Shown here in pieces: positions 1 through 64,000 of a DNA stretch of 64,000 nucleotides. The notes under the pieces were generated by a model, which was given only the letters and a program-made list of their open reading frames with translations, ran no database searches and had not been told where the DNA came from. How positions within the stretch are numbered: position 1 is the first letter of the stretch; every line of letters starts with the position of its first letter. Source of the stretch: Escherichia phage phita32. The DNA is taken from the sequence record PQ758395. One strand, given 5' to 3'. A program made the position numbers and the translations under genes.

Positions 1-701
1 AGGAAGTTTACCAGAAAGTCTTCGACCATATCTCTGTTCAGGAATATGACGAGGCAATTGGTGAAATCCTTGTCTGGTTGGAACGCAAGAATGAGTTCAC
101 TACACTTGCAGACAACCTGATTATGAAAGATGGTAAGCTCTATTACTACGGTGTAGAGATGCAATCTACCATTGCAAAGAAAATTGAGGAAGATTATGTA
201 GATGGAACACTGGACGACCGATATGTTAAATTCCTTGTCCGTCTGCTACGCAACCCGTCTGCAAAATCTGTGAACATGCTCTACGATTTCATGCAGGCTA
301 ATGACATCCAGGTTGCAGAAGATGGTCGAATCATTTGCTATAAGGGGGTTCAGTTTAACGGAAGCAAGTGGGTGGATTGGCACAGCGGTAAAGTTCCACA
401 ATACCAGGGTGCTTTTGTATCCATGCCTCGTAACTTTGTAGAAGATGATCCGGAAGCTGCGTGTTCTTATGGCCTGCACTGCGCCAGCAAAGAGTATGCA
501 GCGGGCTATGGCACCGTAATGATGGTTATGGTTGACCCTGCGGATGTGGTTAGTGTGCCATACCAACACAACAGTGCTAAGTGCCGTGCATGCCGCTACG
601 AAATCGTAGCAGCACCGGAATCACGCAAAGATGGCGATCCGATTGAATACGTAGTTGATCGTGACGGTAACACTATCGACATTCTTTACGAGGAGGCGTA
701 A
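1..701 (+). CDS. hypothetical protein, 5'-partial (ORF open to window edge)
   Basis: Frame of track ORF 78..701 has no stop codon back to position 3, so the gene starts upstream of the window; stop TAA 699-701 overlaps next ATG. Confidence 0.5.
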   Translation, partial: EVYQKVFDHISVQEYDEAIGEILVWLERKNEFTTLADNLIMKDGKLYYYGVEMQSTIAKKIEEDYVDGTLDDRYVKFLVRLLRNPSAKSVNMLYDFMQANDIQVAEDGRIICYKGVQFNGSKWVDWHSGKVPQYQGAFVSMPRNFVEDDPEAACSYGLHCASKEYAAGYGTVMMVMVDPADVVSVPYQHNSAKCRACRYEIVAAPESRKDGDPIEYVVDRDGNTIDILYEEA

Positions 702-2071
702 TGGAAAAGGGGCAGTATGATGTAGGCACAGATGCTGCCCTCGTTGCAATCATGAGCGGTGAGAATGTCTTCGTTTCAGGACCCGCAGGTTGTGGGAAGA
801 CGTACCTCATCAACATGATCCAGTCAATGTATGGAGACTCTTGCATAACGGTTGCCCCGACAGGGGTAGCCGCTTTAAACGTTAATGGAGCAACAGCACA
901 CCGAACCTTCGATCTTGCAGCAGGTGTGAGCATGGAGTCAGACTGGACCGCAATAAGGGCAAAAACAGCAAAGCCTTTGAAGAGCAAGGCATTTACCATC
1001 TTAATTATCGATGAAATCTCTATGATCCGTGCTGATAAGTTTATAGAGATGGATAGGAAACTCCGCTTCCTTCGAAAAAATGACAAACCTTTCGGAGGCA
1101 TACAGGTCATATTGTTTGGCGATTTTTACCAGGCACCTCCTGTTGTCTCTTCTATGGAGAAGGAAGCCTACTTCAACTTCTACCATACGGACTTGTGTTG
1201 CTATACCGAATCTTGGAAAGAGCTTGACCTCCACAACATAGCCCTAATAGATCAGTTCCGACAGGAGTCTATTCGATTTGCCACAATGCTTAACTGTGTT
1301 CGTGAGGGTCGTCGCATAAAAGAGGTTGTAGCAGAGCTTAATGCTCACTGTTACAAAGGTGGTGTACCAACAGACGCTCTCACAATTTGCGCCACCAACA
1401 AACAAGCAGAGGAAGTGAACAGAAGGTTCTATGATGCCATCAACGCCCCAGAGAAGGTATACACTGGTGAAATGAAGGGTAAGTTTCCCTCCACCCTGCC
1501 AGTTGAGCAGGAGATGAAGTTGAAAATTGGCATGAAAGTTATGATAACCGCCAATGATGTTGACCCGACGCACAAAGTACCTTATTATGTTAACGGAACA
1601 CGTGCCACAATTGTTAAATTTAAGAACAAGGCAGTGGTGGTAGAGCTTGAAGATGGAACACAGGTTGACATAGAGCAGAGGTTGTGGGAGAATAACGAGT
1701 ATAAGCCCTCTCAGAGATACAACATTGCAGAAAGGAAGATGGAGAAGTTTATAGAGAGGGTAGTGATTGGGTCATACAAGCAACTTCCTCTGAAATCTGG
1801 GTATGCCGTAACATCTCATAAAAGTCAAGGACTTACGCTAGATTGTTACAACCTAGACCTTGGAAAGAACGGAGCTTTCTCTCCTGGGATGACGTATGTT
1901 GCTTTGAGTCGAGTTAAGACAATACAAGGAATAAACTTGTTGCGTCCACTAAGAGAAGTTGACATTATTGTTGACCCGCGAGTCGTAGAGTTTTACAATA
2001 CAACATTCCCTGACTTAGACAAAATTGTCAGGAAAGATTTTGAAACCAGAGCAGAAGAGGGGGACGTATGA
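701..2071 (+). CDS. Dda/PIF1/RecD-like SF1 DNA helicase
   Basis: Walker A GPAGCGKT, Walker B LIIDEISM, C-terminal VTSHKSQGLT motif typical of Dda/RecD/Pif1 helicases. Confidence 0.8.
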   Translation: MEKGQYDVGTDAALVAIMSGENVFVSGPAGCGKTYLINMIQSMYGDSCITVAPTGVAALNVNGATAHRTFDLAAGVSMESDWTAIRAKTAKPLKSKAFTILIIDEISMIRADKFIEMDRKLRFLRKNDKPFGGIQVILFGDFYQAPPVVSSMEKEAYFNFYHTDLCCYTESWKELDLHNIALIDQFRQESIRFATMLNCVREGRRIKEVVAELNAHCYKGGVPTDALTICATNKQAEEVNRRFYDAINAPEKVYTGEMKGKFPSTLPVEQEMKLKIGMKVMITANDVDPTHKVPYYVNGTRATIVKFKNKAVVVELEDGTQVDIEQRLWENNEYKPSQRYNIAERKMEKFIERVVIGSYKQLPLKSGYAVTSHKSQGLTLDCYNLDLGKNGAFSPGMTYVALSRVKTIQGINLLRPLREVDIIVDPRVVEFYNTTFPDLDKIVRKDFETRAEEGDV

Positions 2072-2409
2072 GTTTGTGGAGAAATATAGTTAACTACGTG
2101 TGCGGCAATCCAACTCCTGAAGAGAAGGATGTTGTGATTCACGATTTTACTAAAAGATCTCGTGAAAAAGATCTACTGCTAACAAAGGTGACTGATAAAG
2201 ATCCTGCAGTAGGGGACTGGGCAGGTTTTGCGTTCACATCGGACAAATACACCTTTAACAAAGGTGACTATCTTGTTGTGGATTTTAACGAAGACATCGA
2301 GGGTGCTGAACCTTACTATCAGACCCTTATCGTTGCAGGGTGTGTTAATCTCTCCGCAGGTATGCACAGTTTGATTCTTTTTGAGCTTGACTCTGAAGAC
2401 CTCCAGTAG
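2068..2409 (+). CDS. hypothetical protein
   Basis: ORF with ATGA start-stop overlap to upstream gene; no recognisable motif. Confidence 0.45.
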   Translation: MSLWRNIVNYVCGNPTPEEKDVVIHDFTKRSREKDLLLTKVTDKDPAVGDWAGFAFTSDKYTFNKGDYLVVDFNEDIEGAEPYYQTLIVAGCVNLSAGMHSLILFELDSEDLQ

Positions 2410-2466
2410 TAAGATGTGAGTCTAAAGGGGAGGCACCCTCCCCAAAAACTAAGGAAGCACTAAACG

Positions 2467-2769
2467 ATGAAACGTTATAAACCATACACTTTTGAAATCG
2501 ATTTCGAACTTGACGATATGTTTACTGTGGAAGCTCAGGCAGTTGTCCAGTTGCCAGACCCGGAGTGCCGTGATTCTGATGTTGACTATTATGGATTTAG
2601 GCAGATCACTGATGTGCATGTTTACCACAACGGCGAAGAGATTGACTTCCACCAACTGCCAAACGCTGTGCGCCACTCAATTTACAAACGTGCAGCCCGT
2701 GAACTAGAGTCCTATCTGGATGCAGCGACGACAGCAGCTGCATTTGCTGAAGAAGTGGGAGGTTTCTGA
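2467..2769 (+). CDS. hypothetical protein
   Basis: ORF preceded by AAGGAAG Shine-Dalgarno; GGGGAGG-cac-CCTCCCC hairpin at 2427-2443 upstream. Confidence 0.45.
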   Translation: MKRYKPYTFEIDFELDDMFTVEAQAVVQLPDPECRDSDVDYYGFRQITDVHVYHNGEEIDFHQLPNAVRHSIYKRAARELESYLDAATTAAAFAEEVGGF

Positions 2770-3164
2770 TGATTACAGGTGTGAAGATTATCCAATACCA
2801 CCTAACCAAATTGGAAGATGCTGAAAAAGAGCTTGCAGAAGTTCTGAATAGTGGATATACTTTGTTATCATGCGCCTGCTCAGACACCTACGTTGTGTGG
2901 ACACTTACTAAGAAGGAAGAGCCAGCATGGATCTTAGTGCCAAACCCTAAGATTATTAATGAGGTGGATGACTACTCTCATGACGGCCTGTCGGAAGACT
3001 GGGAAGTATGGGAAGGTGGTGAAAACCCTGCACCAGGTAAGTGGGTAAAATACAAACTACGTAGCGGTGCACAGCACGCTGGATACTCTGATAACATGGA
3101 CTGGAGTCATTCTTCACCGGAATCATTGGTAAGTGCATATGATATCATAGCTTTTAAGGAATAA
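2769..3164 (+). CDS. hypothetical protein
   Basis: ORF translationally coupled (TGATGA overlap). Confidence 0.45.
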   Translation: MITGVKIIQYHLTKLEDAEKELAEVLNSGYTLLSCACSDTYVVWTLTKKEEPAWILVPNPKIINEVDDYSHDGLSEDWEVWEGGENPAPGKWVKYKLRSGAQHAGYSDNMDWSHSSPESLVSAYDIIAFKE

Positions 3165-3176
3165 GGAGAAGGCGGT

Positions 3177-3659
3177 ATGTCAGATTTTATGTGGAAAGTA
3201 GGTTATGCCTCTCCTGAAATGTGCGAGGCTTGCTTTGTAAAAATAGGCCGCGAGGATATTGACAAAGTAATCTTTAAGTTTCGTGATGTATCTGTGATCG
3301 GCAACCGAGTGCTTAAGCACTTAAAGAATCTGAAGCTCACCAAAAAGAAGTTCTTCGGACTTTTCGAAGAGAAAGTTGATGCTTGGACCCATTGCATTCA
3401 GGAAGCTAAATCTCACTACAGTGCTATCGTTACCCCAGAACGGGTAGCCAAGATGGAAGGATTAATCAACAGTACAGAGTTTGAGTGCCTAAAGGCTGCT
3501 CTTAATAGTTATCCAAAGTGCCTCAAACACCTTGACAAGTATGTAGAAAAGGATGGGGAAATGTATCTCACCCTGGACGCATATTATGAGATGCAAGAAA
3601 TTTTAAATTTAGATTTGACATTGGTATCCACCGAGTATACAATAGGTATCCGGGTTTAA
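3177..3659 (+). CDS. hypothetical protein
   Basis: ORF with GGAGAAGG SD; followed by intrinsic terminator. Confidence 0.45.
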   Translation: MSDFMWKVGYASPEMCEACFVKIGREDIDKVIFKFRDVSVIGNRVLKHLKNLKLTKKKFFGLFEEKVDAWTHCIQEAKSHYSAIVTPERVAKMEGLINSTEFECLKAALNSYPKCLKHLDKYVEKDGEMYLTLDAYYEMQEILNLDLTLVSTEYTIGIRV

Positions 3660-3665
3660 CACTAG

Positions 3666-3692
3666 GCCCTGCCCGAAAGGGTGGGGCTTTTT
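3666..3692 (+). terminator. rho-independent terminator (GAAA tetraloop hairpin + T5)
   Basis: GCCCTGCCC-GAAA-GGGTGGGGC 9-bp stem with two G-U pairs followed by TTTTT; same 22-nt hairpin recurs at 15391. Confidence 0.7.
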
Positions 3693-3710
3693 GCATTAGG
3701 AGACAGCAAA

Positions 3711-4475
3711 TTGAAATTTATCTACAAAGAACACTACCACAAAGGTGTTGTGTGGAGCCTATTTGACGGGTCTGGTGGTGCAGTCATTGACTGGGCAAAA
3801 GCTGGGTACCTGTGCCTGTGCTTTAATGCAGAAGGTGCTGATCACGGCAGTTATGCAGAGGTGATAACCGATCATCACAACATTCACTATGTGGATTATT
3901 GGATTGATCCATGGTTCCCTCAGGAAACTTTTTGCATGTATCCAGCTCCAGACTTTATTCTTGCATTTCCTCCGTGCACGCATTTAGCGGTATCAGGTGC
4001 TGCACATTTTAAGAAAAAACTGGCTAAGGACCCCATGATCCAAATTAATGCTGTAAAGGATGCTCGGGTTGCGGAAGAGCTGGGAGAGATTTACGATTGC
4101 CCGTGGCATGTAGAGAATCCTGTGGGTGTTATGTCCACACTGTGGCGTAAACCTGATTACCGTTTTCATCCTTCTGACTATGGTGGGTATTTACCGGAGG
4201 ATGATGTAAACCCTTGGTTTCCTGAATTTATAGCTCCACGTGATGCCTATCCAAAAATAACTTGCGGCTGGATAGGTAATGGATTTATAATCCCGCCCAC
4301 AAAACCTGTCCCGCAAATAGTTGACGCGGTTAGCGGGTATTCCATGCAACACGCCAAGCTGGGTGGAAAGAGTGCAAGAACGAAGATGATTCGAAGTCTC
4401 ACACCACGTGGCTGGGCAAAAGCCGTATTCTTAGCAAACGAGCCTGTAGTAAGGAGCAGAATTAATGGGAAGTAA
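3711..4475 (+). CDS. putative DNA cytosine-5 methyltransferase-like protein
   Basis: Track ORF starts GTG 3681 inside the terminator; TTG 3711 has AGGAGA SD 7 nt upstream. Motifs resemble C5-MTase I (LFDGSGG), IV (FPPCTHLAVSG) and VI (HVENPVG); short for the family and PCT rather than PCQ. Confidence 0.35.
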   Translation: MKFIYKEHYHKGVVWSLFDGSGGAVIDWAKAGYLCLCFNAEGADHGSYAEVITDHHNIHYVDYWIDPWFPQETFCMYPAPDFILAFPPCTHLAVSGAAHFKKKLAKDPMIQINAVKDARVAEELGEIYDCPWHVENPVGVMSTLWRKPDYRFHPSDYGGYLPEDDVNPWFPEFIAPRDAYPKITCGWIGNGFIIPPTKPVPQIVDAVSGYSMQHAKLGGKSARTKMIRSLTPRGWAKAVFLANEPVVRSRINGK

Positions 4476-6543
4476 ATTTATGGCATCTGCATACAACCGT
4501 TTCGGTGAGCCAAACCCGAAAGCAACTAAGTATAAAAGTGGGGGAAGTGTGAAACGAGACTATCGTGATGAAAAAGAAGTTGAAACTGTAGAGACTGTTT
4601 TAGAAAATACTAAAATTGTCCCTGTCCCACAACAAAATATCGGTCTGATGGCTGCACAATATTTTGGTGTGCGATCAGCATTGTCCCAAGAAGACGGTGT
4701 GACAGTCACTGCAACATATTTCCCATATTACGACCGCTACGGAAATCTGTCTGGTTTCAAAAAGCGTGACTGGACTATTCCTAAAGAGCAAAGGGGCCAT
4801 TTCTCCGTTGTTGGCATCGTAAAGGCCAACTCCCAGATGTTTGGTCAAAAGCTGTGTGCATCTTCCAACAACCGTAAGCAGATTAACGTTTGTGAGGGAG
4901 AAGGTGATGTTATTGCAGCATGGCAGGCTGCATATCAGATACAAGTAAAAGGGATTCTCACCAACGCTAAAGCCCCGGCAAAGGTGAAGCAGTGGGCTAA
5001 AGAGGTCCAGGACGGGATCGACGCAGTTATCAACGGTGGTGATCTGGCAGGAAAACCATGCCTACCTTTTGTTGGAATTAACTGTGGATGTGCAAACGCA
5101 GTAGATACTTTTGCAAACAATGAGAAGTTTATCCGTAGCTATGGAACAGTTGTGCTGGCAATGGATAATGATGCAGCTAACGAGGTAGAGAAGCAAAAAC
5201 ACGTCATTAAAGGTGTTGAGGCCACGCATAATATCGCAGCATTTTTGATGGCTGATAACGTTTACCACGTAGAATACCCTGGTGAAGTAAATGACCCTGA
5301 CGGTGTAAAAGATATCCGAGACATGCTGAAGGCTAAAAAGCTGGAAGATATTGTCAACATGTTCCGGCACCCTGTTAAATATGTGCCTGATGCTGTGTCG
5401 GATTTAGAAGACTTCTCTATCGAGTCTTTGCGGAAAAAGACTTCCAACGGGGTAGATATCAGCGCAGAGTTCCCAAAACTGCAAAAAATGCTAAAAGGCT
5501 TGCACAAAGGGACACTCGTAATGCTTACAGGCCCGTCAGGTGGCGGTAAAACAACTGTAGCTAAAAAACTGGAACACTGTATTGCAAGATACCTAATGGA
5601 CCCGACATGTCCGAAGGCCGATGACTACGAAGAGGATGATCGTCTATGCATGATCCATCTTGAGGAGGACCCAGAGGAAGCAATTAACTCCTTGTATGCA
5701 AACCAGTTAGGGTTTGATGTTAAAGAGTTTGTTGAAGATCCTAGCCAGTTTTTAACTGATCAAGAACACGCAGAGATTCACCAATCATGGGCAAAAGCTG
5801 GAAAAATCAAAGTGTTCAAACATTTCGGATCTATTCCGGTGGACGAGTTGATTACTAAGCTTAAGCAAATGGTTTGCCTGTACCATTGTCGTTATATTGT
5901 ACTGGATCACCTGTCCATGGTAATTTCAGGGCTTAATGTTAAGGATGAGCGAAAAGAACTGGACATGGCTATGACCCAACTGGCTGCGTTTTGTAAGCAG
6001 TTTAACGTGTTTATCTTGGTGATCGCTCACCTCAAGCGTATAGAGATTGTGCCTCCTAAGGACAAGGATGGTAACCCGTTACCTTTCTGGTATCCTGTGC
6101 GAAAAGAGAATTTGCGAGGATCGGCTGGGCTTGAACAGTTGAGTTGGGTAGTCATAGGTGTCGAGGCCGAAGAAATGGTGGATCGTTCTCGTGGACGTGT
6201 CCGTCTGGTAGGTCTTAAAAACCGTCCAGCAAAAACTTTAGGTATTGCTGACACTTTAGTTATGGACCCTCACACAGGCAAGTTCCATGATGCCAGCAAT
6301 TGGTACTGGGACAAAGAAATGCAGATGTTTACAGACGGAGAAGGTGGGGAGGTTGTTTGGAGACCTCAGGCTATGTTTGAGGATCAGGAGCATACAGTTG
6401 TAGAAACACCTATGGGTAAGGTTGTGGCTGATAAGGTTGTAACTCCTACTGTTAAGCCTGTTGACACGCAGGAAGACCTCCAGTACGATGATCCATCCTC
6501 TGACCCTGTCCCTGGTTTTGAGGACGATGAAACGCCTTTTTAA
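4465..6543 (+). CDS. bifunctional DNA primase/helicase (Toprim + DnaB-like RecA-fold ATPase, T7 gp4-like)
   Basis: Toprim-like VCEGEGDVIAAW and LAMDNDAANE acidic motifs; Walker A LTGPSGGGKTT; Walker B YIVLDHLSM; AAGGAG SD. Confidence 0.8.
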   Translation: MGSKFMASAYNRFGEPNPKATKYKSGGSVKRDYRDEKEVETVETVLENTKIVPVPQQNIGLMAAQYFGVRSALSQEDGVTVTATYFPYYDRYGNLSGFKKRDWTIPKEQRGHFSVVGIVKANSQMFGQKLCASSNNRKQINVCEGEGDVIAAWQAAYQIQVKGILTNAKAPAKVKQWAKEVQDGIDAVINGGDLAGKPCLPFVGINCGCANAVDTFANNEKFIRSYGTVVLAMDNDAANEVEKQKHVIKGVEATHNIAAFLMADNVYHVEYPGEVNDPDGVKDIRDMLKAKKLEDIVNMFRHPVKYVPDAVSDLEDFSIESLRKKTSNGVDISAEFPKLQKMLKGLHKGTLVMLTGPSGGGKTTVAKKLEHCIARYLMDPTCPKADDYEEDDRLCMIHLEEDPEEAINSLYANQLGFDVKEFVEDPSQFLTDQEHAEIHQSWAKAGKIKVFKHFGSIPVDELITKLKQMVCLYHCRYIVLDHLSMVISGLNVKDERKELDMAMTQLAAFCKQFNVFILVIAHLKRIEIVPPKDKDGNPLPFWYPVRKENLRGSAGLEQLSWVVIGVEAEEMVDRSRGRVRLVGLKNRPAKTLGIADTLVMDPHTGKFHDASNWYWDKEMQMFTDGEGGEVVWRPQAMFEDQEHTVVETPMGKVVADKVVTPTVKPVDTQEDLQYDDPSSDPVPGFEDDETPF

Positions 6544-6601
6544 TGTTTAACAAAGAGCGGGAGGGGTAGTACAACCGCCTCCCCTTTAAGGAGAACTGTA
6601 T

Positions 6602-9025
6602 ATGAGTATGTGGTCTTTCGATCTGGAGGCCTCCGGGCTTTTGGAAGATCTAGATCTTTATTATCACTGCGGTCTGTTTAAAGAGCTGAATAAGAACCGT
6701 TTTATGCTGTTCCTTCCTCTAAATGACCGCACACACTACTCCAAGGAGGATATAGAGAAGGCCAAGAACTTTATTCTGGCAAAGAAAACTCTTTATAAAG
6801 ATTTTGAAGTCCGCATAGCAGATTTTTCGGAGTTGGAAGGTTGGCTTACAGGCAATTCCGACTGGTCACCAACAGCTTTGAACTGCCATAACTGCTACAG
6901 TTATGACTTTATGCTGATGGAGAGATTATCCGGTATTCATTTTGATATGTTCCGTGATCCTAAATGCATGGGGACTATCAACGACCACCAGGTTAATCTG
7001 TTTGATACGTTGGCGATGAGCCGAATCTTGTGGCCTGATCGCCCTTTACCAAAAGGTTGTCCGGACTCTGTATTCAACCCGGTTACTAAGAAAATGCAGC
7101 CTGTTGGTCCTCACGGCCTTATGGCATGGGGCTACGCCCTTGGTAACCAGAAAGTTCAAATTGATGACTGGCGCGATCTTCCGTTGTGGAAGTATGTGGA
7201 TCGTGTATTCGAGGACGTTATCATCCAGGAGCTGCTCTGGAAAGAGCTGGTAGCGGAATCAAAAGGTGTATTCTACGGCAAATCTGACATGCAGAACTTT
7301 ATGTATGATCCTGCCAAAGAGAAGCCGAAAGGGTTCAAGAAGATCACCTGGAAGAACGCATTACGTCGAGGCATGCTGCAGCACTTCCTGATGGAGCTGC
7401 AGGCCCGTCAGGGTGTATACTTCGACATAGATGGAGCTATTGCTTTACGTGACCGTTGCGATGCGTGGATGAAAGAAATCGCTGATCGTGTTGAACCACA
7501 ACTACCTTTAAAAGAGCTGTCAATGTCTCAGCGGCCCAAGTTCCCTGAAAAGCCGTTTAACCAAGACGGGACAATCTCTAATAATGGTTGGAAATGGTTA
7601 AAAGATAAGCTTGGCTATCCTGTAGACATGAGCGCTTTAGAGTTCAAAGCCCCGCCTAAGCGAGCATTTACCTCTACAGGGGATGTCAGCAAGATGGGGA
7701 TAAAATGGTGTGAAGAGATGGGCTGCAAAGACCCCGATAAGATGGCTGATTTCTTGAGAGGCTATATTAAGGGTACCTCCACACCACAACCTTTACCTAA
7801 AGAGCTAATGGATCAGGCAATAAGTGATCTGCAGCAGAAGCGAATGCCTGACTGCAAGATACCTATGAAAATCGGCAATCAGGACGACATCAAGCGATAC
7901 CTAATCAGTGCTGGTTGGCTCCCAACAATGTGGAGAACTAAAGATGTAACTAAAGACAGCAAGAAGAAAGCTTTACCTGATGCAGATGTTGATGCACGAG
8001 TATATGCATACATGGACGAGCTTTTAGAGTCAGAGTATTGTGACCTGATTATCAACTTCTGGAACAAAACTGATGCTAAGTTTCAGACAACCGTGCACAA
8101 GTTCCGAAGCTTTCCTAACTCCGAAAGGATTAAAAAGGAAGTGTTCGGGAAAATACGTAGAAAAGCCAGGGCACTTATTACTTCTCCGCAACTGAAAGAT
8201 ACGTTTGGACACCTATGCCCAAATCTTGAAAAATTGAACGGAGAGATGGCTAAAGATATCGTCTTGTGGTTATCATTGCGAAACCGCAGATCGGTCCTTG
8301 ATCCAATCAAGGAGGATAAGGTTGATACTGGTCTTCTTAATCACCCACGTTTGAAGATTGACCATAAGCTTCCTGCTAAAAGCTCTGGATTAACAAACAC
8401 TTCCAGACAGAAACACAGTATTTGTGCAAACATGCCTAAACCATCTCCTAAAGTGGTTATGGGTAAAGAGATGCGTAGTCTGTGGGGTGTTCCTCCAGGA
8501 TACTTTGAGATCGGTATTGACGGGTCCAACTTAGAGCAGCTTATCGGGGCTTGGGGTGCCTTTGAGTTCGACAACGGCTTGTATTATGATGTTGTAAGTA
8601 ACGGAGACGCACACCAAAACAATGCTGAGGCATATACAAAAGTAGCAGGCAGAGAGGTGTCCCGTAACGACGGTAAACCTATCACGTATGGGGTTATGTA
8701 CGGGGCACAAAAAGATAAAGTTGCAGATATGCTGGACATCTCTCCAGAGTTGGGACAAAGGGTAATCGATGCACTCTGGGATGCCAACCCAGGTCTTAAG
8801 GGGCGCAAAGAGGATCTGGAGAAATTCTGGGAAGCAACAGGTAAGAAGTTTATCTACTCTTTTGATGGTCATGCTATCTGGACCAGATCTAAACACTCTT
8901 TACTTAATGCATACCAACAAAATGGCGGTGCATCGTTGTGTGACTTAGTTGGAATACTCATGCACCACCAGATGGTGAAGCGTGGGTGGTACGATGAAGG
9001 TGTTCGTCGTATTATTTATTACCAT
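6602..9025 (+). CDS. DNA polymerase, family A, exon 1 (3'-5' exo + palm motifs A and B)
   Basis: N-terminal FDLEASG Exo I-like motif; motif A YFEIGIDGSNLEQL; motif B RNDGKPITYGVMYGAQ; ORF runs 2 codons into intron before stop at 9031. Confidence 0.8.
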
Positions 9026-9301
9026 AAATAACATTGTGGCTTCATAGAGTAATCTATGTCGAATAACCTCTTTAACTGCGGGAAGCCTAAACCTTATGGC
9101 AAGGTAATCCGCAACGAAGCGCTCAAAAGAGCGAACGCTCAGAGGCCATTCCGAAAGGAAGTAGACCAGCAAGTGCGGTCGAAATGGGAGGATTCCTGTG
9201 GTTGCTTATTATAGGAATATGAGATGGTCCGATCCTACGTGAAAACGTATGGCTATGCACGTAATGGTGCGGGGTAGCTTAACGACCTACCTGAACTATT
9301 G
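9026..9301 (+). ncRNA. group I self-splicing intron (no ORF) in DNA polymerase gene
   Basis: Exon 1 ends in U (..UACCAU) pairing with intron GUGG guide at 9037-9040; intron ends in G 9301; P/Q/R/S-like core elements AACTGCGGGAAGC 9074-9086, TAATCCGCAACG 9105-9116, GCTCAGAGGCC 9137-9147, GAGATGGTCCGATCC 9221-9235; splicing restores motif C YHDEYQLQV. Confidence 0.6.
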
Positions 9302-9655
9302 GATGAGTACCAACTTCAAGTGCCTGACACACCGAAGTATAAGACTGTGTACACCTTCGACACAATTGAAGAACTGGAAGCATTTAAGGCAGAGCAGGAA
9401 GCCAAACTTCATGTGTTCGACGGTCATAAGTACAAAAAGGCACGCAAGGATGAGGACGGAAACGAAGTGGTTGACAGAGACGGAAACACGGTGTACGATC
9501 CTATCCTGAACGATGACGGAAAGCTTGAACTTATCTGGAGCCCTGTGGGTGAAATGGTGGTGCATTGCTTCTGGCAAGCTTCTAAAATGATGGGAGTCCC
9601 GTTCCAGATCACAGGTGAATACTTGTGTGGGGCTAATTGGGGTAGTTGCCATTGA
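9302..9655 (+). CDS. DNA polymerase, family A, exon 2 (motif C and C-terminus)
   Basis: Begins DEYQLQV (completes HDE motif C) and ends GANWGSCH, matching T7 pol / Pol I C-terminal signature; no start codon or SD of its own. Confidence 0.7.
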   Translation, partial: DEYQLQVPDTPKYKTVYTFDTIEELEAFKAEQEAKLHVFDGHKYKKARKDEDGNEVVDRDGNTVYDPILNDDGKLELIWSPVGEMVVHCFWQASKMMGVPFQITGEYLCGANWGSCH

Positions 9656-9666
9656 TCTGATAAGAG

Positions 9667-10323
9667 ATGTTTGCTATGGAAGAATGGAGAAAACTGGTTG
9701 GCAAGGAGGCCAACTATGAAGTTAGCAGCAAAGGAAGGATTAAAAGGCTGTCTTACCTGAGGAAGTACAGTAACCAAACAGGTAAAGTTACTTTCAAAGC
9801 TGTCCCTGACAGGATTTTAAAAGGTAGCGTAGACAGTAGCGGTTACATTCAAGTAAATGTGGATGGAAGATCGGAATTGCTTCACAGGTTAATTGCCGAG
9901 ACCTTTCTAGAGCCTCCTTCAAAAGAGCTTGTAGAGGAATGTAAGGCAGCAGGGCTGGACTATGTACCGATTAATCATAAAGACCATAACCGCCTAAACA
10001 ATGCTGCTGACAACCTTGAATGGGCCTCGCCTTCAAAAAATGCACAAGATGTGGACTACGATTACTGTAAAACAAGAGGTGAAAATTCATACTGTGCAAA
10101 ACTTAAAGAGCGAGATGTTGACGAAATATTAAAGCTTTCCAAAACAGGTATGTCGCAGCAAGCTATAGCAGATCTTTTCGGTGTTAATCAGATAACCATT
10201 TCCAATATCTTGACAGGAAGGAGTTGGGCATGGTACACTGGGATACCTAAAACCGCAAGGTGTAAAAACAAAAGGAAGAGATCCCCAAAAAGCATGTCCG
10301 AGCAAAATTTCTCGGTAAGCTGA
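9667..10323 (+). CDS. HNH homing endonuclease (NUMOD4 + HNH_3 + C-terminal HTH), free-standing
   Basis: EEWRKLVG..YEVSSKGRIKRL NUMOD4-like; INHKDHNRLNNAADNLEW HNH motif; C-terminal LSKTGMSQQAIADLFGVNQITISNIL helix-turn-helix. Confidence 0.8.
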   Translation: MFAMEEWRKLVGKEANYEVSSKGRIKRLSYLRKYSNQTGKVTFKAVPDRILKGSVDSSGYIQVNVDGRSELLHRLIAETFLEPPSKELVEECKAAGLDYVPINHKDHNRLNNAADNLEWASPSKNAQDVDYDYCKTRGENSYCAKLKERDVDEILKLSKTGMSQQAIADLFGVNQITISNILTGRSWAWYTGIPKTARCKNKRKRSPKSMSEQNFSVS

Positions 10324-10382
10324 TTGTCACTAATGTAAACTATCAACACATGGAAGTGTTGTTGAGCAAAGAGGAGACTTTT

Positions 10383-10667
10383 ATGGTAGTAGAACCAACA
10401 AAAACATTTACATCTATGACTATCCCTGTTATTATGCAGGTGGAGTGTGTTCAGGTATCTCAAGTGTGGCCTGGCACCAAAATCCCAACAGGGCCTGATT
10501 TCTTTCAGGTTGGGAAAGTGTACAATGTCTGGAAGGCACCAGATTGTTACCCTTTCATTAAAGATGACCGTGGAATGTTGTGGTATCTTGGAAATGATTT
10601 GACACTGCACCTTGGGAATGCTATTATTGCAGTATTCAGACTTAACAAGAAGGAGACCGATCAATGA
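10383..10667 (+). CDS. hypothetical protein
   Basis: Start moved from track 10350 to ATG 10383 with AAGAGGAG SD. Confidence 0.45.
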   Translation: MVVEPTKTFTSMTIPVIMQVECVQVSQVWPGTKIPTGPDFFQVGKVYNVWKAPDCYPFIKDDRGMLWYLGNDLTLHLGNAIIAVFRLNKKETDQ

Positions 10668-10891
10668 CAACTTTGGTTAAAGCTACTTTTGTAGAAGAAA
10701 AGATGACAGACCTGTCCTTCTTTAAAGAAGGAAAGACCTACGAGGTTTATTACGATAAAAATCGTGCAAACAAGATGATTAAAGACGAGGAAGGGATTGC
10801 CTGGTTTATCTCCCATCTGGCAAACGGTGAGTATCATATCTACGGAACCACCCTGCTTGCCAAGTTCGTAGCTGTTGAAGAGGACCTATGA
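10664..10891 (+). CDS. hypothetical protein
   Basis: ORF with AAGGAG SD, ATGA overlap. Confidence 0.45.
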   Translation: MTTLVKATFVEEKMTDLSFFKEGKTYEVYYDKNRANKMIKDEEGIAWFISHLANGEYHIYGTTLLAKFVAVEEDL

Positions 10892-11082
10892 AAGTAAAGT
10901 ATCTGGCTGAGGGTATGAGTAGGTATTTCACCCTTGGTGAAGAATATTGGCCCTTTACAAGCAACGGCGATGTATACGTGAAAGATAATTTCGGCACGCC
11001 GTGGTTTCTGCACTCTAATGGGCTGGGATACTCCATTTACTGTGGTGCAGTGAACAACACAACCCTTGCAGAGTTCGTTTAA
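10888..11082 (+). CDS. hypothetical protein
   Basis: ORF, ATGA overlap with upstream gene. Confidence 0.4.
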   Translation: MKVKYLAEGMSRYFTLGEEYWPFTSNGDVYVKDNFGTPWFLHSNGLGYSIYCGAVNNTTLAEFV

Positions 11083-11092
11083 AGGAGGTAGG

Positions 11093-11464
11093 ATGTTAGT
11101 AAAAGGTACCCACACAGTCAAACAACGTATTGAAGTTGAGATTGATGATTGTGAGCTGAAGCATATTTTACGGTCATGCTCCAACGTTTTGCTCCTTAGC
11201 ATTCTTCAGGAGCGGGCAGAGAACGAGTTCTTAAATGCACTGGCAGGCCGTCCTGGTGACTTCTGTGTGCGTAAGCGTGGTGACAACAAGTCATGGTTGT
11301 GGGAAATCGATGCCGACTGGGATTACCACAAAAATGAGGGTATAGATGAGCCTATTCGTGAATTGACAGACAAAGAGATTCAGATGTACAATGAAGTTTG
11401 TCATTGGGCAACACGCCAACAAATTTACCTCGACCCTGTGTGGCTGATTGAAAATAGCCATTGA
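11093..11464 (+). CDS. hypothetical protein
   Basis: Start moved from track 11066 (TTG) to ATG 11093 with AAGGAGG SD. Confidence 0.45.
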   Translation: MLVKGTHTVKQRIEVEIDDCELKHILRSCSNVLLLSILQERAENEFLNALAGRPGDFCVRKRGDNKSWLWEIDADWDYHKNEGIDEPIRELTDKEIQMYNEVCHWATRQQIYLDPVWLIENSH

Positions 11465-11489
11465 CAAGAAGTAAGATTAGATATAAGAT
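11461..11489 (+). promoter_or_regulatory. sigma70-like promoter (TTGACA-17-TAAGAT)
   Basis: -35 TTGACA 11461-11466, 17-bp spacer, -10 TAAGAT 11484-11489, upstream of gene 11541. Confidence 0.4.
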
Positions 11490-11540
11490 GCTTCACACAA
11501 ACAGAGCGTTGATTTTTAAATAACTAAGGAGACTGCCAAG

Positions 11541-11792
11541 ATGAAAATTACTTTGAAGCCAGAATGCGTTGCAAATGACCGAGCTTTTAAAGATTGCACA
11601 GTCGGTGCAATTTATGAAGCAGAGTTTTGTGAGAGCCCTCTGGTAAAAGCCCTTCTGGAAGAAGGCTCTTTATCACAAGAAGAGATCGATGAGCTGGAAA
11701 ACTCAGCACAGTGCCTTACCTTTAAAGATGATGAAGGAGACTCTGTCTGGTGCACTGTTAACGAAGTCGTTTTTGTAAAACCTGAACATTAA
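11541..11792 (+). CDS. hypothetical protein (tandem paralog A)
   Basis: ORF with AAGGAGA SD; shares AF(K/R)DCT and DD(E/N)GD..(W/F)CT motifs with the next gene. Confidence 0.5.
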   Translation: MKITLKPECVANDRAFKDCTVGAIYEAEFCESPLVKALLEEGSLSQEEIDELENSAQCLTFKDDEGDSVWCTVNEVVFVKPEH

Positions 11793-11795
11793 TAC

Positions 11796-11824
11796 TTGAC
11801 AACAGTGATGGGGCCTAATATAAT
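11796..11824 (+). promoter_or_regulatory. consensus sigma70 promoter (TTGACA-17-TATAAT)
   Basis: Perfect -35 TTGACA 11796-11801 and -10 TATAAT 11819-11824 with 17-bp spacer. Confidence 0.6.
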
Positions 11825-11855
11825 GGCCCTATCAAAACGAAAGGGGACCACAGCA

Positions 11856-12116
11856 ATGACCAAACAATATCAACGAATTAAAGCCAAGGTTAAGCCAGAC
11901 TATCTGGAGAAAGACTCTGCTTTTCGGGACTGCACAGCCGACAAAGTTTACACAGGGGCTGTCCTATTGAACGATAAACTTGAAGTAGATGTGCTGGGTA
12001 AAGAGGCCGTTATCGAGGATGACAACGGTGACTGTGTTTTCTGCACCACACGGGAGCTAGAAGTCTTAGAATACTTCGGTGAAATCTTCAACTCCTTAGA
12101 CGACGAGGAAGCGTGA
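11856..12116 (+). CDS. hypothetical protein (tandem paralog B)
   Basis: Start moved from track 11796 (which overlaps the promoter) to ATG 11856; paralog of 11541..11792. Confidence 0.5.
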   Translation: MTKQYQRIKAKVKPDYLEKDSAFRDCTADKVYTGAVLLNDKLEVDVLGKEAVIEDDNGDCVFCTTRELEVLEYFGEIFNSLDDEEA

Positions 12117-12505
12117 TGAAAAATATTTGGGATATTGATATCTTTGAAGCCTCTAAGCTTGACGGTGCTGATGGAGTGATTATGGTGTCTGATGGCAAGG
12201 CAACACTAACTTCCGGAGATATCATCTATGCCTTGGACGAGCTGGCGCTTCTGAAATCTATCGGTAACACTTTGGAGGAGCGTCTTCAAGGCTTCGCTTT
12301 CAAAGAAGGTACAAATACCGCCATGATGTGCACCACACGGACAGTCCAGGTAGGTAACGGTGTCTATATGATCATTGCTGTGTGTCCTAAATTCAGCAAC
12401 GTCAACAAAGATGATACTGACGCTGTCAACGATGTGGTTGTTCTCTTCGTGGGTGACGCTATGGCAGATCTGATGAATGCAGGAGAAGCAGCAAATGAAG
12501 ACTGA
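12113..12505 (+). CDS. hypothetical protein
   Basis: ORF with GAGGAAG SD. Confidence 0.45.
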   Translation: MMKNIWDIDIFEASKLDGADGVIMVSDGKATLTSGDIIYALDELALLKSIGNTLEERLQGFAFKEGTNTAMMCTTRTVQVGNGVYMIIAVCPKFSNVNKDDTDAVNDVVVLFVGDAMADLMNAGEAANED

Positions 12506-12797
12506 AAACATCACCCCCGCAAGGTTCTTAAAAGTATACCGTGAACTGCTATATACTACAGAGGACAGTGTTCTAGAGTATCCAGAATATCTTTTGCTGT
12601 ATAAGTATCTGCAGGAGGCTGGTGAAAATCTGCCAGTTAGTGCAGAAGGTGGTCCGAACTGGATATACAGCGCATGGAGAAAGGTTGACATTCTCCCCGA
12701 CCCAGGTAAAGATATGGTAGTTTGGCAGCTTATCAACAACATCGGGATTCCAATCTTTGATGAAGCTGTTAAAATCTATTTTGAACTTGACGATTAA
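12495..12797 (+). CDS. hypothetical protein
   Basis: Start moved from 12477 to ATG 12495 (AGGAGA SD at 12481). Confidence 0.4.
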   Translation: MKTENITPARFLKVYRELLYTTEDSVLEYPEYLLLYKYLQEAGENLPVSAEGGPNWIYSAWRKVDILPDPGKDMVVWQLINNIGIPIFDEAVKIYFELDD

Positions 12798-12814
12798 TAT
12801 CAGGAGACCTTAAG

Positions 12815-13060
12815 ATGACTGAAGTAGTTGCTCGCGCAGGACAGAAAGTACGTTGTGTTGAAGTAGGTTTTGGTGGCAAAGGGTGTCAAAACTTGACTCA
12901 AGGTAAGGAATACGCTGTTATTTCTGGTGGTGGCGACGAAAGTATTGTGTTCGAGGGCCACATCCTGGATGCTGAAAACTTTGAAATCTTTGACGACGAT
13001 GGGGATCCGATCACCTGCCTGCTGGACGGGAATTGGGGAACTTTTGAAGTGATTGGCTAA
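12815..13060 (+). CDS. hypothetical protein
   Basis: ORF with AGGAGA SD. Confidence 0.45.
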   Translation: MTEVVARAGQKVRCVEVGFGGKGCQNLTQGKEYAVISGGGDESIVFEGHILDAENFEIFDDDGDPITCLLDGNWGTFEVIG

Positions 13061-13143
13061 CAAATATCTATTGTAATTTGCAGAAGGGGATGCTAAAATA
13101 GTGTCTCCTTCTATGTTGTTCAAATAAAATCGGAGATTCCATA

Positions 13144-13509
13144 ATGGAACAAATGAACGATCAAGCGTCGGTTGCGATGAACGAGCAAGAACAACCTCAA
13201 GAATTTTTCTTAGGGTTAAGTAAAGATCAAGTGTCTCTTTTGCTAGTGCTTTCTTCTTTCATGGGAAGACTTCAAGAGCTCACACAACAACCGGAGGCTG
13301 AACAATTATTTCAGGCTCTGCGTGAAGAAGAAAAATATCGTCGTTTGGACTATGCCTTAGGTTGGGTAGCTCAACAACGGGATATGCTGATGGCCCTCTC
13401 TGGGACCACAAGTTTTGCAATGGGCCTGTTGGCTCAAGTTCAGGACAAATTAATTCAAGCAGGGTTCGCACACACGGCAAGCACTAACGAAGAACAAGGA
13501 GACAAATAA
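13144..13509 (+). CDS. hypothetical protein
   Basis: ORF with SD; Gln/Glu-rich. Confidence 0.45.
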   Translation: MEQMNDQASVAMNEQEQPQEFFLGLSKDQVSLLLVLSSFMGRLQELTQQPEAEQLFQALREEEKYRRLDYALGWVAQQRDMLMALSGTTSFAMGLLAQVQDKLIQAGFAHTASTNEEQGDK

Positions 13510-14780
13510 TGAGCGTTATTCAACAATTCGCTAACCCAATGAATCCGCGTGAAACTGTTTTACTGGCTCACGGCATGATTAAACGTGTTAGCATCAAGCC
13601 TATCAAAGGTGCTGATCCTACAACAGGTATTAAAACCACTGTGTGGCAAGGTAAGAAAATTGAATCCAGCCACACCATCTCTTTACTGATTTCTGAACTG
13701 GATTCCTCTGATAACCTGCTTCAAGGTGGTGAAGAAGTCTGGATCAGCATGGGTGATAAGCTGCTTAAACCAGGTCATCAAGACTCTGTCTCTGTTAAGA
13801 TTGATGACAAGTGGGAAACCGTAACGCCAGGATGGATCGTAAATATCCCTTTGAAGGCAAACGAGCATAACGGTAAGACCTATTACAAGGGCTCACTGGC
13901 TAAGATGGTTAAGCTGGGTGCAGGAGAGGCTCCAGCAGCGACTCAGCAGCAAAAACAGCAACAAGGTGCACAATCACAAGGCCAGAAGCAGAAACCTCAG
14001 CAGAATGCCAATCAGGACGTTTTACGCATCTATGGTGATGTGACTCAGATTGTTGGCAACGTGGTTACTGTTAATGACCACAAGATTGGCGAAGGTGCTA
14101 TGGTTGTCACTGATGAGCAGCTTAAAGATCTGGTGGTAGGTGGTCGTGTTGCAGCCATTGTTGACAAAGACACCGGAAACATTATCAGTGGTTTCAAAGC
14201 CTATCCTCCTAAGGCAGAGAACGGCACTCAAGGCTCCGGTGGCAAGCGTAAATCCTCTTACGACCCTATCGGTGTGGAAACGGGGCATAGCATCAATGCG
14301 TTGCAGATCATCCTGGATCGCGGGTTTAAGGTAGACGACCCACTGGGCGTGGCTAAAACACTGCACGTAGTCACCATTGAGCTTAAGAAAGAGTATGCTC
14401 AAGCCACCAACCGAACTGAAGATGAAGTAGGTGCCAGTGTCGGTAATGCGGTGTTGAACGCTTGTCGCCGTATTGACAAGAAAACGAAAGTTGATGATTT
14501 TGCAGCGGCAATTACTGCAGAAGCAAAAGATGTCTTGACTAATCTGGCTGAGCCGTTGTACGATTGGATCAAGAACGGTGCTGGGTCAACTGACCATCAA
14601 GAACCTCAGGCTGCCAAACAGGAAGCAGCTCCACAGCAAAACACTGTAGACGCTCCTCCTGTAAATGATGAGGAAGATGACCCAATGGATCAGAATCCGG
14701 CGCAGTATGACTTCTGTGATGACATACCTTTCGCTCCGGTAGGTTTGCAATATGGCAAAAGTAGAATCCACGCATTGTAA
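13509..14780 (+). CDS. hypothetical protein with Gln-rich linker and SSB-like acidic DDIPF tip (possible ssDNA-binding/replication accessory protein)
   Basis: [20 protein letters not shown] low-complexity linker; acidic [22 protein letters not shown] near C-terminus resembling the E. coli SSB tip; ORF reads 18 aa past DDIPF into the next gene. Confidence 0.4.
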
Positions 14781-15375
14781 GAGGTGCATCAAGTGCGGGG
14801 AGGTGAAAGACCTCTCCGAGTTCTACAAACACCAAAAGATGTCTGACGGTCATCTTAATAAGTGCAAAGAGTGTTGCAAGAAGGCCAGTAGGGAGGCTGA
14901 CCAATTTTCCTACGACTCTTCAGAAAAAGGTGTAATACGCGTGCTGTACAAGGCTCAAAAGTGCAACAGCAAGCAAAGAGGTCACCCGCCTCCGACTTAC
15001 ACCAAAAAAGAGTTTAAGGAGTGGCTATACCTAAACGGTTACAAAGAGTTGTATGATCAATGGGTAGCCAGCGGATACGACAAAAGGAAAAAGCCTTCTT
15101 GTGACAGGATAGATGATTTCAAAGGGTACTCTTTTGATAATATCCGTTTAACGACTTGGGGAGAAAATAAAGACAAGCAGACAGAGGATATTCTGTTGCA
15201 TAGAAGCACCAGCGGTAGACGGTGTAAAAATGTAAGGAGGCTGGACATGAATGGCAACGTTCTTAAAGAATGGGTATCCCACAATTCTTGTAGAAGAGAA
15301 ACCGGAATATGTGTTGATTACTACATTCATGAAAAAATTCCAGCCCCGGATGGATACCTCTATGAATACTTTTAG
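14752..15375 (+). CDS. putative zinc-finger / HNH-like homing endonuclease
   Basis: N-terminal [26 protein letters not shown] zinc-finger pattern common in phage homing endonucleases; [22 protein letters not shown] resembles a degenerate HNH_3 motif. Confidence 0.4.
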
Positions 15376-15390
15376 CACCTAACTAACATA

Positions 15391-15419
15391 GCCCTGCCCG
15401 AAAGGGTGGGGCATTTTTG
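15391..15419 (+). terminator. rho-independent terminator (duplicate of 3666 element)
   Basis: Identical GCCCTGCCCGAAAGGGTGGGGC hairpin followed by ATTTTTGT. Confidence 0.7.
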
Positions 15420-15437
15420 TATAAGGAGATCTGAAAA

Positions 15438-15653
15438 ATGACATTAGAAGATATCATTGTTAAACCTGAGAACTATGACCAATACAACCTGTCAACTCAA
15501 TCTGTAGGCCTCGGATGCGCCACAGTCAGTGCATGGCTGGTTAACGGAAAAGAGCTTGACGAGTGCCTGGAAGCACACATGTCGGTGAATAAATTTCTTG
15601 ATGAAAATACCCACTGGCTGGAGGGTGCAGGAGTATATGCTTCATGGTTGTAG
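15438..15653 (+). CDS. hypothetical protein
   Basis: ORF with AAGGAGA SD. Confidence 0.4.
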   Translation: MTLEDIIVKPENYDQYNLSTQSVGLGCATVSAWLVNGKELDECLEAHMSVNKFLDENTHWLEGAGVYASWL

Positions 15654-15656
15654 AGT

Positions 15657-15854
15657 ATGGGATTCGACTACCAATCTGAAGAGGGGTGGTGGAGCTATTT
15701 AGCTATCTGCCCAGAGACGCTGCAATGCTTCATGAAATATTCTGAAGATTTGGAGTACCGGGCGGTGGTTGATAGTGCTATTGCCCGTTATAGCCGTAAA
15801 CCTTTTTCCCACGACATTAAAACTGTGGAAGAGTTTGTTGAAGTTTTCTGTTGA
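15657..15854 (+). CDS. hypothetical protein
   Basis: ORF immediately downstream, weak SD. Confidence 0.35.
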   Translation: MGFDYQSEEGWWSYLAICPETLQCFMKYSEDLEYRAVVDSAIARYSRKPFSHDIKTVEEFVEVFC

Positions 15855-15950
15855 CACAGGTTGAAAGGTGTGCAATTATAACTTCATAGAACGGGAGGAC
15901 GTGATGAACGAAGAAAACTGGGATGTATAACTAACAGGAGGCCACTGCCC

Positions 15951-16148
15951 ATGATTTATCGAATCCGTGTAAGAGAAGATGTACCAGGCTGTTACTTTGA
16001 CTGGCGTGGGTGGTGGTTTCTCCACCCGATGGATGGACTCACAGATAGAATGCTGGATGCTGCCCTTTATACAGATACCGACATAGAATATAATCTCTAC
16101 CTGAAGGACGGTATAGATAACGGTCTATTTGAAGCAATTCCTGTGTAA
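15951..16148 (+). CDS. hypothetical protein
   Basis: ORF with AGGAGG SD; TTGACA at 15851 upstream. Confidence 0.4.
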   Translation: MIYRIRVREDVPGCYFDWRGWWFLHPMDGLTDRMLDAALYTDTDIEYNLYLKDGIDNGLFEAIPV

Positions 16149-16216
16149 GAGACTGTGATAGCCATGTTTTATGATCTTCCTGTAGCACCACCACCTGTTG
16201 AACCCGGAGAACTAAG

Positions 16217-16642
16217 ATGATCTATGAAATGCCAAAACTGATTCGTGACGATGCCCAAAACGCTCACACCATTATTATGGGCAAACGCATGGATATTATT
16301 TGTCATAAAGATTTCTGGGAAGGAAGTTACTTCACAGAGTATTTTGGTAAACTGGACAATGGTCTGCTGATCCAGTTCTACACCGATGCGGAAAACAATA
16401 TCTGCTGGGAGTTCGAAACTGAAGATATCCATAAACTTTTCACCTTCCTCGGTATTAAGGTTGAGGCCAAGTTTGAAGAAGGTGAGTGCGACGATTGTGG
16501 ATTCTACGAGGTAACAGATTTCTACCTCCCGAGCGGTGAGAACCTTTACTATGAAAGCCACTTCGGTAACTCCAATATGCCACAGTGCTGGACTGAGTTT
16601 TTTGAAATTGCGGAAGAGGAGCTGGCATACCGTGATTATTGA
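16217..16642 (+). CDS. hypothetical protein
   Basis: ORF with GGAGA SD; acidic, Cys pair CDDC. Confidence 0.45.
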   Translation: MIYEMPKLIRDDAQNAHTIIMGKRMDIICHKDFWEGSYFTEYFGKLDNGLLIQFYTDAENNICWEFETEDIHKLFTFLGIKVEAKFEEGECDDCGFYEVTDFYLPSGENLYYESHFGNSNMPQCWTEFFEIAEEELAYRDY

Positions 16643-17090
16643 TACTGTAGGGGGAGATCTAATCTCTCTTTTCAAGAAAGGGTCGGGCCACATGATCCAC
16701 GGTTGTAACTGCTTTCACACAATGGGTGCAGGCATAGCGAAAGACATTGCCCGTGAGTTCCCTCAAGCACTGGCAGCCGACAAAGAGACTGCTTATGGTA
16801 ATCTAGACAAGCTGGGTATGTTTTCTTGTTGGGAGCATTTTGCCAAGAACAGGGTCGTATATGGAATCAACCTGTATACCCAGTTCTACCCAGGGCCCAA
16901 TGCTGAATACTTCTCAATCATGAAAGGTTTTGAGCGAGTCAACGAGGTATTCAAAGGTGTGTCATTGCCGTTCTACATTCCTAAAATCGGATGCGGTATT
17001 GGCGGTCTAAAGTGGGAACATGTAGAAGATGTAATTAATCTTGCAACCACAGATATTGATGTGGTTGTAGTAGAGTACAAAAAGTGTTGA
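16632..17090 (+). CDS. macro domain protein (ADP-ribose binding/hydrolase fold)
   Basis: VGGDLISL..GSGHMIHGCNCFHTMGAGIAKDI and FYIPKIGCGIGGL match macrodomain signature motifs; GTG 16632 (GAGGAG SD) preferred over track start 16536, which overlaps the upstream gene. Confidence 0.6.
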   Translation: MIIDTVGGDLISLFKKGSGHMIHGCNCFHTMGAGIAKDIAREFPQALAADKETAYGNLDKLGMFSCWEHFAKNRVVYGINLYTQFYPGPNAEYFSIMKGFERVNEVFKGVSLPFYIPKIGCGIGGLKWEHVEDVINLATTDIDVVVVEYKKC

Positions 17091-17111
17091 CGACCATCTT
17101 CTGAGGTGATA

Positions 17112-17154
17112 TAGTCTCCACAACAACTAAGAGAGGAGAGCACTGTGGAGACTA
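17112..17154. repeat. inverted repeat (11-bp arms TAGTCTCCACA / TGTGGAGACTA, 21-nt spacer)
   Basis: Perfect 11-bp inverted repeat just downstream of the macro gene; no U-tract, so operator or RNA hairpin rather than canonical terminator. Confidence 0.35.
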
Positions 17155-17341
17155 AAATCTTAATTCTTGCTGTGGTAGATACAACCGAAGGAGCTATATT
17201 CGAATCTGCAGGAGGGTATTTCTACCTACCATACGGAAAAAGAACTTCCGAGCCAAGTAAAGATTCAATCCTCAAAGTGTTCCCGTGTGCTTTCTGGCTG
17301 GAGATTTTGGTATAAGATTGCAGAGGATTTGGGAGAGAATT

Positions 17342-17536
17342 ATGAGAAACAAGAAAGAGCTTTACTCTGGTGAGTGGATCAACGATCAACAGGTGGGAGA
17401 GGTAACCTGCTTCCGATGTTTTACCAGGTACAATCTTAAAACTGCACCAAAAAGTGTTCCAAAGACTGATGGTTATTACATAAAAGAACCTCATTGCCCA
17501 AAATGTAAATGCCGATTATACTGGAGTAACCTGTAA
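17342..17536 (+). CDS. small zinc-ribbon protein
   Basis: Start moved from track 17285 to ATG 17342 (GGGAGAGA SD); CFRC..CPKCKC motif. Confidence 0.4.
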   Translation: MRNKKELYSGEWINDQQVGEVTCFRCFTRYNLKTAPKSVPKTDGYYIKEPHCPKCKCRLYWSNL

Positions 17537-17540
17537 AAGA

Positions 17541-17568
17541 TTGACATCTGAAAACTGCAGTGTATAAT
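17541..17568 (+). promoter_or_regulatory. sigma70-like promoter (TTGACA-16-TATAAT)
   Basis: -35 TTGACA 17541-17546, -10 TATAAT 17563-17568. Confidence 0.55.
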
Positions 17569-17599
17569 ATATGCATAAACTAACAGAGAGTGATGTATT

Positions 17600-17791
17600 A
17601 TGGTAATTTTTAACCGGGATGGTATCATAGTTAGACAGCACCCGTTCCTTGAATACTATCAAATTGAGCAATGGTGCTACGGGGATTGCAGTCACTCCTA
17701 TGGGCAAAGTTGGGGATATCGTACAGTTTTTGAATCAACAGACCTTGACAAAGTAAGACAGAAAGTTTTAGAACTTATTAACAACAAGTGA
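17600..17791 (+). CDS. hypothetical protein
   Basis: ORF downstream of promoter. Confidence 0.4.
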   Translation: MVIFNRDGIIVRQHPFLEYYQIEQWCYGDCSHSYGQSWGYRTVFESTDLDKVRQKVLELINNK

Positions 17792-17798
17792 GTATGAT

Positions 17799-18131
17799 AT
17801 GGTAACATTAGAAAGACGTAAAGCTATCGCCGCCACACTGGCAGACATCTTTTGGGATTGTAATTTAAAATCTACCCGAAATTGTGGTGCATCTGTAGAT
17901 GTATTATTCCCACGGCCTACTATTGTTGCAATGGGCAACCTGCTCGATGTGGTATACGGAGCATGGGACAAGGAAGGTGGATTCTATATCTGGCAACCTG
18001 ACTACGGGACTTGGAAAGAGGTTAGTGGTTCTACGGACTTCACTCCTGCAGTGGCTAAAATGGATGGCTGGAAAATCTATGTCGGTAACGACATGGAACT
18101 GAAAGGCGAAATTGTTTACTGGTTACCTTAA
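17799..18131 (+). CDS. hypothetical protein
   Basis: ORF in same array. Confidence 0.45.
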   Translation: MVTLERRKAIAATLADIFWDCNLKSTRNCGASVDVLFPRPTIVAMGNLLDVVYGAWDKEGGFYIWQPDYGTWKEVSGSTDFTPAVAKMDGWKIYVGNDMELKGEIVYWLP

Positions 18132-18152
18132 AAAAGTCCAGGAGATAAAGTT

Positions 18153-18398
18153 ATGAACAAAGGGTGGACATTTGTAGACGGCGTTAAAAACATGCCTCTA
18201 GGAAAGTATATTGTAGCCATGGCAGATGAGAATGGCAAGGTGGATTTCGGAGTTTGCGAGGTTGTTCTTGCAGGATCTGGTGACTATGCTCACAAAACTG
18301 GGATAATTAACGATCATTTCTACTTTGATTACAACCCTGTTGTGGCGTATATGGCTATGCCAGAGTTAGAGCTCCCAAAGGAGGGTGCAGATGTTTAA
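18153..18398 (+). CDS. hypothetical protein
   Basis: ORF with CAGGAGA SD. Confidence 0.45.
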   Translation: MNKGWTFVDGVKNMPLGKYIVAMADENGKVDFGVCEVVLAGSGDYAHKTGIINDHFYFDYNPVVAYMAMPELELPKEGADV

Positions 18399-18588
18399 GC
18401 TTAAATCTGCATGGAACATCGCTGTGGGGGACGAGATCCGCATCCCAGGTGGAAAGACCATTATGAAGATATCACGTATCGAGTATGAAGGTGATCGTGT
18501 ATTTCATATCTTTGCAGAAGATGGCCGAGAAATTTATATACAGGCAGGCTCTCACATCTATATCCGTAAGAAAGGGGACGACAAATGA
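18385..18588 (+). CDS. hypothetical protein
   Basis: ORF with AAGGAGGG SD. Confidence 0.4.
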   Translation: MQMFKLKSAWNIAVGDEIRIPGGKTIMKISRIEYEGDRVFHIFAEDGREIYIQAGSHIYIRKKGDDK

Positions 18589-18917
18589 CAGAGATCATCG
18601 TTTCAACTGCAGGGTATGTATTCCTGACAATCATTGCGCTGGCTATTCTGGTGGCGGTGTATGGATTTGTTATCCTGCCTATTCTTGAGACATTTAGTTT
18701 GTGTCGGTGCTGGAGAAAAGCTTACGGACCACAACCGTGGAAAGACTGGTTCCATTTGGTGCGTATAGCGTTCTCTTATGCCTATGACCACTCTAGCAGT
18801 GCATGCGTAACCGGGTACCATGCCTACAACTGGAACTGGGAAGGGCTGGGGAGATGGACTGTTACAAAAACTATACCCTTACGGTTGTATAAAGGAAAGA
18901 ACACACTGGGAGCCTGA
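18585..18917 (+). CDS. putative membrane protein
   Basis: N-terminal hydrophobic helix IVSTAGYVFLTIIALAILVAVYGFVILPIL; AAAGGGGA SD. Confidence 0.45.
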   Translation: MTEIIVSTAGYVFLTIIALAILVAVYGFVILPILETFSLCRCWRKAYGPQPWKDWFHLVRIAFSYAYDHSSSACVTGYHAYNWNWEGLGRWTVTKTIPLRLYKGKNTLGA

Positions 18918-18929
18918 TATTTTAAGTTA

Positions 18930-19500
18930 TCAGGTTGCCAGAGATCAGGAGGATTTCTAAAATGGATTTCCTCCTTTTGATATTTTACCTACCAGGATAT
19001 TTTAAAATCCTTAGAAAATCAGAAAATGGATCGAAAACTAAAATGGATTTTTCAGAGCAGGCACGACGAGATGAACCACTCATCCTATCGTTTGCACCAT
19101 ATTCCAGACCACCATTACAGATTTCCCGCACATGCTCACATCCTTCTCCTAGAACTTCCCCCACTTACCCTTGACCTTTTATGGTAATGATATAACCACT
19201 ATCTTGAAGTTGCGGTGCAGCTTTCCAAGTACTCGATCTGTTTTTCGTTTCAAAGATTGAATTTTCTGAAAATTTTTCTCGATAAATTTCTCAGTACTCG
19301 ATCTGTTTTTCGTTTTCTGAATCGGATTTTCTGGAAATCGTTCCGGCTCTCGACCTGAAATTTTTGGGGACGAAATCGATTTTTCGTTTTCAGAAATGGA
19401 TTTTTAAAATTTCTATATGGGAATATTTTAGTGGATACTATTTTATAGGAAATTGTTACGGAGGGTAATTAGCGTGCTAATTAAATTTATTAAATGCGAG
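18930..19500. repeat. ORF-poor region with short direct-repeat families
   Basis: AAATGGAT(T/C) four times (about 18961, 19024, 19040, 19405); TACTCGATCTGTTTTTCGTTT twice (19221, 19293); TTTTCGTTTTC variants. Confidence 0.4.
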
Positions 19501-19518
19501 GAGTTCTAATTTAGAATT

Positions 19519-19537
19519 TTGAATGATAATCATTCTC
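19519..19537. promoter_or_regulatory. Fur-box-like site 1
   Basis: ttgAATGATAATCATTcTC matches 15 of 19 positions of the Fur consensus GATAATGATAATCATTATC. Confidence 0.3.
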
Positions 19538-19552
19538 GTTTGCAGAATAACG

Positions 19553-19575
19553 GGCAGGCCCGGTGATTGTCTCCC
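19553..19575 (+). repeat. GC-rich 23-bp element GGCAGGCCCGGTGATTGTCTCCC (left copy)
   Basis: Recurs degenerate at 19696-19712 and as an exact inverted copy at 29118-29140. Confidence 0.45.
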
Positions 19576-19655
19576 GGCCCCTGTTGCCCCGGCTTGTTAT
19601 TATAGTATCACGCAGGACAAAGAAAGCAAGGATTTTTTGCATAAATTTTTAGACG

Positions 19656-19674
19656 ATAATGATAACCGTTCTCA
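19656..19674. promoter_or_regulatory. Fur-box-like site 2
   Basis: GATAATGATAAcCgTTcTC matches 16 of 19 positions of the Fur consensus. Confidence 0.3.
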
Positions 19675-20059
19675 TTCTATCTAGCGCCCATCCCCAGTGA
19701 TTGTCTCCCCCGTCACCAGGGCCTGCCGTCCTTTCGATAGGTATATTGTGCCACCTGGCGGGGCCGCTGTCAACACCTTTCAAAAAAAAAAAATTATAAC
19801 CAGGTGCGCCCACTGCCAGGACCTGGCGGGGCCAACCTGGCAGGTCCGCGCTATAAAGTGAACAGCTACAGAAGAGGTACAAAAATGAAAGGTAATGCTA
19901 CTCACCTGGAAAATAGTAATTGATGATACGGAAGCTATCGCCCTGGTCGAGAAGGCTAAAACTGAAGCACCGGAACATAAAGAAGAGTACGAAAAACGGT
20001 GGTGATCTGGCAGGGCGGCGGCAGGTGGATTCTATCATAAAAATAATTTAAAATAATTG

Positions 20060-20088
20060 TTGACAACCGGGGGAGTCCTGCTATTCTT
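20060..20088 (+). promoter_or_regulatory. sigma70-like promoter (TTGACA-17-TATTCT)
   Basis: -35 TTGACA 20060-20065; weaker -10. Confidence 0.4.
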
Positions 20089-20138
20089 ATCCTACAAGGT
20101 GAACAACACCGCACTAACTAGTAAAGAGGATAAAAATC

Positions 20139-20351
20139 ATGAACGCATACGGAATCAAAGTACGTCGCAACACTCGCCAGGTGGTAACCGATCAAGTGGT
20201 TTGCCTGGTGGATGTAACCATCAACAACGGGCAAGGCCTTTATAAATTTCGTCGCGGTCATAGTTATACCCTGCAACAGCTTAACCGTTGCGCCCTGACA
20301 AAAGGTCAGATCAACCACTGGTTTAATAAAAAAATAAATATTGACATGTAG
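20139..20351 (+). CDS. hypothetical small protein
   Basis: ORF with AAGAGGA SD. Confidence 0.5.
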   Translation: MNAYGIKVRRNTRQVVTDQVVCLVDVTINNGQGLYKFRRGHSYTLQQLNRCALTKGQINHWFNKKINIDM

Positions 20352-20369
20352 TCTGAAACAAAATATACT
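20341..20369 (+). promoter_or_regulatory. sigma70-like promoter (TTGACA-17-TATACT)
   Basis: -35 20341-20346 overlaps the upstream stop; -10 TATACT 20364-20369. Confidence 0.55.
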
Positions 20370-20401
20370 AAAAGCACAAAAGACACTAAGAGGATAAAAT
20401 C

Positions 20402-20800
20402 ATGAAAACCACAACCTTTAATTTTGATAATGCTAACTTCTCTTTTTCTGATGTTAAGAACTGCCGCCGTGATCGCGGATTCTACAAGGCCTATAATCTG
20501 GTTGGCCTTGACGATGATAATAATTTGCACGAAGTGGCGGAGATCCGGTACTATGCCGCCGCCAGTGGTAACACTAACTACTGCGTTTTTTGGATACACG
20601 ACAACAAGAACAATAAGTACGGTTATACTGGCGGCAAGGCGAGCGGTCACGGTTATGATAAAGCCAACGCTGCACTTGAAAGCGCATTAAATGCCATGGG
20701 AATCACTGCTAACGGCTGGATCTATGAAGAAGAATTTTTGGCGGCACTTGCTGCCCACCTGGGCTATAAAAAGCACATTGTAACATGCGCCCACGAATAA
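20402..20800 (+). CDS. hypothetical protein
   Basis: ORF with AAGAGGA SD; Gly/Tyr-rich. Confidence 0.5.
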   Translation: MKTTTFNFDNANFSFSDVKNCRRDRGFYKAYNLVGLDDDNNLHEVAEIRYYAAASGNTNYCVFWIHDNKNNKYGYTGGKASGHGYDKANAALESALNAMGITANGWIYEEEFLAALAAHLGYKKHIVTCAHE

Positions 20801-20811
20801 AAAAAAAATAT

Positions 20812-20839
20812 TTGACACGCCACAAAATTTAAGTAGACT
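20812..20839 (+). promoter_or_regulatory. sigma70-like promoter (TTGACA-16-TAGACT) with leader hairpin
   Basis: -35 20812-20817, -10 20834-20839; GGCGGGAAACATCCCGCC hairpin 20849-20866 then CA-rich leader and SD. Confidence 0.5.
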
Positions 20840-20883
20840 ATATACAAAGGCGGGAAACATCCCGCCAACACAGAGGAAAAGCT

Positions 20884-21279
20884 ATGAATAAGAACGTACG
20901 CCGCATCATGAACGAACTGGCAAACGATGAAAAAATTATTGACATGCATTTGGTCAACATTTGCCGCCGTTGTGTAACATACAACAACCGCGCCGCAAAA
21001 GCGCGTGAGATGAACGCAAAAGGCACCTTAAAGCCCTTTCAGGTGGTTGTAAAATCTATAACTAATGCAGCAGGCCAGGCGCATGATCACAACAACGAGA
21101 GCACTAATATTGATCCGTCTTACGTAATGAAACGGATCCGGACTTGCAAGAATAAAGAGCAGGTGTATAACGTCATAGATTGGCTTGATTCCATGGGCGA
21201 CGTGGTTTACAATAGATTTTCTGCAGCTATTGAAATTCAGTTAGACAGGTTGGACGGGAAAGTACTAAAAACTTACTGA
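20884..21279 (+). CDS. hypothetical protein
   Basis: ORF with GAGGAAAAG SD. Confidence 0.5.
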   Translation: MNKNVRRIMNELANDEKIIDMHLVNICRRCVTYNNRAAKAREMNAKGTLKPFQVVVKSITNAAGQAHDHNNESTNIDPSYVMKRIRTCKNKEQVYNVIDWLDSMGDVVYNRFSAAIEIQLDRLDGKVLKTY

Positions 21280-21290
21280 GTTTATTTTTA

Positions 21291-21327
21291 GATGGCCTTG
21301 ACTCCAGGGCCATCAATAAAGTAAACT
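21291..21327 (+). promoter_or_regulatory. palindrome-embedded promoter (GATGGCC-TTGACT..-GGCCATC, -10 TAAACT), copy 1
   Basis: 7-bp inverted arms flank the -35; near-identical copies at 21912 and 25629. Confidence 0.45.
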
Positions 21328-21359
21328 AATCCCAGTTAAGCGAAAAAGGAGGCTTGAAG

Positions 21360-21479
21360 ATGAGCACTACACGCCAGCACACAAAGGTAACTATTATCGT
21401 TTGCATCATTGGTTATATCCTGGCGCAAATGTTGATGGGTAGCGCCAACGGTGTCGCAAAATTTTTCTTAAACTTTTAA
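21360..21479 (+). CDS. small hydrophobic peptide (39 aa, not in ORF track)
   Basis: ATG 21360 with AAAAAGGAGG SD; MSTTRQHTKVTIIVCIIGYILAQMLMGSANGVAKFFLNF. Confidence 0.4.
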   Translation: MSTTRQHTKVTIIVCIIGYILAQMLMGSANGVAKFFLNF

Positions 21480-21507
21480 TTGACAAGCTAACTTAGATCA
21501 GTATACT
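21480..21507 (+). promoter_or_regulatory. sigma70-like promoter (TTGACA-16-TATACT)
   Basis: -35 21480-21485, -10 21502-21507. Confidence 0.55.
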
Positions 21508-21558
21508 AAACACATAAACGGGAAAACTTCCCAGAACACACAAAAGGAGAAAAACACC

Positions 21559-21900
21559 ATGACTACTATGACCGCCGCAGAAAAAGCTATTCAGGTTGCA
21601 GCACTGAAAAAACAGATCGCAGACCTTGAGAACAAGATCGATAACTTTGAAATCGACGAGGACAAGTACGACGAAAACTATGATGAATGGTTAGACGAGA
21701 TCTACGGCGAAATTATGATCGGAAACATTTCTTTTCTTCCGTCGCGTATCCTCAAGGAGCTAGATCCTATCGCTTACCGCTGCGGATTTAGCGACTACAT
21801 CGACAGCCTGGATATTGAGGACGATGAAGAATACCAGGAATTACAGACAGAGTTGGAAGAAGCAAAAGAAGAGCTTGCAGAACTGGAAGAAAACGAGTAA
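21559..21900 (+). CDS. hypothetical acidic coiled-coil protein
   Basis: ORF with AAGGAGA SD; highly acidic C-terminus. Confidence 0.5.
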   Translation: MTTMTAAEKAIQVAALKKQIADLENKIDNFEIDEDKYDENYDEWLDEIYGEIMIGNISFLPSRILKELDPIAYRCGFSDYIDSLDIEDDEEYQELQTELEEAKEELAELEENE

Positions 21901-21911
21901 ATTTATTTTTA

Positions 21912-21948
21912 GATGGCCTTGACGCCAGGGCCATCGATAAAGTAAACT
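21912..21948 (+). promoter_or_regulatory. palindrome-embedded promoter, copy 2
   Basis: GATGGCC TTGACG CCAG GGCCATC .. TAAACT. Confidence 0.45.
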
Positions 21949-21989
21949 TTATACTGTTAACACTGAACTAATACAGAGGAGTTAAAACC

Positions 21990-22235
21990 ATGGCAGCACT
22001 AATCACCAAATACTATGCACCGACCAACACCAAAAGCGCACGCATCTTGGTAAAAGGATTCGGACGTAAAAAGGTTTACACCTGGGATTATGCCTTAGAC
22101 ATGGAAGACAACTACACCAACGCGATGACAGATTTTATTAATGAACTAAATAAACAGATCTTAACCAATTATAAGGTGACCGACATCGCCTATGTTGGGG
22201 AAGGTGGGATCTGTTTTGTCGGTATTGTCAAATAA
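21990..22235 (+). CDS. hypothetical protein
   Basis: ORF with GAGGAG SD. Confidence 0.5.
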   Translation: MAALITKYYAPTNTKSARILVKGFGRKKVYTWDYALDMEDNYTNAMTDFINELNKQILTNYKVTDIAYVGEGGICFVGIVK

Positions 22236-22247
22236 GCTGTTTTTCGG

Positions 22248-22267
22248 TGGCCCTGGTGGCAGGGCCA
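22248..22267. promoter_or_regulatory. variant palindrome TGGCCCTG-gtgg-CAGGGCCA
   Basis: 8-bp arm hairpin/operator followed by TATAAAG; related to the GATGGCC..GGCCATC family. Confidence 0.3.
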
Positions 22268-22309
22268 TCTATAAAGATAGTTTATTAACACCATGAAAGG
22301 AGAAAGTAC

Positions 22310-22663
22310 ATGATCAGTGGGGCTAGTTTTATTATTGGCGCTATTGCTACGGCTTTAATTGTAAACAAGATCCAGGATAAAAAGGAAAGAGGAAGTACCG
22401 ACCTTGCAGAATATCCATTTTGGACATTCAATGATAACGAAGATTATATTGTAAAGTATAAAAATAAAGAAGGTGACCAAGTAACACCGCGACCGATCCC
22501 GGCTTACAAGATGCAGGAAACACTATACCGCTTGGAGGCGGGAGGCGCAAAAATTGTGGACTTTTGGGGATACGATCACACAGATCAGGAAGTTATAAAG
22601 CGCCGTATCCGGGCTATTCAGGCCAATATTGAAGTTAGCAAGGGGGGAATATATGAAGATTAA
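22310..22663 (+). CDS. putative membrane-anchored protein
   Basis: N-terminal helix ISGASFIIGAIATALIVNKI; AAAGGAGAAAG SD. Confidence 0.5.
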   Translation: MISGASFIIGAIATALIVNKIQDKKERGSTDLAEYPFWTFNDNEDYIVKYKNKEGDQVTPRPIPAYKMQETLYRLEAGGAKIVDFWGYDHTDQEVIKRRIRAIQANIEVSKGGIYED

Positions 22664-22850
22664 TTTTGAGAAGATTGTAAAGCGATCTCATGATTCCGAA
22701 GAGCTGCCGGAACGCCGCCAGCGTAACAATAAACTGAATAAGCCAAAAAGATTTGGGAAGATCTGGCGGAATCATTATGATCGTAAATTGCCGGGCCTCC
22801 TTTTGGAACGTGAACGACAGGCGGAACGATACCGCCACAAAGGCAAATAA
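22653..22850 (+). CDS. hypothetical basic protein
   Basis: Start moved from track 22629 to ATG 22653 (AAGGGGGG SD); Arg/Lys-rich. Confidence 0.4.
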   Translation: MKINFEKIVKRSHDSEELPERRQRNNKLNKPKRFGKIWRNHYDRKLPGLLLERERQAERYRHKGK

Positions 22851-22859
22851 CAACCAACG

Positions 22860-22888
22860 CCCCGCTATTGTGCGGGGCTTTTTATTTC
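22860..22888 (+). terminator. rho-independent terminator
   Basis: GCCCCGC-tattgt-GCGGGGC followed by TTTTTATTT. Confidence 0.7.
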
Positions 22889-23008
22889 TATCCCGCCGAT
22901 AGCGCCCCTGGTTGGCCCCACAACGCCCTAAAGGCCCCCTACCTATGCAATCTCCTTTCTTAACCTGAAAACATCGTCAAAGGCCGTTTTAAAGCGTTAA
23001 AAATATTG

Positions 23009-23036
23009 TTGACATCTAAAATATTCTAGATATACT
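23009..23036 (+). promoter_or_regulatory. sigma70-like promoter (TTGACA-16-TATACT)
   Basis: -35 23009-23014, -10 23031-23036. Confidence 0.55.
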
Positions 23037-23071
23037 AATCACATCAAAGCGAGAAGTAAGGAGTAAACGCC

Positions 23072-23341
23072 ATGCGTAAATTGAAAAATTTTGATAAAGT
23101 CGATGTTGTCCTAAATAATTTTTACTACTGCAATAATAAAGCCGTTTGGTGGCGCGATAATTCCACCGATAAGGTTAAGGCGCGCTTTCTCCAAGGGTAC
23201 TGGCAAGGCCGTCCAGTGATTAAAATCCTGGGGCAATTGGTAGCGTTTAAAAATTGCCGCCGTGTTGACGACGTTGAAGAGATTTTAAACATTTTGCGCC
23301 ACAATAATTTAAAAATAGTGTTGACAAGTAAATATCGATAA
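23072..23341 (+). CDS. hypothetical protein
   Basis: ORF with AAGGAG SD. Confidence 0.5.
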   Translation: MRKLKNFDKVDVVLNNFYYCNNKAVWWRDNSTDKVKARFLQGYWQGRPVIKILGQLVAFKNCRRVDDVEEILNILRHNNLKIVLTSKYR

Positions 23342-23348
23342 GTATACT
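23321..23348 (+). promoter_or_regulatory. sigma70-like promoter (TTGACA-16-TATACT) with leader hairpin
   Basis: -35 23321-23326 inside 3' end of upstream gene; GGCGGGAAAACTTCCCGCC hairpin 23359-23377. Confidence 0.55.
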
Positions 23349-23405
23349 TAAACACACAGGCGGGAAAACTTCCCGCCACTAACAAAGAAAATAGGAGAAA
23401 ATATC

Positions 23406-24029
23406 ATGACCACCGTTAACATTACTACAGGTTACAATTTATCTTTCGACGTGCTGACCGACGAACAAAAAGAAAAAGCCGTTGAAATGGTCCGCGAAAG
23501 AGAAGAACACAGCGGGGATAACTTTTTTGCAGAAAGTGTAATTGAATACTATAAAGAGTATGTTTTTCCAGAGTACGGGCTTGAAGATACAGAGGTACAT
23601 TGGTCCGGCTTTTGGTGCCAGGGTGACGGCGCGTCAATCAGTGCTGAAAACGTGGACTTAGAAAAATTCTTGCGTAAAGTCAAGTCTCTGACTAAATTCC
23701 GCTCAATTCGCCACTTGTTCGGCACAATGCATGACGGGGAATTATCAGCCAGTGTTGAACGTGACACATACAGCCGCTATAGTCACGAAAACACTGTAAA
23801 CGGATACATCGATACTACTTGGCTAGACCTAACCGCCAAACAAGAAAACAAAGTGGAAGATTTGGAAGAGCTGATCACCGAGACGGTACGGGAGTTATCC
23901 CGCAAGGTTTACGTAGACTTGGAAGCGGCCTATTTGGAGCAATTCACATCTGAAAACTTGATCGGCCTTATCGAGGCCAATGATTGGCGGTTTGATGTCG
24001 ATGAATATGGTGAGATGACTTTTTCATAA
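23406..24029 (+). CDS. hypothetical acidic protein (207 aa)
   Basis: ORF with AGGAGAAAA SD; no motif assigned. Confidence 0.5.
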   Translation: MTTVNITTGYNLSFDVLTDEQKEKAVEMVREREEHSGDNFFAESVIEYYKEYVFPEYGLEDTEVHWSGFWCQGDGASISAENVDLEKFLRKVKSLTKFRSIRHLFGTMHDGELSASVERDTYSRYSHENTVNGYIDTTWLDLTAKQENKVEDLEELITETVRELSRKVYVDLEAAYLEQFTSENLIGLIEANDWRFDVDEYGEMTFS

Positions 24030-24037
24030 ATAAAGTG

Positions 24038-24065
24038 TTGCAATAACCTAAAAACCTGTTATATT
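24038..24065 (+). promoter_or_regulatory. sigma70-like promoter (TTGCAA-16-TATATT) with leader hairpin
   Basis: GGGGGCAAGACGTTTGCCCC hairpin 24075-24094. Confidence 0.45.
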
Positions 24066-24118
24066 AAAACTCAAGGGGGCAAGACGTTTGCCCCACACAA
24101 AACAAAGAGGAAAACATC

Positions 24119-24499
24119 ATGAAAAACACTACTAAAGCTATTGACACCGTTATGTTTAACCTGGTTACCTTTCGCGAGGATATGAAAGATCTTCCACGTG
24201 AAACAGTGTGCGACCATATCGAAAACTATCGCAAACTAATCAAAGAGTTGCCTTTAAAACGTGACCAGTATGCGGCTAACGCTATGCTTAACGCTATGAT
24301 CAAAAAGATGATCCAGTGTGATTTAACTCTGGCCTATGATTATGCAGGTGGTCGTTTTGCAGTATACAATCGGCCCGTGCCTGGTATGAGCACCACCGAA
24401 GAATTGCACGCGCTCAATCTAAAACAAGACGTGTGGGATAGTATGCCCCGCGTGGTGGTGTGGGCAGAAAGCGGAAAGATTTACGGCGATAATTTTTAA
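24119..24499 (+). CDS. hypothetical protein
   Basis: ORF with AGAGGAAAA SD. Confidence 0.5.
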   Translation: MKNTTKAIDTVMFNLVTFREDMKDLPRETVCDHIENYRKLIKELPLKRDQYAANAMLNAMIKKMIQCDLTLAYDYAGGRFAVYNRPVPGMSTTEELHALNLKQDVWDSMPRVVVWAESGKIYGDNF

Positions 24500-24509
24500 T
24501 CAGGTAACA

Positions 24510-24538
24510 GGCGGCGGCATATTTGCCGCCTTATTGTT
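24510..24538 (+). terminator. probable rho-independent terminator
   Basis: GGCGGC-atattt-GCCGCC then TTATTGTT. Confidence 0.55.
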
Positions 24539-24566
24539 AAACAGAACTGTAAAAGAGGTACATAGA

Positions 24567-24926
24567 ATGGAATTTATTATTCTGACTGTATTAGTTGCCT
24601 TGTTCAACGCCTGGATCGCTGGCAAGGTAGGCAGATCCGCTTTCTTATGGTTTATTATATCTATTTTCCTGGGAGTGGTTGCAACTATCATATTGGTTAT
24701 CCTTGCAATTGTTGACAAAGGTAATAATAGAAAGGGTAAAGTATTTTCCGACCTGTATGACGCACAAACGTTCGTCAACGCCTATTATGGTGATCTCCCG
24801 GTATCCCTACGCTGCAGCCTGGCACAACAGGTTTTTGATGAAGCTAAAACCAGAGATCAAGCCCATGAGATATGTTTAACTGAGGCGGATCGCCTATTTG
24901 AGAGGAATAGAAAATATGTGGGCTAA
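24567..24926 (+). CDS. putative membrane protein (two TM helices)
   Basis: Start moved from track 24534 to ATG 24567 (AAGAGG SD); helices IILTVLVALFNAWIAG and FLWFIISIFLGVVATIILVILAIV. Confidence 0.5.
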   Translation: MEFIILTVLVALFNAWIAGKVGRSAFLWFIISIFLGVVATIILVILAIVDKGNNRKGKVFSDLYDAQTFVNAYYGDLPVSLRCSLAQQVFDEAKTRDQAHEICLTEADRLFERNRKYVG

Positions 24927-25161
24927 CCGTTTAAATAACTCCGCGCTAATTAATCCCTTTAGTGAAGATTTGAAGCCAGCCGCCTGGCGTGATGGATTCA
25001 ATACCGAAGGATTTATTTTCAGGCCTGATCTTGAGGAATTTTATAACAATGGATCGAACAACGACAGAGATAATTTTTCTTGTGATGTGCGTAGCGATGG
25101 TACTCCTGGGGGCCATTGCAAACCACATCACTACTACCAGGGGGAAAGGGGGAGACGATGA
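24916..25161 (+). CDS. hypothetical protein (uncertain)
   Basis: ORF with GAGAGGAA SD; overlapping alternative-frame ORF 24989..25174 makes the assignment ambiguous. Confidence 0.25.
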   Translation: MWANRLNNSALINPFSEDLKPAAWRDGFNTEGFIFRPDLEEFYNNGSNNDRDNFSCDVRSDGTPGGHCKPHHYYQGERGRR

Positions 25162-25277
25162 CAACCAAGGATAAGCCCCGCACCGATAAGGCGCGCCGGG
25201 TTATGGTATGGCTTGAGATCATCGCCCTTGAAATATTGCTAGGCGTAGGGATGTACTTTATCGCTGTAAGTAACTAA
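25158..25277 (+). CDS. small membrane peptide (39 aa, not in ORF track)
   Basis: ATG 25158 with AGGGGGAAAGGGGGAG SD; MTTKDKPRTDKARRVMVWLEIIALEILLGVGMYFIAVSN; terminator follows. Confidence 0.4.
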   Translation: MTTKDKPRTDKARRVMVWLEIIALEILLGVGMYFIAVSN

Positions 25278-25282
25278 GAACG

Positions 25283-25310
25283 GCCCCCGATCATGGGGGC
25301 TTATCTTTTT
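25283..25310 (+). terminator. rho-independent terminator
   Basis: GCCCCC-gatcat-GGGGGC then TTATCTTTTT. Confidence 0.7.
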
Positions 25311-25332
25311 AAAAAATTTCCCTTCCAGGGTG

Positions 25333-25361
25333 TTGCAATCCGGTCCGCAATATGGATAATA
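25333..25361 (+). promoter_or_regulatory. sigma70-like promoter (TTGCAA .. GATAAT) with leader hairpin
   Basis: GGGGAGCTAATCCCC hairpin downstream; same architecture at 26149. Confidence 0.45.
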
Positions 25362-25416
25362 ACAATCAACGGGGAGCTAATCCCCACCAACACAAAAACC
25401 AGAAAGGAGAAACAAA

Positions 25417-25617
25417 ATGAGCAACAATATCCGCGTTATTAACTTCAAAAAAGAAGAAAAAATTGCCGTGCTGATTGACGGTCAAGAAATCTTCAAGGGC
25501 TATTATGAAGATCATCAAACGGCGATTAGTATCACTCGCGTGATCGGTTACCATAATTTCTACCCCCAAGGCGCTGAGGCAGCGGTTAAACGAATCAAAG
25601 AGATTGTAGGCCTGTAA
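25417..25617 (+). CDS. hypothetical small protein
   Basis: ORF with AAAGGAGAAA SD. Confidence 0.5.
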   Translation: MSNNIRVINFKKEEKIAVLIDGQEIFKGYYEDHQTAISITRVIGYHNFYPQGAEAAVKRIKEIVGL

Positions 25618-25628
25618 ATTTATTTTTA

Positions 25629-25665
25629 GATGGCCTTGACTCCAGGGCCATCAATAAAGTAAATT
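25629..25665 (+). promoter_or_regulatory. palindrome-embedded promoter, copy 3
   Basis: GATGGCC TTGACT CCAG GGCCATC .. TAAATT; near-identical to 21291 copy. Confidence 0.45.
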
Positions 25666-25707
25666 TTAATCGTGATAAAATAATCAGTGCAAAAAGGAGT
25701 AATGATC

Positions 25708-26007
25708 ATGTTCATACCCGCCAATAATCTTTATTTCTTTGATGGTCAAATCGTAGACGGTGTGGAGGTGGAGATCACCGGGTGCCCTGGTGGTCAGGTT
25801 ATGACTTTCCGGAATAATGCCTTTGATGATTCTCATATCGTTATGAGAATGGAAGTTAGTAAGCTAGATGATAAGAAAACATTGATTGACTATTCCGTCA
25901 AAGATCATCCAGACTACCACATGATCTATGGTGATTTGTGCATTGTTGACCGTGACAAGGTGGGCGGCATTGTGATCGCTATTGTGAACGATGTTTTCTC
26001 TGTATAG
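25708..26007 (+). CDS. hypothetical protein
   Basis: Start moved from track 25687 to ATG 25708 (AAGGAG SD 8 nt upstream). Confidence 0.5.
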   Translation: MFIPANNLYFFDGQIVDGVEVEITGCPGGQVMTFRNNAFDDSHIVMRMEVSKLDDKKTLIDYSVKDHPDYHMIYGDLCIVDRDKVGGIVIAIVNDVFSV

Positions 26008-26065
26008 TTCCGGTAAATGATGCAAAATAAGGCCCCTAGCAGGGCCTGCAGCGATATAATCACAT

Positions 26066-26100
26066 AAAGGCCATGCAACCGCATGGCCTTTATTATTTTG
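26066..26100 (+). terminator. rho-independent terminator
   Basis: AAAGGCCATGC-aacc-GCATGGCCTTT then ATTATTTTG. Confidence 0.6.
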
Positions 26101-26148
26101 GCGTTACAGCGGCCCCCAAGGTGCTTAAAAAATTTTTTAAAGAAGTAC

Positions 26149-26177
26149 TTGCATCAAGCCCTACAATATGGATAATA
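26149..26177 (+). promoter_or_regulatory. sigma70-like promoter (TTGCAT .. GATAAT) with leader hairpin
   Basis: GGGGGCGGCCCCC hairpin downstream. Confidence 0.45.
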
Positions 26178-26232
26178 GGACGTGTCGGGGGGCGGCCCCC
26201 AATCATTAACCGGATAGATAGGAGTTAAAATC

Positions 26233-26517
26233 ATGGCTATTGTTACCGTTGGCGATGTAGTAGAAATGGAAGCAAAATACTTAAAAGCGGGTATGCATAT
26301 CCTACGGAATGATCAAGAGTTACTATTAACGATGGTCGACTATAATCCCGGCCAGGATTATCCAAGCATCGACTACTTTTTTGAGTATGTTGATGAAGAG
26401 TTGAAAGAGGATGAGGCCTATTGCGGTGAGTTCTGCAACTTCTTTTGTCCTGATGAGGTTGTAAAGGTTATTTATCAACCTGGCGTAGCTTTCCCGCTGC
26501 ACGCTATCAATAAATAA
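26233..26517 (+). CDS. hypothetical protein
   Basis: ORF with AGGAG SD. Confidence 0.5.
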   Translation: MAIVTVGDVVEMEAKYLKAGMHILRNDQELLLTMVDYNPGQDYPSIDYFFEYVDEELKEDEAYCGEFCNFFCPDEVVKVIYQPGVAFPLHAINK

Positions 26518-26582
26518 ACCTGGCGGGGCCGAAAAGGCCCCTACAGCATAAAATCATAAAAAATAAAGAGAGGCAAATCATC

Positions 26583-26816
26583 ATGATGGAACAAATTAAA
26601 CGCGCCGAGGCTATTAATGGCAATGTGATCTATTTTGTTAGCAATAACGAAAAAGGCGTACCATATGCAGCGGTAATAGTGCAGCCTGACGGCGATTATT
26701 GGTTTACTGTATACGGATCTTATTCTTTCGGGCGTCCGGTGCATGATAGAATTTTAAAAGTAGCTAATCCAACCGGGAAGAATATCACAGCAGAAAAATT
26801 TTTTGAAAATAGTTGA
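26583..26816 (+). CDS. hypothetical protein
   Basis: ORF with AGAGAGG SD; GGGGCCGAAAAGGCCCC hairpin upstream. Confidence 0.5.
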   Translation: MMEQIKRAEAINGNVIYFVSNNEKGVPYAAVIVQPDGDYWFTVYGSYSFGRPVHDRILKVANPTGKNITAEKFFENS

Positions 26817-26840
26817 CATGACCGTATAAGACTGTAGTAT
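26813..26840 (+). promoter_or_regulatory. sigma70-like promoter (TTGACA-16-TAGTAT) with leader hairpin
   Basis: -35 overlaps stop of upstream gene; GGGGGCAAGCCCC hairpin 26851-26863. Confidence 0.55.
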
Positions 26841-26889
26841 ATAAATCAAAGGGGGCAAGCCCCACCAACCACAAAGAGGATAAAAAATC

Positions 26890-27069
26890 ATGGCTATTAT
26901 TGCAAAGACCGAGATTTTAGGTTTAGATTCTATTCTCCTGGCATACGAGGAAGCTATAGAAATGTATGTGGTTTCCTATGGTGAGTATATCCGTGAATAT
27001 GAATCTATTGATCTAGCTTTTGAATGTTATATTCACCAGGTAAATAAGGCATATGATGATTATCGTTAA
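26890..27069 (+). CDS. hypothetical small protein (59 aa, not in ORF track)
   Basis: ATG 26890 with AAGAGGATAAAAAA SD. Confidence 0.4.
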   Translation: MAIIAKTEILGLDSILLAYEEAIEMYVVSYGEYIREYESIDLAFECYIHQVNKAYDDYR

Positions 27070-27151
27070 AATAGTTTGACAACAGTCAACAATCTGGTAA
27101 AGTGTACTACATAGCGCGGGAATACTTCCCGCCATTAATGAGGGTAATTTA

Positions 27152-27298
27152 ATGAAAACTTTCAACGCAACGGCCTCGACAATTGGTTATATTATTACAG
27201 TACAAGCCGTGGATCTGGTAGCAGCAGCAAACAAGATTAAAAAGATGATTCCGCCAGGCAGTGAATTTTCCGTTTGGGAAGTAAAAAATAAATCTTGA
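27152..27298 (+). CDS. hypothetical small protein (48 aa, not in ORF track)
   Basis: ATG 27152 downstream of GCGCGGGAATACTTCCCGCC leader hairpin and GAGGGTAA SD. Confidence 0.35.
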   Translation: MKTFNATASTIGYIITVQAVDLVAAANKIKKMIPPGSEFSVWEVKNKS

Positions 27299-27322
27299 CG
27301 ATAATTTGTTATCTGATAGAAT
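27295..27322 (+). promoter_or_regulatory. sigma70-like promoter (TTGACG-16-TAGAAT) with leader hairpin
   Basis: GGGCG..CGCCC hairpin 27335-27358. Confidence 0.5.
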
Positions 27323-27382
27323 GTATTTCGTAGGGCGGGGAAATAAGGCAACGCCCCACATCAACCGGAAGAGGAAAACAAG

Positions 27383-27619
27383 ATGAGTATTGCGACAATA
27401 TTAACCGCTGTTAAAACCGCTGAACGTTCCGGCCTGCAAGTTGAGATTATAGATCAACCAGGTGGCGATCTCCTTGTCCAAGTTTACCCGCCGAAAGTAG
27501 GGGATGATTATTATTGGTGTTATTCTGATACGTTCGAACAAGTAGACACGAAAGCAATAACCGCCTTTATTTTAAAAGCCGTTGAAGAAAATAACTTGCA
27601 CAATAACGTCAATCAATAA
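27383..27619 (+). CDS. hypothetical protein
   Basis: ORF with AAGAGGAAAA SD. Confidence 0.5.
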   Translation: MSIATILTAVKTAERSGLQVEIIDQPGGDLLVQVYPPKVGDDYYWCYSDTFEQVDTKAITAFILKAVEENNLHNNVNQ

Positions 27620-27673
27620 ACCATAAGCGAAGTGGTAACGCCCCATTAAACGCAATAGAAAGAGGATAACTAC

Positions 27674-27778
27674 ATGAAACAGAAATTAATTGATGCGGTG
27701 ATCCTGGTTATTGCCCTAGGTATTGGCCTGATTGCAACCATGGCTAATATGATCTTGTCTTCCAACGGTATCGGATAA
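27674..27778 (+). CDS. small membrane peptide (34 aa, not in ORF track)
   Basis: ATG 27674 with AAGAGGATAA SD; MKQKLIDAVILVIALGIGLIATMANMILSSNGIG. Confidence 0.35.
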   Translation: MKQKLIDAVILVIALGIGLIATMANMILSSNGIG

Positions 27779-27787
27779 GGTGGGCAA

Positions 27788-28003
27788 ATGATCACCAACA
27801 AAACAGGCAAAACAGAATTTTTACGCAACTTGCAGATCGGCAAGCCTGAGATCTGGTATTGCACTAAAACACCACGTGACGAAATGAAAGACTTCACCGC
27901 CACGCTGCAACGGGTGAAGATATCTATCACACAGAAAAAGGCCTTACTAGTGGTGGAAGGTGAGATCCCCCAAACCGTTGTTATAGTTGAGCGTACAGCA
28001 TAG
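27788..28003 (+). CDS. hypothetical protein
   Basis: ORF with AAGGTGGG SD. Confidence 0.45.
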   Translation: MITNKTGKTEFLRNLQIGKPEIWYCTKTPRDEMKDFTATLQRVKISITQKKALLVVEGEIPQTVVIVERTA

Positions 28004-28094
28004 TTTAATTTATACAGATACCTGAAAATTAACCAACAAAGCATAAACAGGCGGTTACCGCCGCCTTAAACGTAGCAGAAAGAGGATAGACACA

Positions 28095-28379
28095 ATGAAA
28101 AAGATGATCGCAGTGGTTTCCCTGGTTGTTGGACTTAATGCGCCTGTAATGGCTAAAGAGCTGGCAAAAGAGGTTGATCTAACGGATATCCATGCCGTCA
28201 ATCAAATCGGGGTTACTTATCGCTTATGCCTTGCCGCTAAAACTTTTAATGACGGCACAACAGAGTACTACGGATTCGAGGGTATCCGGTGCGGTGAGCT
28301 TGCTCGCGACCTTAAGGAAGATCCAGACCTGGAAGATCTGCCCATCACCGTAAACGGTAAAGCTTACGTAGACCGTTAA
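28095..28379 (+). CDS. putative secreted/periplasmic protein
   Basis: N-terminal signal-peptide-like MKKMIAVVSLVVGLNAPVMA; AAGAGGATAG SD. Confidence 0.5.
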   Translation: MKKMIAVVSLVVGLNAPVMAKELAKEVDLTDIHAVNQIGVTYRLCLAAKTFNDGTTEYYGFEGIRCGELARDLKEDPDLEDLPITVNGKAYVDR

Positions 28380-28381
28380 CC

Positions 28382-28522
28382 ATGAGAAAGATAATCATCA
28401 CCTTGGGGATTGTGGTAGCAATATTGGCGCTCTTTCCCCTTATGGTTAGATATGTGCTGATACGTGCTGTTCTAGTGGTCAGCGATCTGGTGTTATATAT
28501 ATATATTAACTTACTGTTTTAG
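28382..28522 (+). CDS. small hydrophobic peptide (46 aa, not in ORF track)
   Basis: ATG 28382 directly after upstream stop; MRKIIITLGIVVAILALFPLMVRYVLIRAVLVVSDLVLYIYINLLF. Confidence 0.3.
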   Translation: MRKIIITLGIVVAILALFPLMVRYVLIRAVLVVSDLVLYIYINLLF

Positions 28523-28718
28523 GTGCGATAATGACCACTGATGAAGCTGTAAAAGTGTTGGCGGTATTGAGATAACATAATCAGACAAAAGTTATAAACG
28601 ATCCTGATTATGTTGACTCAAAGCGTGAAGATGAGACATTGACCGCAATAGGGATTATTCAAGAATTGCTAAAGCGCATGACAGAGAAAAACCGACCTGA
28701 CTACATAGGGGGTAAAAT

Positions 28719-29030
28719 ATGATCGCTATTACGCCAACCGTTTTAGATTGGTATCGGCAACGCATAGCGCTTCCGCTGGCTATCTTCAAAGATGCGGAAG
28801 CAAAACAACGCCGGATCTCAATACATGAGATCATCAACCTTAACGCTGGAGGCACACCATACCGTCCAGGACCTGGCCGTGAGATGGACAATACGTTAGC
28901 GATCCTGAAGATACGCCGTAAACGGTCCTCCCTTACGCTGGACTCATTACACACAATGCAGTCTCCGTTCCAGGTGACCGGGAAACGGATCGCCAGGTCC
29001 TGGACAAAGGCCAATGATCGGACCGTATAA
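28719..29030 (+). CDS. hypothetical protein (uncertain; lies in GC-rich repeat-containing segment)
   Basis: ORF with AGGGGGTAAAAT SD on the array strand; region carries CCAGGACCTGG / CCAGGTCCTGG inverted motifs and could be non-coding. Confidence 0.3.
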   Translation: MIAITPTVLDWYRQRIALPLAIFKDAEAKQRRISIHEIINLNAGGTPYRPGPGREMDNTLAILKIRRKRSSLTLDSLHTMQSPFQVTGKRIARSWTKANDRTV

Positions 29031-29117
29031 ATAAAAAGTGTTTTGGTACTGATTTTGGGGTTGACTTGTTCGGCCCCTTTTGCTATTCTTATTAAACGGG
29101 CGGCACTTGGGAACAGG

Positions 29118-29140
29118 GGGAGACAATCACCGGGCCTGCC
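29118..29140 (-). repeat. GC-rich 23-bp element (inverted right copy)
   Basis: Plus strand GGGAGACAATCACCGGGCCTGCC is the reverse complement of 19553-19575. Confidence 0.45.
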
Positions 29141-29165
29141 TGTCATATAAGAACTATAAAAACCT

Positions 29166-29194
29166 TTGACATCTGCCATGGGGTGAGGTAACAT
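29166..29194 (+). promoter_or_regulatory. sigma70-like promoter (TTGACA-17-TAACAT) with leader hairpin
   Basis: GGGGGCAAAAGTGCCC hairpin downstream. Confidence 0.5.
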
Positions 29195-29249
29195 TTATCT
29201 TGAAGGGGGCAAAAGTGCCCACACAACAACCAGGAGAGAGGAAAACACT

Positions 29250-29522
29250 ATGTCAAGCTGGATTAATCAAGAAGTCGAATCACGTTTTAATGCTATTTGG
29301 GATCTCATCGAAAAAGAGGACGGAACATCAAGCCCCTACCTCAACAATTTGGAATTCCATTTTGTGGAAGCGATGAACGCAGAACATGATCACGAAGGTG
29401 GCGCGGATGAGTTCGCTAAAGGTTATGGCTTTAACAATGCCAACGAAATGATCGAGGCGGTAGTACTCCAGGCTGAGGAAGATTATCAATTAAAAACTCT
29501 TGAATTCTGCCGCCGCAAGTAA
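29250..29522 (+). CDS. hypothetical protein
   Basis: ORF with AGGAGAGAGGAAAA SD. Confidence 0.5.
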   Translation: MSSWINQEVESRFNAIWDLIEKEDGTSSPYLNNLEFHFVEAMNAEHDHEGGADEFAKGYGFNNANEMIEAVVLQAEEDYQLKTLEFCRRK

Positions 29523-29582
29523 TAAGATAATGACACGGGCCGAAAGGCCCACTAATCAAGATCACATAGAGAGGAAAACATC

Positions 29583-29846
29583 ATGAAACGCATCGATCAG
29601 CTTAAAGTAGTTCAACATATGGCTTACCGTATCCTTGAAGTTCAAAAAGGCAGCAAAAAAGAAGTTTGTGAAAAAGCCTATAAAATTTTCACCCGCAAAA
29701 AGGACGACTGGATGTTACGCCAGACTAAAAAGGACGATATCTTGGGATACTTGGAAGAAGAGATCCGCCTTGCCGAGCAAGAAGAGATCCGCCGTGATGA
29801 AGCAGAATATCAGGCAAGTTGGGAATACTGGATGAATAACAAGTAA
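29583..29846 (+). CDS. hypothetical protein
   Basis: ORF with AGAGAGGAAAA SD; GGGCC-GAAA-GGCCC hairpin upstream. Confidence 0.5.
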   Translation: MKRIDQLKVVQHMAYRILEVQKGSKKEVCEKAYKIFTRKKDDWMLRQTKKDDILGYLEEEIRLAEQEEIRRDEAEYQASWEYWMNNK

Positions 29847-29907
29847 TACAGCAAGCCATGCAACCAGGGCGAAAGCCCCTTGATTCTGAAAAATAATGCT
29901 ATCCTTA

Positions 29908-29936
29908 TTGACAAGGATCGGCAGTTTTGCTATATT
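29908..29936 (+). promoter_or_regulatory. sigma70-like promoter (TTGACA-17-TATATT)
   Basis: -35 29908-29913, -10 29931-29936. Confidence 0.55.
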
Positions 29937-29983
29937 CTTTTTCAGAAGGAAGTTGTAAGAAAATTATCTAAGAGGTAAACACC

Positions 29984-30403
29984 ATGAATATTAAATCTAA
30001 CAATCCCGCATACAGCTTTGATAACGCTTTTTGTCACGGCCCAGCCGCAAAAGGTTTTGAAATTGATGGTAAACTGGTTATTGTGAATGTTGACGGGGAA
30101 GAGGTTGCAGTATATCCGGTGGCAGACGTTAAAAGCCGTTTACAATGCCGCATTGATGTTACCGCATATCAGCTTGATCCGGTCCGCGTAGTTGCCCTGG
30201 TCCTGGAGGAAGAAATCAAAGCGATGCACCATAGTAACAGGTTTATTGGTGACGCGCAGGATAATATGAAGGTGTGCCGTTATAAAGTTAATGAAGTGCT
30301 TAAAGAATATGGATTTAAGGATCTGATGATCAAACGTGATGAAAAATTTCGTTATCGTAACGACCTGGCAAATCGAATCTATGAAATATACGAATCATTA
30401 TAA
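29984..30403 (+). CDS. hypothetical protein
   Basis: ORF with AAGAGGTAAA SD; last gene of the rightward array. Confidence 0.5.
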   Translation: MNIKSNNPAYSFDNAFCHGPAAKGFEIDGKLVIVNVDGEEVAVYPVADVKSRLQCRIDVTAYQLDPVRVVALVLEEEIKAMHHSNRFIGDAQDNMKVCRYKVNEVLKEYGFKDLMIKRDEKFRYRNDLANRIYEIYESL

Positions 30404-30421
30404 TTTTTTAACTGAATTATC

Positions 30422-30448
30422 AAGGGGCTTAAAGCCCCTTTCTTTTTG
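30422..30448 (+). terminator. rho-independent terminator
   Basis: AAGGGGCTT-t-AAGCCCCTT hairpin then TCTTTTTG. Confidence 0.7.
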
Positions 30449-30449
30449 T

Positions 30450-33020
30450 CTCCTCTTTTCCTACCACAAACGGCCAAGCCTGGCAAGTGGAATAATTGAC
30501 TAGCCAGCAATTACCAACACTGTACAAACATACATGTAAAATAGCTATTGCATAATATTTCATTGTGTGGTAGCAGGGCCATTTTTACCCGCTTTTCCTT
30601 CCAAAACTGCATGTAATTCCACTATTGCACAAAATTTAACCTGATGCACAATATCTCTTTCTTGTCAACAACTAAAAATCTTTATAAGTCATACACTTAC
30701 ATAACCACAAAAGCGTGTTCTACGTGAAAAATCGGGTATAACTATAGCCACTAAATTCCAGAATTCACGTAGCGTCACCATTCTATAGCCCGCTAAGTAT
30801 TTATTCCGACCATAGAATAACGGAATAGTCAATACCTGCATAAAATAATTATTCGTGTAAACTGCATAACATAAATCAGCTAGGGTGTCAACATTTTTCG
30901 TAAACAGCTTGAAATTATCACGGTGAGTTATCATAAGCAGATAAATCTTTAGTCGTCTAATGTTTACTGTACGTTACTATACTAACTGAAATCATTAGAT
31001 GACTAAGAGAAAGATAAGAAATCATTAACAATGCAATTGTTTTATTCGTAACAATAAGGCAACTATGCAAACGAATGGCATGGCGCGACGGAGTCGCGAC
31101 ATAATATAAAAGCAGTAACCATCACCCCCGTGATAGTTTGTCTGCAAACTATTAATCAGATCATAGTTGCCTTGTATTTAGTTAATCATGACATAAACTC
31201 AGGCATAGCCTTCGTCTCGAGGATGTTAACAAGCAAGGCAACTATAGATCTGCTAATAGTTGCCCTGCTTTTATATTATGTCATAGAAACACCCGAAGGG
31301 GTGACCAAAGGTCACCTGGCATAGCCAGTGAAAGATTATTAACTTGCTAATTGTCAACTTGTTGGCTGTTAGCTTGTCAATTGTAAACTAGTTAATTGTT
31401 ATCATGCAAACGAATGGCATGGCTTATCATCTATGCGTGAACTATCCAGGCGTAAACAGTCTATGTGGGAACAATCTATACGTGAACAGTGAAACATGAA
31501 ATAATAACAGTCGTTATTGTGGCGTATTGTGCTGCAGTATGTCATATTGTGTCAGACAAGTTTTTCTCCTCTTTGTCAAGTGCTGCATGAAAAATTTACA
31601 ATCTTGTATGGTAGCATTTTGCGGCCCTGTTTACATTCAGGAATGTATGTATAATCCTTGTTGTGTGGGCGTTTAGACGTCTGGACGGTCAGAAGTCTGC
31701 AGGTTAATATCTAATCTATTGGCTGCTAACTATATCCCCCACAAATAATAAGAAATATAATTGTTATATGTGTAAACCGTAACTCATGTTATCAATCCCT
31801 GTATGTATCGCCAGTGGTGCGCATAATGGGTATTATGTTAAATTGCCCGTAATGATAACTATTCTCACAATGATAGGTATTCTCATTCACCCCACAAGAT
31901 AGGTTGCAAATGTTGTGCCACTGTGTGAACGGCCTCACCTATTAATTTGCCTCACTGCCTCGATATTTGAGAATTATTATAAGAATGAAAAGTATTCCCA
32001 TTTCGTCCGCCTGGCAGCACTCCAGTCGCTACCGGCTCCTGACAGGGAAGCACTCCTGTAGGACAAGCACAAAATCGTGGTATAACTGGACCTGTTCAGA
32101 TATTTCTGGCTGGCTCTTCAGGTCTGTGTGGGAAAAGTCAACCTCTCTGGCGGGGCAGGGGATCATGACGGGAAAATTGCAGGTCAATTAAAAAATTTAC
32201 GTGGTGTATGAAGCGCTCTTCAGGTAAGGCATGTATTATGGGATGAAACCCTCTTCAGGCAATGATATTTGTGGGTGTGATATTTGCTGGAAAGCCAGAT
32301 ATGACGGGACTCCCGTCGGGGCAGGGGTAGTACAGACAGGGAAAATATGGGGATGTAGTTGGGGAAATTGATCAGACAGGTAGAGTATGGAATATGTTAC
32401 AAGTATGTTAACTATGGAGGGTGAATATCTGTAGGATTTGTGTGTAAAATCAAAGACTTAAGTGGTGTTGTGGTATTTTCTATAAATAATTCAAGTTTAA
32501 TAGGTAATATTTGTCTCTATCCGCTTTGTGTGGTAAACAGATTCAGATGAGATTGGTTTACAAGTGTATACATAATATACAAATTAAAGATACAAGAAAC
32601 CCCCCTCCCCCTTCAGCTACCATTCACCTTTTCCTCTGACTGGTACTTAAACACTTATTCAGACTCTTCAGGTTATCACCCATATATCATATGGCAGTGA
32701 CTGGTGTCCTCCGGCCCCTCTTTCGTCACCCGTCCGCTTCGCCATGCTAATGCCATAGCCAAATGTTCGGTTGTTCACCCTGTTCACTCAGGTGTATCTC
32801 CATACCCCTTCAAACCGAAGAGAACAGAAAACCCGAATTACTCGGTAAAAGAAAAGAGAAGAACTTAATTTTATCAGGATAGGCAAGAATGTCAAGGCAT
32901 GACTGCTCACTAAACAAGCAAACAGTCATGTGTGGTAGGTAAGTGATTGTGGTGGTAGGAAATTTAGTTGAAAGATGTGTTATAGGTGCTTCCAGCACTT
33001 TAGCCGGGCAACTAATTGTG
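30450..33020. other. 2.6-kb ORF-free, repeat-dense region between convergent gene blocks (candidate origin/regulatory or ncRNA locus)
   Basis: No ORF of 60 aa or more except one weak hit; repeat families GGCAACTAT/ATAGTTGCC (x4, 31050-31280), CTATRYGTGRAAC direct repeats (31431-31490), CAAACGAATGGCATGGC (x2), CTCTTCAGG (x4-5), GGGGCAGGGG (x2). Confidence 0.5.
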
Positions 33021-33022
33021 TG

Positions 33023-33238
33023 TCAGTCCAGTGGTTCATCACCTACTTCACTGAAATCGATGTTCATGGTCTCCTCCCAACCATCAATCTCAGCACCAGA
33101 GTAGAGATCTTTAGGACTCACTCCCAAAGCCTCAGCAACAGAATCCATGTTTAACACTTCTGGCAGGTACGATTCATCGAATTCGAGGTAAATCAGGCCA
33201 CGAGTGTTGTCAGCTCCACCAAATATTTCTATCTTCAT
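33023..33238 (-). CDS. hypothetical acidic protein
   Basis: ORF with AGGAGA SD; first/most distal gene of leftward block. Confidence 0.45.
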   Translation of the reverse strand: MKIEIFGGADNTRGLIYLEFDESYLPEVLNMDSVAEALGVSPKDLYSGAEIDGWEETMNIDFSEVGDEPLD

Positions 33239-33359
33239 GAAATCTCCTCTAGAAATGAGAGTGTGAACAGGGTTTTATACGTTCCAATGCACAGGAATTA
33301 TGCACGTTTGCCTCTTCAGGCCATGCTTTAGCATGAGGAACCTGTGTGGGCTCGGTGCT

Positions 33360-33572
33360 TCATAGTCTACCACCCCTGAACTCTTCGTGCTCAGGCATAA
33401 TAGAGAACCAGATATCTACGATGTCCTCCCACGTCAGGTCATCAGCCTCAGGATCCACCTGGAGCAAAGATGGAGAGTCTTCAGAATCGAAGTTTTCCTC
33501 TTTAACTGGCTCAGCCAAGGGACATATGGTCACTCCTTTGGATGTTTCTTCAGATGCATGTGTGTTGATCAT
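33360..33572 (-). CDS. hypothetical acidic protein
   Basis: ORF; ATGA overlap with upstream small peptide gene. Confidence 0.45.
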   Translation of the reverse strand: MINTHASEETSKGVTICPLAEPVKEENFDSEDSPSLLQVDPEADDLTWEDIVDIWFSIMPEHEEFRGGRL

Positions 33573-33670
33573 GTTCCACCCGTGAGTATTCCGGCAACAG
33601 CCGCTATGGACGTAATGATCATCAGGATCACCACTAAAACCTCGGATAATGTTCTCATTGTGTATCCCAT
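33569..33670 (-). CDS. small membrane peptide (33 aa, not in ORF track)
   Basis: ATG at 33670 downstream of minus-strand promoter; MGYTMRTLSEVLVVILMIITSIAAVAGILTGGT. Confidence 0.35.
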   Translation of the reverse strand: MGYTMRTLSEVLVVILMIITSIAAVAGILTGGT

Positions 33671-33690
33671 ATTCTACAAATTATGTGTGG

Positions 33691-33719
33691 ATACTATCAC
33701 TGGAGCGGTAATGTGTCAA
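33691..33719 (-). promoter_or_regulatory. sigma70-like promoter, minus strand (TTGACA-17-TAGTAT)
   Basis: Minus-strand -35 is the complement of 33714-33719, -10 the complement of 33691-33696. Confidence 0.55.
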
Positions 33720-33879
33720 CAGAAACGCCGCGAGGGTTTGGTTAAAATCCGAGCGTATGGTGATTTGGGTCAAAACGGACGTGCGTTCTCGCTACGCTCG
33801 AAAGAGGGATTTGTTTGTAGACCGTCCTTAAACGCTCTGTAACGAGACTATCTGTCCAAGGTATGCAATCGTGCACCAG

Positions 33880-33908
33880 ATAAAGAAAAGGACGCCACAG
33901 AGCGTCCT
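33880..33908 (-). terminator. probable rho-independent terminator, minus strand
   Basis: Minus-strand AGGACGC-tctgtg-GCGTCCT then TTTCTTTAT. Confidence 0.55.
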
Positions 33909-33932
33909 AGGTGTCTTAAATTTGATATTTTG

Positions 33933-34235
33933 CTATACCCATGAGGGTTTATCAAGGTTGGAGTAGCTAAAAGGTGTCAAAAGGTGATTGTCAAAATCTC
34001 TCAAACTATCCAGATCTTTTTCCTCGTCCTGACACCATCTGTGTCTACATTTATTGTTGTAGTGCATAGAATGCATAGCGTTCTGCAACTTAACAGGCAC
34101 AAGTGATTCAAGTATTGTTGGGTATGCCAGAACCACCTCAAACAGTGGAAACACATCGAAACTAAAGTCTACCTCTGCAAAGGTTGATGGCATGTAGGAG
34201 TATTTAGCCGCCTTTGTAGACATAATCCACCTCAC
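33933..34235 (-). CDS. hypothetical protein
   Basis: ORF in leftward operon. Confidence 0.45.
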   Translation of the reverse strand: MRWIMSTKAAKYSYMPSTFAEVDFSFDVFPLFEVVLAYPTILESLVPVKLQNAMHSMHYNNKCRHRWCQDEEKDLDSLRDFDNHLLTPFSYSNLDKPSWV

Positions 34236-34564
34236 ACAGGTTTGATAATACCTTTACCGAATAACTCTTCGTATCTAATCCTATCCGGATCCCACCCCTG
34301 GATAATTTCGAAGACAATATCCAACCCTGGGATGATCACTTCTCCAGTGTCAAGCTTAGCAAGAACAAAACCGGAAGGTTGAATGGTTTCCCAGTTACAG
34401 CGATCAGAGTAAAGTACTTCGAAAATATTACCAACCTCAATCCGTTTCTGTTGCTCAAGATGCTCCAGGTTCTCTTTCATGCGGATGCAGCGGATTTTTC
34501 GTGCAGGCCATAGACCGCCTGCATCACGTTCATTTAGCTCTTTTACAGTAATCGGTATACCCAT
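34232..34564 (-). CDS. hypothetical protein
   Basis: ORF, ATGA overlap. Confidence 0.45.
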   Translation of the reverse strand: MGIPITVKELNERDAGGLWPARKIRCIRMKENLEHLEQQKRIEVGNIFEVLYSDRCNWETIQPSGFVLAKLDTGEVIIPGLDIVFEIIQGWDPDRIRYEELFGKGIIKPV

Positions 34565-34620
34565 CTCAAATCTCCTTCATAGATAGTAAAAAAGAGGGGC
34601 CCAAGCTCCCCTCTTTGTCA

Positions 34621-34926
34621 TTATTCTACAGAGCGTTTGAACAGAATGTCTGCCTCAGACATGTGCTCAACCTCTTCTTCGATTTTAGCTCGACGTTTTT
34701 CAGCCTCATAGCGAATATCGAACTCAGTAGCCACCAGAGATTTGATGAATTTAGGAGAATACAGATGATCCTGCTTCTCAACGAGAATGATATCCTTAAT
34801 GGCATCTTTCAGATCTTTAATCTGAAGTTGGAGTTCCACCAGTTCTTCGATTGTTTTGCGAAGGCGATCACGCTCTGCAGTGTCAGAAGGAAGAGAGGTG
34901 AACAGTTCAACTTTAGATTTAGCCAT
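34621..34926 (-). CDS. hypothetical coiled-coil protein
   Basis: ORF with SD. Confidence 0.45.
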   Translation of the reverse strand: MAKSKVELFTSLPSDTAERDRLRKTIEELVELQLQIKDLKDAIKDIILVEKQDHLYSPKFIKSLVATEFDIRYEAEKRRAKIEEEVEHMSEADILFKRSVE

Positions 34927-34954
34927 AGTAAGAGTCTCCTTATGTTGTTTTAAA

Positions 34955-35206
34955 TTAACGTTCTACAAAAATACCGTTCAGTTCAATAACCAGGAATTTC
35001 TGGTCTTCACTATCGTCTCGTGCCAGCACCTCACAGACGTATCGGTCATCCCCATCATCATCGCAGTCAAATACAAGACTGAGGACTTTATCATGATAAA
35101 CCTTCGCCACTACCGCCTCGTAAGTATTGCCGATTGTGAATCCAAGATAATCTCCAATGCATTTGACAACAACATGATCACCAGCATTCAAGTCAATCTT
35201 CGTCAT
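34955..35206 (-). CDS. hypothetical protein
   Basis: Start moved from track 35272 to ATG 35206 with AAGGAG SD. Confidence 0.45.
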   Translation of the reverse strand: MTKIDLNAGDHVVVKCIGDYLGFTIGNTYEAVVAKVYHDKVLSLVFDCDDDGDDRYVCEVLARDDSEDQKFLVIELNGIFVER

Positions 35207-35361
35207 TACTGCGCTCCTTGGGTAATAATACTGTATGTAAAACTTTAACCAGAGATGTGAACAACGCCCCAAAACACACCGATAGCGCTAAAACAGACAA
35301 GGCCATCATTAAAGCTTCAGTAAAATCAGTCATTCCTCACCTCTTGTTAGTCACTATACTA

Positions 35362-35625
35362 TCATTTATCCTTGCCGTCAAGAACTTTTTTAAATCTTTC
35401 AGGTATATCACCCGTTCTTAGATAGCTCATGACCTCACAAGGTTCCCACTTGAATTTCTTACAGAGCAGGGCGGCTGAGATTGTTTCATTGCGAAAAGAA
35501 AGGATATTAATATCCCACTCTGAGAACCCCAATTTACGAAGAGTAGCTACAGAAATCCTCACCGCAACCCAGCAGCAAAAACATGCAACAAACGCCACTG
35601 CTACAACCCACATCAGGATGTTCAT
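35362..35625 (-). CDS. putative membrane protein
   Basis: N-terminal helix NILMWVVAVAFVACFCCWVAV. Confidence 0.45.
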   Translation of the reverse strand: MNILMWVVAVAFVACFCCWVAVRISVATLRKLGFSEWDINILSFRNETISAALLCKKFKWEPCEVMSYLRTGDIPERFKKVLDGKDK

Positions 35626-35714
35626 ATAAGCACCTTACTGAAATACAAGACACAGGGTTAAGGTTACTGACCAGCAAATAATTAACAGTGCCGTTGCAAC
35701 CTTGGCAAGATTTA

Positions 35715-36002
35715 TCATAGTGCCTCTAAGATTTCATACCCTTCGGGTCGGAATACAAGCCACTCCGTGGCTCCGTTTGGTCGATATGCTTTATACAAAA
35801 CAACCTGATCTCGGCACATACACATGGCTACATAGTTTTCATCCACACCTGCAGCCTGCATTGCATCTTCTTCTCCGGCAACTGCTTTGCTTACAACTTC
35901 CTTGGTAGGCAGGTGTGCGATCAGCTCGTCACCATCATTAATTCCAAAATGGCTGAGTTCTCCATTGGTATCTTTAATCTTAATCTTAACCAGATCTTTC
36001 AT
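35715..36002 (-). CDS. hypothetical protein
   Basis: ORF in operon. Confidence 0.45.
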   Translation of the reverse strand: MKDLVKIKIKDTNGELSHFGINDGDELIAHLPTKEVVSKAVAGEEDAMQAAGVDENYVAMCMCRDQVVLYKAYRPNGATEWLVFRPEGYEILEAL

Positions 36003-36331
36003 TGGTCTTTCTCCAGGTTCAAAGGCCCTAAGATTTCATATGCCAGATTAGAAGTTACCAGAGGGTCTTCTACATCTTTAGTATTATACCACCCGTGAAT
36101 AACCAGAGTCCCACTCTGTTTCATATCTAACTGGAACTGTTCTGCAGTTTCTTCATCCATCTCTAAGATCTCCATAAGGTATTTGATGTTAGGAAGGTAT
36201 GCAGCTGTTACAGTTCCCTCCACCAAACCTTCTGGCCAACCTACATCTGGATGACAAGTAGGAACCAGGTTGGTCAGCTTAATGGTGTACGCTTTTTCTG
36301 CACGAGCCTTCAGTAGCTGGTCAATCTTCAT
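35999..36331 (-). CDS. hypothetical protein
   Basis: ORF, overlapping stop/start. Confidence 0.45.
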   Translation of the reverse strand: MKIDQLLKARAEKAYTIKLTNLVPTCHPDVGWPEGLVEGTVTAAYLPNIKYLMEILEMDEETAEQFQLDMKQSGTLVIHGWYNTKDVEDPLVTSNLAYEILGPLNLEKDQ

Positions 36332-36681
36332 TATTCGTCCTCCTCTTCGGTGCCTGCTTCCAGTAATAAGTTAAGAATATCTTCTGCACAAGGCTCATAG
36401 AACTCTTGGCCTTCATTATCGATGATTTTGTAGTCATCTCCGCGAATAATCAGAGGATCACTCTCAAAATTATCGAGACCTTTAACAACGACAACACGAT
36501 CGATTGCCATCATTGTAAGAACTTTATCGACATCTTCCTCTGCTACACCATACTGCAGCAGAATGTCTTTGGTAGGAGGGACAGCATCCACCACAACACC
36601 GTTACCAAAACCTTCCGGCAAGTTAGCTAAAATATCTTCCGGAACCACATTCACATCAAAACCGGTAATTTCTACTTTCAT
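36331..36681 (-). CDS. hypothetical acidic protein (MK-V/I family)
   Basis: Starts MKVEITG, acidic tail EEEDE. Confidence 0.45.
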   Translation of the reverse strand: MKVEITGFDVNVVPEDILANLPEGFGNGVVVDAVPPTKDILLQYGVAEEDVDKVLTMMAIDRVVVVKGLDNFESDPLIIRGDDYKIIDNEGQEFYEPCAEDILNLLLEAGTEEEDE

Positions 36682-36942
36682 TTACAGCACCTCTTCGTCA
36701 ACTACTTCATAAAAATGGCCTGGGATTGCAATAGCGTTCTCACCTTCACCTACAAACACAGTTCCGTCAAGAATCAACATCATAAGAATTTCTGGAATAT
36801 CCTCTTCCGGAACGTTGCCAAAACCTTTAATCAGTGTGTAGGTTGGAAGATTTACCTCTAAGATGTCACCATCTTTAGAGCGGAAATCAACACCATCCTG
36901 AATCTCTGCCATTTCAAGGTTTTTCAGTTTAATCTTCATCAA
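36682..36942 (-). CDS. hypothetical acidic protein (MK-V/I family)
   Basis: Starts MMKIKLKN, ends EVVDEEVL. Confidence 0.45.
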   Translation of the reverse strand: MMKIKLKNLEMAEIQDGVDFRSKDGDILEVNLPTYTLIKGFGNVPEEDIPEILMMLILDGTVFVGEGENAIAIPGHFYEVVDEEVL

Positions 36943-37018
36943 TCAGTCTCCCGTCTTGTTAAGATGAAGGTATTATTTCACACAGAGTTGGTGTTGTCAA
37001 CACCTGTGTGCAAGAAAA

Positions 37019-37414
37019 TTACTGAAACAGTGCAGATAAATTACCTTCTGGTGGGAACTTATCTGCCAAAAACGGTGTTAGCACAGTAGCCTTCTGAAGA
37101 TCTGGGGTCCACTCGTTGTTCAGAACATCCCAGTAGTACGCAATGTTGCTGTGTGGGTGCCGCATTACGAACTTTTTCCCTTCGTAGTCATCTGAAACCT
37201 CTACAGAAGAAATAACAACAGAATCTTCAAGGGTTTCTTCATAGAAAGATCCGCCTTCAAATTTCCAACGAGATGCAAGAGCCCCTGCCTTGAACGCTGC
37301 AGATAACGGACTGTCGGCAAGAACATACATTTCTTGCACTCTGTCGCTGCGATCTTTGCTTCTTACGTTGTACACAGTATCTGAGCTATACTCAACACGG
37401 TATAGGCTTACCAT
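37019..37414 (-). CDS. hypothetical protein (paralog of 39222..39620)
   Basis: Shares HP(H/D)S..(Y/H)YW...WTP motif with 39222..39620. Confidence 0.45.
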   Translation of the reverse strand: MVSLYRVEYSSDTVYNVRSKDRSDRVQEMYVLADSPLSAAFKAGALASRWKFEGGSFYEETLEDSVVISSVEVSDDYEGKKFVMRHPHSNIAYYWDVLNNEWTPDLQKATVLTPFLADKFPPEGNLSALFQ

Positions 37415-37746
37415 TACCGCACCTCCTCAATAACTTCCACATCTGAACCCACCACAAATGCAAAAGGACAGGTTTCATGAAAGACATCCGGATCGCCGCC
37501 AAGCTTGCTAACAATTTCTCCACCACTAATAAACACAAGCTCACCGATATTAATCAGATTGCTGAAATAGTATCCATAATGATTAAAGAATGCAGCAGGG
37601 TCAGGTAGACTAGTGGCCTCAAGTTCTACATCGGTTGAGATTACTTTCTTATCATAACCTCTCGCCTTCTGAGATGCAAGATCTGCAGAATCTTCAGGCG
37701 ACCGGAGATGCACAGGAATTGTTTCACCAATAAAGCGTACTTTCAT
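37414..37746 (-). CDS. hypothetical protein (MKV family)
   Basis: Start moved from track 37773 (TTG) to ATG 37746 (MKVRFIGE); ends VEVIEEVR. Confidence 0.45.
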   Translation of the reverse strand: MKVRFIGETIPVHLRSPEDSADLASQKARGYDKKVISTDVELEATSLPDPAAFFNHYGYYFSNLINIGELVFISGGEIVSKLGGDPDVFHETCPFAFVVGSDVEVIEEVR

Positions 37747-37750
37747 ATTA

Positions 37751-38015
37751 TCACCCAACAACCATAGCTTCAAAAGGGGTCATGAACGAATAAACGGCAT
37801 CATCATCTGCTTCAGGGAATGCTCCCAAAGACTTCATGTCTGAGCCCTTGACAAATACAAGGTTTTGATCAAAAGCTTCTTGGGGGGTCAATCCGATACA
37901 TATTTCGTAGAATATCACCTACCTCTTCATCAAGAGGTGAGTATGCTGTGCACGTTTTTCCGATCAAGCTTTGAGAATCAGGGTATCCACCTGAAGTTTT
38001 AAAATAAACAATCAT
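37751..38015 (-). pseudogene. frameshifted member of the MKV small-protein family
   Basis: ATG 38015 with GAGGTGA SD opens a 46-codon ORF that stops; a second frame continues ..LVFVKGSDMKSLGAFPEADDDAVY resembling NVVFILGSDLITAGAPE of 39633..39887. Confidence 0.4.
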
Positions 38016-38106
38016 ATAGTATCACCTCTGGTAAGAGATTGGGATTCCTTTCCCACAAATAATTACAAATCTTCCTTATCGAGGAAGTATGCTAATCCAA
38101 GCAGGA

Positions 38107-38376
38107 TTATTCCTCTACAATCTCATACACATCAGGAGTTACAATCAACTCTTCTCCGTTACCCGGTGCAACAAACACCACCAAACCTTCAGGTGTGTGC
38201 TTTTTAGCCATTTCGATAACATCTTCTCGCAGAGCTGGCTCCATCAGATCAAAACCTTCACCCAGGGCATCACGAACCACCTTCATATAGTCAACTGGTT
38301 GTGCTTCGACAATCATGCCTTCAACCAGTCCACAGTTTTTGTCTGCCAGCTCAGTTTTGAATAATTTAATTTTCAT
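38107..38376 (-). CDS. hypothetical acidic protein (MK-V/I family)
   Basis: Starts MKIKLFK, ends VYEIVEE. Confidence 0.45.
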   Translation of the reverse strand: MKIKLFKTELADKNCGLVEGMIVEAQPVDYMKVVRDALGEGFDLMEPALREDVIEMAKKHTPEGLVVFVAPGNGEELIVTPDVYEIVEE

Positions 38377-38402
38377 TTAGAGGTCTCCTCAATTATTTGA
38401 TA

Positions 38403-38504
38403 TTAATAGCCGTAACCTAACACATTAACTACAACTGCGATTGCAAACATAATTTCAAAGCATGCAATCTCTACATTTGGGACTAATTTCTTAATCACGC
38501 CCAT
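38403..38504 (-). CDS. small hydrophobic peptide (33 aa, not in ORF track)
   Basis: ATG 38504 with GAGGTG SD 10 nt after the HPF stop; MGVIKKLVPNVEIACFEIMFAIAVVVNVLGYGY. Confidence 0.3.
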   Translation of the reverse strand: MGVIKKLVPNVEIACFEIMFAIAVVVNVLGYGY

Positions 38505-38513
38505 TGTAGCACC

Positions 38514-38831
38514 TCATTCTCCAAAGTCAATCTTTACTTTGCCTTTCCCCTTACCTTTCTTTCCACCGCATTTAGCCAGCTGACGTGCTGCAACATCTAC
38601 CATACGGTCAGTTGCCTCGTAAGCATCACTACCTTTAGCCTTGGCAATAACTTCTTTTCCAGAATTGTCAAAAATGAGCGCCATAACTCCCTGGTGATCA
38701 TTTTCAACTTTTACACTCACACGTGCATAGTTGGCAGAGGGGTGCAAACGCTCCAGCTTAGACATTTTGTGGGAAATGAAAGACACCATACCTTCAGTGA
38801 TTTCTACGTTGCCAGTGATTTCAATTTGCAT
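38514..38831 (-). CDS. ribosome hibernation promoting factor / RaiA (YfiA) family protein
   Basis: MQIEITGNVEITEGM..KLERL..VSVKVEN..AKGSDAYEATDRMVDVAARQLAK aligns along its length with E. coli HPF/RaiA (MQLNITGNNVEITEAL..KLEQY..VVLKVEK..AEGQDMYAAIDGLIDKLARQLTK). Confidence 0.75.
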   Translation of the reverse strand: MQIEITGNVEITEGMVSFISHKMSKLERLHPSANYARVSVKVENDHQGVMALIFDNSGKEVIAKAKGSDAYEATDRMVDVAARQLAKCGGKKGKGKGKVKIDFGE

Positions 38832-38878
38832 AACGTGTTCCTTTTAAAGAAGAGGGAACCAAACCCTCTTTGAAAACA

Positions 38879-38907
38879 ATGATACTAAATCTGAAGCGTT
38901 GTGTCAA
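38879..38907 (-). promoter_or_regulatory. sigma70-like promoter, minus strand (TTGACA-17-TATCAT) for the HPF gene
   Basis: Minus-strand -35 is the complement of 38902-38907, -10 of 38879-38884; AGAGGG..CCCTCT leader hairpin 38850-38869. Confidence 0.55.
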
Positions 38908-38913
38908 CAGTTT

Positions 38914-39204
38914 TTACAGCTTGTTGTCGATAGTTTTTAAAATATCCACAGCGAGATCTGCCATTTTTCGAACATACTCTGCAAACTCAACAGGATCCTT
39001 GATCAAAGAATTCACAGGGTCGTACCCTAGAGCGTTTAAAATGGCTGCAGCATCTACAACCTTCTCATCATTTGCGAAGATCTCTCCGTCAAACTTGTAG
39101 GTCCATTTTGAGTCAACCTTAGCAGAGCAGGGTTTGTCCATGCTTGTTACACCATCGTCTTTAAACTCTCCTGCGTTATCAATATTTAGAATTAAATCCA
39201 TCAT
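38914..39204 (-). CDS. hypothetical protein
   Basis: ORF in operon. Confidence 0.45.
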   Translation of the reverse strand: MMDLILNIDNAGEFKDDGVTSMDKPCSAKVDSKWTYKFDGEIFANDEKVVDAAAILNALGYDPVNSLIKDPVEFAEYVRKMADLAVDILKTIDNKL

Positions 39205-39221
39205 GGTGACACCTCACTGTT

Positions 39222-39620
39222 TCAGTTTAGCTTTTCTTCAACAACCCCATAACTTGGGGCAGAGTCAAGAGCTTTCTGGTTTAAAAGTGGCGTAGCAGAA
39301 TCTGCAAACGGTGTCCAAGTTTTTGTTCTGGCATTCCAGTAATGCTTCACTCTGGAATCTGGATGCACTATAACAAAAACTTTTTCACTTGTCAACACAT
39401 TAATTTCTTCTACACCCTTGCTGATAATTTCTCCGTCATAGCCCCCAGTCTGGTATCCTTCGTACCAGGTTCTTGCATAGGCATAGCCAGCCTGCCAGCA
39501 TGCAGCCTCCTCCGAGGTGGAGACTACGTAGAAGTCTTTCTCAAATTCTGGAATACGCCCTTGCTTTACGCTCCAAGCCCCGCGAATTTTCATTGTAACT
39601 TTAAACAGTTTATTTTTCAC
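39222..39620 (-). CDS. hypothetical protein (paralog of 37019..37414)
   Basis: Shared HPDS..HYW..WTP motif. Confidence 0.45.
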   Translation of the reverse strand: MKNKLFKVTMKIRGAWSVKQGRIPEFEKDFYVVSTSEEAACWQAGYAYARTWYEGYQTGGYDGEIISKGVEEINVLTSEKVFVIVHPDSRVKHYWNARTKTWTPFADSATPLLNQKALDSAPSYGVVEEKLN

Positions 39621-39632
39621 AACGGTTACCCA

Positions 39633-39887
39633 TCACAGCTCTACAATATCTGCATCTGACCCTACCCCAAAGGCATAGTAGGACTCTTCCCCGAAATAAT
39701 ATTCAGGTGCACCAGCGGTGATCAGGTCTGATCCCAAGATAAACACCACGTTGTGGCCTACATAACTGTGATGTTGCCGCACAGGATCATCCCACGGCAA
39801 CCCTTCAAAGTATACCGCAGGAGCGACCTTTCCCTTCAGGAAGGATTGTCCCAAGTAGACGTTAGAATCAAGAATTTTAACCTTCAT
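39633..39887 (-). CDS. hypothetical protein (MKVK family)
   Basis: MKVKILDSNVYLGQ..GKV..DLITAGA shared with 39877 and 43531 genes. Confidence 0.45.
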   Translation of the reverse strand: MKVKILDSNVYLGQSFLKGKVAPAVYFEGLPWDDPVRQHHSYVGHNVVFILGSDLITAGAPEYYFGEESYYAFGVGSDADIVEL

Positions 39888-40104
39888 GATCGTCCTCCAC
39901 TACCTCTACATCCTCGCCTAGGGCAAAGTTGTAGGTCCACTGACTGTCAAAGCAGTCCTGAGATGCACCAGCGGCAATAAGATCTGCTCCTTTTATTTTT
40001 AAAAGGTCAGGGTAATCTTCGTTAGGGACAGCAGTAAACACTTTTCCTACTAAAGGCTCCTGACCAATATAGAAGCTTGAATCTAAAACTTTAACTTTCA
40101 TCAA
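39877..40104 (-). CDS. hypothetical protein (MKVK family)
   Basis: MMKVKVLDSSFYIGQ..GKV..DLIAAGA, acidic tail VEVVEDD. Confidence 0.45.
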   Translation of the reverse strand: MMKVKVLDSSFYIGQEPLVGKVFTAVPNEDYPDLLKIKGADLIAAGASQDCFDSQWTYNFALGEDVEVVEDDHEG

Positions 40105-40388
40105 CGGTCTCCATCAGGTGGTTGTGGGACGTAAACACTGTTACGAATATCGTCCGCAGTATAGTAATAAGTGTCTCCAACCCTATCTCTGGCTGCAATG
40201 TACTCTGCTATACCAATAAGTGCCATTGATTTGGTGGCGTATCTTCCCAACTCGTTAGCTCCCCAGTAGAATTTAGACCAATAGGGAATAAGACCGAACA
40301 AATATACCTTTTGACGAACTTCCCAGTAAGTGCCTTTCCCGACAAGTTTAAACTCAACTTCACCACTGTTAATCTTTTTCATTATCAA
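40101..40388 (-). CDS. hypothetical protein
   Basis: ORF, overlapping stop/start. Confidence 0.45.
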   Translation of the reverse strand: MIMKKINSGEVEFKLVGKGTYWEVRQKVYLFGLIPYWSKFYWGANELGRYATKSMALIGIAEYIAARDRVGDTYYYTADDIRNSVYVPQPPDGDR

Positions 40389-40681
40389 TCTCCCTCCACC
40401 GTGGTTGGATTGTCAGTAAGAAATTGAGCATTAGCTGGAGGCACGCCTGACATTTTCCACACAACCATAAGTTTGTAACCAGGCACTCTATTAAGTGCAG
40501 ATCGAGTAGAGTTTGTGCACGTATATTTTCGCTTTCCAAACCCGTTCTCAAGCATGATCCAGTATCCCGTGTCTTTATCACCTGGAATTGGTAATCCCTC
40601 ATCGTCCACCCATTGAATGGACCATGGCACGATGGCTACAGCTTTATATTTAAACTTTTTAAACCACTCAAAAAGTTTCAT
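40385..40681 (-). CDS. hypothetical protein
   Basis: ORF, overlapping stop/start. Confidence 0.4.
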   Translation of the reverse strand: MKLFEWFKKFKYKAVAIVPWSIQWVDDEGLPIPGDKDTGYWIMLENGFGKRKYTCTNSTRSALNRVPGYKLMVVWKMSGVPPANAQFLTDNPTTVEGD

Positions 40682-40776
40682 AATTCAGCCTCGCATAGAC
40701 ATAATCACTATAAACAGGCAAACAATGAATCCGAATGCCACGCCACTCATAAACGTTAATATTGATGCAATCATAG

Positions 40777-40962
40777 TCAATCAGCCTCGCTTGGCAACTC
40801 TTCCACCTTAACATGCCGAAAAGTGTTACCGTAATGGTTGATCCATGACATCAGCTCACTTTCTTGCTCTTCCTCTGAGATGGACTCTCGAATGCTGACA
40901 AGTTTTAAGAAAACCCAATCACAATCTGAACCCATTCTACCAGACAGACAATAGTGCTTCAT
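40777..40962 (-). CDS. hypothetical protein
   Basis: short ORF. Confidence 0.35.
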   Translation of the reverse strand: MKHYCLSGRMGSDCDWVFLKLVSIRESISEEEQESELMSWINHYGNTFRHVKVEELPSEAD

Positions 40963-40981
40963 AAAAACCCTCCACCCTGGT

Positions 40982-41182
40982 TTAGAATACTGCCTCTTTT
41001 AATGATCCAAGGAGCAGCAGGTGTGAAATCTGATCCACATTCATGGTAGATTCAATCTCCTCTCTTTTGAAAGGTTCTCGGCAAAACAGTACTACATTCG
41101 GGTTTTCGCTACGCACTATATAATACAGATCGTTCAAATCATTCTCATAGTAGGTATTAAATTTAAGAATTTTGTCACTCAT
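40982..41182 (-). CDS. hypothetical protein
   Basis: short ORF. Confidence 0.4.
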   Translation of the reverse strand: MSDKILKFNTYYENDLNDLYYIVRSENPNVVLFCREPFKREEIESTMNVDQISHLLLLGSLKEAVF

Positions 41183-41241
41183 TTTCTAATCCTCTTCTTA
41201 GATTTTTGGGGAGAAACGCTTTCTGCAATACGGGACAAACG

Positions 41242-41466
41242 TTATTCTGAAGCCTTGCCTATTCCAGGTTTTTTGAGTGGATTATCTTTATGACCACAAT
41301 CCAATTGGATATTGGATACCTCTCCAACCTTGTAAGTCAATTCTAGCAAAAGGTTGTCGTCCTTGTCAAATGTTCTTACGATAAATTTTTTATCGTTCTC
41401 CTGAACTTCATATCTGGTACCTGCAGTATACAGCATGGTGCCATCAGCATAAGATATCCAGATCAT
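41242..41466 (-). CDS. hypothetical protein
   Basis: short ORF. Confidence 0.4.
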   Translation of the reverse strand: MIWISYADGTMLYTAGTRYEVQENDKKFIVRTFDKDDNLLLELTYKVGEVSNIQLDCGHKDNPLKKPGIGKASE

Positions 41467-41810
41467 TGAGCCTCCTTCTGCTGCAACAGCATTAACTCTT
41501 TGTTAGAGATCTTTACTGCTGTTTTTATTGTTCCATCTTTACGGAACCACGACCAGAACTCTACAGTGTCCCCACTATCAAGCAAAGCATGCCCATGGTA
41601 GAAGTCTTTGTCCTTGGACAGTTTCTCATCTATGTCTGCATCGACACATTCGTGATCCATAGCATTTTGCCTGAATGCATCGGTTATGCCAATGCACGCC
41701 TTGCTCTCAAGACTGGCATATCCGATATCTTTTAATTCAGTTTCCCAAACCCATGACCCTATAAAAGCCACAACAGCTACCCACATTAATATCGATTTAA
41801 TCTTTGACAT
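41463..41810 (-). CDS. putative secreted/membrane-anchored protein
   Basis: N-terminal hydrophobic MSKIKSILMWVAVVAFIGSWVW. Confidence 0.45.
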   Translation of the reverse strand: MSKIKSILMWVAVVAFIGSWVWETELKDIGYASLESKACIGITDAFRQNAMDHECVDADIDEKLSKDKDFYHGHALLDSGDTVEFWSWFRKDGTIKTAVKISNKELMLLQQKEAQ

Positions 41811-41870
41811 TCTCTCTACCTCTTTCTTAGTTTATTTAGTTATGGCACATCCTTTGTGCCTTATTGCACG

Positions 41871-42332
41871 CTACTTAAACAACAGTTCAAGATAGTGCAA
41901 AATTAACAGAAGTTGAATTACGCCTAGCACAACGGCAAGTATGTTAATCTTAGAATCAAAAAACTTCTTAACTTTTACCCTAAAAGGCTCCTTGATGTCC
42001 TTTACGATCCTATTTATAGATGATTTCATATCCCTGATTACCATCCTAAACATTAGGGACGGATCTTCCTTCTCTGTAACAGAATCGAAAACATACTCTC
42101 TTCGGTCATAAGGACCTCCAGATCTGCGTATTAACCTCTCCACAGAGACCTCGTACGACACACCTGTAACGTAATCATCTATGATAAGTAGTGACGGGTC
42201 TTTATCGTCCAAGGGTATCAAAGTTATCTTTCCAGATTTTGTTAAAATTTCTCCTTTTTCAAGCAAGGTGTACCAATGCTCTCTACCAAGATTGTTGAGG
42301 CACGTTTTTACATATTTAACAAACATCGTCAC
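41871..42332 (-). CDS. hypothetical protein with C-terminal membrane anchor
   Basis: C-terminal ILAVVLGVIQLLLILHYLELLF helix. Confidence 0.45.
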   Translation of the reverse strand: MTMFVKYVKTCLNNLGREHWYTLLEKGEILTKSGKITLIPLDDKDPSLLIIDDYVTGVSYEVSVERLIRRSGGPYDRREYVFDSVTEKEDPSLMFRMVIRDMKSSINRIVKDIKEPFRVKVKKFFDSKINILAVVLGVIQLLLILHYLELLFK

Positions 42333-42532
42333 CCCTCATCGCACGTCTGATATAACCACTCTATAAAATCTTGATACCATTCGCCCTCTGAGCGCTCCGT
42401 AGGCCAATAATCTTCACCCTCTCGTGCATTAAAATCTGAGTATTCAACTTTCCACTCCTTTACCAGCTCGTGGAGAAGGTTTTCAGCCTGCTCTAAAGAT
42501 TTATTTTTTGCCATTGCTGTCTCCTTTTTCAA
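42329..42532 (-). CDS. hypothetical protein
   Basis: short ORF. Confidence 0.4.
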   Translation of the reverse strand: MKKETAMAKNKSLEQAENLLHELVKEWKVEYSDFNAREGEDYWPTERSEGEWYQDFIEWLYQTCDEG

Positions 42533-42733
42533 GATAGTTATACATCAGAACTGCACCACCTAAGATGGCTACCAGTAACAATACCCCAGATAGCATCTCA
42601 ATAAACATGGCTTGAAACACTGGAAGGTCTCCCTAAATTAACGCACCATTTTAAATACATGCTCTTTTCCCATAAAGGTGCTTGGCTAAGATCTGCGTAG
42701 AACGCAATCTCTTTAAGAACAGTATAAACAGTT

Positions 42734-42970
42734 TTAGGTGCGGTATCCATCCCTACTCTCCTTTTTCTCCTTACGGATATTCTTGTAGTAATCAACTAGG
42801 CACATTATTACGATGAAGATAACAATAGGCCAAAAAGGTGCAGCAGTGATGATGGTGATAAAATCATCAAACTTCACCTTTCGTCTAGCCACGATGCATA
42901 CACCTGTCAAGAATACCGCTGTTATAACGGCTATCACCAGGTAACCTATTAGCACAACATTTATACTCAT
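42734..42970 (-). CDS. putative small membrane protein (two TM helices)
   Basis: VVLIGYLVIAVITAVFLTGVCIV and AAPFWPIVIFIVIMCLV helices. Confidence 0.4.
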   Translation of the reverse strand: MSINVVLIGYLVIAVITAVFLTGVCIVARRKVKFDDFITIITAAPFWPIVIFIVIMCLVDYYKNIRKEKKESRDGYRT

Positions 42971-43000
42971 TAGTCCTCACTTTGTAGGTTAAATTGTATA

Positions 43001-43534
43001 CTACAGATGGTTGCTGATGGTGTCAAGAAAATTATCCCGTTCTTTCTCAGAGTTTTCACGGGTGTATCTGAAAAACATATCGAGAATAACCTTATTGATA
43101 TATTCCAGCTCCTCTGTGTTCAGGTACTTAGCAGGATCTACAATGACATCCCAAATATCATACAGACCACACTCATGATATCCATAACGCCACTCAATTG
43201 TCAAGCTGAGCGGCAAATCTTTACCGTCACAAACAACCTTCCATCTACATATGTTGGTATCTGGGCGTATCTGTGCACGGTATACCTGTACAAAATCCAA
43301 TTTGAATTTGAGGTATTCGTCATGCAATTTAAGCACAAAGCTCTCGATTTGTGGAGACACTTTTGCAGCAAACTGTGCGTATTTGTATTTGCACTGGATG
43401 ATCTTTCTGCGTTTTGCAGTTAAATTTTTTGCCGCCAGTTGTTCTTCAGTGTATCTCCACCTACGATCAACAAACGCAACAGGGTCTTTGTCCCCATAGA
43501 GGTCTTCCCAGTTAATCAGAAGCATACCTGTCAC
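43001..43534 (-). CDS. hypothetical protein
   Basis: 177-aa ORF. Confidence 0.45.
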   Translation of the reverse strand: MTGMLLINWEDLYGDKDPVAFVDRRWRYTEEQLAAKNLTAKRRKIIQCKYKYAQFAAKVSPQIESFVLKLHDEYLKFKLDFVQVYRAQIRPDTNICRWKVVCDGKDLPLSLTIEWRYGYHECGLYDIWDVIVDPAKYLNTEELEYINKVILDMFFRYTRENSEKERDNFLDTISNHL

Positions 43535-43764
43535 TCCTCCACAACTTCAAGTCCTTTACCGCCTCGCTCTGGCAGATTACTTAAAGATAGGTAATACATA
43601 TAATCAGGAGAGATCCTGCCAGACTCTGCACCTGCAGATAGTAAATCTTTTCCCTTAACCATGACAACATTATCGTTTGCAGATAGCCGTTTTGCTTCCA
43701 CAATTTTACCAACGCAGTCAACCAAGGAAGGGTACCCTAAATCTGTAAGAAATTTAACTTTCAT
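43531..43764 (-). CDS. hypothetical protein (MKVK family)
   Basis: MKVKFLTDLGY..GKIVEA..DLLSAGA, ends LEVVEE. Confidence 0.45.
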   Translation of the reverse strand: MKVKFLTDLGYPSLVDCVGKIVEAKRLSANDNVVMVKGKDLLSAGAESGRISPDYMYYLSLSNLPERGGKGLEVVEE

Positions 43765-43803
43765 GCTACCTCCTACTTCTACCGTCCCTGGTAAGATGAA
43801 TTA

Positions 43804-44202
43804 TTACTGAACAGAGCGCGGGGCTGGGAAGGATAACTCTTCTAAAGAGAAGATTTCATTTCCCACAATCCATGTTGCCGGATCATCTGGGTTGACCGGA
43901 TAGATAATCATCACCTCGTCAGTGTTACATACCCGCTTTTTACCTGTGGAGTCATCAGCAACCAGCATGCGCGGTTCTTCAGAAATGCACAGGTAGCCTC
44001 CTCGGCCCACTGTTCCTTCCACAGGGTCTTGTCCTTTGATCACGATGATTATCTTCTCTCCTGAGGCGATATTACCTTGCACACTCACCGTTTGACCAAC
44101 CTTGGATGTGCCAATCTTAGTGACTTCGAACATTACATCCCGAATTACTGTTGCATAATCGCCAGACACTTTCTTACCTTCTTTAGTGATCTCAATCTTC
44201 AT
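43804..44202 (-). CDS. hypothetical protein
   Basis: Starts MKIEITKEG. Confidence 0.45.
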   Translation of the reverse strand: MKIEITKEGKKVSGDYATVIRDVMFEVTKIGTSKVGQTVSVQGNIASGEKIIIVIKGQDPVEGTVGRGGYLCISEEPRMLVADDSTGKKRVCNTDEVMIIYPVNPDDPATWIVGNEIFSLEELSFPAPRSVQ

Positions 44203-44471
44203 ACACTGGGCCTCTTAAATGAATCTATGTAATCAATTAAATCCCAAGCATCCCTATGACCTGTCAGAGGGTATACTTCTCCAAGAGGGATCATAGCAAT
44301 AAGTCTATCAAAAACCCAATCTGGACGCAACATTTTATGGTGATACTCCCACTCACCTTCTACAGACTTTTTCTGAGTGATCAGGATCTCTGTGTAGTGT
44401 TTCGCCTGTCTTGAGTAGATTGAGAATGACTTGTACATAAATGGCTCCCTCTTGTTGAAAACAAAATACAC
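44199..44471 (-). CDS. hypothetical protein
   Basis: ORF, overlapping stop/start. Confidence 0.4.
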   Translation of the reverse strand: MYFVFNKREPFMYKSFSIYSRQAKHYTEILITQKKSVEGEWEYHHKMLRPDWVFDRLIAMIPLGEVYPLTGHRDAWDLIDYIDSFKRPSV

Positions 44472-44473
44472 TA

Positions 44474-44758
44474 CTACCAGGTCACTGTCAAGTAGGCAAC
44501 TGTGTTATTTTTCTCCGGAGAGATGCCAACAACATCCACCTGCAGACCTCCTTCCCTCAAATCCCCAACAATGTGTGGGAAGTAGTCTGAGAGGTGTGAT
44601 GGGAGATTTATCGAAAATCCACATCCCAGAAAGCCTGCTAACGCTTTATTTTGTATCTCCCCTACAATCGCATCATAAATAGAGTTAAGCTCGTCAGGAA
44701 GCGTTACAGGGCGTTTTAGCGCTAACTGGTGCAACTTGTCCTTAGCACTCATTTTCAT
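44474..44758 (-). CDS. hypothetical protein
   Basis: Start moved from track 44827 to internal ATG 44758 to remove overlap with the MTase gene. Confidence 0.4.
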   Translation of the reverse strand: MKMSAKDKLHQLALKRPVTLPDELNSIYDAIVGEIQNKALAGFLGCGFSINLPSHLSDYFPHIVGDLREGGLQVDVVGISPEKNNTVAYLTVTW

Positions 44759-45288
44759 TTCAAGTCTGCCTCTGGAGGTGCCAACCACATAAATGGCGGC
44801 AGGTCTAAACGGTTCTTCTTGTCCCACACAAAATATGCATATGCTTGCCCGTCAGTTCTGCCATTCGATTGGAATGATGGACGCTTAGATATTGTGATCA
44901 CAGTGGTAGGTGCATTATCAAGCCACCATTCAAATCTGGCTTTGCTTTCCAGAAAATTAAGACGCAAAAGCATAATAACTACGTCAGCATCTTTCAACGC
45001 CTTGTCTACAAACTCACGAGCCAAGCTGTACGGTGGGTTGGTGATAATACAGTCAACATGGTTGTATTCTGTATTCAGATAGTCAACACCTTCTTGGATT
45101 TCTCCCCATGCAGATCCTAACGGCATACGGGAGTAGAACACGCCTGAGGCGCTATTTCTGCAAGGCTCCAAATAGGTCCAATCTTCTGGGAACGGAATGA
45201 GGTCATACAGCCCTTCTGCACACCACTCCGGTGTCACATACTCATCGTAGGCGTTACGTTGTTCATCAGGTTTTCTAGCACAAGTCAT
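44755..45288 (-). CDS. small DNA methyltransferase (N6-adenine / N4-cytosine type)
   Basis: Motif IV DCIITNPPYS (NPPY). Confidence 0.6.
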   Translation of the reverse strand: MTCARKPDEQRNAYDEYVTPEWCAEGLYDLIPFPEDWTYLEPCRNSASGVFYSRMPLGSAWGEIQEGVDYLNTEYNHVDCIITNPPYSLAREFVDKALKDADVVIMLLRLNFLESKARFEWWLDNAPTTVITISKRPSFQSNGRTDGQAYAYFVWDKKNRLDLPPFMWLAPPEADLK

Positions 45289-45339
45289 GCAAATCTCCAG
45301 ATCATAAAAGCCCTCCGAAGAGGGCTTTAGAATTAATGT

Positions 45340-46389
45340 TTAAGCTTCTTCGACAATTCCTGCGCCCAGGATTTTTTCATTGAGCTCTTTTGCTGTTTTA
45401 ATAATATTGTCCACCAGACGCTTACGGGTCTTATCTTTCACCTGAACTTCTTCGCCGCCGTTCAGGGTGGTTTTCAATTGGGACAAAATGTCCTGAAGCT
45501 CTACCACAGAGAATCGCTGCAGATCTTCCGAGGTAATCTCACCCAGTGCAATCTTAACGGTCTCACCACTCTCCATCTGCAGATTCAGGAACACAGTGTG
45601 AACATCACCTTTCGAACCACCCGCTTTTGCAGATTCAACAGCATGAACTAACTCATCTAAAGATGTGCACTGGTGAATCTCCGGAAGACCTGCTTCACCT
45701 AACACGCCTTCTTCATCACCTTTTGCCAGAAGCTTTTTCGGTTTTTGTCCGTTCTGGATGCGTTGTATGTTGCCTTCATCCAGAATAATAGCTCCAGTGC
45801 GTGCTGCCAGCTCTTCTCCGTCCAACCACACTTCGCCACCAGCTGTGATGGATGCGATCTCATCTTCTGTCAGCACCCCACCGTAGTATTTTTCGATCAG
45901 GCGTTCAAAACGTTTTTTCCAGTAGCTGACCTGAGTATTCATGTTCACACCGTTACCATAAGTGCCACCTTGATAGTAGTGGAACATAAATTCTGTGTCC
46001 GGAGCCACAGTACGTTCTTTACAACCAAGCCATAAGATTGTTCCAGCAGAGCAGCACATCCCTTCAGCATGTGCAACAACGCTTGCCTGAGACTCGCGGA
46101 ATGCCTGCAGATAAGCCATTGCAATGTGCACGCAACCCCCAGGGCTATTGATGATCACCCGAATGCTTTCTTCCGGCTGAGCCATACGGATCGTCTGCAG
46201 ACGAGACATATGATCTTGTAAGTCTTCCAAATCGTCGATATAAAGAACGTGGTCAACAACAGGTGTTGGGTAGCTGTATGTTTCCATAATACCACCCGGC
46301 ATACCAAACATTTTATTACTCATAGGTTCGAAACCGTTCTGTTTTTCTTTCATGCCGTGTACTATGGTGCTGCGAGGTGTTAAATTCAT
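45340..46389 (-). CDS. ClpP-like (S14 fold) serine protease domain protein with C-terminal extension
   Basis: RVIINSPGGCVHIAMAY and AHAEGMCCSAGTIL resemble ClpP INSPGG and catalytic Ser region; about 150-aa charged C-terminal extension. Confidence 0.6.
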   Translation of the reverse strand: MNLTPRSTIVHGMKEKQNGFEPMSNKMFGMPGGIMETYSYPTPVVDHVLYIDDLEDLQDHMSRLQTIRMAQPEESIRVIINSPGGCVHIAMAYLQAFRESQASVVAHAEGMCCSAGTILWLGCKERTVAPDTEFMFHYYQGGTYGNGVNMNTQVSYWKKRFERLIEKYYGGVLTEDEIASITAGGEVWLDGEELAARTGAIILDEGNIQRIQNGQKPKKLLAKGDEEGVLGEAGLPEIHQCTSLDELVHAVESAKAGGSKGDVHTVFLNLQMESGETVKIALGEITSEDLQRFSVVELQDILSQLKTTLNGGEEVQVKDKTRKRLVDNIIKTAKELNEKILGAGIVEEA

Positions 46390-46449
46390 GAGAAATCCTT
46401 AATATTGGAAGTTGAAAGCTATTTATTTAAACCTGATTCACATTTACCT

Positions 46450-46761
46450 TTATTTAGCAATCACTAAGGAATACTTACGATTGTCAGAAGCATCACAGCT
46501 CAATGATTGCCAGTCTACCACATACCACGTATCATTGTCAACAATTACTTTATCGCCTGTTCTGTAGCAGGTGCTGCTTTCAATAATCCGAGACTCGATA
46601 AAGAATCTGTGTCGGCACTCACGTAGCAACGCTAAGTTGATTATATTACCACCACTGTCCTTGATCCACACATTCTTGTATCCTTTATTTGCCAAAATTG
46701 TCTCGCCTTTATAGACAAACAGGCAGTATATTTTATTCAGTCTCTCTTGTATTGTAGCCAT
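46450..46761 (-). CDS. hypothetical protein
   Basis: ORF with AGGAGA SD downstream of its own promoter. Confidence 0.45.
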   Translation of the reverse strand: MATIQERLNKIYCLFVYKGETILANKGYKNVWIKDSGGNIINLALLRECRHRFFIESRIIESSTCYRTGDKVIVDNDTWYVVDWQSLSCDASDNRKYSLVIAK

Positions 46762-46791
46762 ACTATCTCCTTCTACTTGTCTTGTCCGATA

Positions 46792-46820
46792 ATAATATCT
46801 AAAGCTTACCTGTTTGTCAA
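46792..46820 (-). promoter_or_regulatory. sigma70-like promoter, minus strand (TTGACA-17-TATTAT)
   Basis: Minus-strand -35 is the complement of 46815-46820, -10 of 46792-46797. Confidence 0.55.
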
Positions 46821-46864
46821 CAACTGTTTTAGATATTTAAGGGTGGAATAACCACCCTTCTGTA

Positions 46865-47653
46865 TTACTCGGAAACAGGGGTCCAAATATGATTTGCACG
46901 ATCCTCTATAAGATTGAGAGCAATCTGACGACCCAACCCGGAACGAACGACATCGTCTGGACTATCAAAGCTGATCATTCCAACCTCGGGATCTGGATGA
47001 CGAGTAAAGAAATCCGTCACCCATGCAAGGCCAGATTTACCAGGGATGTCACGTTGACTATTATCGCCCATAATTACAAGGGTGGCCTGATCAGAGATCC
47101 TTGTAATAATTGACAACATTTCTTCAGGGTTAGTTTGCTGTGCCTCGTCAATCAGGACAAAGCATCGCTCATCGAAACTACGACCACGAATGCTTTCAAC
47201 TTCACAAATCTCGATACGGCTGTTCTGACCATCTCCCAGCATTGCGGCAAAAGCACCTTTGCCAACACGACGACAAATCGTGTCCATCATGCTTCGAAGA
47301 TAGGGCCACAGTTTTTGCATTGCATTCCCTGGTTTAAATCCTGAAGTCTTTCCTGTCTGAACGTAAGGACGTGCAACAATGATCTTATCAATCTCGTTCT
47401 TACGCAGAAGATCACCTGCATATGCAGATGCCATGAATGTCTTACCGGATCCAAACACACCGTTTACAATAATAATCTTACGTGACCCTAGATAATCAAG
47501 ATACTTTTGCTGCTTCTTATTCATTGGTCGGAGAGCTGGAGCAGTGTGCTCTCTTTCGTCAGCAAATTTCTCAGCAGCCTTACGCAGGCGATCAGATTTG
47601 CGAGCCTCTCTAGCTTCATCACGCATGCGTTTTGTTTCTTTAGCTCGACCCAT
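46865..47653 (-). CDS. phoH: PhoH-like ATPase
   Basis: Walker A GVFGSGKTF, Walker B FVLIDEAQ and overall PhoH-family pattern. Confidence 0.8.
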   Translation of the reverse strand: MGRAKETKRMRDEAREARKSDRLRKAAEKFADEREHTAPALRPMNKKQQKYLDYLGSRKIIIVNGVFGSGKTFMASAYAGDLLRKNEIDKIIVARPYVQTGKTSGFKPGNAMQKLWPYLRSMMDTICRRVGKGAFAAMLGDGQNSRIEICEVESIRGRSFDERCFVLIDEAQQTNPEEMLSIITRISDQATLVIMGDNSQRDIPGKSGLAWVTDFFTRHPDPEVGMISFDSPDDVVRSGLGRQIALNLIEDRANHIWTPVSE

Positions 47654-47691
47654 GTTGGGACTCCTTTCAGATTGAGATGTGCCAAGTACTT

Positions 47692-48042
47692 TTACTGCAA
47701 CAGTTTTTCAATAGCCGCTTCCATGCTGCTTGCAACAGCCTGAACTCGGATATTCATCTCTTCTTGGTGGATCAGCTCCTTAAGCTCTTTAACGGTAAAT
47801 TCTTTAGAGAAACCTTCCACCATGATCTTGTGCAAGGCTTCTTGCGTGTCCACTTGCAAGAACTTTTCCAGTTTGTTGGCAGAGGCTTCTAAATCAGCCC
47901 GAATACGAGGGTCATCTGTGCGATTCAGCATTAGGCGTAAGCCATCAAGATTAGTAGAAATAGCGTCTGCATGTTGAGTAACTAACCGTGGCAAAATGAG
48001 ATCTACAAACTTATTAGCCAAATCGATACGTTCTTGTGTCAC
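47692..48042 (-). CDS. hypothetical protein
   Basis: ORF (GTG start). Confidence 0.45.
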   Translation of the reverse strand: MTQERIDLANKFVDLILPRLVTQHADAISTNLDGLRLMLNRTDDPRIRADLEASANKLEKFLQVDTQEALHKIMVEGFSKEFTVKELKELIHQEEMNIRVQAVASSMEAAIEKLLQ

Positions 48043-48152
48043 TGTTGCACCCCCTCTTCATCCTCATGATATTTCTTTTCACGCTTGTGTTTTTTCTTAA
48101 GCTCAAGCGCAATCTCTTTTTTGTACGCCTTCTTCAAGGCTTTTTTAGCCAT
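48039..48152 (-). CDS. small basic protein (37 aa, not in ORF track)
   Basis: ATG 48152 with AGGAGG SD; MAKKALKKAYKKEIALELKKKHKREKKYHEDEEGVQQ. Confidence 0.3.
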   Translation of the reverse strand: MAKKALKKAYKKEIALELKKKHKREKKYHEDEEGVQQ

Positions 48153-48214
48153 TTGGCACCTCCTCTGCTCTCATTACGCTAATTATAACCAACTTAACAA
48201 AGCTTTGTCAACGA

Positions 48215-48688
48215 TTAGTCAACCTGAACCCAACCATCTGCTACCTTTTTAAACATTCTTTGGTTATCACTACCTCTGAATGGTTTTTTGGTGGGGTTAT
48301 CTTTTTCGTACTTACCATCCATAATGTAATCGACACTATCTTTAATGTAATCTGGGACTTCTTCAAACAAATACCCTGTGTACACCCAGATAGTTTTTGT
48401 GTTGCCGAAGCGTTCACGGATAGCGAGAATGATCGAGTACATACCATCGATATTGTAAGGCGCTAAAGGTTCGCCACCACACAATGTAACTCCGGTAATA
48501 TGTTTCGGCTCTATAGAGTGGAGTATACTCTCAATTGTGTCATTTGTTAACGGTTCCCCTTTAGCGGGTGACCAAACACTTTTGTTTTGGCAACCAACGC
48601 AGTGATGTGGACAACCAGAACAGAACACCGTTGTCCTAATGCCTGGGCCGTCAACCATGCTACACTCTAGAATATTAACAACATTCAT
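48215..48688 (-). CDS. nrdG: anaerobic ribonucleotide reductase activating protein (radical SAM)
   Basis: N-terminal CPHHCVGC (CxxxCxxC) radical-SAM cluster motif, NrdG size, adjacent to nrdD. Confidence 0.8.
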   Translation of the reverse strand: MNVVNILECSMVDGPGIRTTVFCSGCPHHCVGCQNKSVWSPAKGEPLTNDTIESILHSIEPKHITGVTLCGGEPLAPYNIDGMYSIILAIRERFGNTKTIWVYTGYLFEEVPDYIKDSVDYIMDGKYEKDNPTKKPFRGSDNQRMFKKVADGWVQVD

Positions 48689-48921
48689 TCCTTATCCTCT
48701 TTGAGGTAGGGAGATTCAGGCCCACAATAAGCCCTATCTAAGAAAACAGCTTCTTCCCCTCTGGAATCAGTAGATTTATAATACCCATCACCCTGGTAAC
48801 TAACGAACCAGTAGCACCCATCATCGCTTTCTACTGTTGTGGCTCTGTCCGAATGAAAGATAATTTCATAATCCTTATCGAATGTAAACCATCTGTTGGC
48901 TTTTATGCAGGCACCTATCAT
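48685..48921 (-). CDS. hypothetical protein
   Basis: ORF, overlapping stop/start with nrdG. Confidence 0.4.
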   Translation of the reverse strand: MIGACIKANRWFTFDKDYEIIFHSDRATTVESDDGCYWFVSYQGDGYYKSTDSRGEEAVFLDRAYCGPESPYLKEDKE

Positions 48922-49072
48922 AAGGGACCTCTCTTCTGTGGTGTGCTTCTATTCAAGATAGACCTATAAAAGTCCATTTGATGAATCCGTATACCTTTCT
49001 ATACTTACACTTCAGTGCTAACAATTTTATCTTGATTTTCTTGATAAATTTCTGCATTTCAACCCCTTATGC

Positions 49073-49189
49073 TTATAAGTACTCCGCATCGCATTCAGGG
49101 CAATGCCAAATAAAATCATCAAGTGCCTTGCACCAACGAAGATTGCAACGACAACCACACTTGCAAATTTTATAAATACCTTTAGACAT
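49073..49189 (-). CDS. small Cys-rich zinc-ribbon peptide (38 aa, not in ORF track)
   Basis: ATG 49189 with AGGAGG SD; MSKGIYKICKCGCRCNLRWCKALDDFIWHCPECDAEYL. Confidence 0.3.
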   Translation of the reverse strand: MSKGIYKICKCGCRCNLRWCKALDDFIWHCPECDAEYL

Positions 49190-49250
49190 ACTGTACCTCC
49201 TAGTTCACTGTGCCAACAATATGCCACATCCTTGTGGCTTTTGTCAAGTA

Positions 49251-50222
49251 TCAGCAACCACAACTTCCGTAGTGCTTAACCCGTTCTATAACTTCCGCTT
49301 GCTTACCCTTATTGTAAGGACGGGAGTTAGGACTGGAAAGGTATCCAGACACACGTCGAATTACGCTGATCGTTCCCTCTTCATGGTTTCCACACTCTGG
49401 GCATACAAAGCCTTTAGCTGTTGCACTGAACTCACCAGAGAAACCACACTTGAGACATTTATCCACAGGCTGGTTGATACCAAAATACATAATGTGTTTA
49501 TATCCGAAATCAACAAGAGCTTCCAAAGCATCTAAGTTGTTTTTCAGATTTGGTGTCTCTACGTATCCGATGTTGCCACCAGAGGAGATCATAGCAAAAC
49601 CTTCCTCATACTCCCACTTATCAAAAGGAGAGCTATTGATCCATACTGGCTGATGGAAACTGTTGGTGAGATATTCATGCTCGTGCTTCAACACTTCAGG
49701 ATATTCACGATCCAGACAGGTTGCAGCTTTATAGCATAGACTCTCAGAAGGGGTGCCGTACAAGCTAAACGCTAGTCTACTTTCCTTCTTGTATCGCTCA
49801 CAAGCATCTCTCATGTGCTGAAGTATTCCAAGAGCTAAAGCCTTGTCACCCTCCCTGCCCAAAATCTGACAGGTTTCATACACACCAATATACCCAATAC
49901 TGATGGAAGCGTACCCGTCATAGAAGAGTTTATCAATACTCTCTTCAGGATCCAGGCGAGCAAGAGCGCCTTCACACCACATGATAGGGTTCTGCCCTGC
50001 CTTTGTTCCTTTTAGACGGTTAACCCTTACAAGGTGAGCCTCGTATGCAAGATCCAGGTATTCGTCAAGAACTGCAAAGAAATCAACACCTTCCGTTTTA
50101 GCTTTTGCCGCAATCATTGGCAGGTTAAGGCTAACAACGCCTAAGTTAAATCTGCCAAGGTATTTCTCCTCGCCTGTTACAGGGTCGCTATATTTCGATA
50201 AGAAACTTCTACACATTATGTT
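49251..50222 (-). CDS. nrdD: anaerobic ribonucleoside-triphosphate reductase NrdD, exon 3
   Basis: CRSFL..NLGVVSLNLP .. glycyl-radical RVSGYL and C-terminal Cys cluster, colinear with E. coli NrdD residues about 390-712. Confidence 0.8.
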   Translation of the reverse strand, partial: NIMCRSFLSKYSDPVTGEEKYLGRFNLGVVSLNLPMIAAKAKTEGVDFFAVLDEYLDLAYEAHLVRVNRLKGTKAGQNPIMWCEGALARLDPEESIDKLFYDGYASISIGYIGVYETCQILGREGDKALALGILQHMRDACERYKKESRLAFSLYGTPSESLCYKAATCLDREYPEVLKHEHEYLTNSFHQPVWINSSPFDKWEYEEGFAMISSGGNIGYVETPNLKNNLDALEALVDFGYKHIMYFGINQPVDKCLKCGFSGEFSATAKGFVCPECGNHEEGTISVIRRVSGYLSSPNSRPYNKGKQAEVIERVKHYGSCGC

Positions 50223-50993
50223 CAGGGTGGTTCGCAAGTCCACCCCCGCACCTTTACGTGCTGCTGCATGTTCCCATGCAGATCAGACTATATCTTCACA
50301 CTTAGTGTGTCTACCATTTCGAGTGTCATCGGCTTACACCCTACACCGCTACATTCATCACGGTTAGTCGTTAGGCATTTCGTAACAGAACTCGTAATCA
50401 TAGTTATTAGGCGCACCACGTTTCAGGATAGCAGATATTCTTTTTCTATCTACTCCTAAAACATCAGCACAACATCTCAGACTTTTAAAGTGGAAAACCT
50501 CACCAGTTAATTTGTTGGTGGCTTTCACACCGTGGCATCTTGTGTAAAAAGCATAACAGTTGTTGTTGTATCCTTCTTGCGTATTGTCTGGGCAAGCTCC
50601 CCACTCAAGGTTGTATACACTGTTATCTTTCCTGTTGTCCCCTTTGTGCTTAACATAGGGTAAATTGTCTGGATTTGGTAAGAACGCTTCAGCAACAAGT
50701 CTGTGAACCCTTAGGCAAACAGTCTTTTTGTTCTTGCGTATCCTAACAAGACGGTAACCTGTGTTTATCTCTTCCCACGAATGAATAATTCTTTCATTTT
50801 CGTAGCGGGTGCAATAAACATTGCCCATCTCGTCAATTTCATAACCTTCAAAATCACGAATTTGTTTTCTCATTTCAGGACTCCTCTTGGTCAGGAGTTC
50901 TGTTACGTTTAGCACGGGATTGTCCGTTCTGGAGTTTCCCCGTTTAGATAGATTTTACATGAGCAGTTATAGTTTACCCATGCTCGTTACTTT
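50223..50993 (-). mobile_element. group I intron 2 in nrdD carrying an HNH homing endonuclease gene
   Basis: NrdD frame breaks after KVTGSTDG and resumes at NIMCRSF with no start codon; upstream exon ends in U, intron ends in G (complement of 50223); junction uncertain by about 3 nt. Confidence 0.55.
50364..50915 (-). CDS. HNH homing endonuclease (intron-encoded)
   Basis: HNH_3 motif VKHKGDNRKDNSVYNLEW; C-terminal HTH SLRCCADVLGVDRKRISAIL. Confidence 0.8.
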   Translation of the reverse strand: MLNVTELLTKRSPEMRKQIRDFEGYEIDEMGNVYCTRYENERIIHSWEEINTGYRLVRIRKNKKTVCLRVHRLVAEAFLPNPDNLPYVKHKGDNRKDNSVYNLEWGACPDNTQEGYNNNCYAFYTRCHGVKATNKLTGEVFHFKSLRCCADVLGVDRKRISAILKRGAPNNYDYEFCYEMPND

Positions 50994-51275
50994 ACCATCT
51001 GTCGAGCCTGTCACTTTACGATTTAGTGGAACAGAAACAAAGTCAGGATAAATCCGCTCTGCAGAGCATTCCAGAGCTAATCGTTTCAAATCATAGTTAG
51101 GATCTCCAGGGTTCATGTTGACACCCTCTTCTAGGAAGAACAGCACTTTAGGGAACACAGGTGTGATACGTTCTTCACCAAGACCCATTTTGTGGACTTT
51201 CAAGTAATTTTTGGTAATCATTCTACCAAAGACCGAGGTATCCAGTCCTAAACTTAATGTGATGAATGGAGTCTG
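50994..51275 (-). CDS. nrdD: anaerobic ribonucleotide reductase NrdD, exon 2
   Basis: QTPFITLSLGLDTS..ITPVFPKVLFF..GDPNYDLKRLALECS colinear with E. coli NrdD residues about 296-390; no start codon. Confidence 0.7.
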
Positions 51276-52072
51276 CTGTCTCCTCCCTGTGTTTCCACAG
51301 GGCCAGACTATCTCTTACTCTACTTCAATAAGATAATAACCCTTTATTGTGAGATGCTTACCTTCGGCATTTCCTTCGATAGCCCTGTGAACGTTACCTA
51401 CGTTCAAATTTAAGGCTTTTGCACAGGCGTAGAGTGAAGGATATTCACCCACCAAGATTTTCCCTTTGTATGCCTGCACTTTCCTATAGCACTTACCTGG
51501 ACAAAGTCCTGTTCGGAAAGCATGTCTCTTATTATCTTCCGGCAAAACCCACTCTAGGTTAGACGGATGATCATTCAATGTATTGCCATCTTTATGATTC
51601 ACTTCCCAATTTTCAGGGTCTTCTGGGACATCTGGCAAACAATACAAGGCAACAACCCTTGAGGTTTGGATTCGAATCTTTTTACCTTTGTGGTTGAAAG
51701 AGTACATATAACGGCGTTTAACATGCTTATTACCTTTTCCATAACCTCCCCACAATATTGGGTGTAGCATTCCACGTTTTCCGTATACGTTTCCAACTTC
51801 ATCAATCACATAGTTTGATTCTTCACCATTAAGAATGATCTTTTTCATAGAGCCTCTCCATTTCGAAGTTAGTATTTCAACTAACCCCTACACTACTTGG
51901 TTCAGAAATGTTTGTCAAGCATCTCTGCCTTTCGTTAGTCGTTACAACCGTTCCAACTCCTGTAAGAACTAGTCACGGGATTGGCATAGCTTTCGCCTTA
52001 GCGTTCCCCGTTAGCCGGATTTACCGACCCCTCTTATGAGGTTAGGAGAGTTTTACAACGGCCAGTTTGTTA
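51276..52072 (-). mobile_element. group I intron 1 in nrdD carrying an HNH homing endonuclease gene
   Basis: Exon 1 ends ..AACGGU; intron starts UAAACAAACUGGCCGUUG, whose GCCGUU can pair with the exon end including the U-G wobble (P1); intron ends in G (complement of 51276); exon 2 resumes QTPF. Confidence 0.65.
51315..51848 (-). CDS. HNH homing endonuclease (intron-encoded)
   Basis: HNH_3 motif VNHKDGNTLNDHPSNLEW; C-terminal HTH; in same frame as exon 2, separated by a stop. Confidence 0.8.
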   Translation of the reverse strand: MKKIILNGEESNYVIDEVGNVYGKRGMLHPILWGGYGKGNKHVKRRYMYSFNHKGKKIRIQTSRVVALYCLPDVPEDPENWEVNHKDGNTLNDHPSNLEWVLPEDNKRHAFRTGLCPGKCYRKVQAYKGKILVGEYPSLYACAKALNLNVGNVHRAIEGNAEGKHLTIKGYYLIEVE

Positions 52073-52933
52073 ACCGTTGACAGAAGTTAACGTATTGATT
52101 TGATAGAGCAAAGTCTGCATGCTGTCAAATACGTCTTTATCTGTCATTTGCATTGCAACAGTCTCAGCATCTGGCAACCAATGTTCCTGGCAAAATTTAA
52201 GGTTCTTCTCATAGGTCGCTTCAGCATACTGTGCCAGATAATGATCAATATGGCTCATAGTCTGACCCCCATATTGAGCACTAGCTACTGCACTAGAGAT
52301 TTGGCTAAGGATTGTTGTTGCAACCCCTATTGACTTCGGCTTACTGACATGTGCGTTACCAATGTTGAATCCGTTTTCCAACATATCTGGATAATTTACC
52401 AAACAACAGTTTGTTAACGGACTGATCAAGTAGTCAAGATCATGCACATGGATGAAGCCTTTATTGTGCTCTTCTGAGACACGGTCTGGCAGGATCTGTG
52501 TTGATGCAAGGTGTTTGCTAAGGATGCCTGCAAGCAGGTCACGATGAGTGTGTACATGATTGGTAGGCTTATTTGCGTTTTCTTTTGTAAATTCATCACA
52601 AGTTCGATCCAAGAAGCCACTAATATCTGCAAGCAGTTTTCCACCTGCCTCTCTGTTATTATCTCTTGTCTGTCTATACTGGATGTATTCTCTGGCTGCA
52701 CATTTTAAACCCATATCCATAAGAGCATCTTCAACAAGGATATGGATATTTTTTACAGAGATCGTGTACTGGTCGGTTGGCAGATTGTTAGCAACAACTT
52801 CATTAACCGCACAAGCGATCCGGTAAGCTTCTTCTTCAGTATGTCCAGACTCAAGTAAGGCGGACTCTGCCGCCTTGATCACCTTAATTCCGTTATAGAA
52901 CTCTTCTCTACCGTCCCGTTTTACAACTTTCAC
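52073..52933 (-). CDS. nrdD: anaerobic ribonucleotide reductase NrdD, exon 1 (ATP-cone N-terminus)
   Basis: MKVVKRDGREEF ATP-cone start; ENANKPT..HRDLLAGI..HVHDLDY..NAHVSKPKSIG..YQINTLTSVNG colinear with E. coli NrdD residues 1-295. Confidence 0.8.
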
Positions 52934-53205
52934 TTTTTCTCTCCAAAACCATTCTTAACAAAAGAGATGAAATCGTCGGCACCGCCTATATGGATACTGT
53001 CAAGATCGCTTTCTAAGAAGATCTGCGGCAACGTTCGGGGGACGATTGGACTACACTTCTCAATAAGCTCTTCTTTTGTGTATCCCTCGCCAAGTGTCTT
53101 ATATACAAAAGGCAGACCTTTGCTGATTGCAAATTCTTTTGCTCTGACACAATGTGGGCAGTTATCCTTACCGTAAATGATGAAAAAAGATTTTTCGCAG
53201 CTCAT
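52930..53205 (-). CDS. glutaredoxin-like redoxin
   Basis: CPHC active-site dithiol near N-terminus, TLPQIF and GGADDF motifs typical of the glutaredoxin fold. Confidence 0.65.
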   Translation of the reverse strand: MSCEKSFFIIYGKDNCPHCVRAKEFAISKGLPFVYKTLGEGYTKEELIEKCSPIVPRTLPQIFLESDLDSIHIGGADDFISFVKNGFGEKK

Positions 53206-53208
53206 ATA

Positions 53209-54297
53209 TTAAAACTCCCAAATTTCTTCTTCAGCGTCGTTAACAGTTGTGTTGACGCGGTAGTCAGTGTTCGACATTTCTTGGTTCGCCGTCTGTTGCA
53301 ATGAAGGTTTCATCCACACCTGCATAAACGGTAGCGGGTCCTTTGTTGGCGGCACAAAGTCTTTGTCGATGTCGTAGTAATCATAAATCGGTGAACAGTT
53401 ATAGTCAACCCATTCTTTAAGCAACGGTGAGTTAAGACCTATAATCGCTCTTCCTTCGCTGAAAATATAGTCACTCCAACCGTACTCTTTGGTTCGTACT
53501 TCATCAAGAATCTCTTTTAACTCCCCTTTTATCTCCAGGAAGCTTTTCTCCCATGCGGGATCGTTAAGCAAGATATCAATGATGGCAAAATCACCTTTCG
53601 AATGTAGCATTTCGTCAAGCATGATTTTTTGAACAAGCTGCGCCACCTGAACAAAAATACCCTGTTCAGCTACTGCGAAAGTGCATGCAAAACTTGCAAT
53701 AAACTCAATACTTTCTAGAGCTAAAAGTGCAAAAAGCGCTCTAAGAATGCATTTCCGCACAATATCTTCTTCAACACTAGAAGGATCCAGGCGGTATTTT
53801 GCACCAATAACCTCAAGCTCTTGCATGTATTTGACAATAACGCCGGATCTGCTCAGAACGTTTTGGTTTTCCTGAATCTCTTCTATAATCTCACGGGCAT
53901 TGGGGAGGCATTGTCTAACAATCTCTGAGTAAGTTAGTGCGTGAAGAACTTCAATCTCTGACTGTTTCATCAATAGAGTGAAAAGCTCACTATTAGTGAT
54001 GAATGGTGAAAAGAGGCAGATGATCGATCTTGCCGCAACGCTATCAGCCTCCCATTGCCACATCAAGGTCTGCACCATCACGTCATAAGTTGACTTTGAG
54101 CATGTTACAAAATCTGAAATAGATTGCGACAAATCCACTTCATCCTCTGCCCAATCTTGCTCTTTTTGTTTTTTGTATAGTTCAAACAGTTGTGGATATT
54201 TTTTGTTGATAGAGTCGTACATACCCATTTGCTGTCCCAGAAACAGCGGATAGTCACCAGTTTTATGAGCGGTGTTCTCAGCATTAAATACAGCCAT
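53209..54297 (-). CDS. nrdB: ribonucleotide reductase class Ia beta subunit
   Basis: Colinear with E. coli NrdB (PLFLGQ..; EF..SFACSFA-like ESIEFIASFACTFA); start moved from track 54357 to ATG 54297 (AGAGGTAG SD). Confidence 0.8.
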   Translation of the reverse strand: MAVFNAENTAHKTGDYPLFLGQQMGMYDSINKKYPQLFELYKKQKEQDWAEDEVDLSQSISDFVTCSKSTYDVMVQTLMWQWEADSVAARSIICLFSPFITNSELFTLLMKQSEIEVLHALTYSEIVRQCLPNAREIIEEIQENQNVLSRSGVIVKYMQELEVIGAKYRLDPSSVEEDIVRKCILRALFALLALESIEFIASFACTFAVAEQGIFVQVAQLVQKIMLDEMLHSKGDFAIIDILLNDPAWEKSFLEIKGELKEILDEVRTKEYGWSDYIFSEGRAIIGLNSPLLKEWVDYNCSPIYDYYDIDKDFVPPTKDPLPFMQVWMKPSLQQTANQEMSNTDYRVNTTVNDAEEEIWEF

Positions 54298-54335
54298 TAT
54301 TCTACCTCTAAAATGGGGCCGAAGCCCCTTTAAAA

Positions 54336-56651
54336 TTATAGTGCACAGCTTTCGCAATACGGATCTTCAACTGAACTATCTGCAATCAAAGGATAGTTCT
54401 TTCTGGTTTCATCTTCAGCCTGTTTCTTGGCATGAAGTTCCTCTGCCAAGGAGTCACCAGCACCAACCCTAGAGTTTAAATAATACCATGTCTTCATCCC
54501 GAATTTAGTGGCACGGATAAGGTACCCTAACTGCTCCTTCATTGAAATTTTACCATCTTTCAACTTGGTGTAGTCTATGTATAAATCCGCGCTGATTGCC
54601 TGACCTGTGAATTTTTGAATCACAGCATACATATCGATCATGTCGTTAGTATCAACGTCCCAAGCCGAGGTGTAATACTCTTTCAACTCATCATAGTCAG
54701 GAACGATAAACAGCACCTGCCCTTGTGGCGATTTTTTAAAGATAATGTGCTCACGGACAGGATAAACCCCATTAGTGGTGTTTGTTGCCAGCGAAGAGCT
54801 TTCATTAGGCATATATGCTTCAAGAACGCTATTACGTAGCCCACCATTTTCAATGATTTCTTTACGTAACCCTTCCCAATCCTGTTTAAGAGAAGGATCT
54901 TTCACCACGCTATCGACCTCTTTGTTATAGGTGTCGATTGGTAACCAACCTTCTGGATATTTTGTTTTATGCATCCACTCGCAGACACCCCGCTCTTTTG
55001 CCAACCGTAAACTTGCCTTATGCAAGCTGTAGCTGTGAAGTTCTGCAAGATCGTGAACAAGCTGTTTACTTTCAGGAGATCCGTAAGTAACCTTGTGGCT
55101 GGCAATAAAATGTGCAACATTGGTAAGGCCAACCCCGATGGATCTGCGTTTTTTAACAGTACTCTCCATATTTTCATACGGATATGTCATGATTTCCATA
55201 ACATTGTCAATCATAAGCACCGTGTAGTATGCAACATCCTCATACTCCTCTGGGGTAACCCTTCCAGCTACAAGAGATGACAGGAAGCACAATGCAACCT
55301 CACCATCATCAACATCGTACTTGAAGATATTACGCATATCTGAATAGCCTTTTGTCGGGAGGGCTATTTCTGCACACAGGTTACTTGAATAGATCACATC
55401 TTTAAAAGGTGTATGTCTATTCATCTCATCTGTCCAGTATACGTACAGCCTTCCCACCTCAGTACGCTGCGTGATCAGCTCAACAGCAAGATCTCTAGCC
55501 CGGATCCATGTCTTAGGAATACTGTCATCTTTAGCAATACGCTCAACCTCTGCATCGAACTCCTCCATAGACATGGTGAAGATACCCTCATGCAGTTGAG
55601 GAGCGTGCTTATAAGAAACAAGCATCCAATCTAAATTCTTAGCCACACGGTTGATAAACGACCTATTAATACCGATGGAGTAGTCCATGGTGTTGATTCT
55701 TTTTGAAGCAACAGTCATAGGGTTTCTCAAACGGATTAGCTCATCAATCTGCGGGTCCAGTGCAAGGAATGATACTGTTGCAGAACCGCCACGTGATTGT
55801 TGTCTGTTCTCCTTAACACCAGCATCAATACCTCGATAATATGGAATCTTACCCATGTGTTTAATAGTGTTACCGCGAACACCATCACCTGCAGATCTTG
55901 ATGATAAATAGTAGCCGATACCTGCTTGGTTAACCGTCATTGTGTACGCAACTTCACGTGCCACACCAATAGATTTTGCTGTATCGTCAGCTTTTATTAC
56001 ACAACAAGATGCATACCCTGTCTTACCTGTGCGCAGCCCGTTTAAGTACGGTGTCGGGGCATTGATCTTTAAGTCGGACAGATAAGTGTATAATTTTACA
56101 ACATCGTTGATACGACGTTCTTTCGGCATATTCTTCATGACAGCCATTGCTATCCCCATAAACATCATCTGGGGAGATTCAAACAAGGTGTCTTTAAGAG
56201 TATCCTTGATCCCGTATTTGTCGCGAAACTGTTTAAGGACTGCATAGCCATAACCGAGATCTTTACTGTGGTCAATAACAGCGTCTAAAGTGTTTAGCTC
56301 GGTAAAGCTATATCCCATATCCTCCCAATACCCTTTCTCAACCATGTCGTTGTAAAATGATGGTAAGGAAGGGATCTTTGTAAACCCTCCAAAAGCCTCT
56401 TTATAAATCTGACCAATAAGAACACGACCAGCCATACGGGAATGTGCTTCGTCTTTACGGCTAACACAGGAGTCTATGATAGCTTGGTTAACTTCTTTGG
56501 TTGTACATCCATCATACAGTCGTTTGTATGCATCCAGTGCAATATGTGACCAATTGCCGTTACCGTCGTCACCGAAAATAGCTGCCTTATTTAAACGTTC
56601 TGGATCGAATGCCACTCCACATCCGTTGCTTTTAATTACCTTGGTGATCAA
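54336..56651 (-). CDS. nrdA: ribonucleotide reductase class Ia alpha subunit
   Basis: 771 aa; ATP-cone VIKSNGCGVAFDPERL; large RNR catalytic body; adjacent to nrdB. Confidence 0.85.
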   Translation of the reverse strand: MITKVIKSNGCGVAFDPERLNKAAIFGDDGNGNWSHIALDAYKRLYDGCTTKEVNQAIIDSCVSRKDEAHSRMAGRVLIGQIYKEAFGGFTKIPSLPSFYNDMVEKGYWEDMGYSFTELNTLDAVIDHSKDLGYGYAVLKQFRDKYGIKDTLKDTLFESPQMMFMGIAMAVMKNMPKERRINDVVKLYTYLSDLKINAPTPYLNGLRTGKTGYASCCVIKADDTAKSIGVAREVAYTMTVNQAGIGYYLSSRSAGDGVRGNTIKHMGKIPYYRGIDAGVKENRQQSRGGSATVSFLALDPQIDELIRLRNPMTVASKRINTMDYSIGINRSFINRVAKNLDWMLVSYKHAPQLHEGIFTMSMEEFDAEVERIAKDDSIPKTWIRARDLAVELITQRTEVGRLYVYWTDEMNRHTPFKDVIYSSNLCAEIALPTKGYSDMRNIFKYDVDDGEVALCFLSSLVAGRVTPEEYEDVAYYTVLMIDNVMEIMTYPYENMESTVKKRRSIGVGLTNVAHFIASHKVTYGSPESKQLVHDLAELHSYSLHKASLRLAKERGVCEWMHKTKYPEGWLPIDTYNKEVDSVVKDPSLKQDWEGLRKEIIENGGLRNSVLEAYMPNESSSLATNTTNGVYPVREHIIFKKSPQGQVLFIVPDYDELKEYYTSAWDVDTNDMIDMYAVIQKFTGQAISADLYIDYTKLKDGKISMKEQLGYLIRATKFGMKTWYYLNSRVGAGDSLAEELHAKKQAEDETRKNYPLIADSSVEDPYCESCAL

Positions 56652-56899
56652 TTTGCTTCCTCCACTTCATCAACGTATTTATCAAGGCAGGTATCAGTAT
56701 CTTGCTGGATAAAGTTATCCTCTTCTACAGAGATATTTATAATTTTACCTGTATACTCGTCATAATAAACATCATCATACATTTTAATATCGTTTGTCAG
56801 GCCGTTGAACCAAAGCCAACCAACATATTCTGCCCGACTTGCAAAACCAAGATCCTTCCACTTGGAGTTATGACTCATCTTCACCACCTTAGCTTTCAA
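56648..56899 (-). CDS. hypothetical protein
   Basis: ORF, overlapping stop/start. Confidence 0.4.
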   Translation of the reverse strand: MKAKVVKMSHNSKWKDLGFASRAEYVGWLWFNGLTNDIKMYDDVYYDEYTGKIINISVEEDNFIQQDTDTCLDKYVDEVEEAN

Positions 56900-57389
56900 T
56901 ACCGAATAATTTTTCTAGGCGATGCAGATCTTCAAAATTGAAAGGTTCATCAACAATATGAATATCTTCAGCCTTTTCAGATTGTTTTGTATACTTTCTT
57001 ACATTAACACGATCCTCTACAGGGATATCATACGGAAGATCTTGAACAAGCATTGCCTCACCGGGTGCTTTATCTACATCTAAAATATCTACACCGTTAT
57101 ACATTTGCGGGTATCTAAAGTCTGCACGCATGACACCAGCAAATACATCTGCCTTTCGATAATGTGTTGGCTTATTTTTGCATCGAACGTTTTTTCCACG
57201 AAGAACATCAATACTTTTTAAATCAAACCCTACGGCAAAGAGTGCAGCTCGGAGACCGTTTCGTGTGCGAACGTTAAACCCTGGAACGGTAGATAGGAAA
57301 TCCAAAGTAACTGAAATAAATGTCTTTTTAGGAATCATAACATTACTCATATCTGTCTCCATTTCTGGCTCACCAACAAAGTGAGCCAT
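56889..57389 (-). CDS. hypothetical protein
   Basis: 166-aa ORF in nucleotide-metabolism operon; no motif assigned. Confidence 0.4.
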   Translation of the reverse strand: MAHFVGEPEMETDMSNVMIPKKTFISVTLDFLSTVPGFNVRTRNGLRAALFAVGFDLKSIDVLRGKNVRCKNKPTHYRKADVFAGVMRADFRYPQMYNGVDILDVDKAPGEAMLVQDLPYDIPVEDRVNVRKYTKQSEKAEDIHIVDEPFNFEDLHRLEKLFGIES

Positions 57390-57448
57390 TATTATAGATT
57401 ATCTGATAATATTAGTCAACACAGAAGTTACCTATCGCTGTGATAGGA

Positions 57449-58432
57449 TTAACCTTTCACGAAGTGGTTATTAAGCAGTTGTCTGTGCTGAACCCACCCA
57501 CAAAAGTTGGCAGACCAGAATTTACCATCACGGTCTTGATGGGTTACACCTTCCTGCCAAACACAGCTGTCTTGTGTGATTTCACATGAAGATAGATAGT
57601 AGTTTAAACGTTCCATTGCGTTATCGTGATCCATAGGTGTTGCCTGGTGCTCGTAAGGGCTTGCATGAATACGATCCCCACCAATCAATTTTTTAGCCAC
57701 ACTGTCTGCCTTTTCAAAAGTGCTGTCAATATTTCGATAAGATACTTGTGCACAGCAACTAGCACTAATAGACAGAGCTTCTCCAGTATCGAGAATGCAA
57801 AGCTTTCCTTCTGTGTCACGTACAGCATAGTTAAACTCGCCGTCCAAATAAACGTGCTCTACATATGGTGTGTGCCATTGACCAGGTTTAAGGATTTCAG
57901 GAGTGCTATTCATAAGAGCCTCCCACATGCAATTAGCCAACATCTGAATAGTAGGGTCAGCATCGTGCCAGCAACGGAGATGGAAGAAATTATTCCACTC
58001 TGTGCTTGTTACAACTGTTTTCATGCGCTGAAACGGCTCCACTAAACGGTTACATACTTGCTTATGGTAACCAGCAAGGGCGAACTTCTCTGCATGCCAA
58101 GCGGCGTTTTTTGCAGCTTCTTTCCAAAACTCTTCAGGAGTTAACTCCATGTCAGTGTACTCTACACGGATCTTTTGATCGTGTTCCCCACCATCTTCCA
58201 TCCCCCGCTTATTTACACCGAAGCGAACTGGCATTGCCGGATTCTCCACAATCTGTTGTAGCATCTTGCCGACAGGCACTGCACGGGAAGACATGGCGTT
58301 TCGGCTGAACACTCGATGTGTCATAAGCTCTGAGTGAATAATTCGAGGATACTCTAGCTCAAAAGTGGTGATACGCTTACCTTTCTCGGAAATACTGTCA
58401 GCAATGATCTTTGCAGTGCACAGTTTTAGCAT
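57449..58432 (-). CDS. thyX: flavin-dependent thymidylate synthase
   Basis: ThyX signature HSELMTHRVFSRNAMSSRA (RHR-x7-S variant) and downstream R..DADPTIQ region, comparable to Thermotoga ThyX. Confidence 0.65.
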   Translation of the reverse strand: MLKLCTAKIIADSISEKGKRITTFELEYPRIIHSELMTHRVFSRNAMSSRAVPVGKMLQQIVENPAMPVRFGVNKRGMEDGGEHDQKIRVEYTDMELTPEEFWKEAAKNAAWHAEKFALAGYHKQVCNRLVEPFQRMKTVVTSTEWNNFFHLRCWHDADPTIQMLANCMWEALMNSTPEILKPGQWHTPYVEHVYLDGEFNYAVRDTEGKLCILDTGEALSISASCCAQVSYRNIDSTFEKADSVAKKLIGGDRIHASPYEHQATPMDHDNAMERLNYYLSSCEITQDSCVWQEGVTHQDRDGKFWSANFCGWVQHRQLLNNHFVKG

Positions 58433-58632
58433 TATTTAGCTCTCCTTGTTTTAATTTTGGAAATTTCGTCTGGGTTTATGTTAGCCTTAAATGCAAGATA
58501 TCTGTTAAACATATCAGAGCACATGTCTTGGGTGATCCTGGAGGCATACACTAGCTTACCACCCAGATCATATACCTCCAGCCAGTCACCGTATCTGACT
58601 ACAGGATCGCCACCTTTAGAACATCTGCCCAT
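58432..58632 (-). CDS. hypothetical protein
   Basis: short ORF, overlapping stop/start. Confidence 0.4.
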   Translation of the reverse strand: MGRCSKGGDPVVRYGDWLEVYDLGGKLVYASRITQDMCSDMFNRYLAFKANINPDEISKIKTRRAK

Positions 58633-58633
58633 T

Positions 58634-59227
58634 TCAAATACCTTCTAAAAACTTTCCTATTTTATACCAGCTATTAGTGGTATAGTCAACACTGACCTTT
58701 AACTCCTCGAATTGCTCATAAGGTGTGTCTTTTAGGATTTTAATAACTTCAGGTCGTGAAGCGAATTGGTTCAGGTATTCATGCCTGTCGTCAATTATAA
58801 CATCTACAGCCACATTACCTTTGAAATGTGTGGCGTAGAAGCCGTGACCCTGGGTGTGATCATCCAGATCCATAAAATCACTGGTCCAACGCTTTAAGAA
58901 CCTTGATTTAGATGCAAGGTGACCTTTCTTGCATACCGAGATAAATGCGAGCTTGTGACCGCGAGCCACCAAATCTTTCATAACCTCAATAGCCCCCTCT
59001 TCAGGCTTAAGAAAGTCGTAGAGGAACGGATCACTCCAGAAATCAAAAGGTCCTATGATGTTTTCTTTGGGGCGATCAGGCCAATACTTTGACAGATCGT
59101 AATACATCAGCCCATTAGAAGGTTTAACGACTGTCTTACTGGCTGGACCATACAAACGCTCCAACCACTCCCACCATGCTGTTCCTGAATCTACCAGTGT
59201 CAAATCTACATCAATTCCGATTAACAT
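58634..59227 (-). CDS. HAD-superfamily phosphatase, 5'(3')-deoxyribonucleotidase-like
   Basis: N-terminal IGIDVDLTLVDSG resembles HAD motif I (DxDxT). Confidence 0.45.
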   Translation of the reverse strand: MLIGIDVDLTLVDSGTAWWEWLERLYGPASKTVVKPSNGLMYYDLSKYWPDRPKENIIGPFDFWSDPFLYDFLKPEEGAIEVMKDLVARGHKLAFISVCKKGHLASKSRFLKRWTSDFMDLDDHTQGHGFYATHFKGNVAVDVIIDDRHEYLNQFASRPEVIKILKDTPYEQFEELKVSVDYTTNSWYKIGKFLEGI

Positions 59228-59838
59228 TCTTCTTGTGCCTCTTTAGCATCAATATACTTGCACACAATCTCCGATGCACATTCCCAAGGTGCACCTTCAG
59301 GATTTACAACATCGAACTCAATCCCTTTTATTCCGTTCTTTTCCAGACTTAGATAGGTTCTGGAATCATTTCCCCAGTCATATCCGACACGGTGAATACG
59401 GAACAACAACAGATCTCCACCTGTGCTGTATGCGTACTCGCTAAGGCATGCCAGCTCCTCTTTGAAGCCACCATCGGAGTAAACAACAACCCCTTTACCT
59501 TTAGGGAAATCTTTCTTCAAAGATTCGACTGCGGCTTTACCGAAAGCATCTTCACCAAAAATAGGTTTAATCAGATTTTCACTACAATGGATCATCCATT
59601 CTCGCGGAGAAACATGCTTGCCGTCTATCATTAAGAAAGGGCAAGGCTCTTCTTTGTAGTGGCGGTCATAAAGTGCATTCCAGAGCTGAGGAGTTACACC
59701 AGCTGCCTTAATTGCCACACTGAATAGCATCTCCTTAACCTCACGGTGGTGTGAGTTAGGAATAGCTTCCAACAAGAGATCTGCAATGTGATCCTTACCA
59801 CTGCTAGGTGGGGCGTTAAGAACAATAATATCCATCAA
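59221..59838 (-). CDS. deoxynucleoside monophosphate kinase-like P-loop kinase
   Basis: N-terminal IIVLNAPPSSGKDHIADLL resembles T4 gp1 dNMP kinase LIFLSGVKRSGKDTTADFI. Confidence 0.55.
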   Translation of the reverse strand: MMDIIVLNAPPSSGKDHIADLLLEAIPNSHHREVKEMLFSVAIKAAGVTPQLWNALYDRHYKEEPCPFLMIDGKHVSPREWMIHCSENLIKPIFGEDAFGKAAVESLKKDFPKGKGVVVYSDGGFKEELACLSEYAYSTGGDLLLFRIHRVGYDWGNDSRTYLSLEKNGIKGIEFDVVNPEGAPWECASEIVCKYIDAKEAQEEC

Positions 59839-60038
59839 AAACCTCCGTGGTATTCTTCAACTGCATCAATAATACTTTTACACTTATCTACCAGCTCGTT
59901 AGCCACTACAGCATCGTCTTCCCAAACAGCTTCCTCGATCTGATCAAGCAATGATCGCATCTTACCCATCATTTCTGGGATAAAGTTTTCTGAAAAGCTG
60001 TCTGGAATTGTTAACTTTAGTGTCATTGCGGTCCCCAA
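59835..60038 (-). CDS. hypothetical protein
   Basis: short ORF, overlapping stop/start. Confidence 0.4.
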   Translation of the reverse strand: MGTAMTLKLTIPDSFSENFIPEMMGKMRSLLDQIEEAVWEDDAVVANELVDKCKSIIDAVEEYHGGF

Positions 60039-60053
60039 TCATACTATACGTTA

Positions 60054-60512
60054 TTAGAAGTTTGTTTTTACACGTCCCTTTTCATCGACCTCGTTATTAG
60101 CTAAAAGCGTTACAAAGTCTGTGAAACGGACATGAAGAACTCTTTTCTTATCAAGGTATCCTAAAGCCACCCCTGAGAAATTTAGCATCAAAGGGGCTAA
60201 AGAAGCTCTGGCACTGAAATGCTGTTGTTCTACCCTTCCAACACCCTTAGTGTAGGATGGGTTAAGATTGTAAGTTCTGAATCCTAGTTTTGTTGGAGCT
60301 TTAGAATTAAAAACAACTTTATAGCGTTTCTTACTCAACTTATGCTCCAGGATAAGCATTCCCTTATCACCCTTGATAAGTTGAAAATCTGTAAAGTGCT
60401 CTTTTAAGACGAAAGGTAGTGCCAGCCCCATCGCCTGCCCCCTTTGTACCGCTGTCTCACCAAAAGCTTTTGCATCAGTAAGTTCTTTGGTCAAGTCTAT
60501 GCTTTTGATCAT
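60054..60512 (-). CDS. hypothetical protein
   Basis: ORF; overlaps 3' end of the MTase ORF by 38 nt, so one boundary is uncertain. Confidence 0.4.
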   Translation of the reverse strand: MIKSIDLTKELTDAKAFGETAVQRGQAMGLALPFVLKEHFTDFQLIKGDKGMLILEHKLSKKRYKVVFNSKAPTKLGFRTYNLNPSYTKGVGRVEQQHFSARASLAPLMLNFSGVALGYLDKKRVLHVRFTDFVTLLANNEVDEKGRVKTNF

Positions 60513-61323
60513 ACCTAGTCTCCAAAATGTATTGTAGTTCTTTCTTACCTATACTCTTCATTCCGGCAGTCTTACCTGCTTCTTCTTGAAAAGAAGAATA
60601 GCATTCAGCAAACACTCTGTCAACACCGTCAACTAAAGATTTTATGAAATATGTTGATTCTTCAGATTTTGGGTCATCATCCCCCAATACTTTTCCAGCA
60701 TTATACCCAACACGTCTTACACAGAAGTCGTAGTCATCTGGTGTGCTAAAAGAAAATAACTTATTCTCTCCAATCTTTACAGGATCCCTATTGCACTCCT
60801 TTTTCTCCCAAATTTGGAAAACACATGGCACGTCATAAGGTTTGCCATTAAGTAAAAACGAGTTCTTAGGGCACCTTTCGCTGTAGACAAGGTGCATCGA
60901 CATGTCCAGTTTGTTTGCAAAAAATATTTTTTCAAATGTCCGTGGCAAGATGAAGGCTATAGCCCCTCCAGGCTCTAGCAATGATGCACAATGGTTAAAG
61001 AATTTGCAAGCTAAAGATGAATTCTTGCCAAAGGGTGGGTTACCTATGAAGACATCTGCCTTGGGATGCACCTCCAAGAAGTTTGCCTGAATGCACGGTG
61101 TTGGTCCTTCAAATTCAGGATCTGGTACTAAATCGTACGACAGTATCTCTGAAAATAGTTTTGAAAAAGAACCCCTTCCAGCAGAAGGCTCAACGTATGC
61201 ACAATTCCCATACTTATCTTTTACTTTACCAACAAGGTATTCTGCATACTCAGGGTTTGTGTAATATTTGTCGTTGGACTCTTTCTTACTCAAAGTGCCT
61301 CCAAAAGGAAAAGGGAGGCGCAA
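60475..61323 (-). CDS. DNA N6-adenine methyltransferase
   Basis: Motif I-like YVEPSAGRGSF and motif IV FIGNPPFG (NPPF). Confidence 0.7.
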   Translation of the reverse strand: MRLPFPFGGTLSKKESNDKYYTNPEYAEYLVGKVKDKYGNCAYVEPSAGRGSFSKLFSEILSYDLVPDPEFEGPTPCIQANFLEVHPKADVFIGNPPFGKNSSLACKFFNHCASLLEPGGAIAFILPRTFEKIFFANKLDMSMHLVYSERCPKNSFLLNGKPYDVPCVFQIWEKKECNRDPVKIGENKLFSFSTPDDYDFCVRRVGYNAGKVLGDDDPKSEESTYFIKSLVDGVDRVFAECYSSFQEEAGKTAGMKSIGKKELQYILETRYDQKHRLDQRTY

Positions 61324-61338
61324 GCCTCCCTATACTTG

Positions 61339-62322
61339 TTAGATTATCTGAATCAGGGTGTTTTTCATTTCTTCTCTGGTACGGATGTTGTTACGGTCAC
61401 GAACAACAGATCCACAACCTTCGCAGCGGTATGTTTTAAATGCACTCAGCTGAGTATACGCCAAAGCTTCTTCCTCGTGAAGGTGTTCTCCACCACAGCG
61501 TGGGCAACGAACTTTTGGCTCCTCATCCTGGTAGTACAATGACATGTTGGGGTGCTGCTTAGCAAACGGGCGCGCCAGCAAATACAGGCCTTCCAGAGAT
61601 AGGATATCACCAACATTGTACTCCCGCATCTGTTTAAACGCCTCAAGATCACCGTGAACACACTTGATCCACATTTCAAATGTGTGGTCAATCAGTTTCT
61701 GTCGGGCAAGTTGGAAGTATTTGCATGCATACTCCAAAGTGTTTGCATTCAAACGGAATGCCTTCTTGATCATTTTAAGGGTGTCAACCTCTTTGTATGG
61801 GCTTGTTGGCGGAAACCCGTGAAATGCAAATCGTTGGTTGGCCCACCCACAGTCAAAACCTGAATTGTGGGCTACTGCGACATCACATTTATCCAGATAA
61901 TACCACAAGTCCTGAATCAATTCGAGATCATTGTGAATATCCTCATCCCACATTTTGTAATCAGGAAGAGCGCAGTCAACCACACTAGGACTGTCTAACC
62001 ACTTACCTGCGAAAGTTAGCATATAGGGCATAATTTCAATACCGCAGGTTTGAATGTTGGTCTTATAGTGCCCAAAGAACCAGCCGTTTGTTGGGGATGT
62101 CTCTGTATCATACACCCAAACTTTAGCGCCTTTGTGTTCTTCAAGGAAGCGCTCCGTTGCCTCTCCTACAATCTCTGACATATTCTCTTGTGCACGTTTA
62201 AGCTGTAGTCGGATCCAGCTCTCACGTGACTCACGGCCTAAAAATTCACGGGCAATTTGTCTATTAGTGTATCCCTGTTGCTTTAGTGTTAAAATTTGCT
62301 CAAGAGTTAACTTTGTCATCAT
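61339..62322 (-). CDS. DEDD-type 3'-5' exonuclease with N-terminal HTH and C-terminal zinc ribbon
   Basis: Exo I VWVYDTET, Exo II VAVAHNSGFD; N-terminal LKQQGYTNRQIAREF HTH-like; C-terminal CPRCGG..CEGCG. Confidence 0.55.
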   Translation of the reverse strand: MMTKLTLEQILTLKQQGYTNRQIAREFLGRESRESWIRLQLKRAQENMSEIVGEATERFLEEHKGAKVWVYDTETSPTNGWFFGHYKTNIQTCGIEIMPYMLTFAGKWLDSPSVVDCALPDYKMWDEDIHNDLELIQDLWYYLDKCDVAVAHNSGFDCGWANQRFAFHGFPPTSPYKEVDTLKMIKKAFRLNANTLEYACKYFQLARQKLIDHTFEMWIKCVHGDLEAFKQMREYNVGDILSLEGLYLLARPFAKQHPNMSLYYQDEEPKVRCPRCGGEHLHEEEALAYTQLSAFKTYRCEGCGSVVRDRNNIRTREEMKNTLIQII

Positions 62323-62334
62323 CGTTAAGATTCC

Positions 62335-62556
62335 TTAGTAAAACTGAAGAATGTCTTTTAAAGCGAAGTCACGATATTCGCCCTTGTCTACATCAAAGGC
62401 ACGCATCAACCACTGCTCTTCTTTATGATACTCTGTAGAGCCAAACCATAAATTAGGCTCAGTAACGCAGCGATCTGCAACAACACCTTTCCAGTTACGG
62501 TATTTCATCCTGATCAGGACTGAGTCGCAAGGATTGAATACCTTTTTCATCCCCAT
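62335..62556 (-). CDS. hypothetical protein
   Basis: short ORF. Confidence 0.4.
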   Translation of the reverse strand: MGMKKVFNPCDSVLIRMKYRNWKGVVADRCVTEPNLWFGSTEYHKEEQWLMRAFDVDKGEYRDFALKDILQFY

Positions 62557-63100
62557 AGAAATCTCTCTCCTCAGTTTTCTTTATAAACTCCTGCATGTAG
62601 GACTCAATAGCCTCATGCTTGGTGCACTCTGGATTAATGACAAGATTGAGATCTGATTCTGCTCGTGCAATAATCGTAGCTTTAGAGCATCTCCTCAAGA
62701 ACTTTGTCATATCATCTCTGTAGTTTTTGTGGAGCGGGAAGTCGCTGTAGTCTTTCTCCAGATAGTCAGCCATCCGGCGCAACGCCTCTGATAAACTGCA
62801 ATCTGTATACTCGTTACAGTATTTCATCCAGTATTTAAGCACATACCCCTCAAAGGTATTAGTGCACTGAGACAAAACACCCCTGCAACGACCAGTCAGA
62901 TGATCATGATCTAAACAAGGCTTACGAAGTGGCTCGCACAAGATCGGATCAAGACCATCCTGCTCCTCTGACAATTCTTTTCGAAAGTTGGCTATGTCCT
63001 TAGAATCTTTTAGCCACCCGCTATGAACGGGGGCTTTGACAGCTTTCTTTCTTATTTTACGCTTTGCGATAACCCCTCCAGATGCGCCCTGCCTATCCAA
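62495..63100 (-). CDS. endonuclease VII-like (HNH-type) junction-resolving nuclease
   Basis: PCLDHDHLTGRCRGVLSQCTN matches the T4 endonuclease VII signature HLDHDH..G.VRGLLC..CN. Confidence 0.65.
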   Translation of the reverse strand: MDRQGASGGVIAKRKIRKKAVKAPVHSGWLKDSKDIANFRKELSEEQDGLDPILCEPLRKPCLDHDHLTGRCRGVLSQCTNTFEGYVLKYWMKYCNEYTDCSLSEALRRMADYLEKDYSDFPLHKNYRDDMTKFLRRCSKATIIARAESDLNLVINPECTKHEAIESYMQEFIKKTEERDFYGDEKGIQSLRLSPDQDEIP

Positions 63101-63681
63101 TAAGCATCTGCGAGATCGGCCTTACCTTGTACCAAATTGATCCCATCTAGGAACCCTGGTTCAGATACTTCGCAGGCCTTAACCATCAACTTTTTATCCA
63201 TCGTAACAGGTTTCTTCACAGTATGCTCTTTACCTGTCTTTTTGTCAAGCTTTTTCTTCTCCTCAAAAGCAAGTTCTTCAGGAAGATGACTACGAGCAAA
63301 CTTTTTGGCAGTTGTTGGTGTCACTGTGTGAACCTTAAACAGGCCGTCATTTTCACAATCAGCTAAAGCATCCCAAAGCATAACTTCGAGACCGTAAAAC
63401 AACCCAGCCAGTTCACGTGTGGCATCCCCGCGAGATCCGAAGGAAAGTCCTTCCATAACCACGGTGTCAACTCCGTGCGTGTGGATATAATATCTGACCT
63501 GTTTGCAGATCCAGTCAATACGCTCAGCAGCTGTTGCAAAAGAAACCGTCCCTGGTTTCTTCTCTTTTGCAGATGAGCTTTGAGTTCGTAACACAACCTT
63601 ATGAACAGGCTTTCCATCGTCCCATACAACGCAAGCTGTGTGTGTCAACGACTGGTCTATGGATAATAGACGCTCTCTCAT
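63052..63681 (-). CDS. hypothetical protein, possibly RuvC/RNase H-fold nuclease
   Basis: Weak resemblance only: LSIDQSLTHTACVVW and DTVVMEGLSFGS loosely recall RuvC-like resolvase motifs. Confidence 0.3.
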   Translation of the reverse strand: MRERLLSIDQSLTHTACVVWDDGKPVHKVVLRTQSSSAKEKKPGTVSFATAAERIDWICKQVRYYIHTHGVDTVVMEGLSFGSRGDATRELAGLFYGLEVMLWDALADCENDGLFKVHTVTPTTAKKFARSHLPEELAFEEKKKLDKKTGKEHTVKKPVTMDKKLMVKACEVSEPGFLDGINLVQGKADLADAYWIGRAHLEGLSQSVK

Positions 63682-63980
63682 ACTTCCTCATCCTCCTCTC
63701 CTTCATCAGGAGCATAAGCCTTATCTTTGAACAAGACGAGAGAGCAAAGCTTAACATCTGTTTCCACACTGGTGAACATGCATAACCGCTCGCCCTCAAT
63801 CAGTTCACAATCCTCTTTTAAAACAGCAGACCATACACGGTCATCTGCGTAATCATCAGTGTACAGGATGTATGAAATGGTGTCATCTTCATACAACCGC
63901 CACATACCTGTGGCAACAACGAATGTATTTTTTGTTTTAAGTGTCCCTGTTGTATGATCATCCTCAAAAACAGCTTCCAT
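63678..63980 (-). CDS. hypothetical protein
   Basis: ORF, overlapping stop/start; start codon 63978-63980 lies inside the window. Confidence 0.4.
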   Translation of the reverse strand: MEAVFEDDHTTGTLKTKNTFVVATGMWRLYEDDTISYILYTDDYADDRVWSAVLKEDCELIEGERLCMFTSVETDVKLCSLVLFKDKAYAPDEGEEDEEV

Positions 63981-64000
63981 AATTGCACTATCTACAGAAT

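Follow-up and report, generated by a model that had tools for sequence, protein, structure and literature searches.

The 64,000-nucleotide stretch of DNA analysed here (the window) belongs to a Vequintavirus, an rV5-like coliphage, and between positions 9000 and 14000 it is 96-98% identical to vequintaviruses of E. coli, among them 241Ecol014PP, RudolfGeigy and rV5 (NC_011041). The locus lies in the early, replication-side ORFan region of the phage, where two small genes, ORF1 and ORF2, are found directly 3′ of the split DNA polymerase gene and within a same-strand row of small unassigned genes. Both reading frames were recovered in the ORF map on the + strand exactly where the first-pass annotation of this DNA had placed them, at 11541..11792 and 11856..12116. 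ORF1 (paralogue A) encodes 83 amino acids, is the orthologue of rV5 gp215/ORF220 and belongs to phrog_12544; it is preceded by the Shine-Dalgarno (SD) sequence TAAGGAG at 11525..11531 and ends with the stop codon TAA at 11790..11792. ORF2 (paralogue B) encodes 86 amino acids, is the orthologue of rV5 gp214/ORF219 and belongs to phrog_11936. Its SD sequence, AAGGGGA at 11841..11847, lies 8-9 nt 5′ of the ATG at 11856 and reads AAGGAGA in several relatives. Both rV5 counterparts are labelled 'hypothetical protein', and the gap between the two genes is 63 bp.

Upstream of ORF1, a promoter scan identified a sigma70-type promoter on the + strand at 11461..11489 (TTGACA-17-TAAGAT, a 10/12 match), the −35 box of which overlaps the stop codon TGA of the preceding gene (11462..11464). 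This site is the annotated promoter P220 of rV5 (NC_011041), it is present in the rV5 promoter Table S4 (PMC3606486), and both of its hexamers were invariant in a three-way alignment. ORF1 is presumably driven from this promoter.

Relationship and distribution of the two genes

The first-pass annotation had proposed that the two genes are paralogues because of short motifs that they share, and this proposal was borne out. The similarity between ORF1 and ORF2 is significant in a pairwise BLASTP comparison (36 bits, 32% identity over 76 columns, E 2e-9), and the PHROG matches are reciprocal, each protein matching the family of the other at 1e-5 to 5e-5; both additionally match a third family, phrog_17459. 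At the structural level, the AlphaFold model of ORF2 retrieved the ORF1 orthologue of phage CM1 from BFVD (E 7.6e-5, TM 0.62). An alignment of 16 family members shows little or no variation in the two motifs that had been noted, AF(K/R)DCT and DDxGDxVxCT: ten columns are invariant (D, F, D-C, Y, L, D, G, V, C), and the A of AF, the second D in DD and the D in GD are nearly invariant. ORF1 and ORF2 are thus true paralogues, and PHROGs 12544 and 11936 can be joined in one small family of acidic early proteins with a predicted beta-barrel fold.

A search with the family HMM, unfiltered, against all 487 ORFs of at least 40 amino acids in the window returned no further paralogue, the next best match having an E value of 0.38. 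The small neighbours at 10350..11082 and 12815..13060, which look alike, have no detectable relationship to the family. The gene at 12116..12505 shares an in-frame 12-nt identity, yet it was rejected as a paralogue on an hhalign E value of 0.011 and a probability of 3.8%.

The family has a narrow distribution. It was present in 115 of 50,697 phage records, all of them from Vequintavirus, and an HMMER scan of 1.84 billion representative proteins returned 10 proteins at E <=1e-3, one of which is a spurious repeat protein; two word-index searches retrieved close relatives only. Further loci for comparison came from a DNA-pattern scan of viral contigs, which contributed four, and from protein-based scans of viral and metagenome contigs, which yielded two and four, and 21 GenBank phage regions were added to the set. 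In four uncultured relatives among these loci (L007, L008, L036 and L037), an ORF1-like gene is followed directly by an ORF2-like gene. The identity of ORF1 to its counterparts is 64% for L007 and about 51-53% for L036 and L037, while ORF2 is about 33-49% identical to its counterparts in L036 and L037, depending on the alignment. Since the pair stands side by side in all four relatives, the duplication predates these lineages. Gene order and divergence therefore indicate that it is older than the split of the E. coli vequintaviruses from their nearest uncultured relatives, and that ORF1 and ORF2 are an old, maintained pair rather than a recent copy.

Codon variation is consistent with maintenance of both genes. 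ORF1 shows 46 synonymous and 26 nonsynonymous variants across 22 homologues, and ORF2 shows 40 synonymous and 10 nonsynonymous variants among relatives. The predominance of synonymous changes indicates that both are real genes under purifying selection, with ORF1 under the more relaxed constraint. ORF1 has been called as a shortened CDS in two deposited genomes, Alma (50 amino acids) and JLBYU08 (73 amino acids), which reflects either sequencing error or a dispensable ORF1.

Properties and predicted fold of the proteins

Each protein is about 9.5 kDa and acidic, with a pI of 4.2 for ORF1 and 4.3 for ORF2. AlphaFold predicted a five-stranded small barrel for both, with a pLDDT of 82.3 for ORF1 and 82.6 for ORF2. 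In the ORF1 model a two-helix insert separates strands 2 and 3; ORF2 is without this insert and has an additional acidic C-terminal tail. The top PDB match for both models is YorP of the SPbeta prophage of Bacillus subtilis (PDB 2HEQ), with probabilities of 0.91 and 0.98. The superposition with YorP is nevertheless weak (TM 0.41-0.49, E 0.13-0.15, which is not significant, and 11-12% sequence identity), and a Foldseek search of the PDB with both models gave no match at E <0.1. YorP does resemble the two proteins in being phage-borne, 84 amino acids long and likewise without an assigned function, and the next PDB matches for both models are SH3, Tudor and PWWP domains. The models thus place ORF1 and ORF2 in the SH3/Tudor-like small beta-barrels, an assignment that concerns the fold class only. 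Searches by sequence returned no Pfam match for either protein, the YorP family included, and no match in a PDB sequence-profile search; the PHROG matches carry no functional annotation, and the BFVD matches are uncharacterised phage proteins only.

Cysteine-based metal binding, which had been raised in the first-pass annotation, did not hold as a feature of the family, since only two cysteines (C26 and C63 in ORF2 numbering) are invariant across both paralogues. Within the ORF1 clade alone, however, four cysteines (C19, C30, C58 and C71) are invariant, and a Cys4 site in ORF1 is possible. Roles in host takeover or anti-defence are typically suspected for small acidic early phage proteins. Our best guess, based only on size, acidity, early position and narrow distribution, is that ORF1 and ORF2 are early host-interaction proteins, which would make the family a source of host takeover or anti-defence candidates in therapeutic E. 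coli phages.

The start codon of ORF2

Three different starts have been used for ORF2 in GenBank: 11796, which is the TTG of a −35 box, and the ATG codons at 11823 and 11856. Many records place the start at 11823, where the ATG is made up of the last two bases of the −10 box and the first G of a stem described below, and some others place it at 11796. The relatives distinguish between these starts. Between 11823 and 11856, MiataMamis carries a 1-nt insertion, Alma a 1-nt deletion and CM1 a TAA in frame; at the −10 box of L037 there is no ATG, the ORF2 start of L007 is closely preceded by a TAA, and L008 has a GTG at the 11856 position, after a perfect AAGGAG. These indels and stop codons agree with the start at 11856 that had been given in the first-pass annotation. 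Judged by these comparisons, the stretch from 11823 to 11856 is noncoding and ATG 11856 is the true start of ORF2. The longer annotations accordingly contain translated −35 and −10 boxes, and the start can be corrected for many of the approximately 115 deposited Vequintavirus genomes.

A conserved promoter between the genes

The gap between ORF1 and ORF2 contains, as the first-pass annotation had reported, a full consensus sigma70 promoter, TTGACA-17-TATAAT, at 11796..11824 on the + strand (−35 box 11796..11801, −10 box 11819..11824), with a 12/12 match and a 17-nt spacer that are conserved in relatives. Sites of this type are not expected by chance at the frequency observed in the window, which holds 10 sites with at most one mismatch to TTGACA-17-TATAAT against 0.63 expected (about 16-fold). 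No change in the −35 box or in the 17-nt spacing occurs across 17 distinct sequences, and the −10 box varies at position 3 alone (T/C), while the spacer and the flanks vary freely. Invariant columns accordingly make up 11 of the 12 hexamer positions against 9 of the 43 other positions (Fisher p 1.4e-5). The match is still 12/12 in L036 and L037, at about 50% protein identity and despite diverged flanking DNA; in L007 the promoter has been lost at this locus. This pattern of conservation looks selected.

The transcript start of a functional sigma70 promoter, that is, the 5′ end of the primary transcript, lies 6-8 nt downstream of the −10 box. From the conservation of the site we infer that the promoter is active and that its transcripts would begin near A11831; a literature search found no transcript-start, RNA-seq or reporter data for any Vequintavirus. 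The published rV5 promoter list includes P220 and has no promoter before ORF219 (PMC3606486), so that the site at 11796..11824 adds a conserved, putative early promoter to that list.

The promoter had been taken to give the second copy independent and stronger expression, which is plausible from the sequence but too narrow a reading. From the ORF map, the rV5 and 241Ecol014PP annotations, and Pfam and PHROG matches, three genes follow ORF2 on the + strand: the first at 12116..12505, the second, a DUF7238 gene, at approximately 12495..12797, and the third at 12815..13060. The end of ORF2 and the beginning of the next gene share 1 nt in the sequence TGATG (12114..12118), and there is no further intergenic gap from ORF2 until a hairpin at 13082..13112. 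This tight packing argues that the 11796 promoter is an operon promoter and does not serve ORF2 alone. Co-transcription being deduced from the packing, the promoter probably drives a four-gene operon of ORF2 and the three downstream genes, which defines a probable early operon extending from ORF2 to 13060.

The hairpin at 13082..13112, on the + strand and 3′ of the presumed ORF2 operon, was picked up in the terminator and promoter scans as a terminator-like stem-loop of 14 bp with a weak U tail. Its fold z-score is −3.3, and none of 200 shuffled sequences was as stable. A −10-like TAAAAT lies in the loop of this hairpin, and TTGTAA is located 17 nt upstream of it.

A covarying hairpin around the −10 box

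The same gap holds a second element that the first-pass annotation did not contain. RNA folding and covariation revealed a stem-loop at 11806..11834 on the + strand, TGATGGGGCC-taatataat-GGCCCTATCA, with a stem of 10 bp (9 of them well conserved) and a 9-nt loop formed by the −10 box. The RNA fold centroid of 11780..11870 has an energy of −18 kcal/mol. In the 17 distinct sequences, 91.8% of the cells of the stem are paired; with the 3′ partners displaced by 1-3 columns, this proportion falls to 28-47%. A first set of sequences had given a similar picture. Changes on both sides occur at 5 of the 10 stem pairs; G-C is replaced by A-U in the rV5 group, for example, and U-A by C-G in L008, L036 and L037, and one position of the stem alternates between G·U, A-U and G-C among the sequences. 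The covariation score was reached by none of 500 shuffles, although the sequences are phylogenetically related and the shuffle statistics overstate the significance.

The covariation also carries information about the strand. Most of the one-sided changes are G·U pairs on the + strand, in 17 cells distributed over 7 positions; unpaired cells in the 9-bp core number 5. A G·U pair on the + strand corresponds to an A·C mismatch on the other strand. When the excess of G·U over A·C is counted as events, about 8 of 10 are G·U, which is suggestive only (binomial p 0.055). This excess favours a structure in the sense-strand RNA, and the comparison of relatives thus points to the 11806..11834 hairpin as a sense-strand RNA structure. 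The start near A11831 lies downstream of nearly the whole hairpin, so transcripts from the embedded promoter could not form it, and the RNA in which the hairpin folds is most likely that reading through from the upstream promoter.

In L007, which lacks the promoter, the equivalent place is occupied by an unrelated 9-bp hairpin, CAGAGGCAU...GUGCCUCUG, indicating that the hairpin has a role of its own. Since the downstream genes of L007 have no detectable promoter of their own, the hairpin there cannot be a full terminator. For the element in the window, a Rho-independent terminator was considered and rejected, since a U tract is absent (the tail is AAAACGAAAGG) and the element was not called in the intrinsic-terminator scan. 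A search of Rfam gave no match in 11400..13200 at E values up to 1.

Resemblance to the PeSL cassettes of T4-like phages

The arrangement matches the promoter-early stem-loop (PeSL) cassettes of the T4-like phages RB49/phi1, PST and nt-1 (Arbiol et al. 2010, PMC2839356; Comeau et al. 2014, PMC4122927). In these cassettes the stop codon of an upstream ORFan is followed in order by a near-perfect TTGACA-N17-TATAAT promoter, a stem-loop, an SD sequence and a start codon, and the stem-loop is built of a G-run and a C-run, contains G·T pairs and often overlaps the −10 box (PMC2839356). In a lacZ reporter the PeSL stem-loop acted as a terminator, and PeSL promoters proved to be very strong (PMC2839356). 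PeSL cassettes are further characterised by mini-circle formation and by an association with ORFans that are inserted, deleted or replaced between close relatives.

Here, likewise, the gap between two small ORFans is filled by a stop codon, a promoter, a hairpin, an SD sequence and an ATG in the PeSL order; the promoter is fully consensus (12/12, 17-nt spacer), and the stem-loop consists of G/C tracts (a GGGGCC/GGCCC core) with the −10 box in its loop. There are also clear differences. The phage is a Vequintavirus and not T4-like, and the 11806..11834 element is single-copy, with no match within 3 mismatches of its 20-nt core in the 64 kb. PeSL cassettes occur in many similar copies, conserved over about 100 bp, that are dispersed in hyperplastic regions and able to recombine, whereas the element here lies outside all repeat families of the window; because it is single-copy in the window, it cannot serve as a recombination repeat with a nearby twin. 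With respect to the AT-rich UP region of PeSL promoters, the −35 box here begins 3 nt after the stop codon, and the 15 nt upstream (GAACATTAATAC...) are AT-rich but coding. By analogy, the cassette would work like a PeSL in a different phage lineage, and we make no claim of a recombination-active repeat family. The layout of promoter and stem-loop is thus already known from T4-like phages, and the finding, while real, is a fairly ordinary one that will not surprise a phage specialist. What it adds to the first-pass annotation is the covarying hairpin, the settled start of ORF2, the fold class of the two proteins and the age of the duplication.

ORF1 can also be compared with the moron-type or single-gene transcription units of phage early regions, in which a gene has a promoter and a terminator to itself, since it lies between its own promoter at 11461..11489 and a downstream stem-loop and looks monocistronic. 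It differs from such units in that its stem-loop, lacking a U tract, does not qualify as a canonical intrinsic terminator, in that its neighbours have the same orientation, and in that ORF1 in L036 and L037 has no promoter to itself and is coupled to the gene upstream.

A possible boundary between two transcription units

The reading that we favour, and consider moderately probable, is that the intergenic element is a PeSL-type boundary cassette, with a hairpin that attenuates the ORF1 message or caps it and an embedded promoter from which transcription starts anew for ORF2. The host sigma70 RNA polymerase would start at the promoter at 11461..11489 and transcribe ORF1. Past ORF1, the nascent RNA would fold into the 10-bp GC-rich hairpin at 11806..11834, which would attenuate read-through and/or cap the 3′ end of the ORF1 message. 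Separately, polymerase would bind the embedded consensus promoter and start near A11831, giving a transcript with an unstructured, A-rich leader and a good SD sequence. From this transcript ORF2 and the next three genes would be expressed, up to the hairpin at 13082..13112. In L036 and L037, ORF1 is translationally coupled to the preceding gene, and the cassette thus stands at an operon boundary in these relatives.

Much of the evidence that the hairpin acts as RNA would also fit an element of RNA processing or stability, such as an RNase III/E site or a 3′ protective stem that uncouples the decay of the ORF1 and ORF2 mRNAs. Such an element would account for the missing U tract and the sense-strand preference, and also for L007, where the hairpin has no promoter downstream and read-through must therefore occur. 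On the other hand, a perfect stem of 10 bp is short for RNase III, and similar PeSL stem-loops terminated transcription in the reporter (PMC2839356). As the same computed evidence fits processing and attenuation alike, it counts for neither against the other, and overall we regard a processing or stability element as unlikely.

The inverted repeat could alternatively act as DNA, with a dimeric repressor of the phage or the host binding GGGCC-N9-GGCCC as an operator, so that the early promoter is shut off later in infection. The axis of dyad symmetry falls exactly on the −10 box, where operators are classically found, and the early sigma70 promoters of rV5-like phages need switching off, for which an Srd-like anti-sigma factor has been proposed in the rV5 paper. 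However, 5 of the 9 core pairs change identity while pairing is kept, which leaves no fixed recognition sequence; the asymmetric G·T intermediates are common while their mirror image, A·C, is rare; and in L007, which has no promoter here, a hairpin persists although its sequence is unrelated. These observations make an operator quite improbable.

It is very improbable that the promoter match is unused, with the paralogues co-transcribed from the upstream promoter and the hexamers conserved through constraints on the hairpin and flanks. In favour of this reading, the published rV5 list has P220 and nothing before ORF219, and the conservation of a −10 box in a hairpin loop could be partly structural. 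Against it, the −35 box, which is not part of the hairpin, never changes while the neighbouring bases of the spacer do so freely, the 17-nt spacer length is constant, and the 12/12 match persists in distant relatives. Consensus-type sites are moreover enriched about 16-fold in the window, and in RB49 the PeSL promoters of this form had such strength that mutations arose in the clones (PMC2839356).

If the boundary cassettes of vequintaviruses work as those of RB49 do, the PeSL principle would extend beyond T4-like phages. A further-reaching proposal, which we consider improbable, is the following: rV5-like phages, which are unrelated to T4, would have independently evolved or acquired PeSL-type cassettes, the placement of the −10 box in the loop would be a functional switch and not just a matter of compaction, and the element at 13082..13112 would belong to the same system. 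Folding of the element in read-through RNA, or in DNA that is briefly single-stranded or supercoiled, would in that case link transcription from upstream to whether the embedded promoter fires or is occluded, and the cassettes would insulate and shuffle single-ORFan units in a second phage lineage.

Other promoter-plus-hairpin combinations occur in the window, namely the repeat families D1, D8 and D13 and the element at 13082. Hairpins were found at 9 of the 57 promoter-like sites, against a background of 7.75%; since this enrichment is modest, we claim no genome-wide system. With regard to shuffling of the flanking genes, no flanking indel was found in the 115 Vequintavirus genomes, all of which fully cover the region. 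Among the uncultured relatives, L037 differs from L036 by an extra insertion of about 290 bp, containing an ORF of 53 amino acids, directly after the cassette.

Hairpin-associated promoter motifs elsewhere in the window

The pairing of promoter-like hexamers with stem-loops recurs on the + strand in a 55-nt intergenic repeat present in four copies (21276..21330, 21897..21951, 22231..22285 and 25614..25668). In every copy, an AT-rich stretch is followed by a 10-bp hairpin (GATGGCCTTG/CAGGGCCATC; fold z-score -4.9), with TTGAC(G) at the hairpin loop and TAAACT 18 nt further downstream. The repeat looks like a promoter/stem-loop cassette in which the -35 box lies inside the hairpin.

A 14-bp stem-loop within 13071..13112 (+ strand; fold z -3.3) includes TAAAAT in its loop, with TTGTAA 17 nt upstream, and is a second instance of a -10-like hexamer within a hairpin loop, the first being that of the cassette between the tandem paralogues ORF1 and ORF2. 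It lies where the presumed ORF2 operon ends, ahead of the gene at 13144..13509.

Predicted promoters of the TTGACA-16-TATACT type near 20812, 21480, 23321 and 27076 (+ strand) have A/T-rich tracts upstream. Approximately 10 nt past each -10 box there is a short GC hairpin (GCGGGAAAACTTCCCGC), expected to lie at the 5′ end of the transcript. The repeats at 21507..21544, 23349..23386 and 27116..27138 (+ strand) belong to this series. Separately, a repeat unit of about 65-74 nt is present as three tandem copies (74-79% identical) at 19219..19404 (+ strand), where the DNA appears to be non-coding.

Surroundings of ORF1 and ORF2

The gene that follows ORF2 shares with it an identical in-frame 12-mer, TGCACCACACGG (codons C-T-T-R; + strand, 12042..12053 in ORF2 and 12329..12340 in the next gene), which occurs twice in the window against an expectation of 0. 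The database protein P0008 (131 aa) is a fusion of ORF2 with this gene, the junction falling exactly at the 12-mer, and profile comparison of the ORF1/ORF2 family with the gene gave a weak match (E 0.011, probability 3.8%). With a match this weak, a third, diverged copy of the family is no more than a possibility.

In the uncultured relative L037, approximately 290 bp absent from its close relative L036 separate the ORF2 homologue from the promoter/hairpin cassette; this insertion, at about 920..1183 of the Logan ERR4678662 contig, contains a 53-aa ORF that starts directly after the cassette. Upstream of ORF1, the -35 hexamer of the promoter known in rV5 as P220 (11461..11466) overlaps the TGA stop codon (11462..11464) of the preceding gene (11066..11464), an overlap showing that regulatory and coding signals are tightly packed.

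Intron and related records

The DNA polymerase gene appears to be split by a group I intron, since an Rfam match to such an intron (9016..9251, + strand; 63 bits, E 1e-13) separates two ORFs (6602..9031 and 9299..9655) that are each named 'DNA polymerase' in the rV5 annotation. Shortly 3′ of the second lies an HNH endonuclease ORF (9667..10323), found only in the window and in phage 241Ecol014PP; coverage of 9000..14000 is just 86% in most other genomes. Over this same region, E. coli vequintaviruses share 93-98% identity with 16 MG0656xx records titled 'Campylobacter phage' (UNVERIFIED, with C. jejuni given as the host); these records were probably either mislabelled or propagated on contaminating E. 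coli.

What the first reader, a model, noticed from the sequence alone, without database searches (positions are those of the whole stretch)
14695..14790. SSB-type DDIPF tip is internal and reads through into an endonuclease gene
The 423-aa protein has a Gln-rich linker and the acidic segment [22 protein letters not shown], matching the DDDIPF tip that E. coli SSB uses to recruit partner proteins. Here the tip is followed by 18 more residues ([15 protein letters not shown]), and the ATG of the downstream HNH-like gene (14752) lies inside that extension. This looks like an endonuclease gene insertion that removed the original stop and buried the tip.
Basis: inference. Interest (0 to 1): 0.4.

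Follow-up and report, generated by a model that had tools for sequence, protein, structure and literature searches.

The report
Capped SSB tail beside homing endonuclease
In this rV5-type coliphage the SSB-like replication protein's DDIPF tip is followed by 15 more residues, and these are a conserved, apparently undescribed "cap" found on many phage replication proteins, here carried next to a mobile endonuclease gene whose close relatives always sit behind genes ending in such tips.

Summary
ORF 13509..14780 (423 aa) has DDIPF at residues 404-408, followed by [15 protein letters not shown]. That is 15 residues, not 18. The ATG of the next gene (14752) lies inside this extension.

About half of near-identical vequintaviruses lack the endonuclease gene and stop directly after DDIPF. 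So in this genus the extension and the endonuclease gene do form one roughly 640-bp insertion.

The extension is not read-through junk. Homologous caps (AP[IV]GLQY plus about 8 residues) end the orthologues of PVP-SE1 and Justusliebigvirus, which have no endonuclease neighbour. They also end canonical PF00436 SSBs, DUF669 proteins, several other families, and the primase/helicase of sister genera. Synonymous sites vary freely, so selection acts on the peptide.

The endonuclease is a PacI-like HNH homing endonuclease. Homologues of at least 47% identity lie directly 3' of tip-encoding gene ends in 6 of 6 IMG/VR loci. So did 7 of 8 further homologues (48-56% identity; the exception is 40%).

Best reading: a homing endonuclease (HEG) clade that targets tip-encoding DNA, here carrying a functional cap module with it. 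What the cap does is unknown. I found no paper describing it.

The parts
13509..14780 (+). SSB-like replication protein gene (423 aa, phrog_4477). Domains: OB-fold barrel (res 1-140), Q-rich disordered linker (142-168), small beta-barrel (171-232), four-helix domain (253-356), disordered acidic tail (360-423).
14718..14732 (+). Codons for D-D-I-P-F (residues 404-408): an SSB-type acidic/hydrophobic tip, internal in this genome.
   Evidence: Sequence. P407 and F408 are invariant in 39 homologues. The tip is terminal in at least 57 empty-site and at least 18 class-b relatives.
14733..14780 (+). Cap: 15 codons for [15 protein letters not shown] plus the TAA stop. This is a member of the conserved AP[IV]GLQY-x4-hydrophobic-[HY]-x-hydrophobic tail module.
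   Evidence: Homologous caps are seen. Synonymous variation across 40 distinct coding versions is shown. In Seunavirus the cap is a clean 45-nt presence/absence difference with no HEG nearby.
14752..15375 (+). Free-standing homing endonuclease gene (207 aa). It has an N-terminal Cys4 zinc ribbon (C12, C15, C38, C41), a PacI-like HNH core (PSCDRIDD...Y126...N139) and a C-terminal NUMOD-like region.
   Evidence: phrog_1035 'endonuclease VII' at 7.2e-41. No Pfam family at E<0.1. AF2 pLDDT 92.5. Best PDB match is the PacI HNH nuclease, 3ldy_A, E 6.8e-3, prob 1.0, with weak phmmer support. Invariant residues. Some homologues carry precomputed Pfam hits PF22083, PF27269 and PF07453 (NUMOD1; named). 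Patchy distribution.
14752..14780 (+). 29-nt overlap in which the HEG start (frame +1) is embedded in the cap. The ATG lies in the Q-Y-G codons, and the SSB stop TAA lies inside the HEG's TGT AAG (Cys9-Lys10) codons.
   Evidence: Sequence. The same -29 architecture is found in temperate coliphage mEp554 and in IMG/VR locus L041, both with unrelated SSB bodies. A TAA-within-TGT-AAx overlap also occurs in L043.
14724..14732 (+). Left edge of the cassette: ATACCTTTC, the first copy of an imperfect 9-nt direct repeat.
   Evidence: Alignment of the window with the empty-site and class-b genomes, and sequence.
15366..15374 (+). Right edge of the cassette: ATACTTTTA, the second copy of the repeat. 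The HEG stop codon (15373..15375) occupies the position of the SSB gene's stop codon in empty-site genomes.
   Evidence: Downstream of this point all classes are collinear (TAACATAGCCC...).
15391..15418 (+). Intrinsic-terminator-like hairpin plus T-run, shared by all junction classes. In empty-site genomes it directly follows the SSB stop, so the cassette sits between the coding end and the terminator and is probably co-transcribed with the SSB-like gene.
   Evidence: stem 15391..15412 with 9 pairs, then ATTTTTG; only a weak 9-of-12 promoter-like match, 14535..14564, lies upstream of the HEG start, inside the SSB gene; the count of such matches is no higher than in shuffles. Alignment.

Best explanation
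The region is the junction between two modules. One is a capped SSB-type tail and the other is a tip-associated homing endonuclease gene.

(1) Shown. The 423-aa protein is the phage's OB-fold, SSB-like replication protein with a disordered acidic tail ending in DDIPF.

(2) Shown. The 15 residues after DDIPF belong to a discrete, widely distributed cap module under peptide-level selection. It is found on at least 8 unrelated phage replication and recombination protein families, including canonical SSBs and, in sister genera, the primase/helicase. It can be present or absent as a clean 15-codon block.

(3) Shown. The downstream gene belongs to a clade of PacI-like HNH homing endonucleases that is found directly 3' of genes whose products end in an acidic-[IV]PF tip, whatever the gene family.

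(4) Inferred. This clade homes on the DNA that encodes the tip, a sequence kept similar in many genes by protein constraint. Repair of the cut copies the donor's flanking DNA along with the HEG. In this window the donor-type cassette runs from the first base after the Phe codon to the former stop codon. It includes the cap because the HEG's own start and first Cys-Lys codons are interleaved with the cap's last nine codons and stop. Acquisition therefore converts a free tip into a capped tip. A sister cassette (class b) instead carries a recoded free tip (...DDSIPF*), a 9-nt spacer and a HEG with a different zinc-ribbon N-terminus.

(5) Inferred, low confidence. The cap removes the free alpha-carboxylate that the SSB-binding pockets of host partners are thought to contact, and it adds a second, hydrophobic C-terminus. 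It thereby re-targets or masks the tail. Primase/helicase and SSB-like protein carry the same tail type, as T7 gp4 and gp2.5 do, so a shared replisome partner such as the phage DNA polymerase is the leading candidate.
For: Identity of phage and gene: 98.7% to rV5; phrog_4477; OB fold.

Cap is a conserved module:
- The family C-termini are dimorphic at every divergence level.
- 38 IMG/VR loci encode DIPFAP[IV]GLQY, many of them canonical SSBs.
- The mEp554 SSB matches PF00436 at 7e-24.
- Other carrier families are phrog_44, phrog_9002/DUF669, phrog_2544, phrog_32668, phrog_3284 and phrog_1138.
- 159 of 50,697 phage records cover at least 80% of a 27-aa capped tail.
- Third codon positions vary freely.
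- Capped primase/helicases occur in KE23 and VLCpiM5b.
- A clean 45-nt indel without a HEG separates KE23 from PVP-SE1.

HEG is mobile: at least 57 empty sites, at least 26 class a and at least 18 class b among about 115 near-identical genomes. Boundaries are precise. L045 retains a HEG remnant.

HEG is tied to tips:
- Of 8 homologues looked up without knowledge of their context, 7 lie 24-77 nt behind a gene ending in [DE]..[IV]PF. The carriers include PF00436 SSBs, a DUF669-like protein and an SF2 helicase.
- In IMG/VR the association holds in 6 of 6 loci at 47% identity or more, 1 of 16 at 40-46% and 3 of 49 below 40%.
- The E. coli temperate mEp021-group phages reproduce both junction types on an unrelated SSB.
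- The HEG start lies inside the cap at -29, -20 or -11 in the window, mEp554, L041, KE23, L043 and L032.

Nuclease fold.

Against: - No cleavage, homing or binding has been measured. The target site is inferred from position only.
- The HEG lacks the canonical HNH histidine (DRID) and has no Pfam hit. Activity is therefore assumed from the PacI-like fold and the patchy distribution.
- Direction of change in Vequintavirus is unresolved. The 76%-identity clade (L043) has cap plus HEG at about the same divergence as the rest of the gene. The capped, HEG-bearing state could therefore be old, with the free-tip alleles derived.
- Cap-coding DNA is only 73-79% identical between the window and the mEp/L026 phages, so no recent transfer is demonstrated.
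- Cap and HEG occur independently in all four combinations, so the cap does not depend on the HEG.
- Near-isogenic phages live with a capped, a free or a recoded tip, so the cap may be nearly neutral in this genus.
- The proposed function of the cap rests on analogy only.
Confidence: 0.62

Rival explanations
1. A HEG landed in the last codons of the gene and destroyed the stop. The 15 extra residues are meaningless read-through that buries, and probably cripples, the tip.
For: Empty-site relatives stop right after DDIPF. Next to some HEG homologues the tip is followed by short, non-homologous extensions that do look accidental: L060 ...DEIPFNEVQ*, L061 ...DEDIPF plus 25 aa, and L072 ...DEIPFS*.
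Against: The window's extension is homologous to caps in orthologues and in unrelated SSBs that have no HEG. It matches L026 in 14 of 15 residues. It is conserved at the amino-acid level with free synonymous change. It is retained after HEG decay in L045.
Confidence: 0.04
2. Same parts, opposite history. The capped tail is the ancestral state of this lineage. The HEG later inserted at the very end of the cap, evolving an overlapping start so as not to damage it. Free-tip vequintaviruses arose by loss of cap plus HEG, through deletion between the ATAC(C)TTT repeats or replacement by a free-tip allele.
For: Cap plus overlapping HEG is present in the 76%-identity clade, with HEG divergence (74% aa) matching that of the host gene. 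Caps occur across Vequintavirinae and Stephanstirmvirinae. The cassette is flanked by an imperfect 9-nt repeat. Clean cap indels occur without a HEG.
Against: Free tips are the majority state in Vequintavirus and are also scattered through the family tree. Simple recombination between the two repeats does not regenerate an in-frame stop; this is my own check of the sequence, an inference. No phylogenetic reconciliation was done.
Confidence: 0.25
3. The cap is a pro-peptide or degron. It is clipped by a host or phage protease to expose a normal DDIPF-COOH tip at the right time, or it targets the protein for turnover through its non-polar C-terminus. The buried tip would then be only transient.
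For: A perfect MDFDDDIPF is maintained upstream of the cap in many carriers, which suggests the tip itself remains useful. Cap C-termini are uniformly hydrophobic (-HAL, -YAL, -NCM, -HCI, -YVI).
Against: No protease site or processing enzyme is known for F|AP. The invariant core AP.GLQY argues for specific recognition rather than a generic degron. Nothing was testable here.
Confidence: 0.09

Closest known systems
E. coli SSB C-terminal tip (SSB-Ct, ...MDFDDDIPF-COOH), the hub that recruits ExoI, RecQ, PriA, chi, DnaG, RecO and others
   Same: A disordered Gln/Pro-rich linker is followed by acidic residues and IPF. Many cap carriers even keep the exact PPMDFDDDIPF. Relatives of this protein end exactly at ...IPF.
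   Different: Here, and in at least 159 phage records, the motif is not terminal. Another 14-16 conserved residues follow, so the Phe alpha-carboxylate is absent; the binding pockets are thought to contact the aspartates and/or that carboxyl group (PMC3632105). The protein body is not PF00436.
T7 gp2.5 (SSB) and gp4 (primase-helicase) acidic, Phe-terminated C-terminal tails that dock on the T7 DNA polymerase (from my own knowledge)
   Same: Two replisome proteins of one phage group carry the same kind of tail. The window's primase/helicase ends ...FEDDETPF* and its SSB-like protein ends ...CDDIPF plus cap. In KE23 and VLCpiM5b the primase/helicase carries the cap.
   Different: The tail sequences are unrelated to those of T7. 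The terminal aromatic residue is capped in some alleles. No polymerase interaction has been shown.
Free-standing homing endonucleases of T4-like phages (Seg and Mob families), which home between conserved genes and co-convert flanking markers (from my own knowledge)
   Same: Patchy presence among near-identical genomes, precise insertion between a conserved coding end and its terminator, and donor-specific sequence changes next to the insertion (class b recodes the last 8 codons).
   Different: The clade appears to follow a short protein-motif-encoding sequence across unrelated genes (SSBs, DUF669, helicases) rather than one gene. One cassette type changes the host protein's C-terminus by 15 conserved residues.
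PacI, a minimal HNH (beta-beta-alpha-metal) restriction endonuclease with zinc-binding motifs
   Same: It is the best structural match of the AF2 model (3ldy_A, E 6.8e-3, prob 1.0, 22% identity over 144 columns). The window protein has Cys4 zinc-binding residues and no canonical first histidine.
   Different: The similarity is weak (TM 0.31-0.44). The window protein has an additional C-terminal NUMOD-like region and a HEG-like genomic distribution.
Phage HK620 SSB, whose last six residues (NDYPPF) are needed to stimulate its cognate annealase Sak4 (PMC5928155)
   Same: It shows that phage SSB tails can serve phage-encoded partners rather than host ones.
   Different: The HK620 tail is terminal and has no cap.

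Membership tests
Bacterial-type SSB (Pfam PF00436) | Sequence match to the SSB OB-domain profile | tested here: not met
   No Pfam family at E<=0.1. By contrast the mEp554 capped SSB scores 7.3e-24.
Bacterial-type SSB (Pfam PF00436) | OB-fold ssDNA-binding domain | tested here: inconclusive
Bacterial-type SSB (Pfam PF00436) | Disordered linker followed by an acidic tail | tested here: met
   Residues 142-168 and 360-423 have pLDDT<50. The sequence is ...[23 protein letters not shown].
Bacterial-type SSB (Pfam PF00436) | Binds ssDNA | not testable with these tools
   This needs EMSA or fluorescence titration with purified protein.
SSB-Ct tip motif | Acidic residues followed by [IV]PF | tested here: met
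   CDDIPF at residues 403-408. P407 and F408 are invariant in 39 homologues.
SSB-Ct tip motif | Phe is the last residue (free alpha-carboxylate) | tested here: not met
   Fifteen residues follow in this window. The feature is met in at least 57 empty-site and at least 18 class-b relatives.
Capped tip module (defined here) | [IV]PF followed by AP[IV]GLQY, then about 8 residues ending hydrophobic-[HYN]-small-hydrophobic, then stop | tested here: met
   [15 protein letters not shown]. In the tail alignment G, L, Q and Y are invariant and A and P nearly invariant. Wider variants replace QY with PY, PF, QE or MY.
Free-standing homing endonuclease | Sporadic presence among otherwise near-identical genomes, with conserved flanks | tested here: met
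   Searches give the counts. One search gives the boundaries. One search shows a decayed copy in L045.
Free-standing homing endonuclease | Nuclease domain of a HEG class (HNH / beta-beta-alpha-Me) | tested here: inconclusive
   PacI-like by Foldseek (E 6.8e-3) and weakly by phmmer (E 0.16). phrog_1035. No Pfam hit. The canonical His is replaced (DRID), with invariant R119, Y126 and N139.
Free-standing homing endonuclease | Consistent genomic target position across homologues | tested here: met
   Found behind tip-encoding gene ends in 7 of 8 blind look-ups and in 6 of 6 IMG/VR loci at 47% identity or more.
Free-standing homing endonuclease | Cleaves the HEG-less allele and is over-transmitted in crosses | not testable with these tools
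   This needs an in-vitro cleavage assay and mixed infections.
T4 endonuclease VII (as annotated in GenBank and PHROGs) | Match to the Endonuclease_7 profile / Holliday-junction resolvase | tested here: not met
   No Pfam Endonuclease_7 hit at E<=1. The 'endonuclease VII' label comes only from phrog_1035 and record annotations.

The most novel reading that the evidence does not exclude
The cap is a switchable, functional module that masks or re-targets the universal SSB tip. A dedicated homing-endonuclease clade recognises tip-encoding DNA in any replication gene and flips tails between free, recoded and capped states across unrelated phages. Mobile DNA would thus be driving allelic switching of a replisome interaction motif, possibly under selection from host factors or defence systems that read SSB tips.
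Probability: 0.2. Interest if true: 0.8.

Novelty: new variant of a known kind. Interest (0 to 1): 0.6.

Why it matters
The SSB C-terminal tip is one of the best-studied protein-interaction motifs in bacterial DNA metabolism, and its position at the extreme C-terminus is regarded as part of how it works.

A conserved 14-16-residue cap sits on a perfect tip in hundreds of phage genomes and on at least 8 protein families. This means that either a second, unknown recognition mode exists or that phages deliberately mask the tip. Both possibilities can be tested directly with peptides.

The cap is polymorphic between near-isogenic coliphages, including members of the BASEL collection. Natural matched pairs for phenotyping therefore already exist.

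The HEG clade is a possible example of a homing endonuclease that follows a short, protein-constrained motif across unrelated genes. It also explains why the 3' ends of phage SSB genes are hot spots of mosaicism.

For annotation, 'endonuclease VII' is a misnomer for this gene, and the 423-aa 'hypothetical protein' can be called a putative SSB.

Tried and rejected
- The search for related loci with the full-family alignment failed because no stretch was conserved enough. I replaced it with a degenerate DNA pattern for DIPFAP[IV]GLQY.
The 45-aa profile search returned only short fragments, apparently a length bias in candidate collection. It was useful only for revealing the ...GLPYPRHAIYVI and ...TLPFPRHAIHAI variants.
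- The representative-library search gives only a lower bound, because capped and uncapped SSBs share 50% clusters.
- I tested whether the HEG's 3' end carries a duplicated copy of the SSB gene's 3' end. The local alignment score was reached by 61 of 2000 random windows (p about 0.03), which is not convincing. Only the 9-nt repeat and the stop position are retained.
- I considered recent transfer of the cap between mEp-type phages and rV5. Identity is only 73-79% over 48 nt, so the sequences are homologous but the transfer is not recent.
- I considered the cap as a beta-clamp-binding motif (QL[SD]LF type) and rejected it. The Gln is not conserved in the PRHAI, QE and MY variants, and the spacing does not fit.
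- I considered an ssrA-like ClpX degron. Only some caps end in -YAL(A), and this could not be tested.
- My first automated scan of genes upstream of HEG homologues picked wrong frames. I corrected it after reading L070 and L071.
- Literature string searches for the cap, and searches for HEG plus SSB tail and for rV5 endonuclease, found nothing relevant.
Full report
**What is at the coordinates**

The window is an rV5-type Vequintavirus, 98.7% identical to Escherichia phage V5 over 13000..16000. ORF 13509..14780 (+) encodes 423 aa ending ...DFCDDIPF(408)[15 protein letters not shown]. The extension is 15 residues, not 18. The next ORF (14752..15375, 207 aa) starts at an ATG inside the Q-Y-G codons of the extension, in the +1 frame, and overlaps by 29 nt. 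The SSB stop TAA lies within the TGT AAG (Cys-Lys) codons of the downstream gene.

**Is the 423-aa protein an SSB?**

- It has no Pfam hit.
- It belongs to phrog_4477, whose profile ends exactly at residue 408.
- An AF2 model built on 39 homologues has five parts: a beta-barrel (1-140), a disordered Q-rich linker (142-168), a small barrel (171-232), a four-helix domain (253-356) and a disordered tail (360-423).

An SSB-like protein is therefore a reasonable call by fold and architecture. It is not a PF00436 member, and ssDNA binding is untested.

**Close relatives**

About 115 phage records match at 90-99% identity. Three junction states exist.

| State | Tail and downstream arrangement | Example | Records |
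|---|---|---|---|
| Empty site | ...DDIPF*, then directly the shared terminator | AlexBoehm | at least 57 |
| Class a | As in the window: cap plus overlapping endonuclease gene | rV5 | at least 26 |
| Class b | ...YEFDDSIPF*, 9 nt, then an endonuclease gene whose first ~100 nt differ but whose body is ~97% identical | bov25_3 | at least 18 |

Alignment shows that heterology starts right after the Phe codon and ends at the position of the original stop codon. The cassette is flanked by ATACCTTTC (14724..14732) and ATACTTTTA (15366..15374). It sits upstream of a terminator-like hairpin at 15391..15418; the only promoter-like match upstream of the HEG start is a weak 9-of-12 one inside the SSB gene (14535..14564).

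**The extension is not junk**

Distant orthologues without any endonuclease neighbour carry a homologous extension:

- PVP-SE1 gp038 ends ...DFDDDIPFAPIGLQYGRNFIHCI* and is followed by a terminator.
- Justusliebigvirus BME3 'SSB' ends ...APIGLQYGRNFLHCF*.

Among 72 homologues the C-terminus is dimorphic at every level of divergence. It is either ...[IV]PF* or ...[IV]PF plus AP[IV]GLQY plus about 8 residues.

A degenerate DNA pattern for DIPFAP[IV]GLQY found 38 IMG/VR loci. Many are canonical SSBs (MASRGVNKVILVG...) and several belong to other families. The same pattern found only 8 species-representative bacterial genomes, seven of them Gammaproteobacteria.

Across 40 distinct coding versions the third codon positions vary freely while the peptide stays fixed. 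Selection is therefore on the protein.

Profile searches revealed wider variants...GLPYPRHAIYVI...TLPFPRHAIHAI...GLQEGRLFLHMI and ...GLMYDNNFIHCI. They also revealed carriers in phrog_44, phrog_9002/DUF669, phrog_2544, phrog_32668, phrog_3284 and phrog_1138.

A 27-aa capped tail hits 602 of 50,697 phage records, and 159 of these cover at least 80% of it.

The cap also ends the primase/helicase of Seunavirus KE23 (...DDDTPFAPIGLQYANHAIYVL*) and of Mydovirus VLCpiM5b. The window's own primase/helicase (4465..6543) ends in a free ...FEDDETPF*.

Within Seunavirus the SSB-like gene is capped in PVP-SE1 and NINP13076 and uncapped in KE23. The difference is a clean 45-nt indel between the Phe codon and the stop, with no endonuclease gene nearby.

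I found no paper containing the motif strings.

**The endonuclease**

- It matches phrog_1035 ('endonuclease VII', 7e-41) but no Pfam family.
- An AF2 model on 37 homologues is confident (pLDDT 92.5).
- Its best PDB match is the minimal HNH nuclease PacI (E 6.8e-3, prob 1.0). This agrees with a weak phmmer hit.
- Invariant residues are a Cys4 ribbon plus P115, S116, R119, Y126 and N139. The canonical HNH histidine is absent (DRID).
- Some homologues carry precomputed Pfam hits PF22083, PF27269 and PF07453 (NUMOD1).

**The endonuclease clade follows tips**

I took homologues without knowing their context. In 7 of 8 contigs the gene 24-77 nt upstream ends in an acidic-[IV]PF tip. The upstream genes include PF00436 SSBs, a phrog_44-type SSB, a DUF669-like protein, another small ssDNA-binding-like family and an SF2 helicase. 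The single exception is the most distant homologue, at 40% identity.

In IMG/VR the association depends on relatedness:

| Identity to the window HEG | Loci with a tip-encoding gene end upstream |
|---|---|
| 47% or more | 6 of 6 |
| 40-46% | 1 of 16 |
| below 40% | 3 of 49 |

E. coli temperate mEp021-group phages have an unrelated, canonical SSB yet repeat both junction types.

- mEp554 ends ...DDDIPFSCVGLQYGKHRIYAL*, with an HNH gene starting at the same -29 position ([16 protein letters not shown]...).
- mEp021 ends ...DQDIPF*, followed by about 30 nt and a HEG with another ribbon N-terminus.
- mEp013 and L026 keep the cap without a HEG; their downstream ORF retains HEG-like first codons (shown for L026).

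HEG starts lie inside caps at -29, -20 or -11 in unrelated phages. Different nuclease bodies (PacI-like here, classical HH...H in mEp554, L041, L032, L039 and KE23) share the N-terminal ribbon.

**Interpretation**

Shown:
- A discrete cap module that is under selection.
- A mobile endonuclease clade positioned at tip-encoding gene ends.
- All four combinations of cap and HEG.
- In this genome, a cassette that carries both.

Inferred:
- The clade homes on tip-encoding DNA.
- Gene conversion from a capped donor turned a free tip into a capped one, or the reverse history, which I rate at 0.25.

What the cap does is not known. [quoted passage not shown] SSB-like protein and primase/helicase share this tail type, which recalls T7 gp2.5 and gp4 (my own knowledge) and points to a shared replisome partner. 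That is analogy only. Near-isogenic phages live with each tail state, so the cap is not essential in this background.

**Verdict**

- The cap is a new variant of the SSB tail.
- The HEG clade is a new member of a known kind with an unusual, motif-following distribution.

Noticed in passing
window 4465..6543 (+), last codons 6520..6540: The phage's primase/helicase (692 aa) ends in a second SSB-type tip, ...PVPGFEDDETPF*, uncapped. In sister genera the orthologue ends ...DDDTPFAPIGLQYANHAIYVL* (KE23, with an HNH HEG starting inside the cap) or ...AKHAIYVI* (VLCpiM5b, no HEG). The DNA polymerase gene follows at 6602..9031.
   Followed up: partly
window 15438..15653 and 15657..15854 (+): The gene after the cassette is split into 71-aa and 65-aa ORFs by a stop codon (...GVYASWL* / MGFDYQ...). 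AlexBoehm (L001 2790..3206) and L045 have one 138-aa ORF (...ASWLESMGFDYQ...).
   Followed up: partly
L060 1413..1925; L061 141..1976; L072: Next to other members of the HEG clade, tips are followed by short non-homologous extensions: ...DEIPFNEVQ*, ...DEDIPF plus 25 aa on an SF2 helicase, and ...DEIPFS*.
   Followed up: no
L002 2700..2800 (bov25_3) and at least 18 records: The class-b junction has its last 8 codons recoded (YEFDDSIPF versus YDFCDDIPF, many substitutions). The HEG has a shorter, different zinc-ribbon N-terminus but an almost identical body. This looks like a chimeric HEG with a co-converted or immunising tip sequence. The DDSIPF and DESIPF tips in other homologues may mark the same cassette.
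   Followed up: partly
phage records MG0656xx: Sixteen to twenty GenBank records named 'Campylobacter phage', with host Campylobacter jejuni, are 95-99% identical to E. coli rV5-like phages across this region. The host labels look doubtful.
   Followed up: no
L026 / L030 and mEp013-type phages, just after the SSB stop: Where the HEG is absent, the downstream abc2-like ORF begins with HEG-like codons (MEKAESTHY / MAKAGSTRY) that overlap the cap. This looks like a scar of HEG loss that has been recruited as a start.
   Followed up: partly
L131 / L132 (IMG/VR): A distant HEG relative lies about 250 nt after an ORF ending in an SSB OB-domain sequence (...KWDKDGVTQYKTIIKAEKIELLS*) without linker or tip. 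The SSB gene may be truncated or interrupted.
   Followed up: no
L062-L064, first bases after the tip stop codon: Three independent HEG-bearing loci share ...ATACC[CG]TTC TAA AATGG..., and promoter-like TTGAC[AG] boxes lie in the spacer before the HEG. This may be a conserved left end of another cassette type.
   Followed up: no

What the first reader, a model, noticed from the sequence alone, without database searches (positions are those of the whole stretch)
16632..17090. Macro-domain protein in the replication module
The product carries macrodomain motifs (GDL.., HGCNCFHTMGAGIAKDI, PKIGCGIGGL). Macrodomains bind or hydrolyse ADP-ribose, so a phage copy could reverse ADP-ribosylation by a host defence or degrade an ADP-ribose-derived signal. 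The gene is followed by an 11-bp perfect inverted repeat (17112-17154) and overlaps the end of an uncharacterised 141-aa gene.
Basis: partly seen in the sequence, partly recalled or inferred. Interest (0 to 1): 0.5.

Follow-up and report, generated by a model that had tools for sequence, protein, structure and literature searches.

The report
Phage macrodomain enzyme, Tk.4 family
This is a real and intact ADP-ribose-removing enzyme gene of an rV5-like E. coli phage, the counterpart of T4 gene tk.4. It most likely strips ADP-ribose that a bacterial defence toxin puts on phage DNA, so it is a credible but already recognised kind of counter-defence gene.

Summary
Window 16632-17090 (+) encodes a 152-aa macrodomain protein: Pfam Macro scores above its gathering cut-off, and the AlphaFold model (pLDDT 96) matches TARG1, DarG, SCO6735 and Poa1p.

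The window is a Vequintavirus. In the rV5 record this gene is already named tk.4, with product 'phosphatase'.

It is 39% identical over its full length to T4 Tk.4. A 2025 preprint named that protein AdfM because a T4 knockout becomes sensitive to the DarTG2 defence. The same sequence family also contains Adpp of Vibrio phage Gary (31-33% identity), shown in a 2026 preprint to be an ADP-ribose-1''-phosphate phosphatase inside a NAD+-rebuilding operon (NARP1).

All members keep Asn26 and Gln84. Gln84 sits where DarG and TARG1 have their catalytic lysine, as in SCO6735, which cleaves thymidine-linked ADP-ribose on DNA.

rV5 has no NARP1 genes, and this protein shares T4's short loop after Gln84. 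I therefore favour DarT2 reversal (about 0.55) over ADPR-1''-P phosphatase (about 0.2).

The 11-bp inverted repeat is real but is not conserved and is not a terminator. A promoter-like site at the same place is conserved.

Verdict: a new, untested member of a known kind, of modest interest.

The parts
16632..17090 (+). Macrodomain gene of 152 aa with a GTG start; the orthologue of rV5 tk.4 (rv5_gp204) and of T4 tk.4. Key codons are H23 16698-16700, N26 16707-16709, D50 16779-16781, N80-x-Y-T-Q84 16869-16883, and the P117-x-I-G-x-G-I-G-G loop 16980-17006.
16617..16621 (+). Shine-Dalgarno-like AGGAG, 10 nt upstream of the GTG start and inside the end of the upstream gene.
   Evidence: read directly from the sequence.
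16217..16642 (+). Upstream 141-aa gene whose end overlaps the macro gene by 11 nt. The product is strongly acidic (net charge -20, pI 4.25), belongs to PHROG 8157 and is the orthologue of rv5_gp205. Its function is unknown, and its adjacency to the macro gene is not fixed in relatives.
17087..17115 (+). Sigma-70-like promoter match TTGACG-17-(TG)TATAGT overlapping the macro stop codon. It is conserved in rV5, JLBYU08, O157 typing phage 14, L008 and L009.
17112..17154 (.). 11-bp perfect inverted repeat with a 21-nt spacer. The left arm overlaps the -10 element, the spacer holds the ribosome-binding site, and the right arm holds the GTG start of the next ORF. It is not a terminator and is not conserved in L008 or L009.
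17145..17315 (+). Downstream 56-aa ORF (PHROG 15268, function unknown).
17342..17536 (+). Small zinc-binding protein (Pfam Phage_zn_bind_2, E 8e-23). Its homologue sits directly after tk.4 in RB49.

Best explanation
The gene encodes a catalytically competent, stand-alone macrodomain hydrolase of the TARG1/DarG (ALC1-like) class. It is the Vequintavirus orthologue of T4 Tk.4 (AdfM).

Proposed mechanism, inferred:
1. The gene is expressed with the replication-region genes.
2. The protein binds the ADP-ribose that a host DarT2-type toxin attaches to N3 of thymidine in single-stranded phage DNA.
3. It hydrolyses the C1''-N bond, releasing free ADP-ribose and restoring a DNA template that can be replicated.

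It has no DarT-binding domain, so it would act purely as an eraser, that is, an orphan antitoxin. Chemistry would be of the SCO6735 type: Gln84, held by Asn26, positions the distal ribose in place of the catalytic lysine of DarG and TARG1.

Shown here: fold, class, family membership, conservation of the active-site residues, purifying selection, and absence of NARP1 partner genes. Inferred: the substrate and the biological target.
For: Fold and class:
- Macro HMM is above its cut-off.
- The AF2 model has pLDDT 95.9 and pTM 0.90.
- The top Foldseek hits in the PDB are TARG1, Poa1p, Thermus aquaticus and M. tuberculosis DarG, BT1257 and SCO6735, with TM 0.69-0.76.
- The DarG antitoxin models are the only defence-related hits.

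Link to T4 AdfM:
- 39% identity, E 1e-43, over the full length to T4 Tk.4; it is the only macrodomain in the window and the match is reciprocal.
- A clean T4 tk.4 knockout becomes sensitive to DarTG2 (preprint 10.1101/2025.11.20.689424).

Active site:
- Asn26, Asp50, Asn80, Tyr82, Thr83, Gln84, Pro117, Gly120 and Gly122 are invariant in 118 of 118 homologues.
- Profile alignment puts Gln84 on DarG Lys80 / TARG1 Lys84 and on SCO6735 Gln85.
- SCO6735 cleaves thymidine-linked ADP-ribose on DNA. Its Q85A mutant is dead and its N27S mutant nearly so (PMC9411070).

Other support:
- The loop after Gln84 is the short QF.PGPN.EY form shared with T4 AdfM.
- dN/dS is 0.11 against a deeply diverged allele.
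- There is no Adps or Namat gene in the whole rV5 genome or in the window, so the alternative NARP1-linked role has no partners here.
- Macrodomain erasers of DarT2 marks are an established phage strategy (PhiKZ AdfM, PMC13309987).
Against: - No experiment exists on any Vequintavirus copy. The Bas54 (Vequintavirinae) transposon screen described in the preprint did not report this gene or a DarTG2 challenge.
- The T4 evidence is genetic only, and comes from a preprint.
- At 39% identity function can drift.
- The same family contains a biochemically proven ADPR-1''-phosphate phosphatase (Gary Adpp) with the same invariant residues. T4 AdfM is about as far from Adpp (34-36%) as from this protein (39-40%). 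The NJ tree is star-like and does not separate the two roles.
- The loop-length distinction rests on only five NARP1-linked sequences.
- The catalytic lysine of DarG is absent.
Confidence: 0.55

Rival explanations
1. It is an Adpp-type ADP-ribose-1''-phosphate phosphatase. It would convert the ADPR-1''-P made by RES-domain (aRES) NAD+-degrading defences into ADP-ribose, as Vibrio phage Gary Adpp does within the NARP1-AP pathway.
For: It belongs to the same family as Gary KNV71_gp137. The window protein is 31-33% identical to it over about 145 aa; tblastn with Gary Adpp against the rV5 orthologue gives E 2e-14. The same N...AD...NxY[TG]Q...PxIGxG signature is present. Adpp activity was shown by LC-MS and by genetics (10.64898/2026.01.28.702374). 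Family members sit inside Adps-Namat operons in Vibrio phages Chester and Gary, Acinetobacter phage Rocket, and loci L065 and L070. PHROG 335 and RefSeq call the family 'phosphatase'.
Against: rV5 (97% identical to the window here) has no Adps or Namat homologue anywhere (tblastn E<=0.1), nor does the window. Without NARP1, the published logic gives no benefit from making ADP-ribose. All five NARP1-linked members have a 14-17-residue loop after the catalytic Gln, whereas this protein has the 10-residue T4 form. Only 2 of 80 related loci are NARP1-linked.
Confidence: 0.2
2. It is a broad-specificity ADP-ribose eraser whose main targets are not DarT2 marks. Candidates are glutamate/aspartate-linked ADP-ribose on proteins, uracil-linked or phosphate-linked ADP-ribose on RNA, or O-acetyl-ADP-ribose made by the phage's own Sir2-like enzyme.
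For: TARG1-class enzymes, including the Gln-type SCO6735, act on protein Glu/Asp-ADPr and on uracil-ADPr RNA as well as on thymidine-ADPr DNA (PMC9411070; PMC13036486). rV5 encodes a Sir2-like protein (rv5_gp080) and an RNA ligase.
Against: No bacterial defence that uses these marks is known to be countered by this family. There is no linkage to the Sir2-like gene, which lies about 50 kb away in rV5. The only in-vivo phenotypes known for family members are DarTG2 and aRES.
Confidence: 0.15
3. It is a non-catalytic binder (sponge) of ADP-ribose-derived immune signals such as the Thoeris cyclic ADPR isomers or His-ADPR.
For: Macrodomains bind such ligands in defence effectors.
Against: The residues that are essential for catalysis in SCO6735 (Asn and Gln) are invariant across 118 homologues. 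Both studied family members behave as enzymes. The one sponge mentioned in the papers I read was not described as a macrodomain. From my own knowledge, Tad1 and Tad2 are not macrodomains; I did not check that here.
Confidence: 0.05

Closest known systems
T4 Tk.4 = AdfM (anti-DarT factor, macrodomain; preprint 10.1101/2025.11.20.689424)
   Same: Full-length homologue: 39% identity, E 1e-43, and about the same length (152 against 155 aa). Both are stand-alone proteins. Both have the same invariant residues, including NLYTQF, and the same short PGPN loop.
   Different: Genome position differs: T4 has the gene next to vs and tk, whereas here it lies after the replication genes. The phage family differs. 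This copy has not been tested. The RB49 allele is much closer to it (68%), which suggests exchange with Krischvirus-like phages.
Adpp of Vibrio phage Gary (KNV71_gp137), NARP1-AP pathway (preprint 10.64898/2026.01.28.702374)
   Same: Same sequence family and the same active-site signature, at 31-33% identity. Both are small stand-alone macrodomains of a lytic phage.
   Different: Adpp is translationally coupled between Adps and Namat, and this phage has neither gene. Adpp has a 17-residue loop after the Gln and Gly instead of Thr83. Its proven substrate is ADPR-1''-phosphate.
SCO6735 of Streptomyces coelicolor (PDB 5e3b)
   Same: Stand-alone TARG1-class macrodomain. It has Gln at the DarG Lys80 position and the conserved Asn. 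It has no DarT-binding domain and no adjacent darT.
   Different: About 21% identity. SCO6735 has a longer lysine-bearing mobile loop. It is a bacterial DNA-damage-inducible gene. Asp50 of the phage family is not conserved in it.
DarG2 antitoxin macrodomain (T. aquaticus 5m31/5m3e, M. tuberculosis 5m3i) and PhiKZ gp104 AdfM
   Same: Same fold and class, and same conserved Asn. The glycine-rich loops align.
   Different: Those proteins have the catalytic Lys (K80 in DarG, K78 in PhiKZ), whereas this one has Gln. DarG has a second, DarT-binding domain and sits next to darT. Identity to PhiKZ AdfM is only 22%.
Human TARG1/OARD1 and yeast Poa1p
   Same: Top structural matches (TM 0.69-0.76). The H-x-C-N-C / G-x-G-I-A segment resembles Poa1p's HSCNC...GGGIA.
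   Different: The TARG1 Lys84/Asp125 dyad is replaced here by Gln84 and Gly. By sequence Poa1p aligns only in two short stretches.

Membership tests
Macro domain (Pfam PF01661) | Score at or above the curated gathering threshold. | tested here: met
   25.9 bits against a cut-off of 22. The precomputed PF01661 annotation is also present on most homologues.
Macro domain (Pfam PF01661) | Three-layer alpha/beta/alpha macro fold. | tested here: met
   AF2 model with pLDDT 95.9. 194 PDB chains match at E<=1e-3; the listed top 50 are macrodomains or designed proteins (model).
Macro domain (Pfam PF01661) | Binds ADP-ribose. | not testable with these tools
   Only the pocket residues (Asn26, G-x-G-I-A, G-x-G-I-G-G) could be checked, and they are conserved.
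TARG1/DarG (ALC1-like) macrodomain class | Closest sequence-profile and structural neighbours are class members. | tested here: met
   The profile search top hits are DarG, BT1257, SCO6735, TARG1 and Poa1p at E 1e-14 to 1e-12; viral and MacroD-type matches are at E>1e-3. Foldseek gives the same order.
TARG1/DarG (ALC1-like) macrodomain class | Catalytic lysine (TARG1 K84, DarG K80). | tested here: not met
   Gln84 occupies that column in 118 of 118 homologues. SCO6735 is the same, and there the Gln is essential.
DarG antitoxin (NCBIfam NF048014, PADLOC DarG) | Equivalog score (250 bits) and two-domain architecture with a C-terminal DarT-binding domain. | tested here: not met
   44.5 bits. Only profile positions 8-144 of 338 are matched, and the protein is 152 aa.
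DarG antitoxin (NCBIfam NF048014, PADLOC DarG) | Encoded next to a darT toxin gene. | tested here: not met
   The upstream gene has no Pfam, NCBIfam or PADLOC hit. The downstream 56-aa ORF has no Pfam hit (it was not scanned against NCBIfam or PADLOC). The genome is that of a lytic phage.
Phage Tk.4 family, T4-type AdfM | Full-length reciprocal homology to T4 Tk.4 with the family-invariant residues. | tested here: met
   39% identity, E 1e-43. It is the single hit in the window. N26, D50, N80, Y82, T83, Q84, P117, G120 and G122 are present. rV5's record names the gene tk.4.
Phage Tk.4 family, T4-type AdfM | [quoted passage not shown] | not testable with these tools
   Known only for T4, by genetics. 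No data exist for Vequintavirus.
Adpp / NARP1-AP | Homology to Gary Adpp. | tested here: met
   31-33% identity. tblastn with Gary Adpp gives E 2e-14 against the rV5 orthologue.
Adpp / NARP1-AP | Encoded within or beside an Adps-Namat (NARP1) operon. | tested here: not met
   No Adps or Namat homologue in the window or in the complete rV5 genome.
Adpp / NARP1-AP | ADPR-1''-phosphate phosphatase activity. | not testable with these tools
   Biochemical assay needed.
Intrinsic terminator (for the inverted repeat 17112-17154) | GC-rich stem, short loop and a following T-run. | tested here: not met
   Not called by the terminator scan. The loop is 21 nt and there is no T-run. The folding z-score is -0.49.

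The most novel reading that the evidence does not exclude
The Tk.4 family may be a single 'C1''-eraser' whose one Gln-type active site cleaves both DarT2's thymidine-ADP-ribose on DNA and aRES's ADP-ribose-1''-phosphate. The two preprints (AdfM and Adpp) would then have described two faces of one dual-purpose counter-defence enzyme. Which defence a copy defeats would be set by genome context (NARP1 present or absent) and by the loop after the catalytic Gln. A more speculative extension is that the translationally coupled, very acidic 141-aa protein acts as a DNA-mimic inhibitor of DarT, making the pair a split analogue of two-domain DarG.
Probability: 0.3. Interest if true: 0.55.

Novelty: new member of a known kind. 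Interest (0 to 1): 0.33.

Why it matters
Vequintaviruses are broad-host-range E. coli phages used in therapy and biocontrol work. Knowing which defences they neutralise helps predict host range. If this gene is an AdfM, then rV5-like phages should be resistant to DarTG2-type systems, as T4 is.

The comparison made here also shows that two recently named phage counter-defence proteins, T4 AdfM and Vibrio phage Adpp, belong to one sequence family with identical active-site residues. Homology-based annotation of the roughly 2,800 phage records that carry a copy therefore cannot yet choose between the two roles. A simple two-substrate assay would settle it.

Tried and rejected
- Upstream 141-aa acidic protein: there were no Pfam, NCBIfam or PADLOC hits and only four homologous clusters. 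The AF2 model was mediocre (pLDDT 76; the five models ranged 36-76). Foldseek gave nothing usable (best E 0.02, TM<0.3). In locus L009 its homologue lies 1.5 kb downstream of the macro gene rather than overlapping it. The 'split DarG' idea therefore has no support beyond charge and overlap.
- Inverted repeat as a terminator or conserved RNA hairpin: rejected. Folding was no better than shuffles (z -0.49) and there was no terminator call. Two substitutions in close relatives keep G-U pairing, but the arms are broken in L008 and absent in L009, where the promoter-like hexamers persist.
- Bacterial context of chromosomal homologues (P0050 from Pelagimonas; P0119 on a 648-kb contig): no darT or other informative neighbours.
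- NJ tree to separate AdfM-like from Adpp-like members: star-like and uninformative.
- Residue alignment with Poa1p: this did not come out of the PDB searches beyond two short stretches. The Poa1p structure paper is not held.
- LeRoux et al. 2022 (the original DarTG defence paper) could not be read. Statements about it rest on later papers that cite it.

Full report
**What is there**

The window is a Vequintavirus (rV5-like E. coli myovirus). The 3 kb around the finding is 96-98% identical to many such phages. The segment 16217-17315 is 97% identical to rV5 itself.

The gene runs from a GTG at 16632 to the stop at 17090. AGGAG lies 10 nt upstream. Relatives annotate the same 459-nt gene, and the N-terminus aligns from residue 1 with T4 Tk.4.

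The gene overlaps the end of a 141-aa gene (16217-16642) by 11 nt. It lies in a same-strand block downstream of four genes:
- a PIF1-like helicase;
- a DnaB-like primase-helicase;
- a family A DNA polymerase;
- a gene that relatives annotate as a single-stranded-DNA-binding protein, which has no Pfam or NCBIfam hit here.

**Is it a macrodomain?**

Yes.
- Pfam Macro scores 25.9 bits against a gathering score of 22.
- PHROG 335 ('phosphatase') matches at E 1e-59.
- In NCBIfam and PADLOC the best hit is the macrodomain part of the DarG antitoxin (E 1e-11 and 1.5e-12). The score is far below the equivalog cut-off and covers only profile positions 8-144 of 338.
- An AlphaFold2 model built on 54 homologues is confident (pLDDT 95.9, pTM 0.90).
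- Its best PDB matches are TARG1, Poa1p, Thermus and Mycobacterium DarG, BT1257 and SCO6735, with TM 0.69-0.76. Viral and MacroD-type macrodomains come later.
- A profile search of PDB sequences gives the same neighbours at E 1e-14 to 1e-12.

The protein therefore belongs to the TARG1/DarG (ALC1-like) class.

**Active site**

Across 118 homologues down to about 36% identity, Asn26, Asp50, Asn80, Tyr82, Thr83, Gln84, Pro117, Gly120 and Gly122 never vary. His23 varies once.

The profile alignments place Gln84 on the catalytic Lys80 of DarG and Lys84 of TARG1. They also place it on Gln85 of SCO6735 and the equivalent Gln of BT1257.

SCO6735 is a stand-alone bacterial macrodomain that cleaves thymidine-linked ADP-ribose from DNA with high turnover. 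Its Q85A mutant is inactive, and N27S, which removes the Asn that holds the Gln, is nearly so (PMC9411070). This phage family therefore carries the Gln-type variant of the site, not the Lys-type found in DarG and in PhiKZ AdfM.

**Is the gene under selection?**

Yes. Against the allele of O157 typing phage 14, dN is 0.118 and dS is 1.10, a ratio of 0.11. The adjacent upstream gene has dS of only 0.10.

Nucleotide identity drops to 69-88% within the macro gene, while the flanks stay at 93-100%. The gene is therefore a deeply diverged allele that has been swapped in by recombination and kept under purifying selection.

The closest allele outside Vequintavirus is that of the T4-like phage RB49 (68% identity). 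There it sits at the tk.4 position, followed directly by a homologue of the window's zinc-binding gene 17342-17536. rV5's own record notes RB49 similarities for several genes of this block.

**What is known about the family**

Two preprints bear directly on it.
1. In T4, tk.4 was the single transposon-screen hit on a DarTG2 host, and a clean knockout became DarTG2-sensitive. The authors named it AdfM and proposed that it removes ADP-ribose from DNA (10.1101/2025.11.20.689424). The window protein is 39% identical to it over the full length (E 1e-43) and is the only macrodomain in the window.
2. In Vibrio phage Gary, a macrodomain gene between Adps and Namat (the NARP1 NAD+ reconstitution operon) was shown to dephosphorylate ADP-ribose-1''-phosphate. 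It is needed to overcome the RES-domain defence aRES, and the authors named it Adpp (10.64898/2026.01.28.702374).

I noticed family members embedded in such operons in Vibrio phage Chester and Acinetobacter phage Rocket. I then retrieved Gary's gene. It belongs to the same family and has the same signature. It is 31-33% identical to the window protein and 34-36% identical to T4 AdfM.

By sequence, Gary Adpp's best PDB matches are TARG1 and SCO6735, not Poa1p. A third protein also named AdfM, PhiKZ gp104, is a Lys-type DarG-like macrodomain only 22% identical to this one.

**Choosing between the two roles**

An NJ tree of 86 family members is star-like, and the NARP1-linked members are scattered through it. 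Three observations tilt towards the T4-type role.
- The complete rV5 genome and the window contain no Adps or Namat homologue. The pathway that gives Adpp its value is therefore absent.
- The loop after the catalytic Gln is the 10-residue QF.PGPN.EY form in the window protein, typing phage 14, RB49 and T4 AdfM. It is 14-17 residues in all five NARP1-linked members. This is a small sample.
- NARP1 linkage is rare in the family: 2 of 80 IMG/VR loci, against 21 next to tk.

Both substrates carry their leaving group on C1'' of the distal ribose, so one active site could plausibly handle both. That point is inference.

I put DarT2 reversal at about 0.55, Adpp-like phosphatase at about 0.2, other eraser roles at about 0.15 and signal sponging at about 0.05.

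**The surroundings**

The upstream 141-aa protein is very acidic (net charge -20, pI 4.25). It has no family, structural or defence-library match. In locus L009 its homologue is not adjacent to the macro gene. Nothing ties it to the macrodomain beyond the overlap.

The 11-bp inverted repeat exists. However:
- it does not fold better than shuffled sequence;
- it is not terminator-like;
- it is broken in L008 and absent in L009.

What is conserved at that spot is a sigma-70-like TTGAC[AG]-17-TATA[GA]T match that overlaps the macro stop codon. This probably drives the downstream small genes.

**Novelty and verdict**

The gene has been labelled tk.4 in rV5's record since deposition. Other records call it a macro domain protein, a phosphatase or Poa1p-like. 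The family's counter-defence roles were reported in 2025-2026. No Vequintavirus copy has been tested.

It is a new, untested member of a known kind. The one point a specialist might find useful is that AdfM (T4) and Adpp (Gary) are the same family with the same active site. In the text I read, neither preprint mentions the other's substrate: the Adpp preprint has no occurrence of 'DarT'.

Noticed in passing
window 15438-15854: A G-to-T change makes a TAG stop at 15651-15653. It splits into 71-aa and 65-aa ORFs what is a single 138-aa gene in JLBYU08, O157 typing phage 14 and rV5 (rv5_gp207).
   Followed up: partly
window 14752-15375: An HNH/endonuclease VII-like gene (PHROG 1035, E 7e-41) overlaps the end of the 423-aa gene that relatives annotate as a single-stranded-DNA-binding protein. 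Only 31 of 106 related phage records cover it fully, so it looks like a mobile homing endonuclease.
   Followed up: partly
window 16600-17100 compared with L003 (O157 typing phage 14): The macro gene is a local divergence island: 69-88% nucleotide identity and dS 1.10, against flanks at 93-100% and dS 0.10. This indicates allele replacement by recombination rather than fast evolution (dN/dS 0.11).
   Followed up: yes
window 17342-17536; L004 (RB49) 2910-3140: The small zinc-binding gene (Pfam Phage_zn_bind_2) near the macro gene is its immediate downstream neighbour in RB49. This suggests that a macro plus zinc-ribbon cassette is shared between Krischvirus and Vequintavirus.
   Followed up: partly
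window 49251-52933, minus strand: Anaerobic ribonucleotide reductase NrdD appears as two separate ORFs. ORF 52070-52933 matches Pfam profile positions 1-154 plus an ATP-cone, and ORF 49251-50243 matches profile positions 263-562. About 1.8 kb containing two ORFs of about 180 aa lies between them. rV5 annotates one continuous nrdD gene, so an insertion (intron, intein or homing element) is likely.
   Followed up: no
protein P0015 (121 aa, on a 135.5-kb Logan contig): This predicted protein matches the first 39% of the 141-aa upstream gene at 100% identity and residues 79-152 of the macrodomain at 93%. One related phage assembly therefore seems to carry a deletion that fuses the two genes and removes the macrodomain's Asn26 half. 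It could be a natural loss-of-function variant or an assembly error.
   Followed up: no
L006 (Vibrio phage Chester) 3132-6138; L007 (Acinetobacter phage Rocket) 967-4471; L065; L070: Family members are translationally coupled to Adps-like and Namat-like genes (NARP1 operons) in unrelated phages, often with RNA ligase genes nearby. All of these NARP1-linked copies have a longer loop after the catalytic Gln.
   Followed up: yes
rV5 record NC_011041: 68070-68831 (outside the window): rV5 encodes a Sir2-like NAD-dependent deacetylase homologue and a nucleotide pyrophosphohydrolase next to RNA ligase 1. A Sir2 enzyme would produce O-acetyl-ADP-ribose, another possible macrodomain substrate.
   Followed up: no
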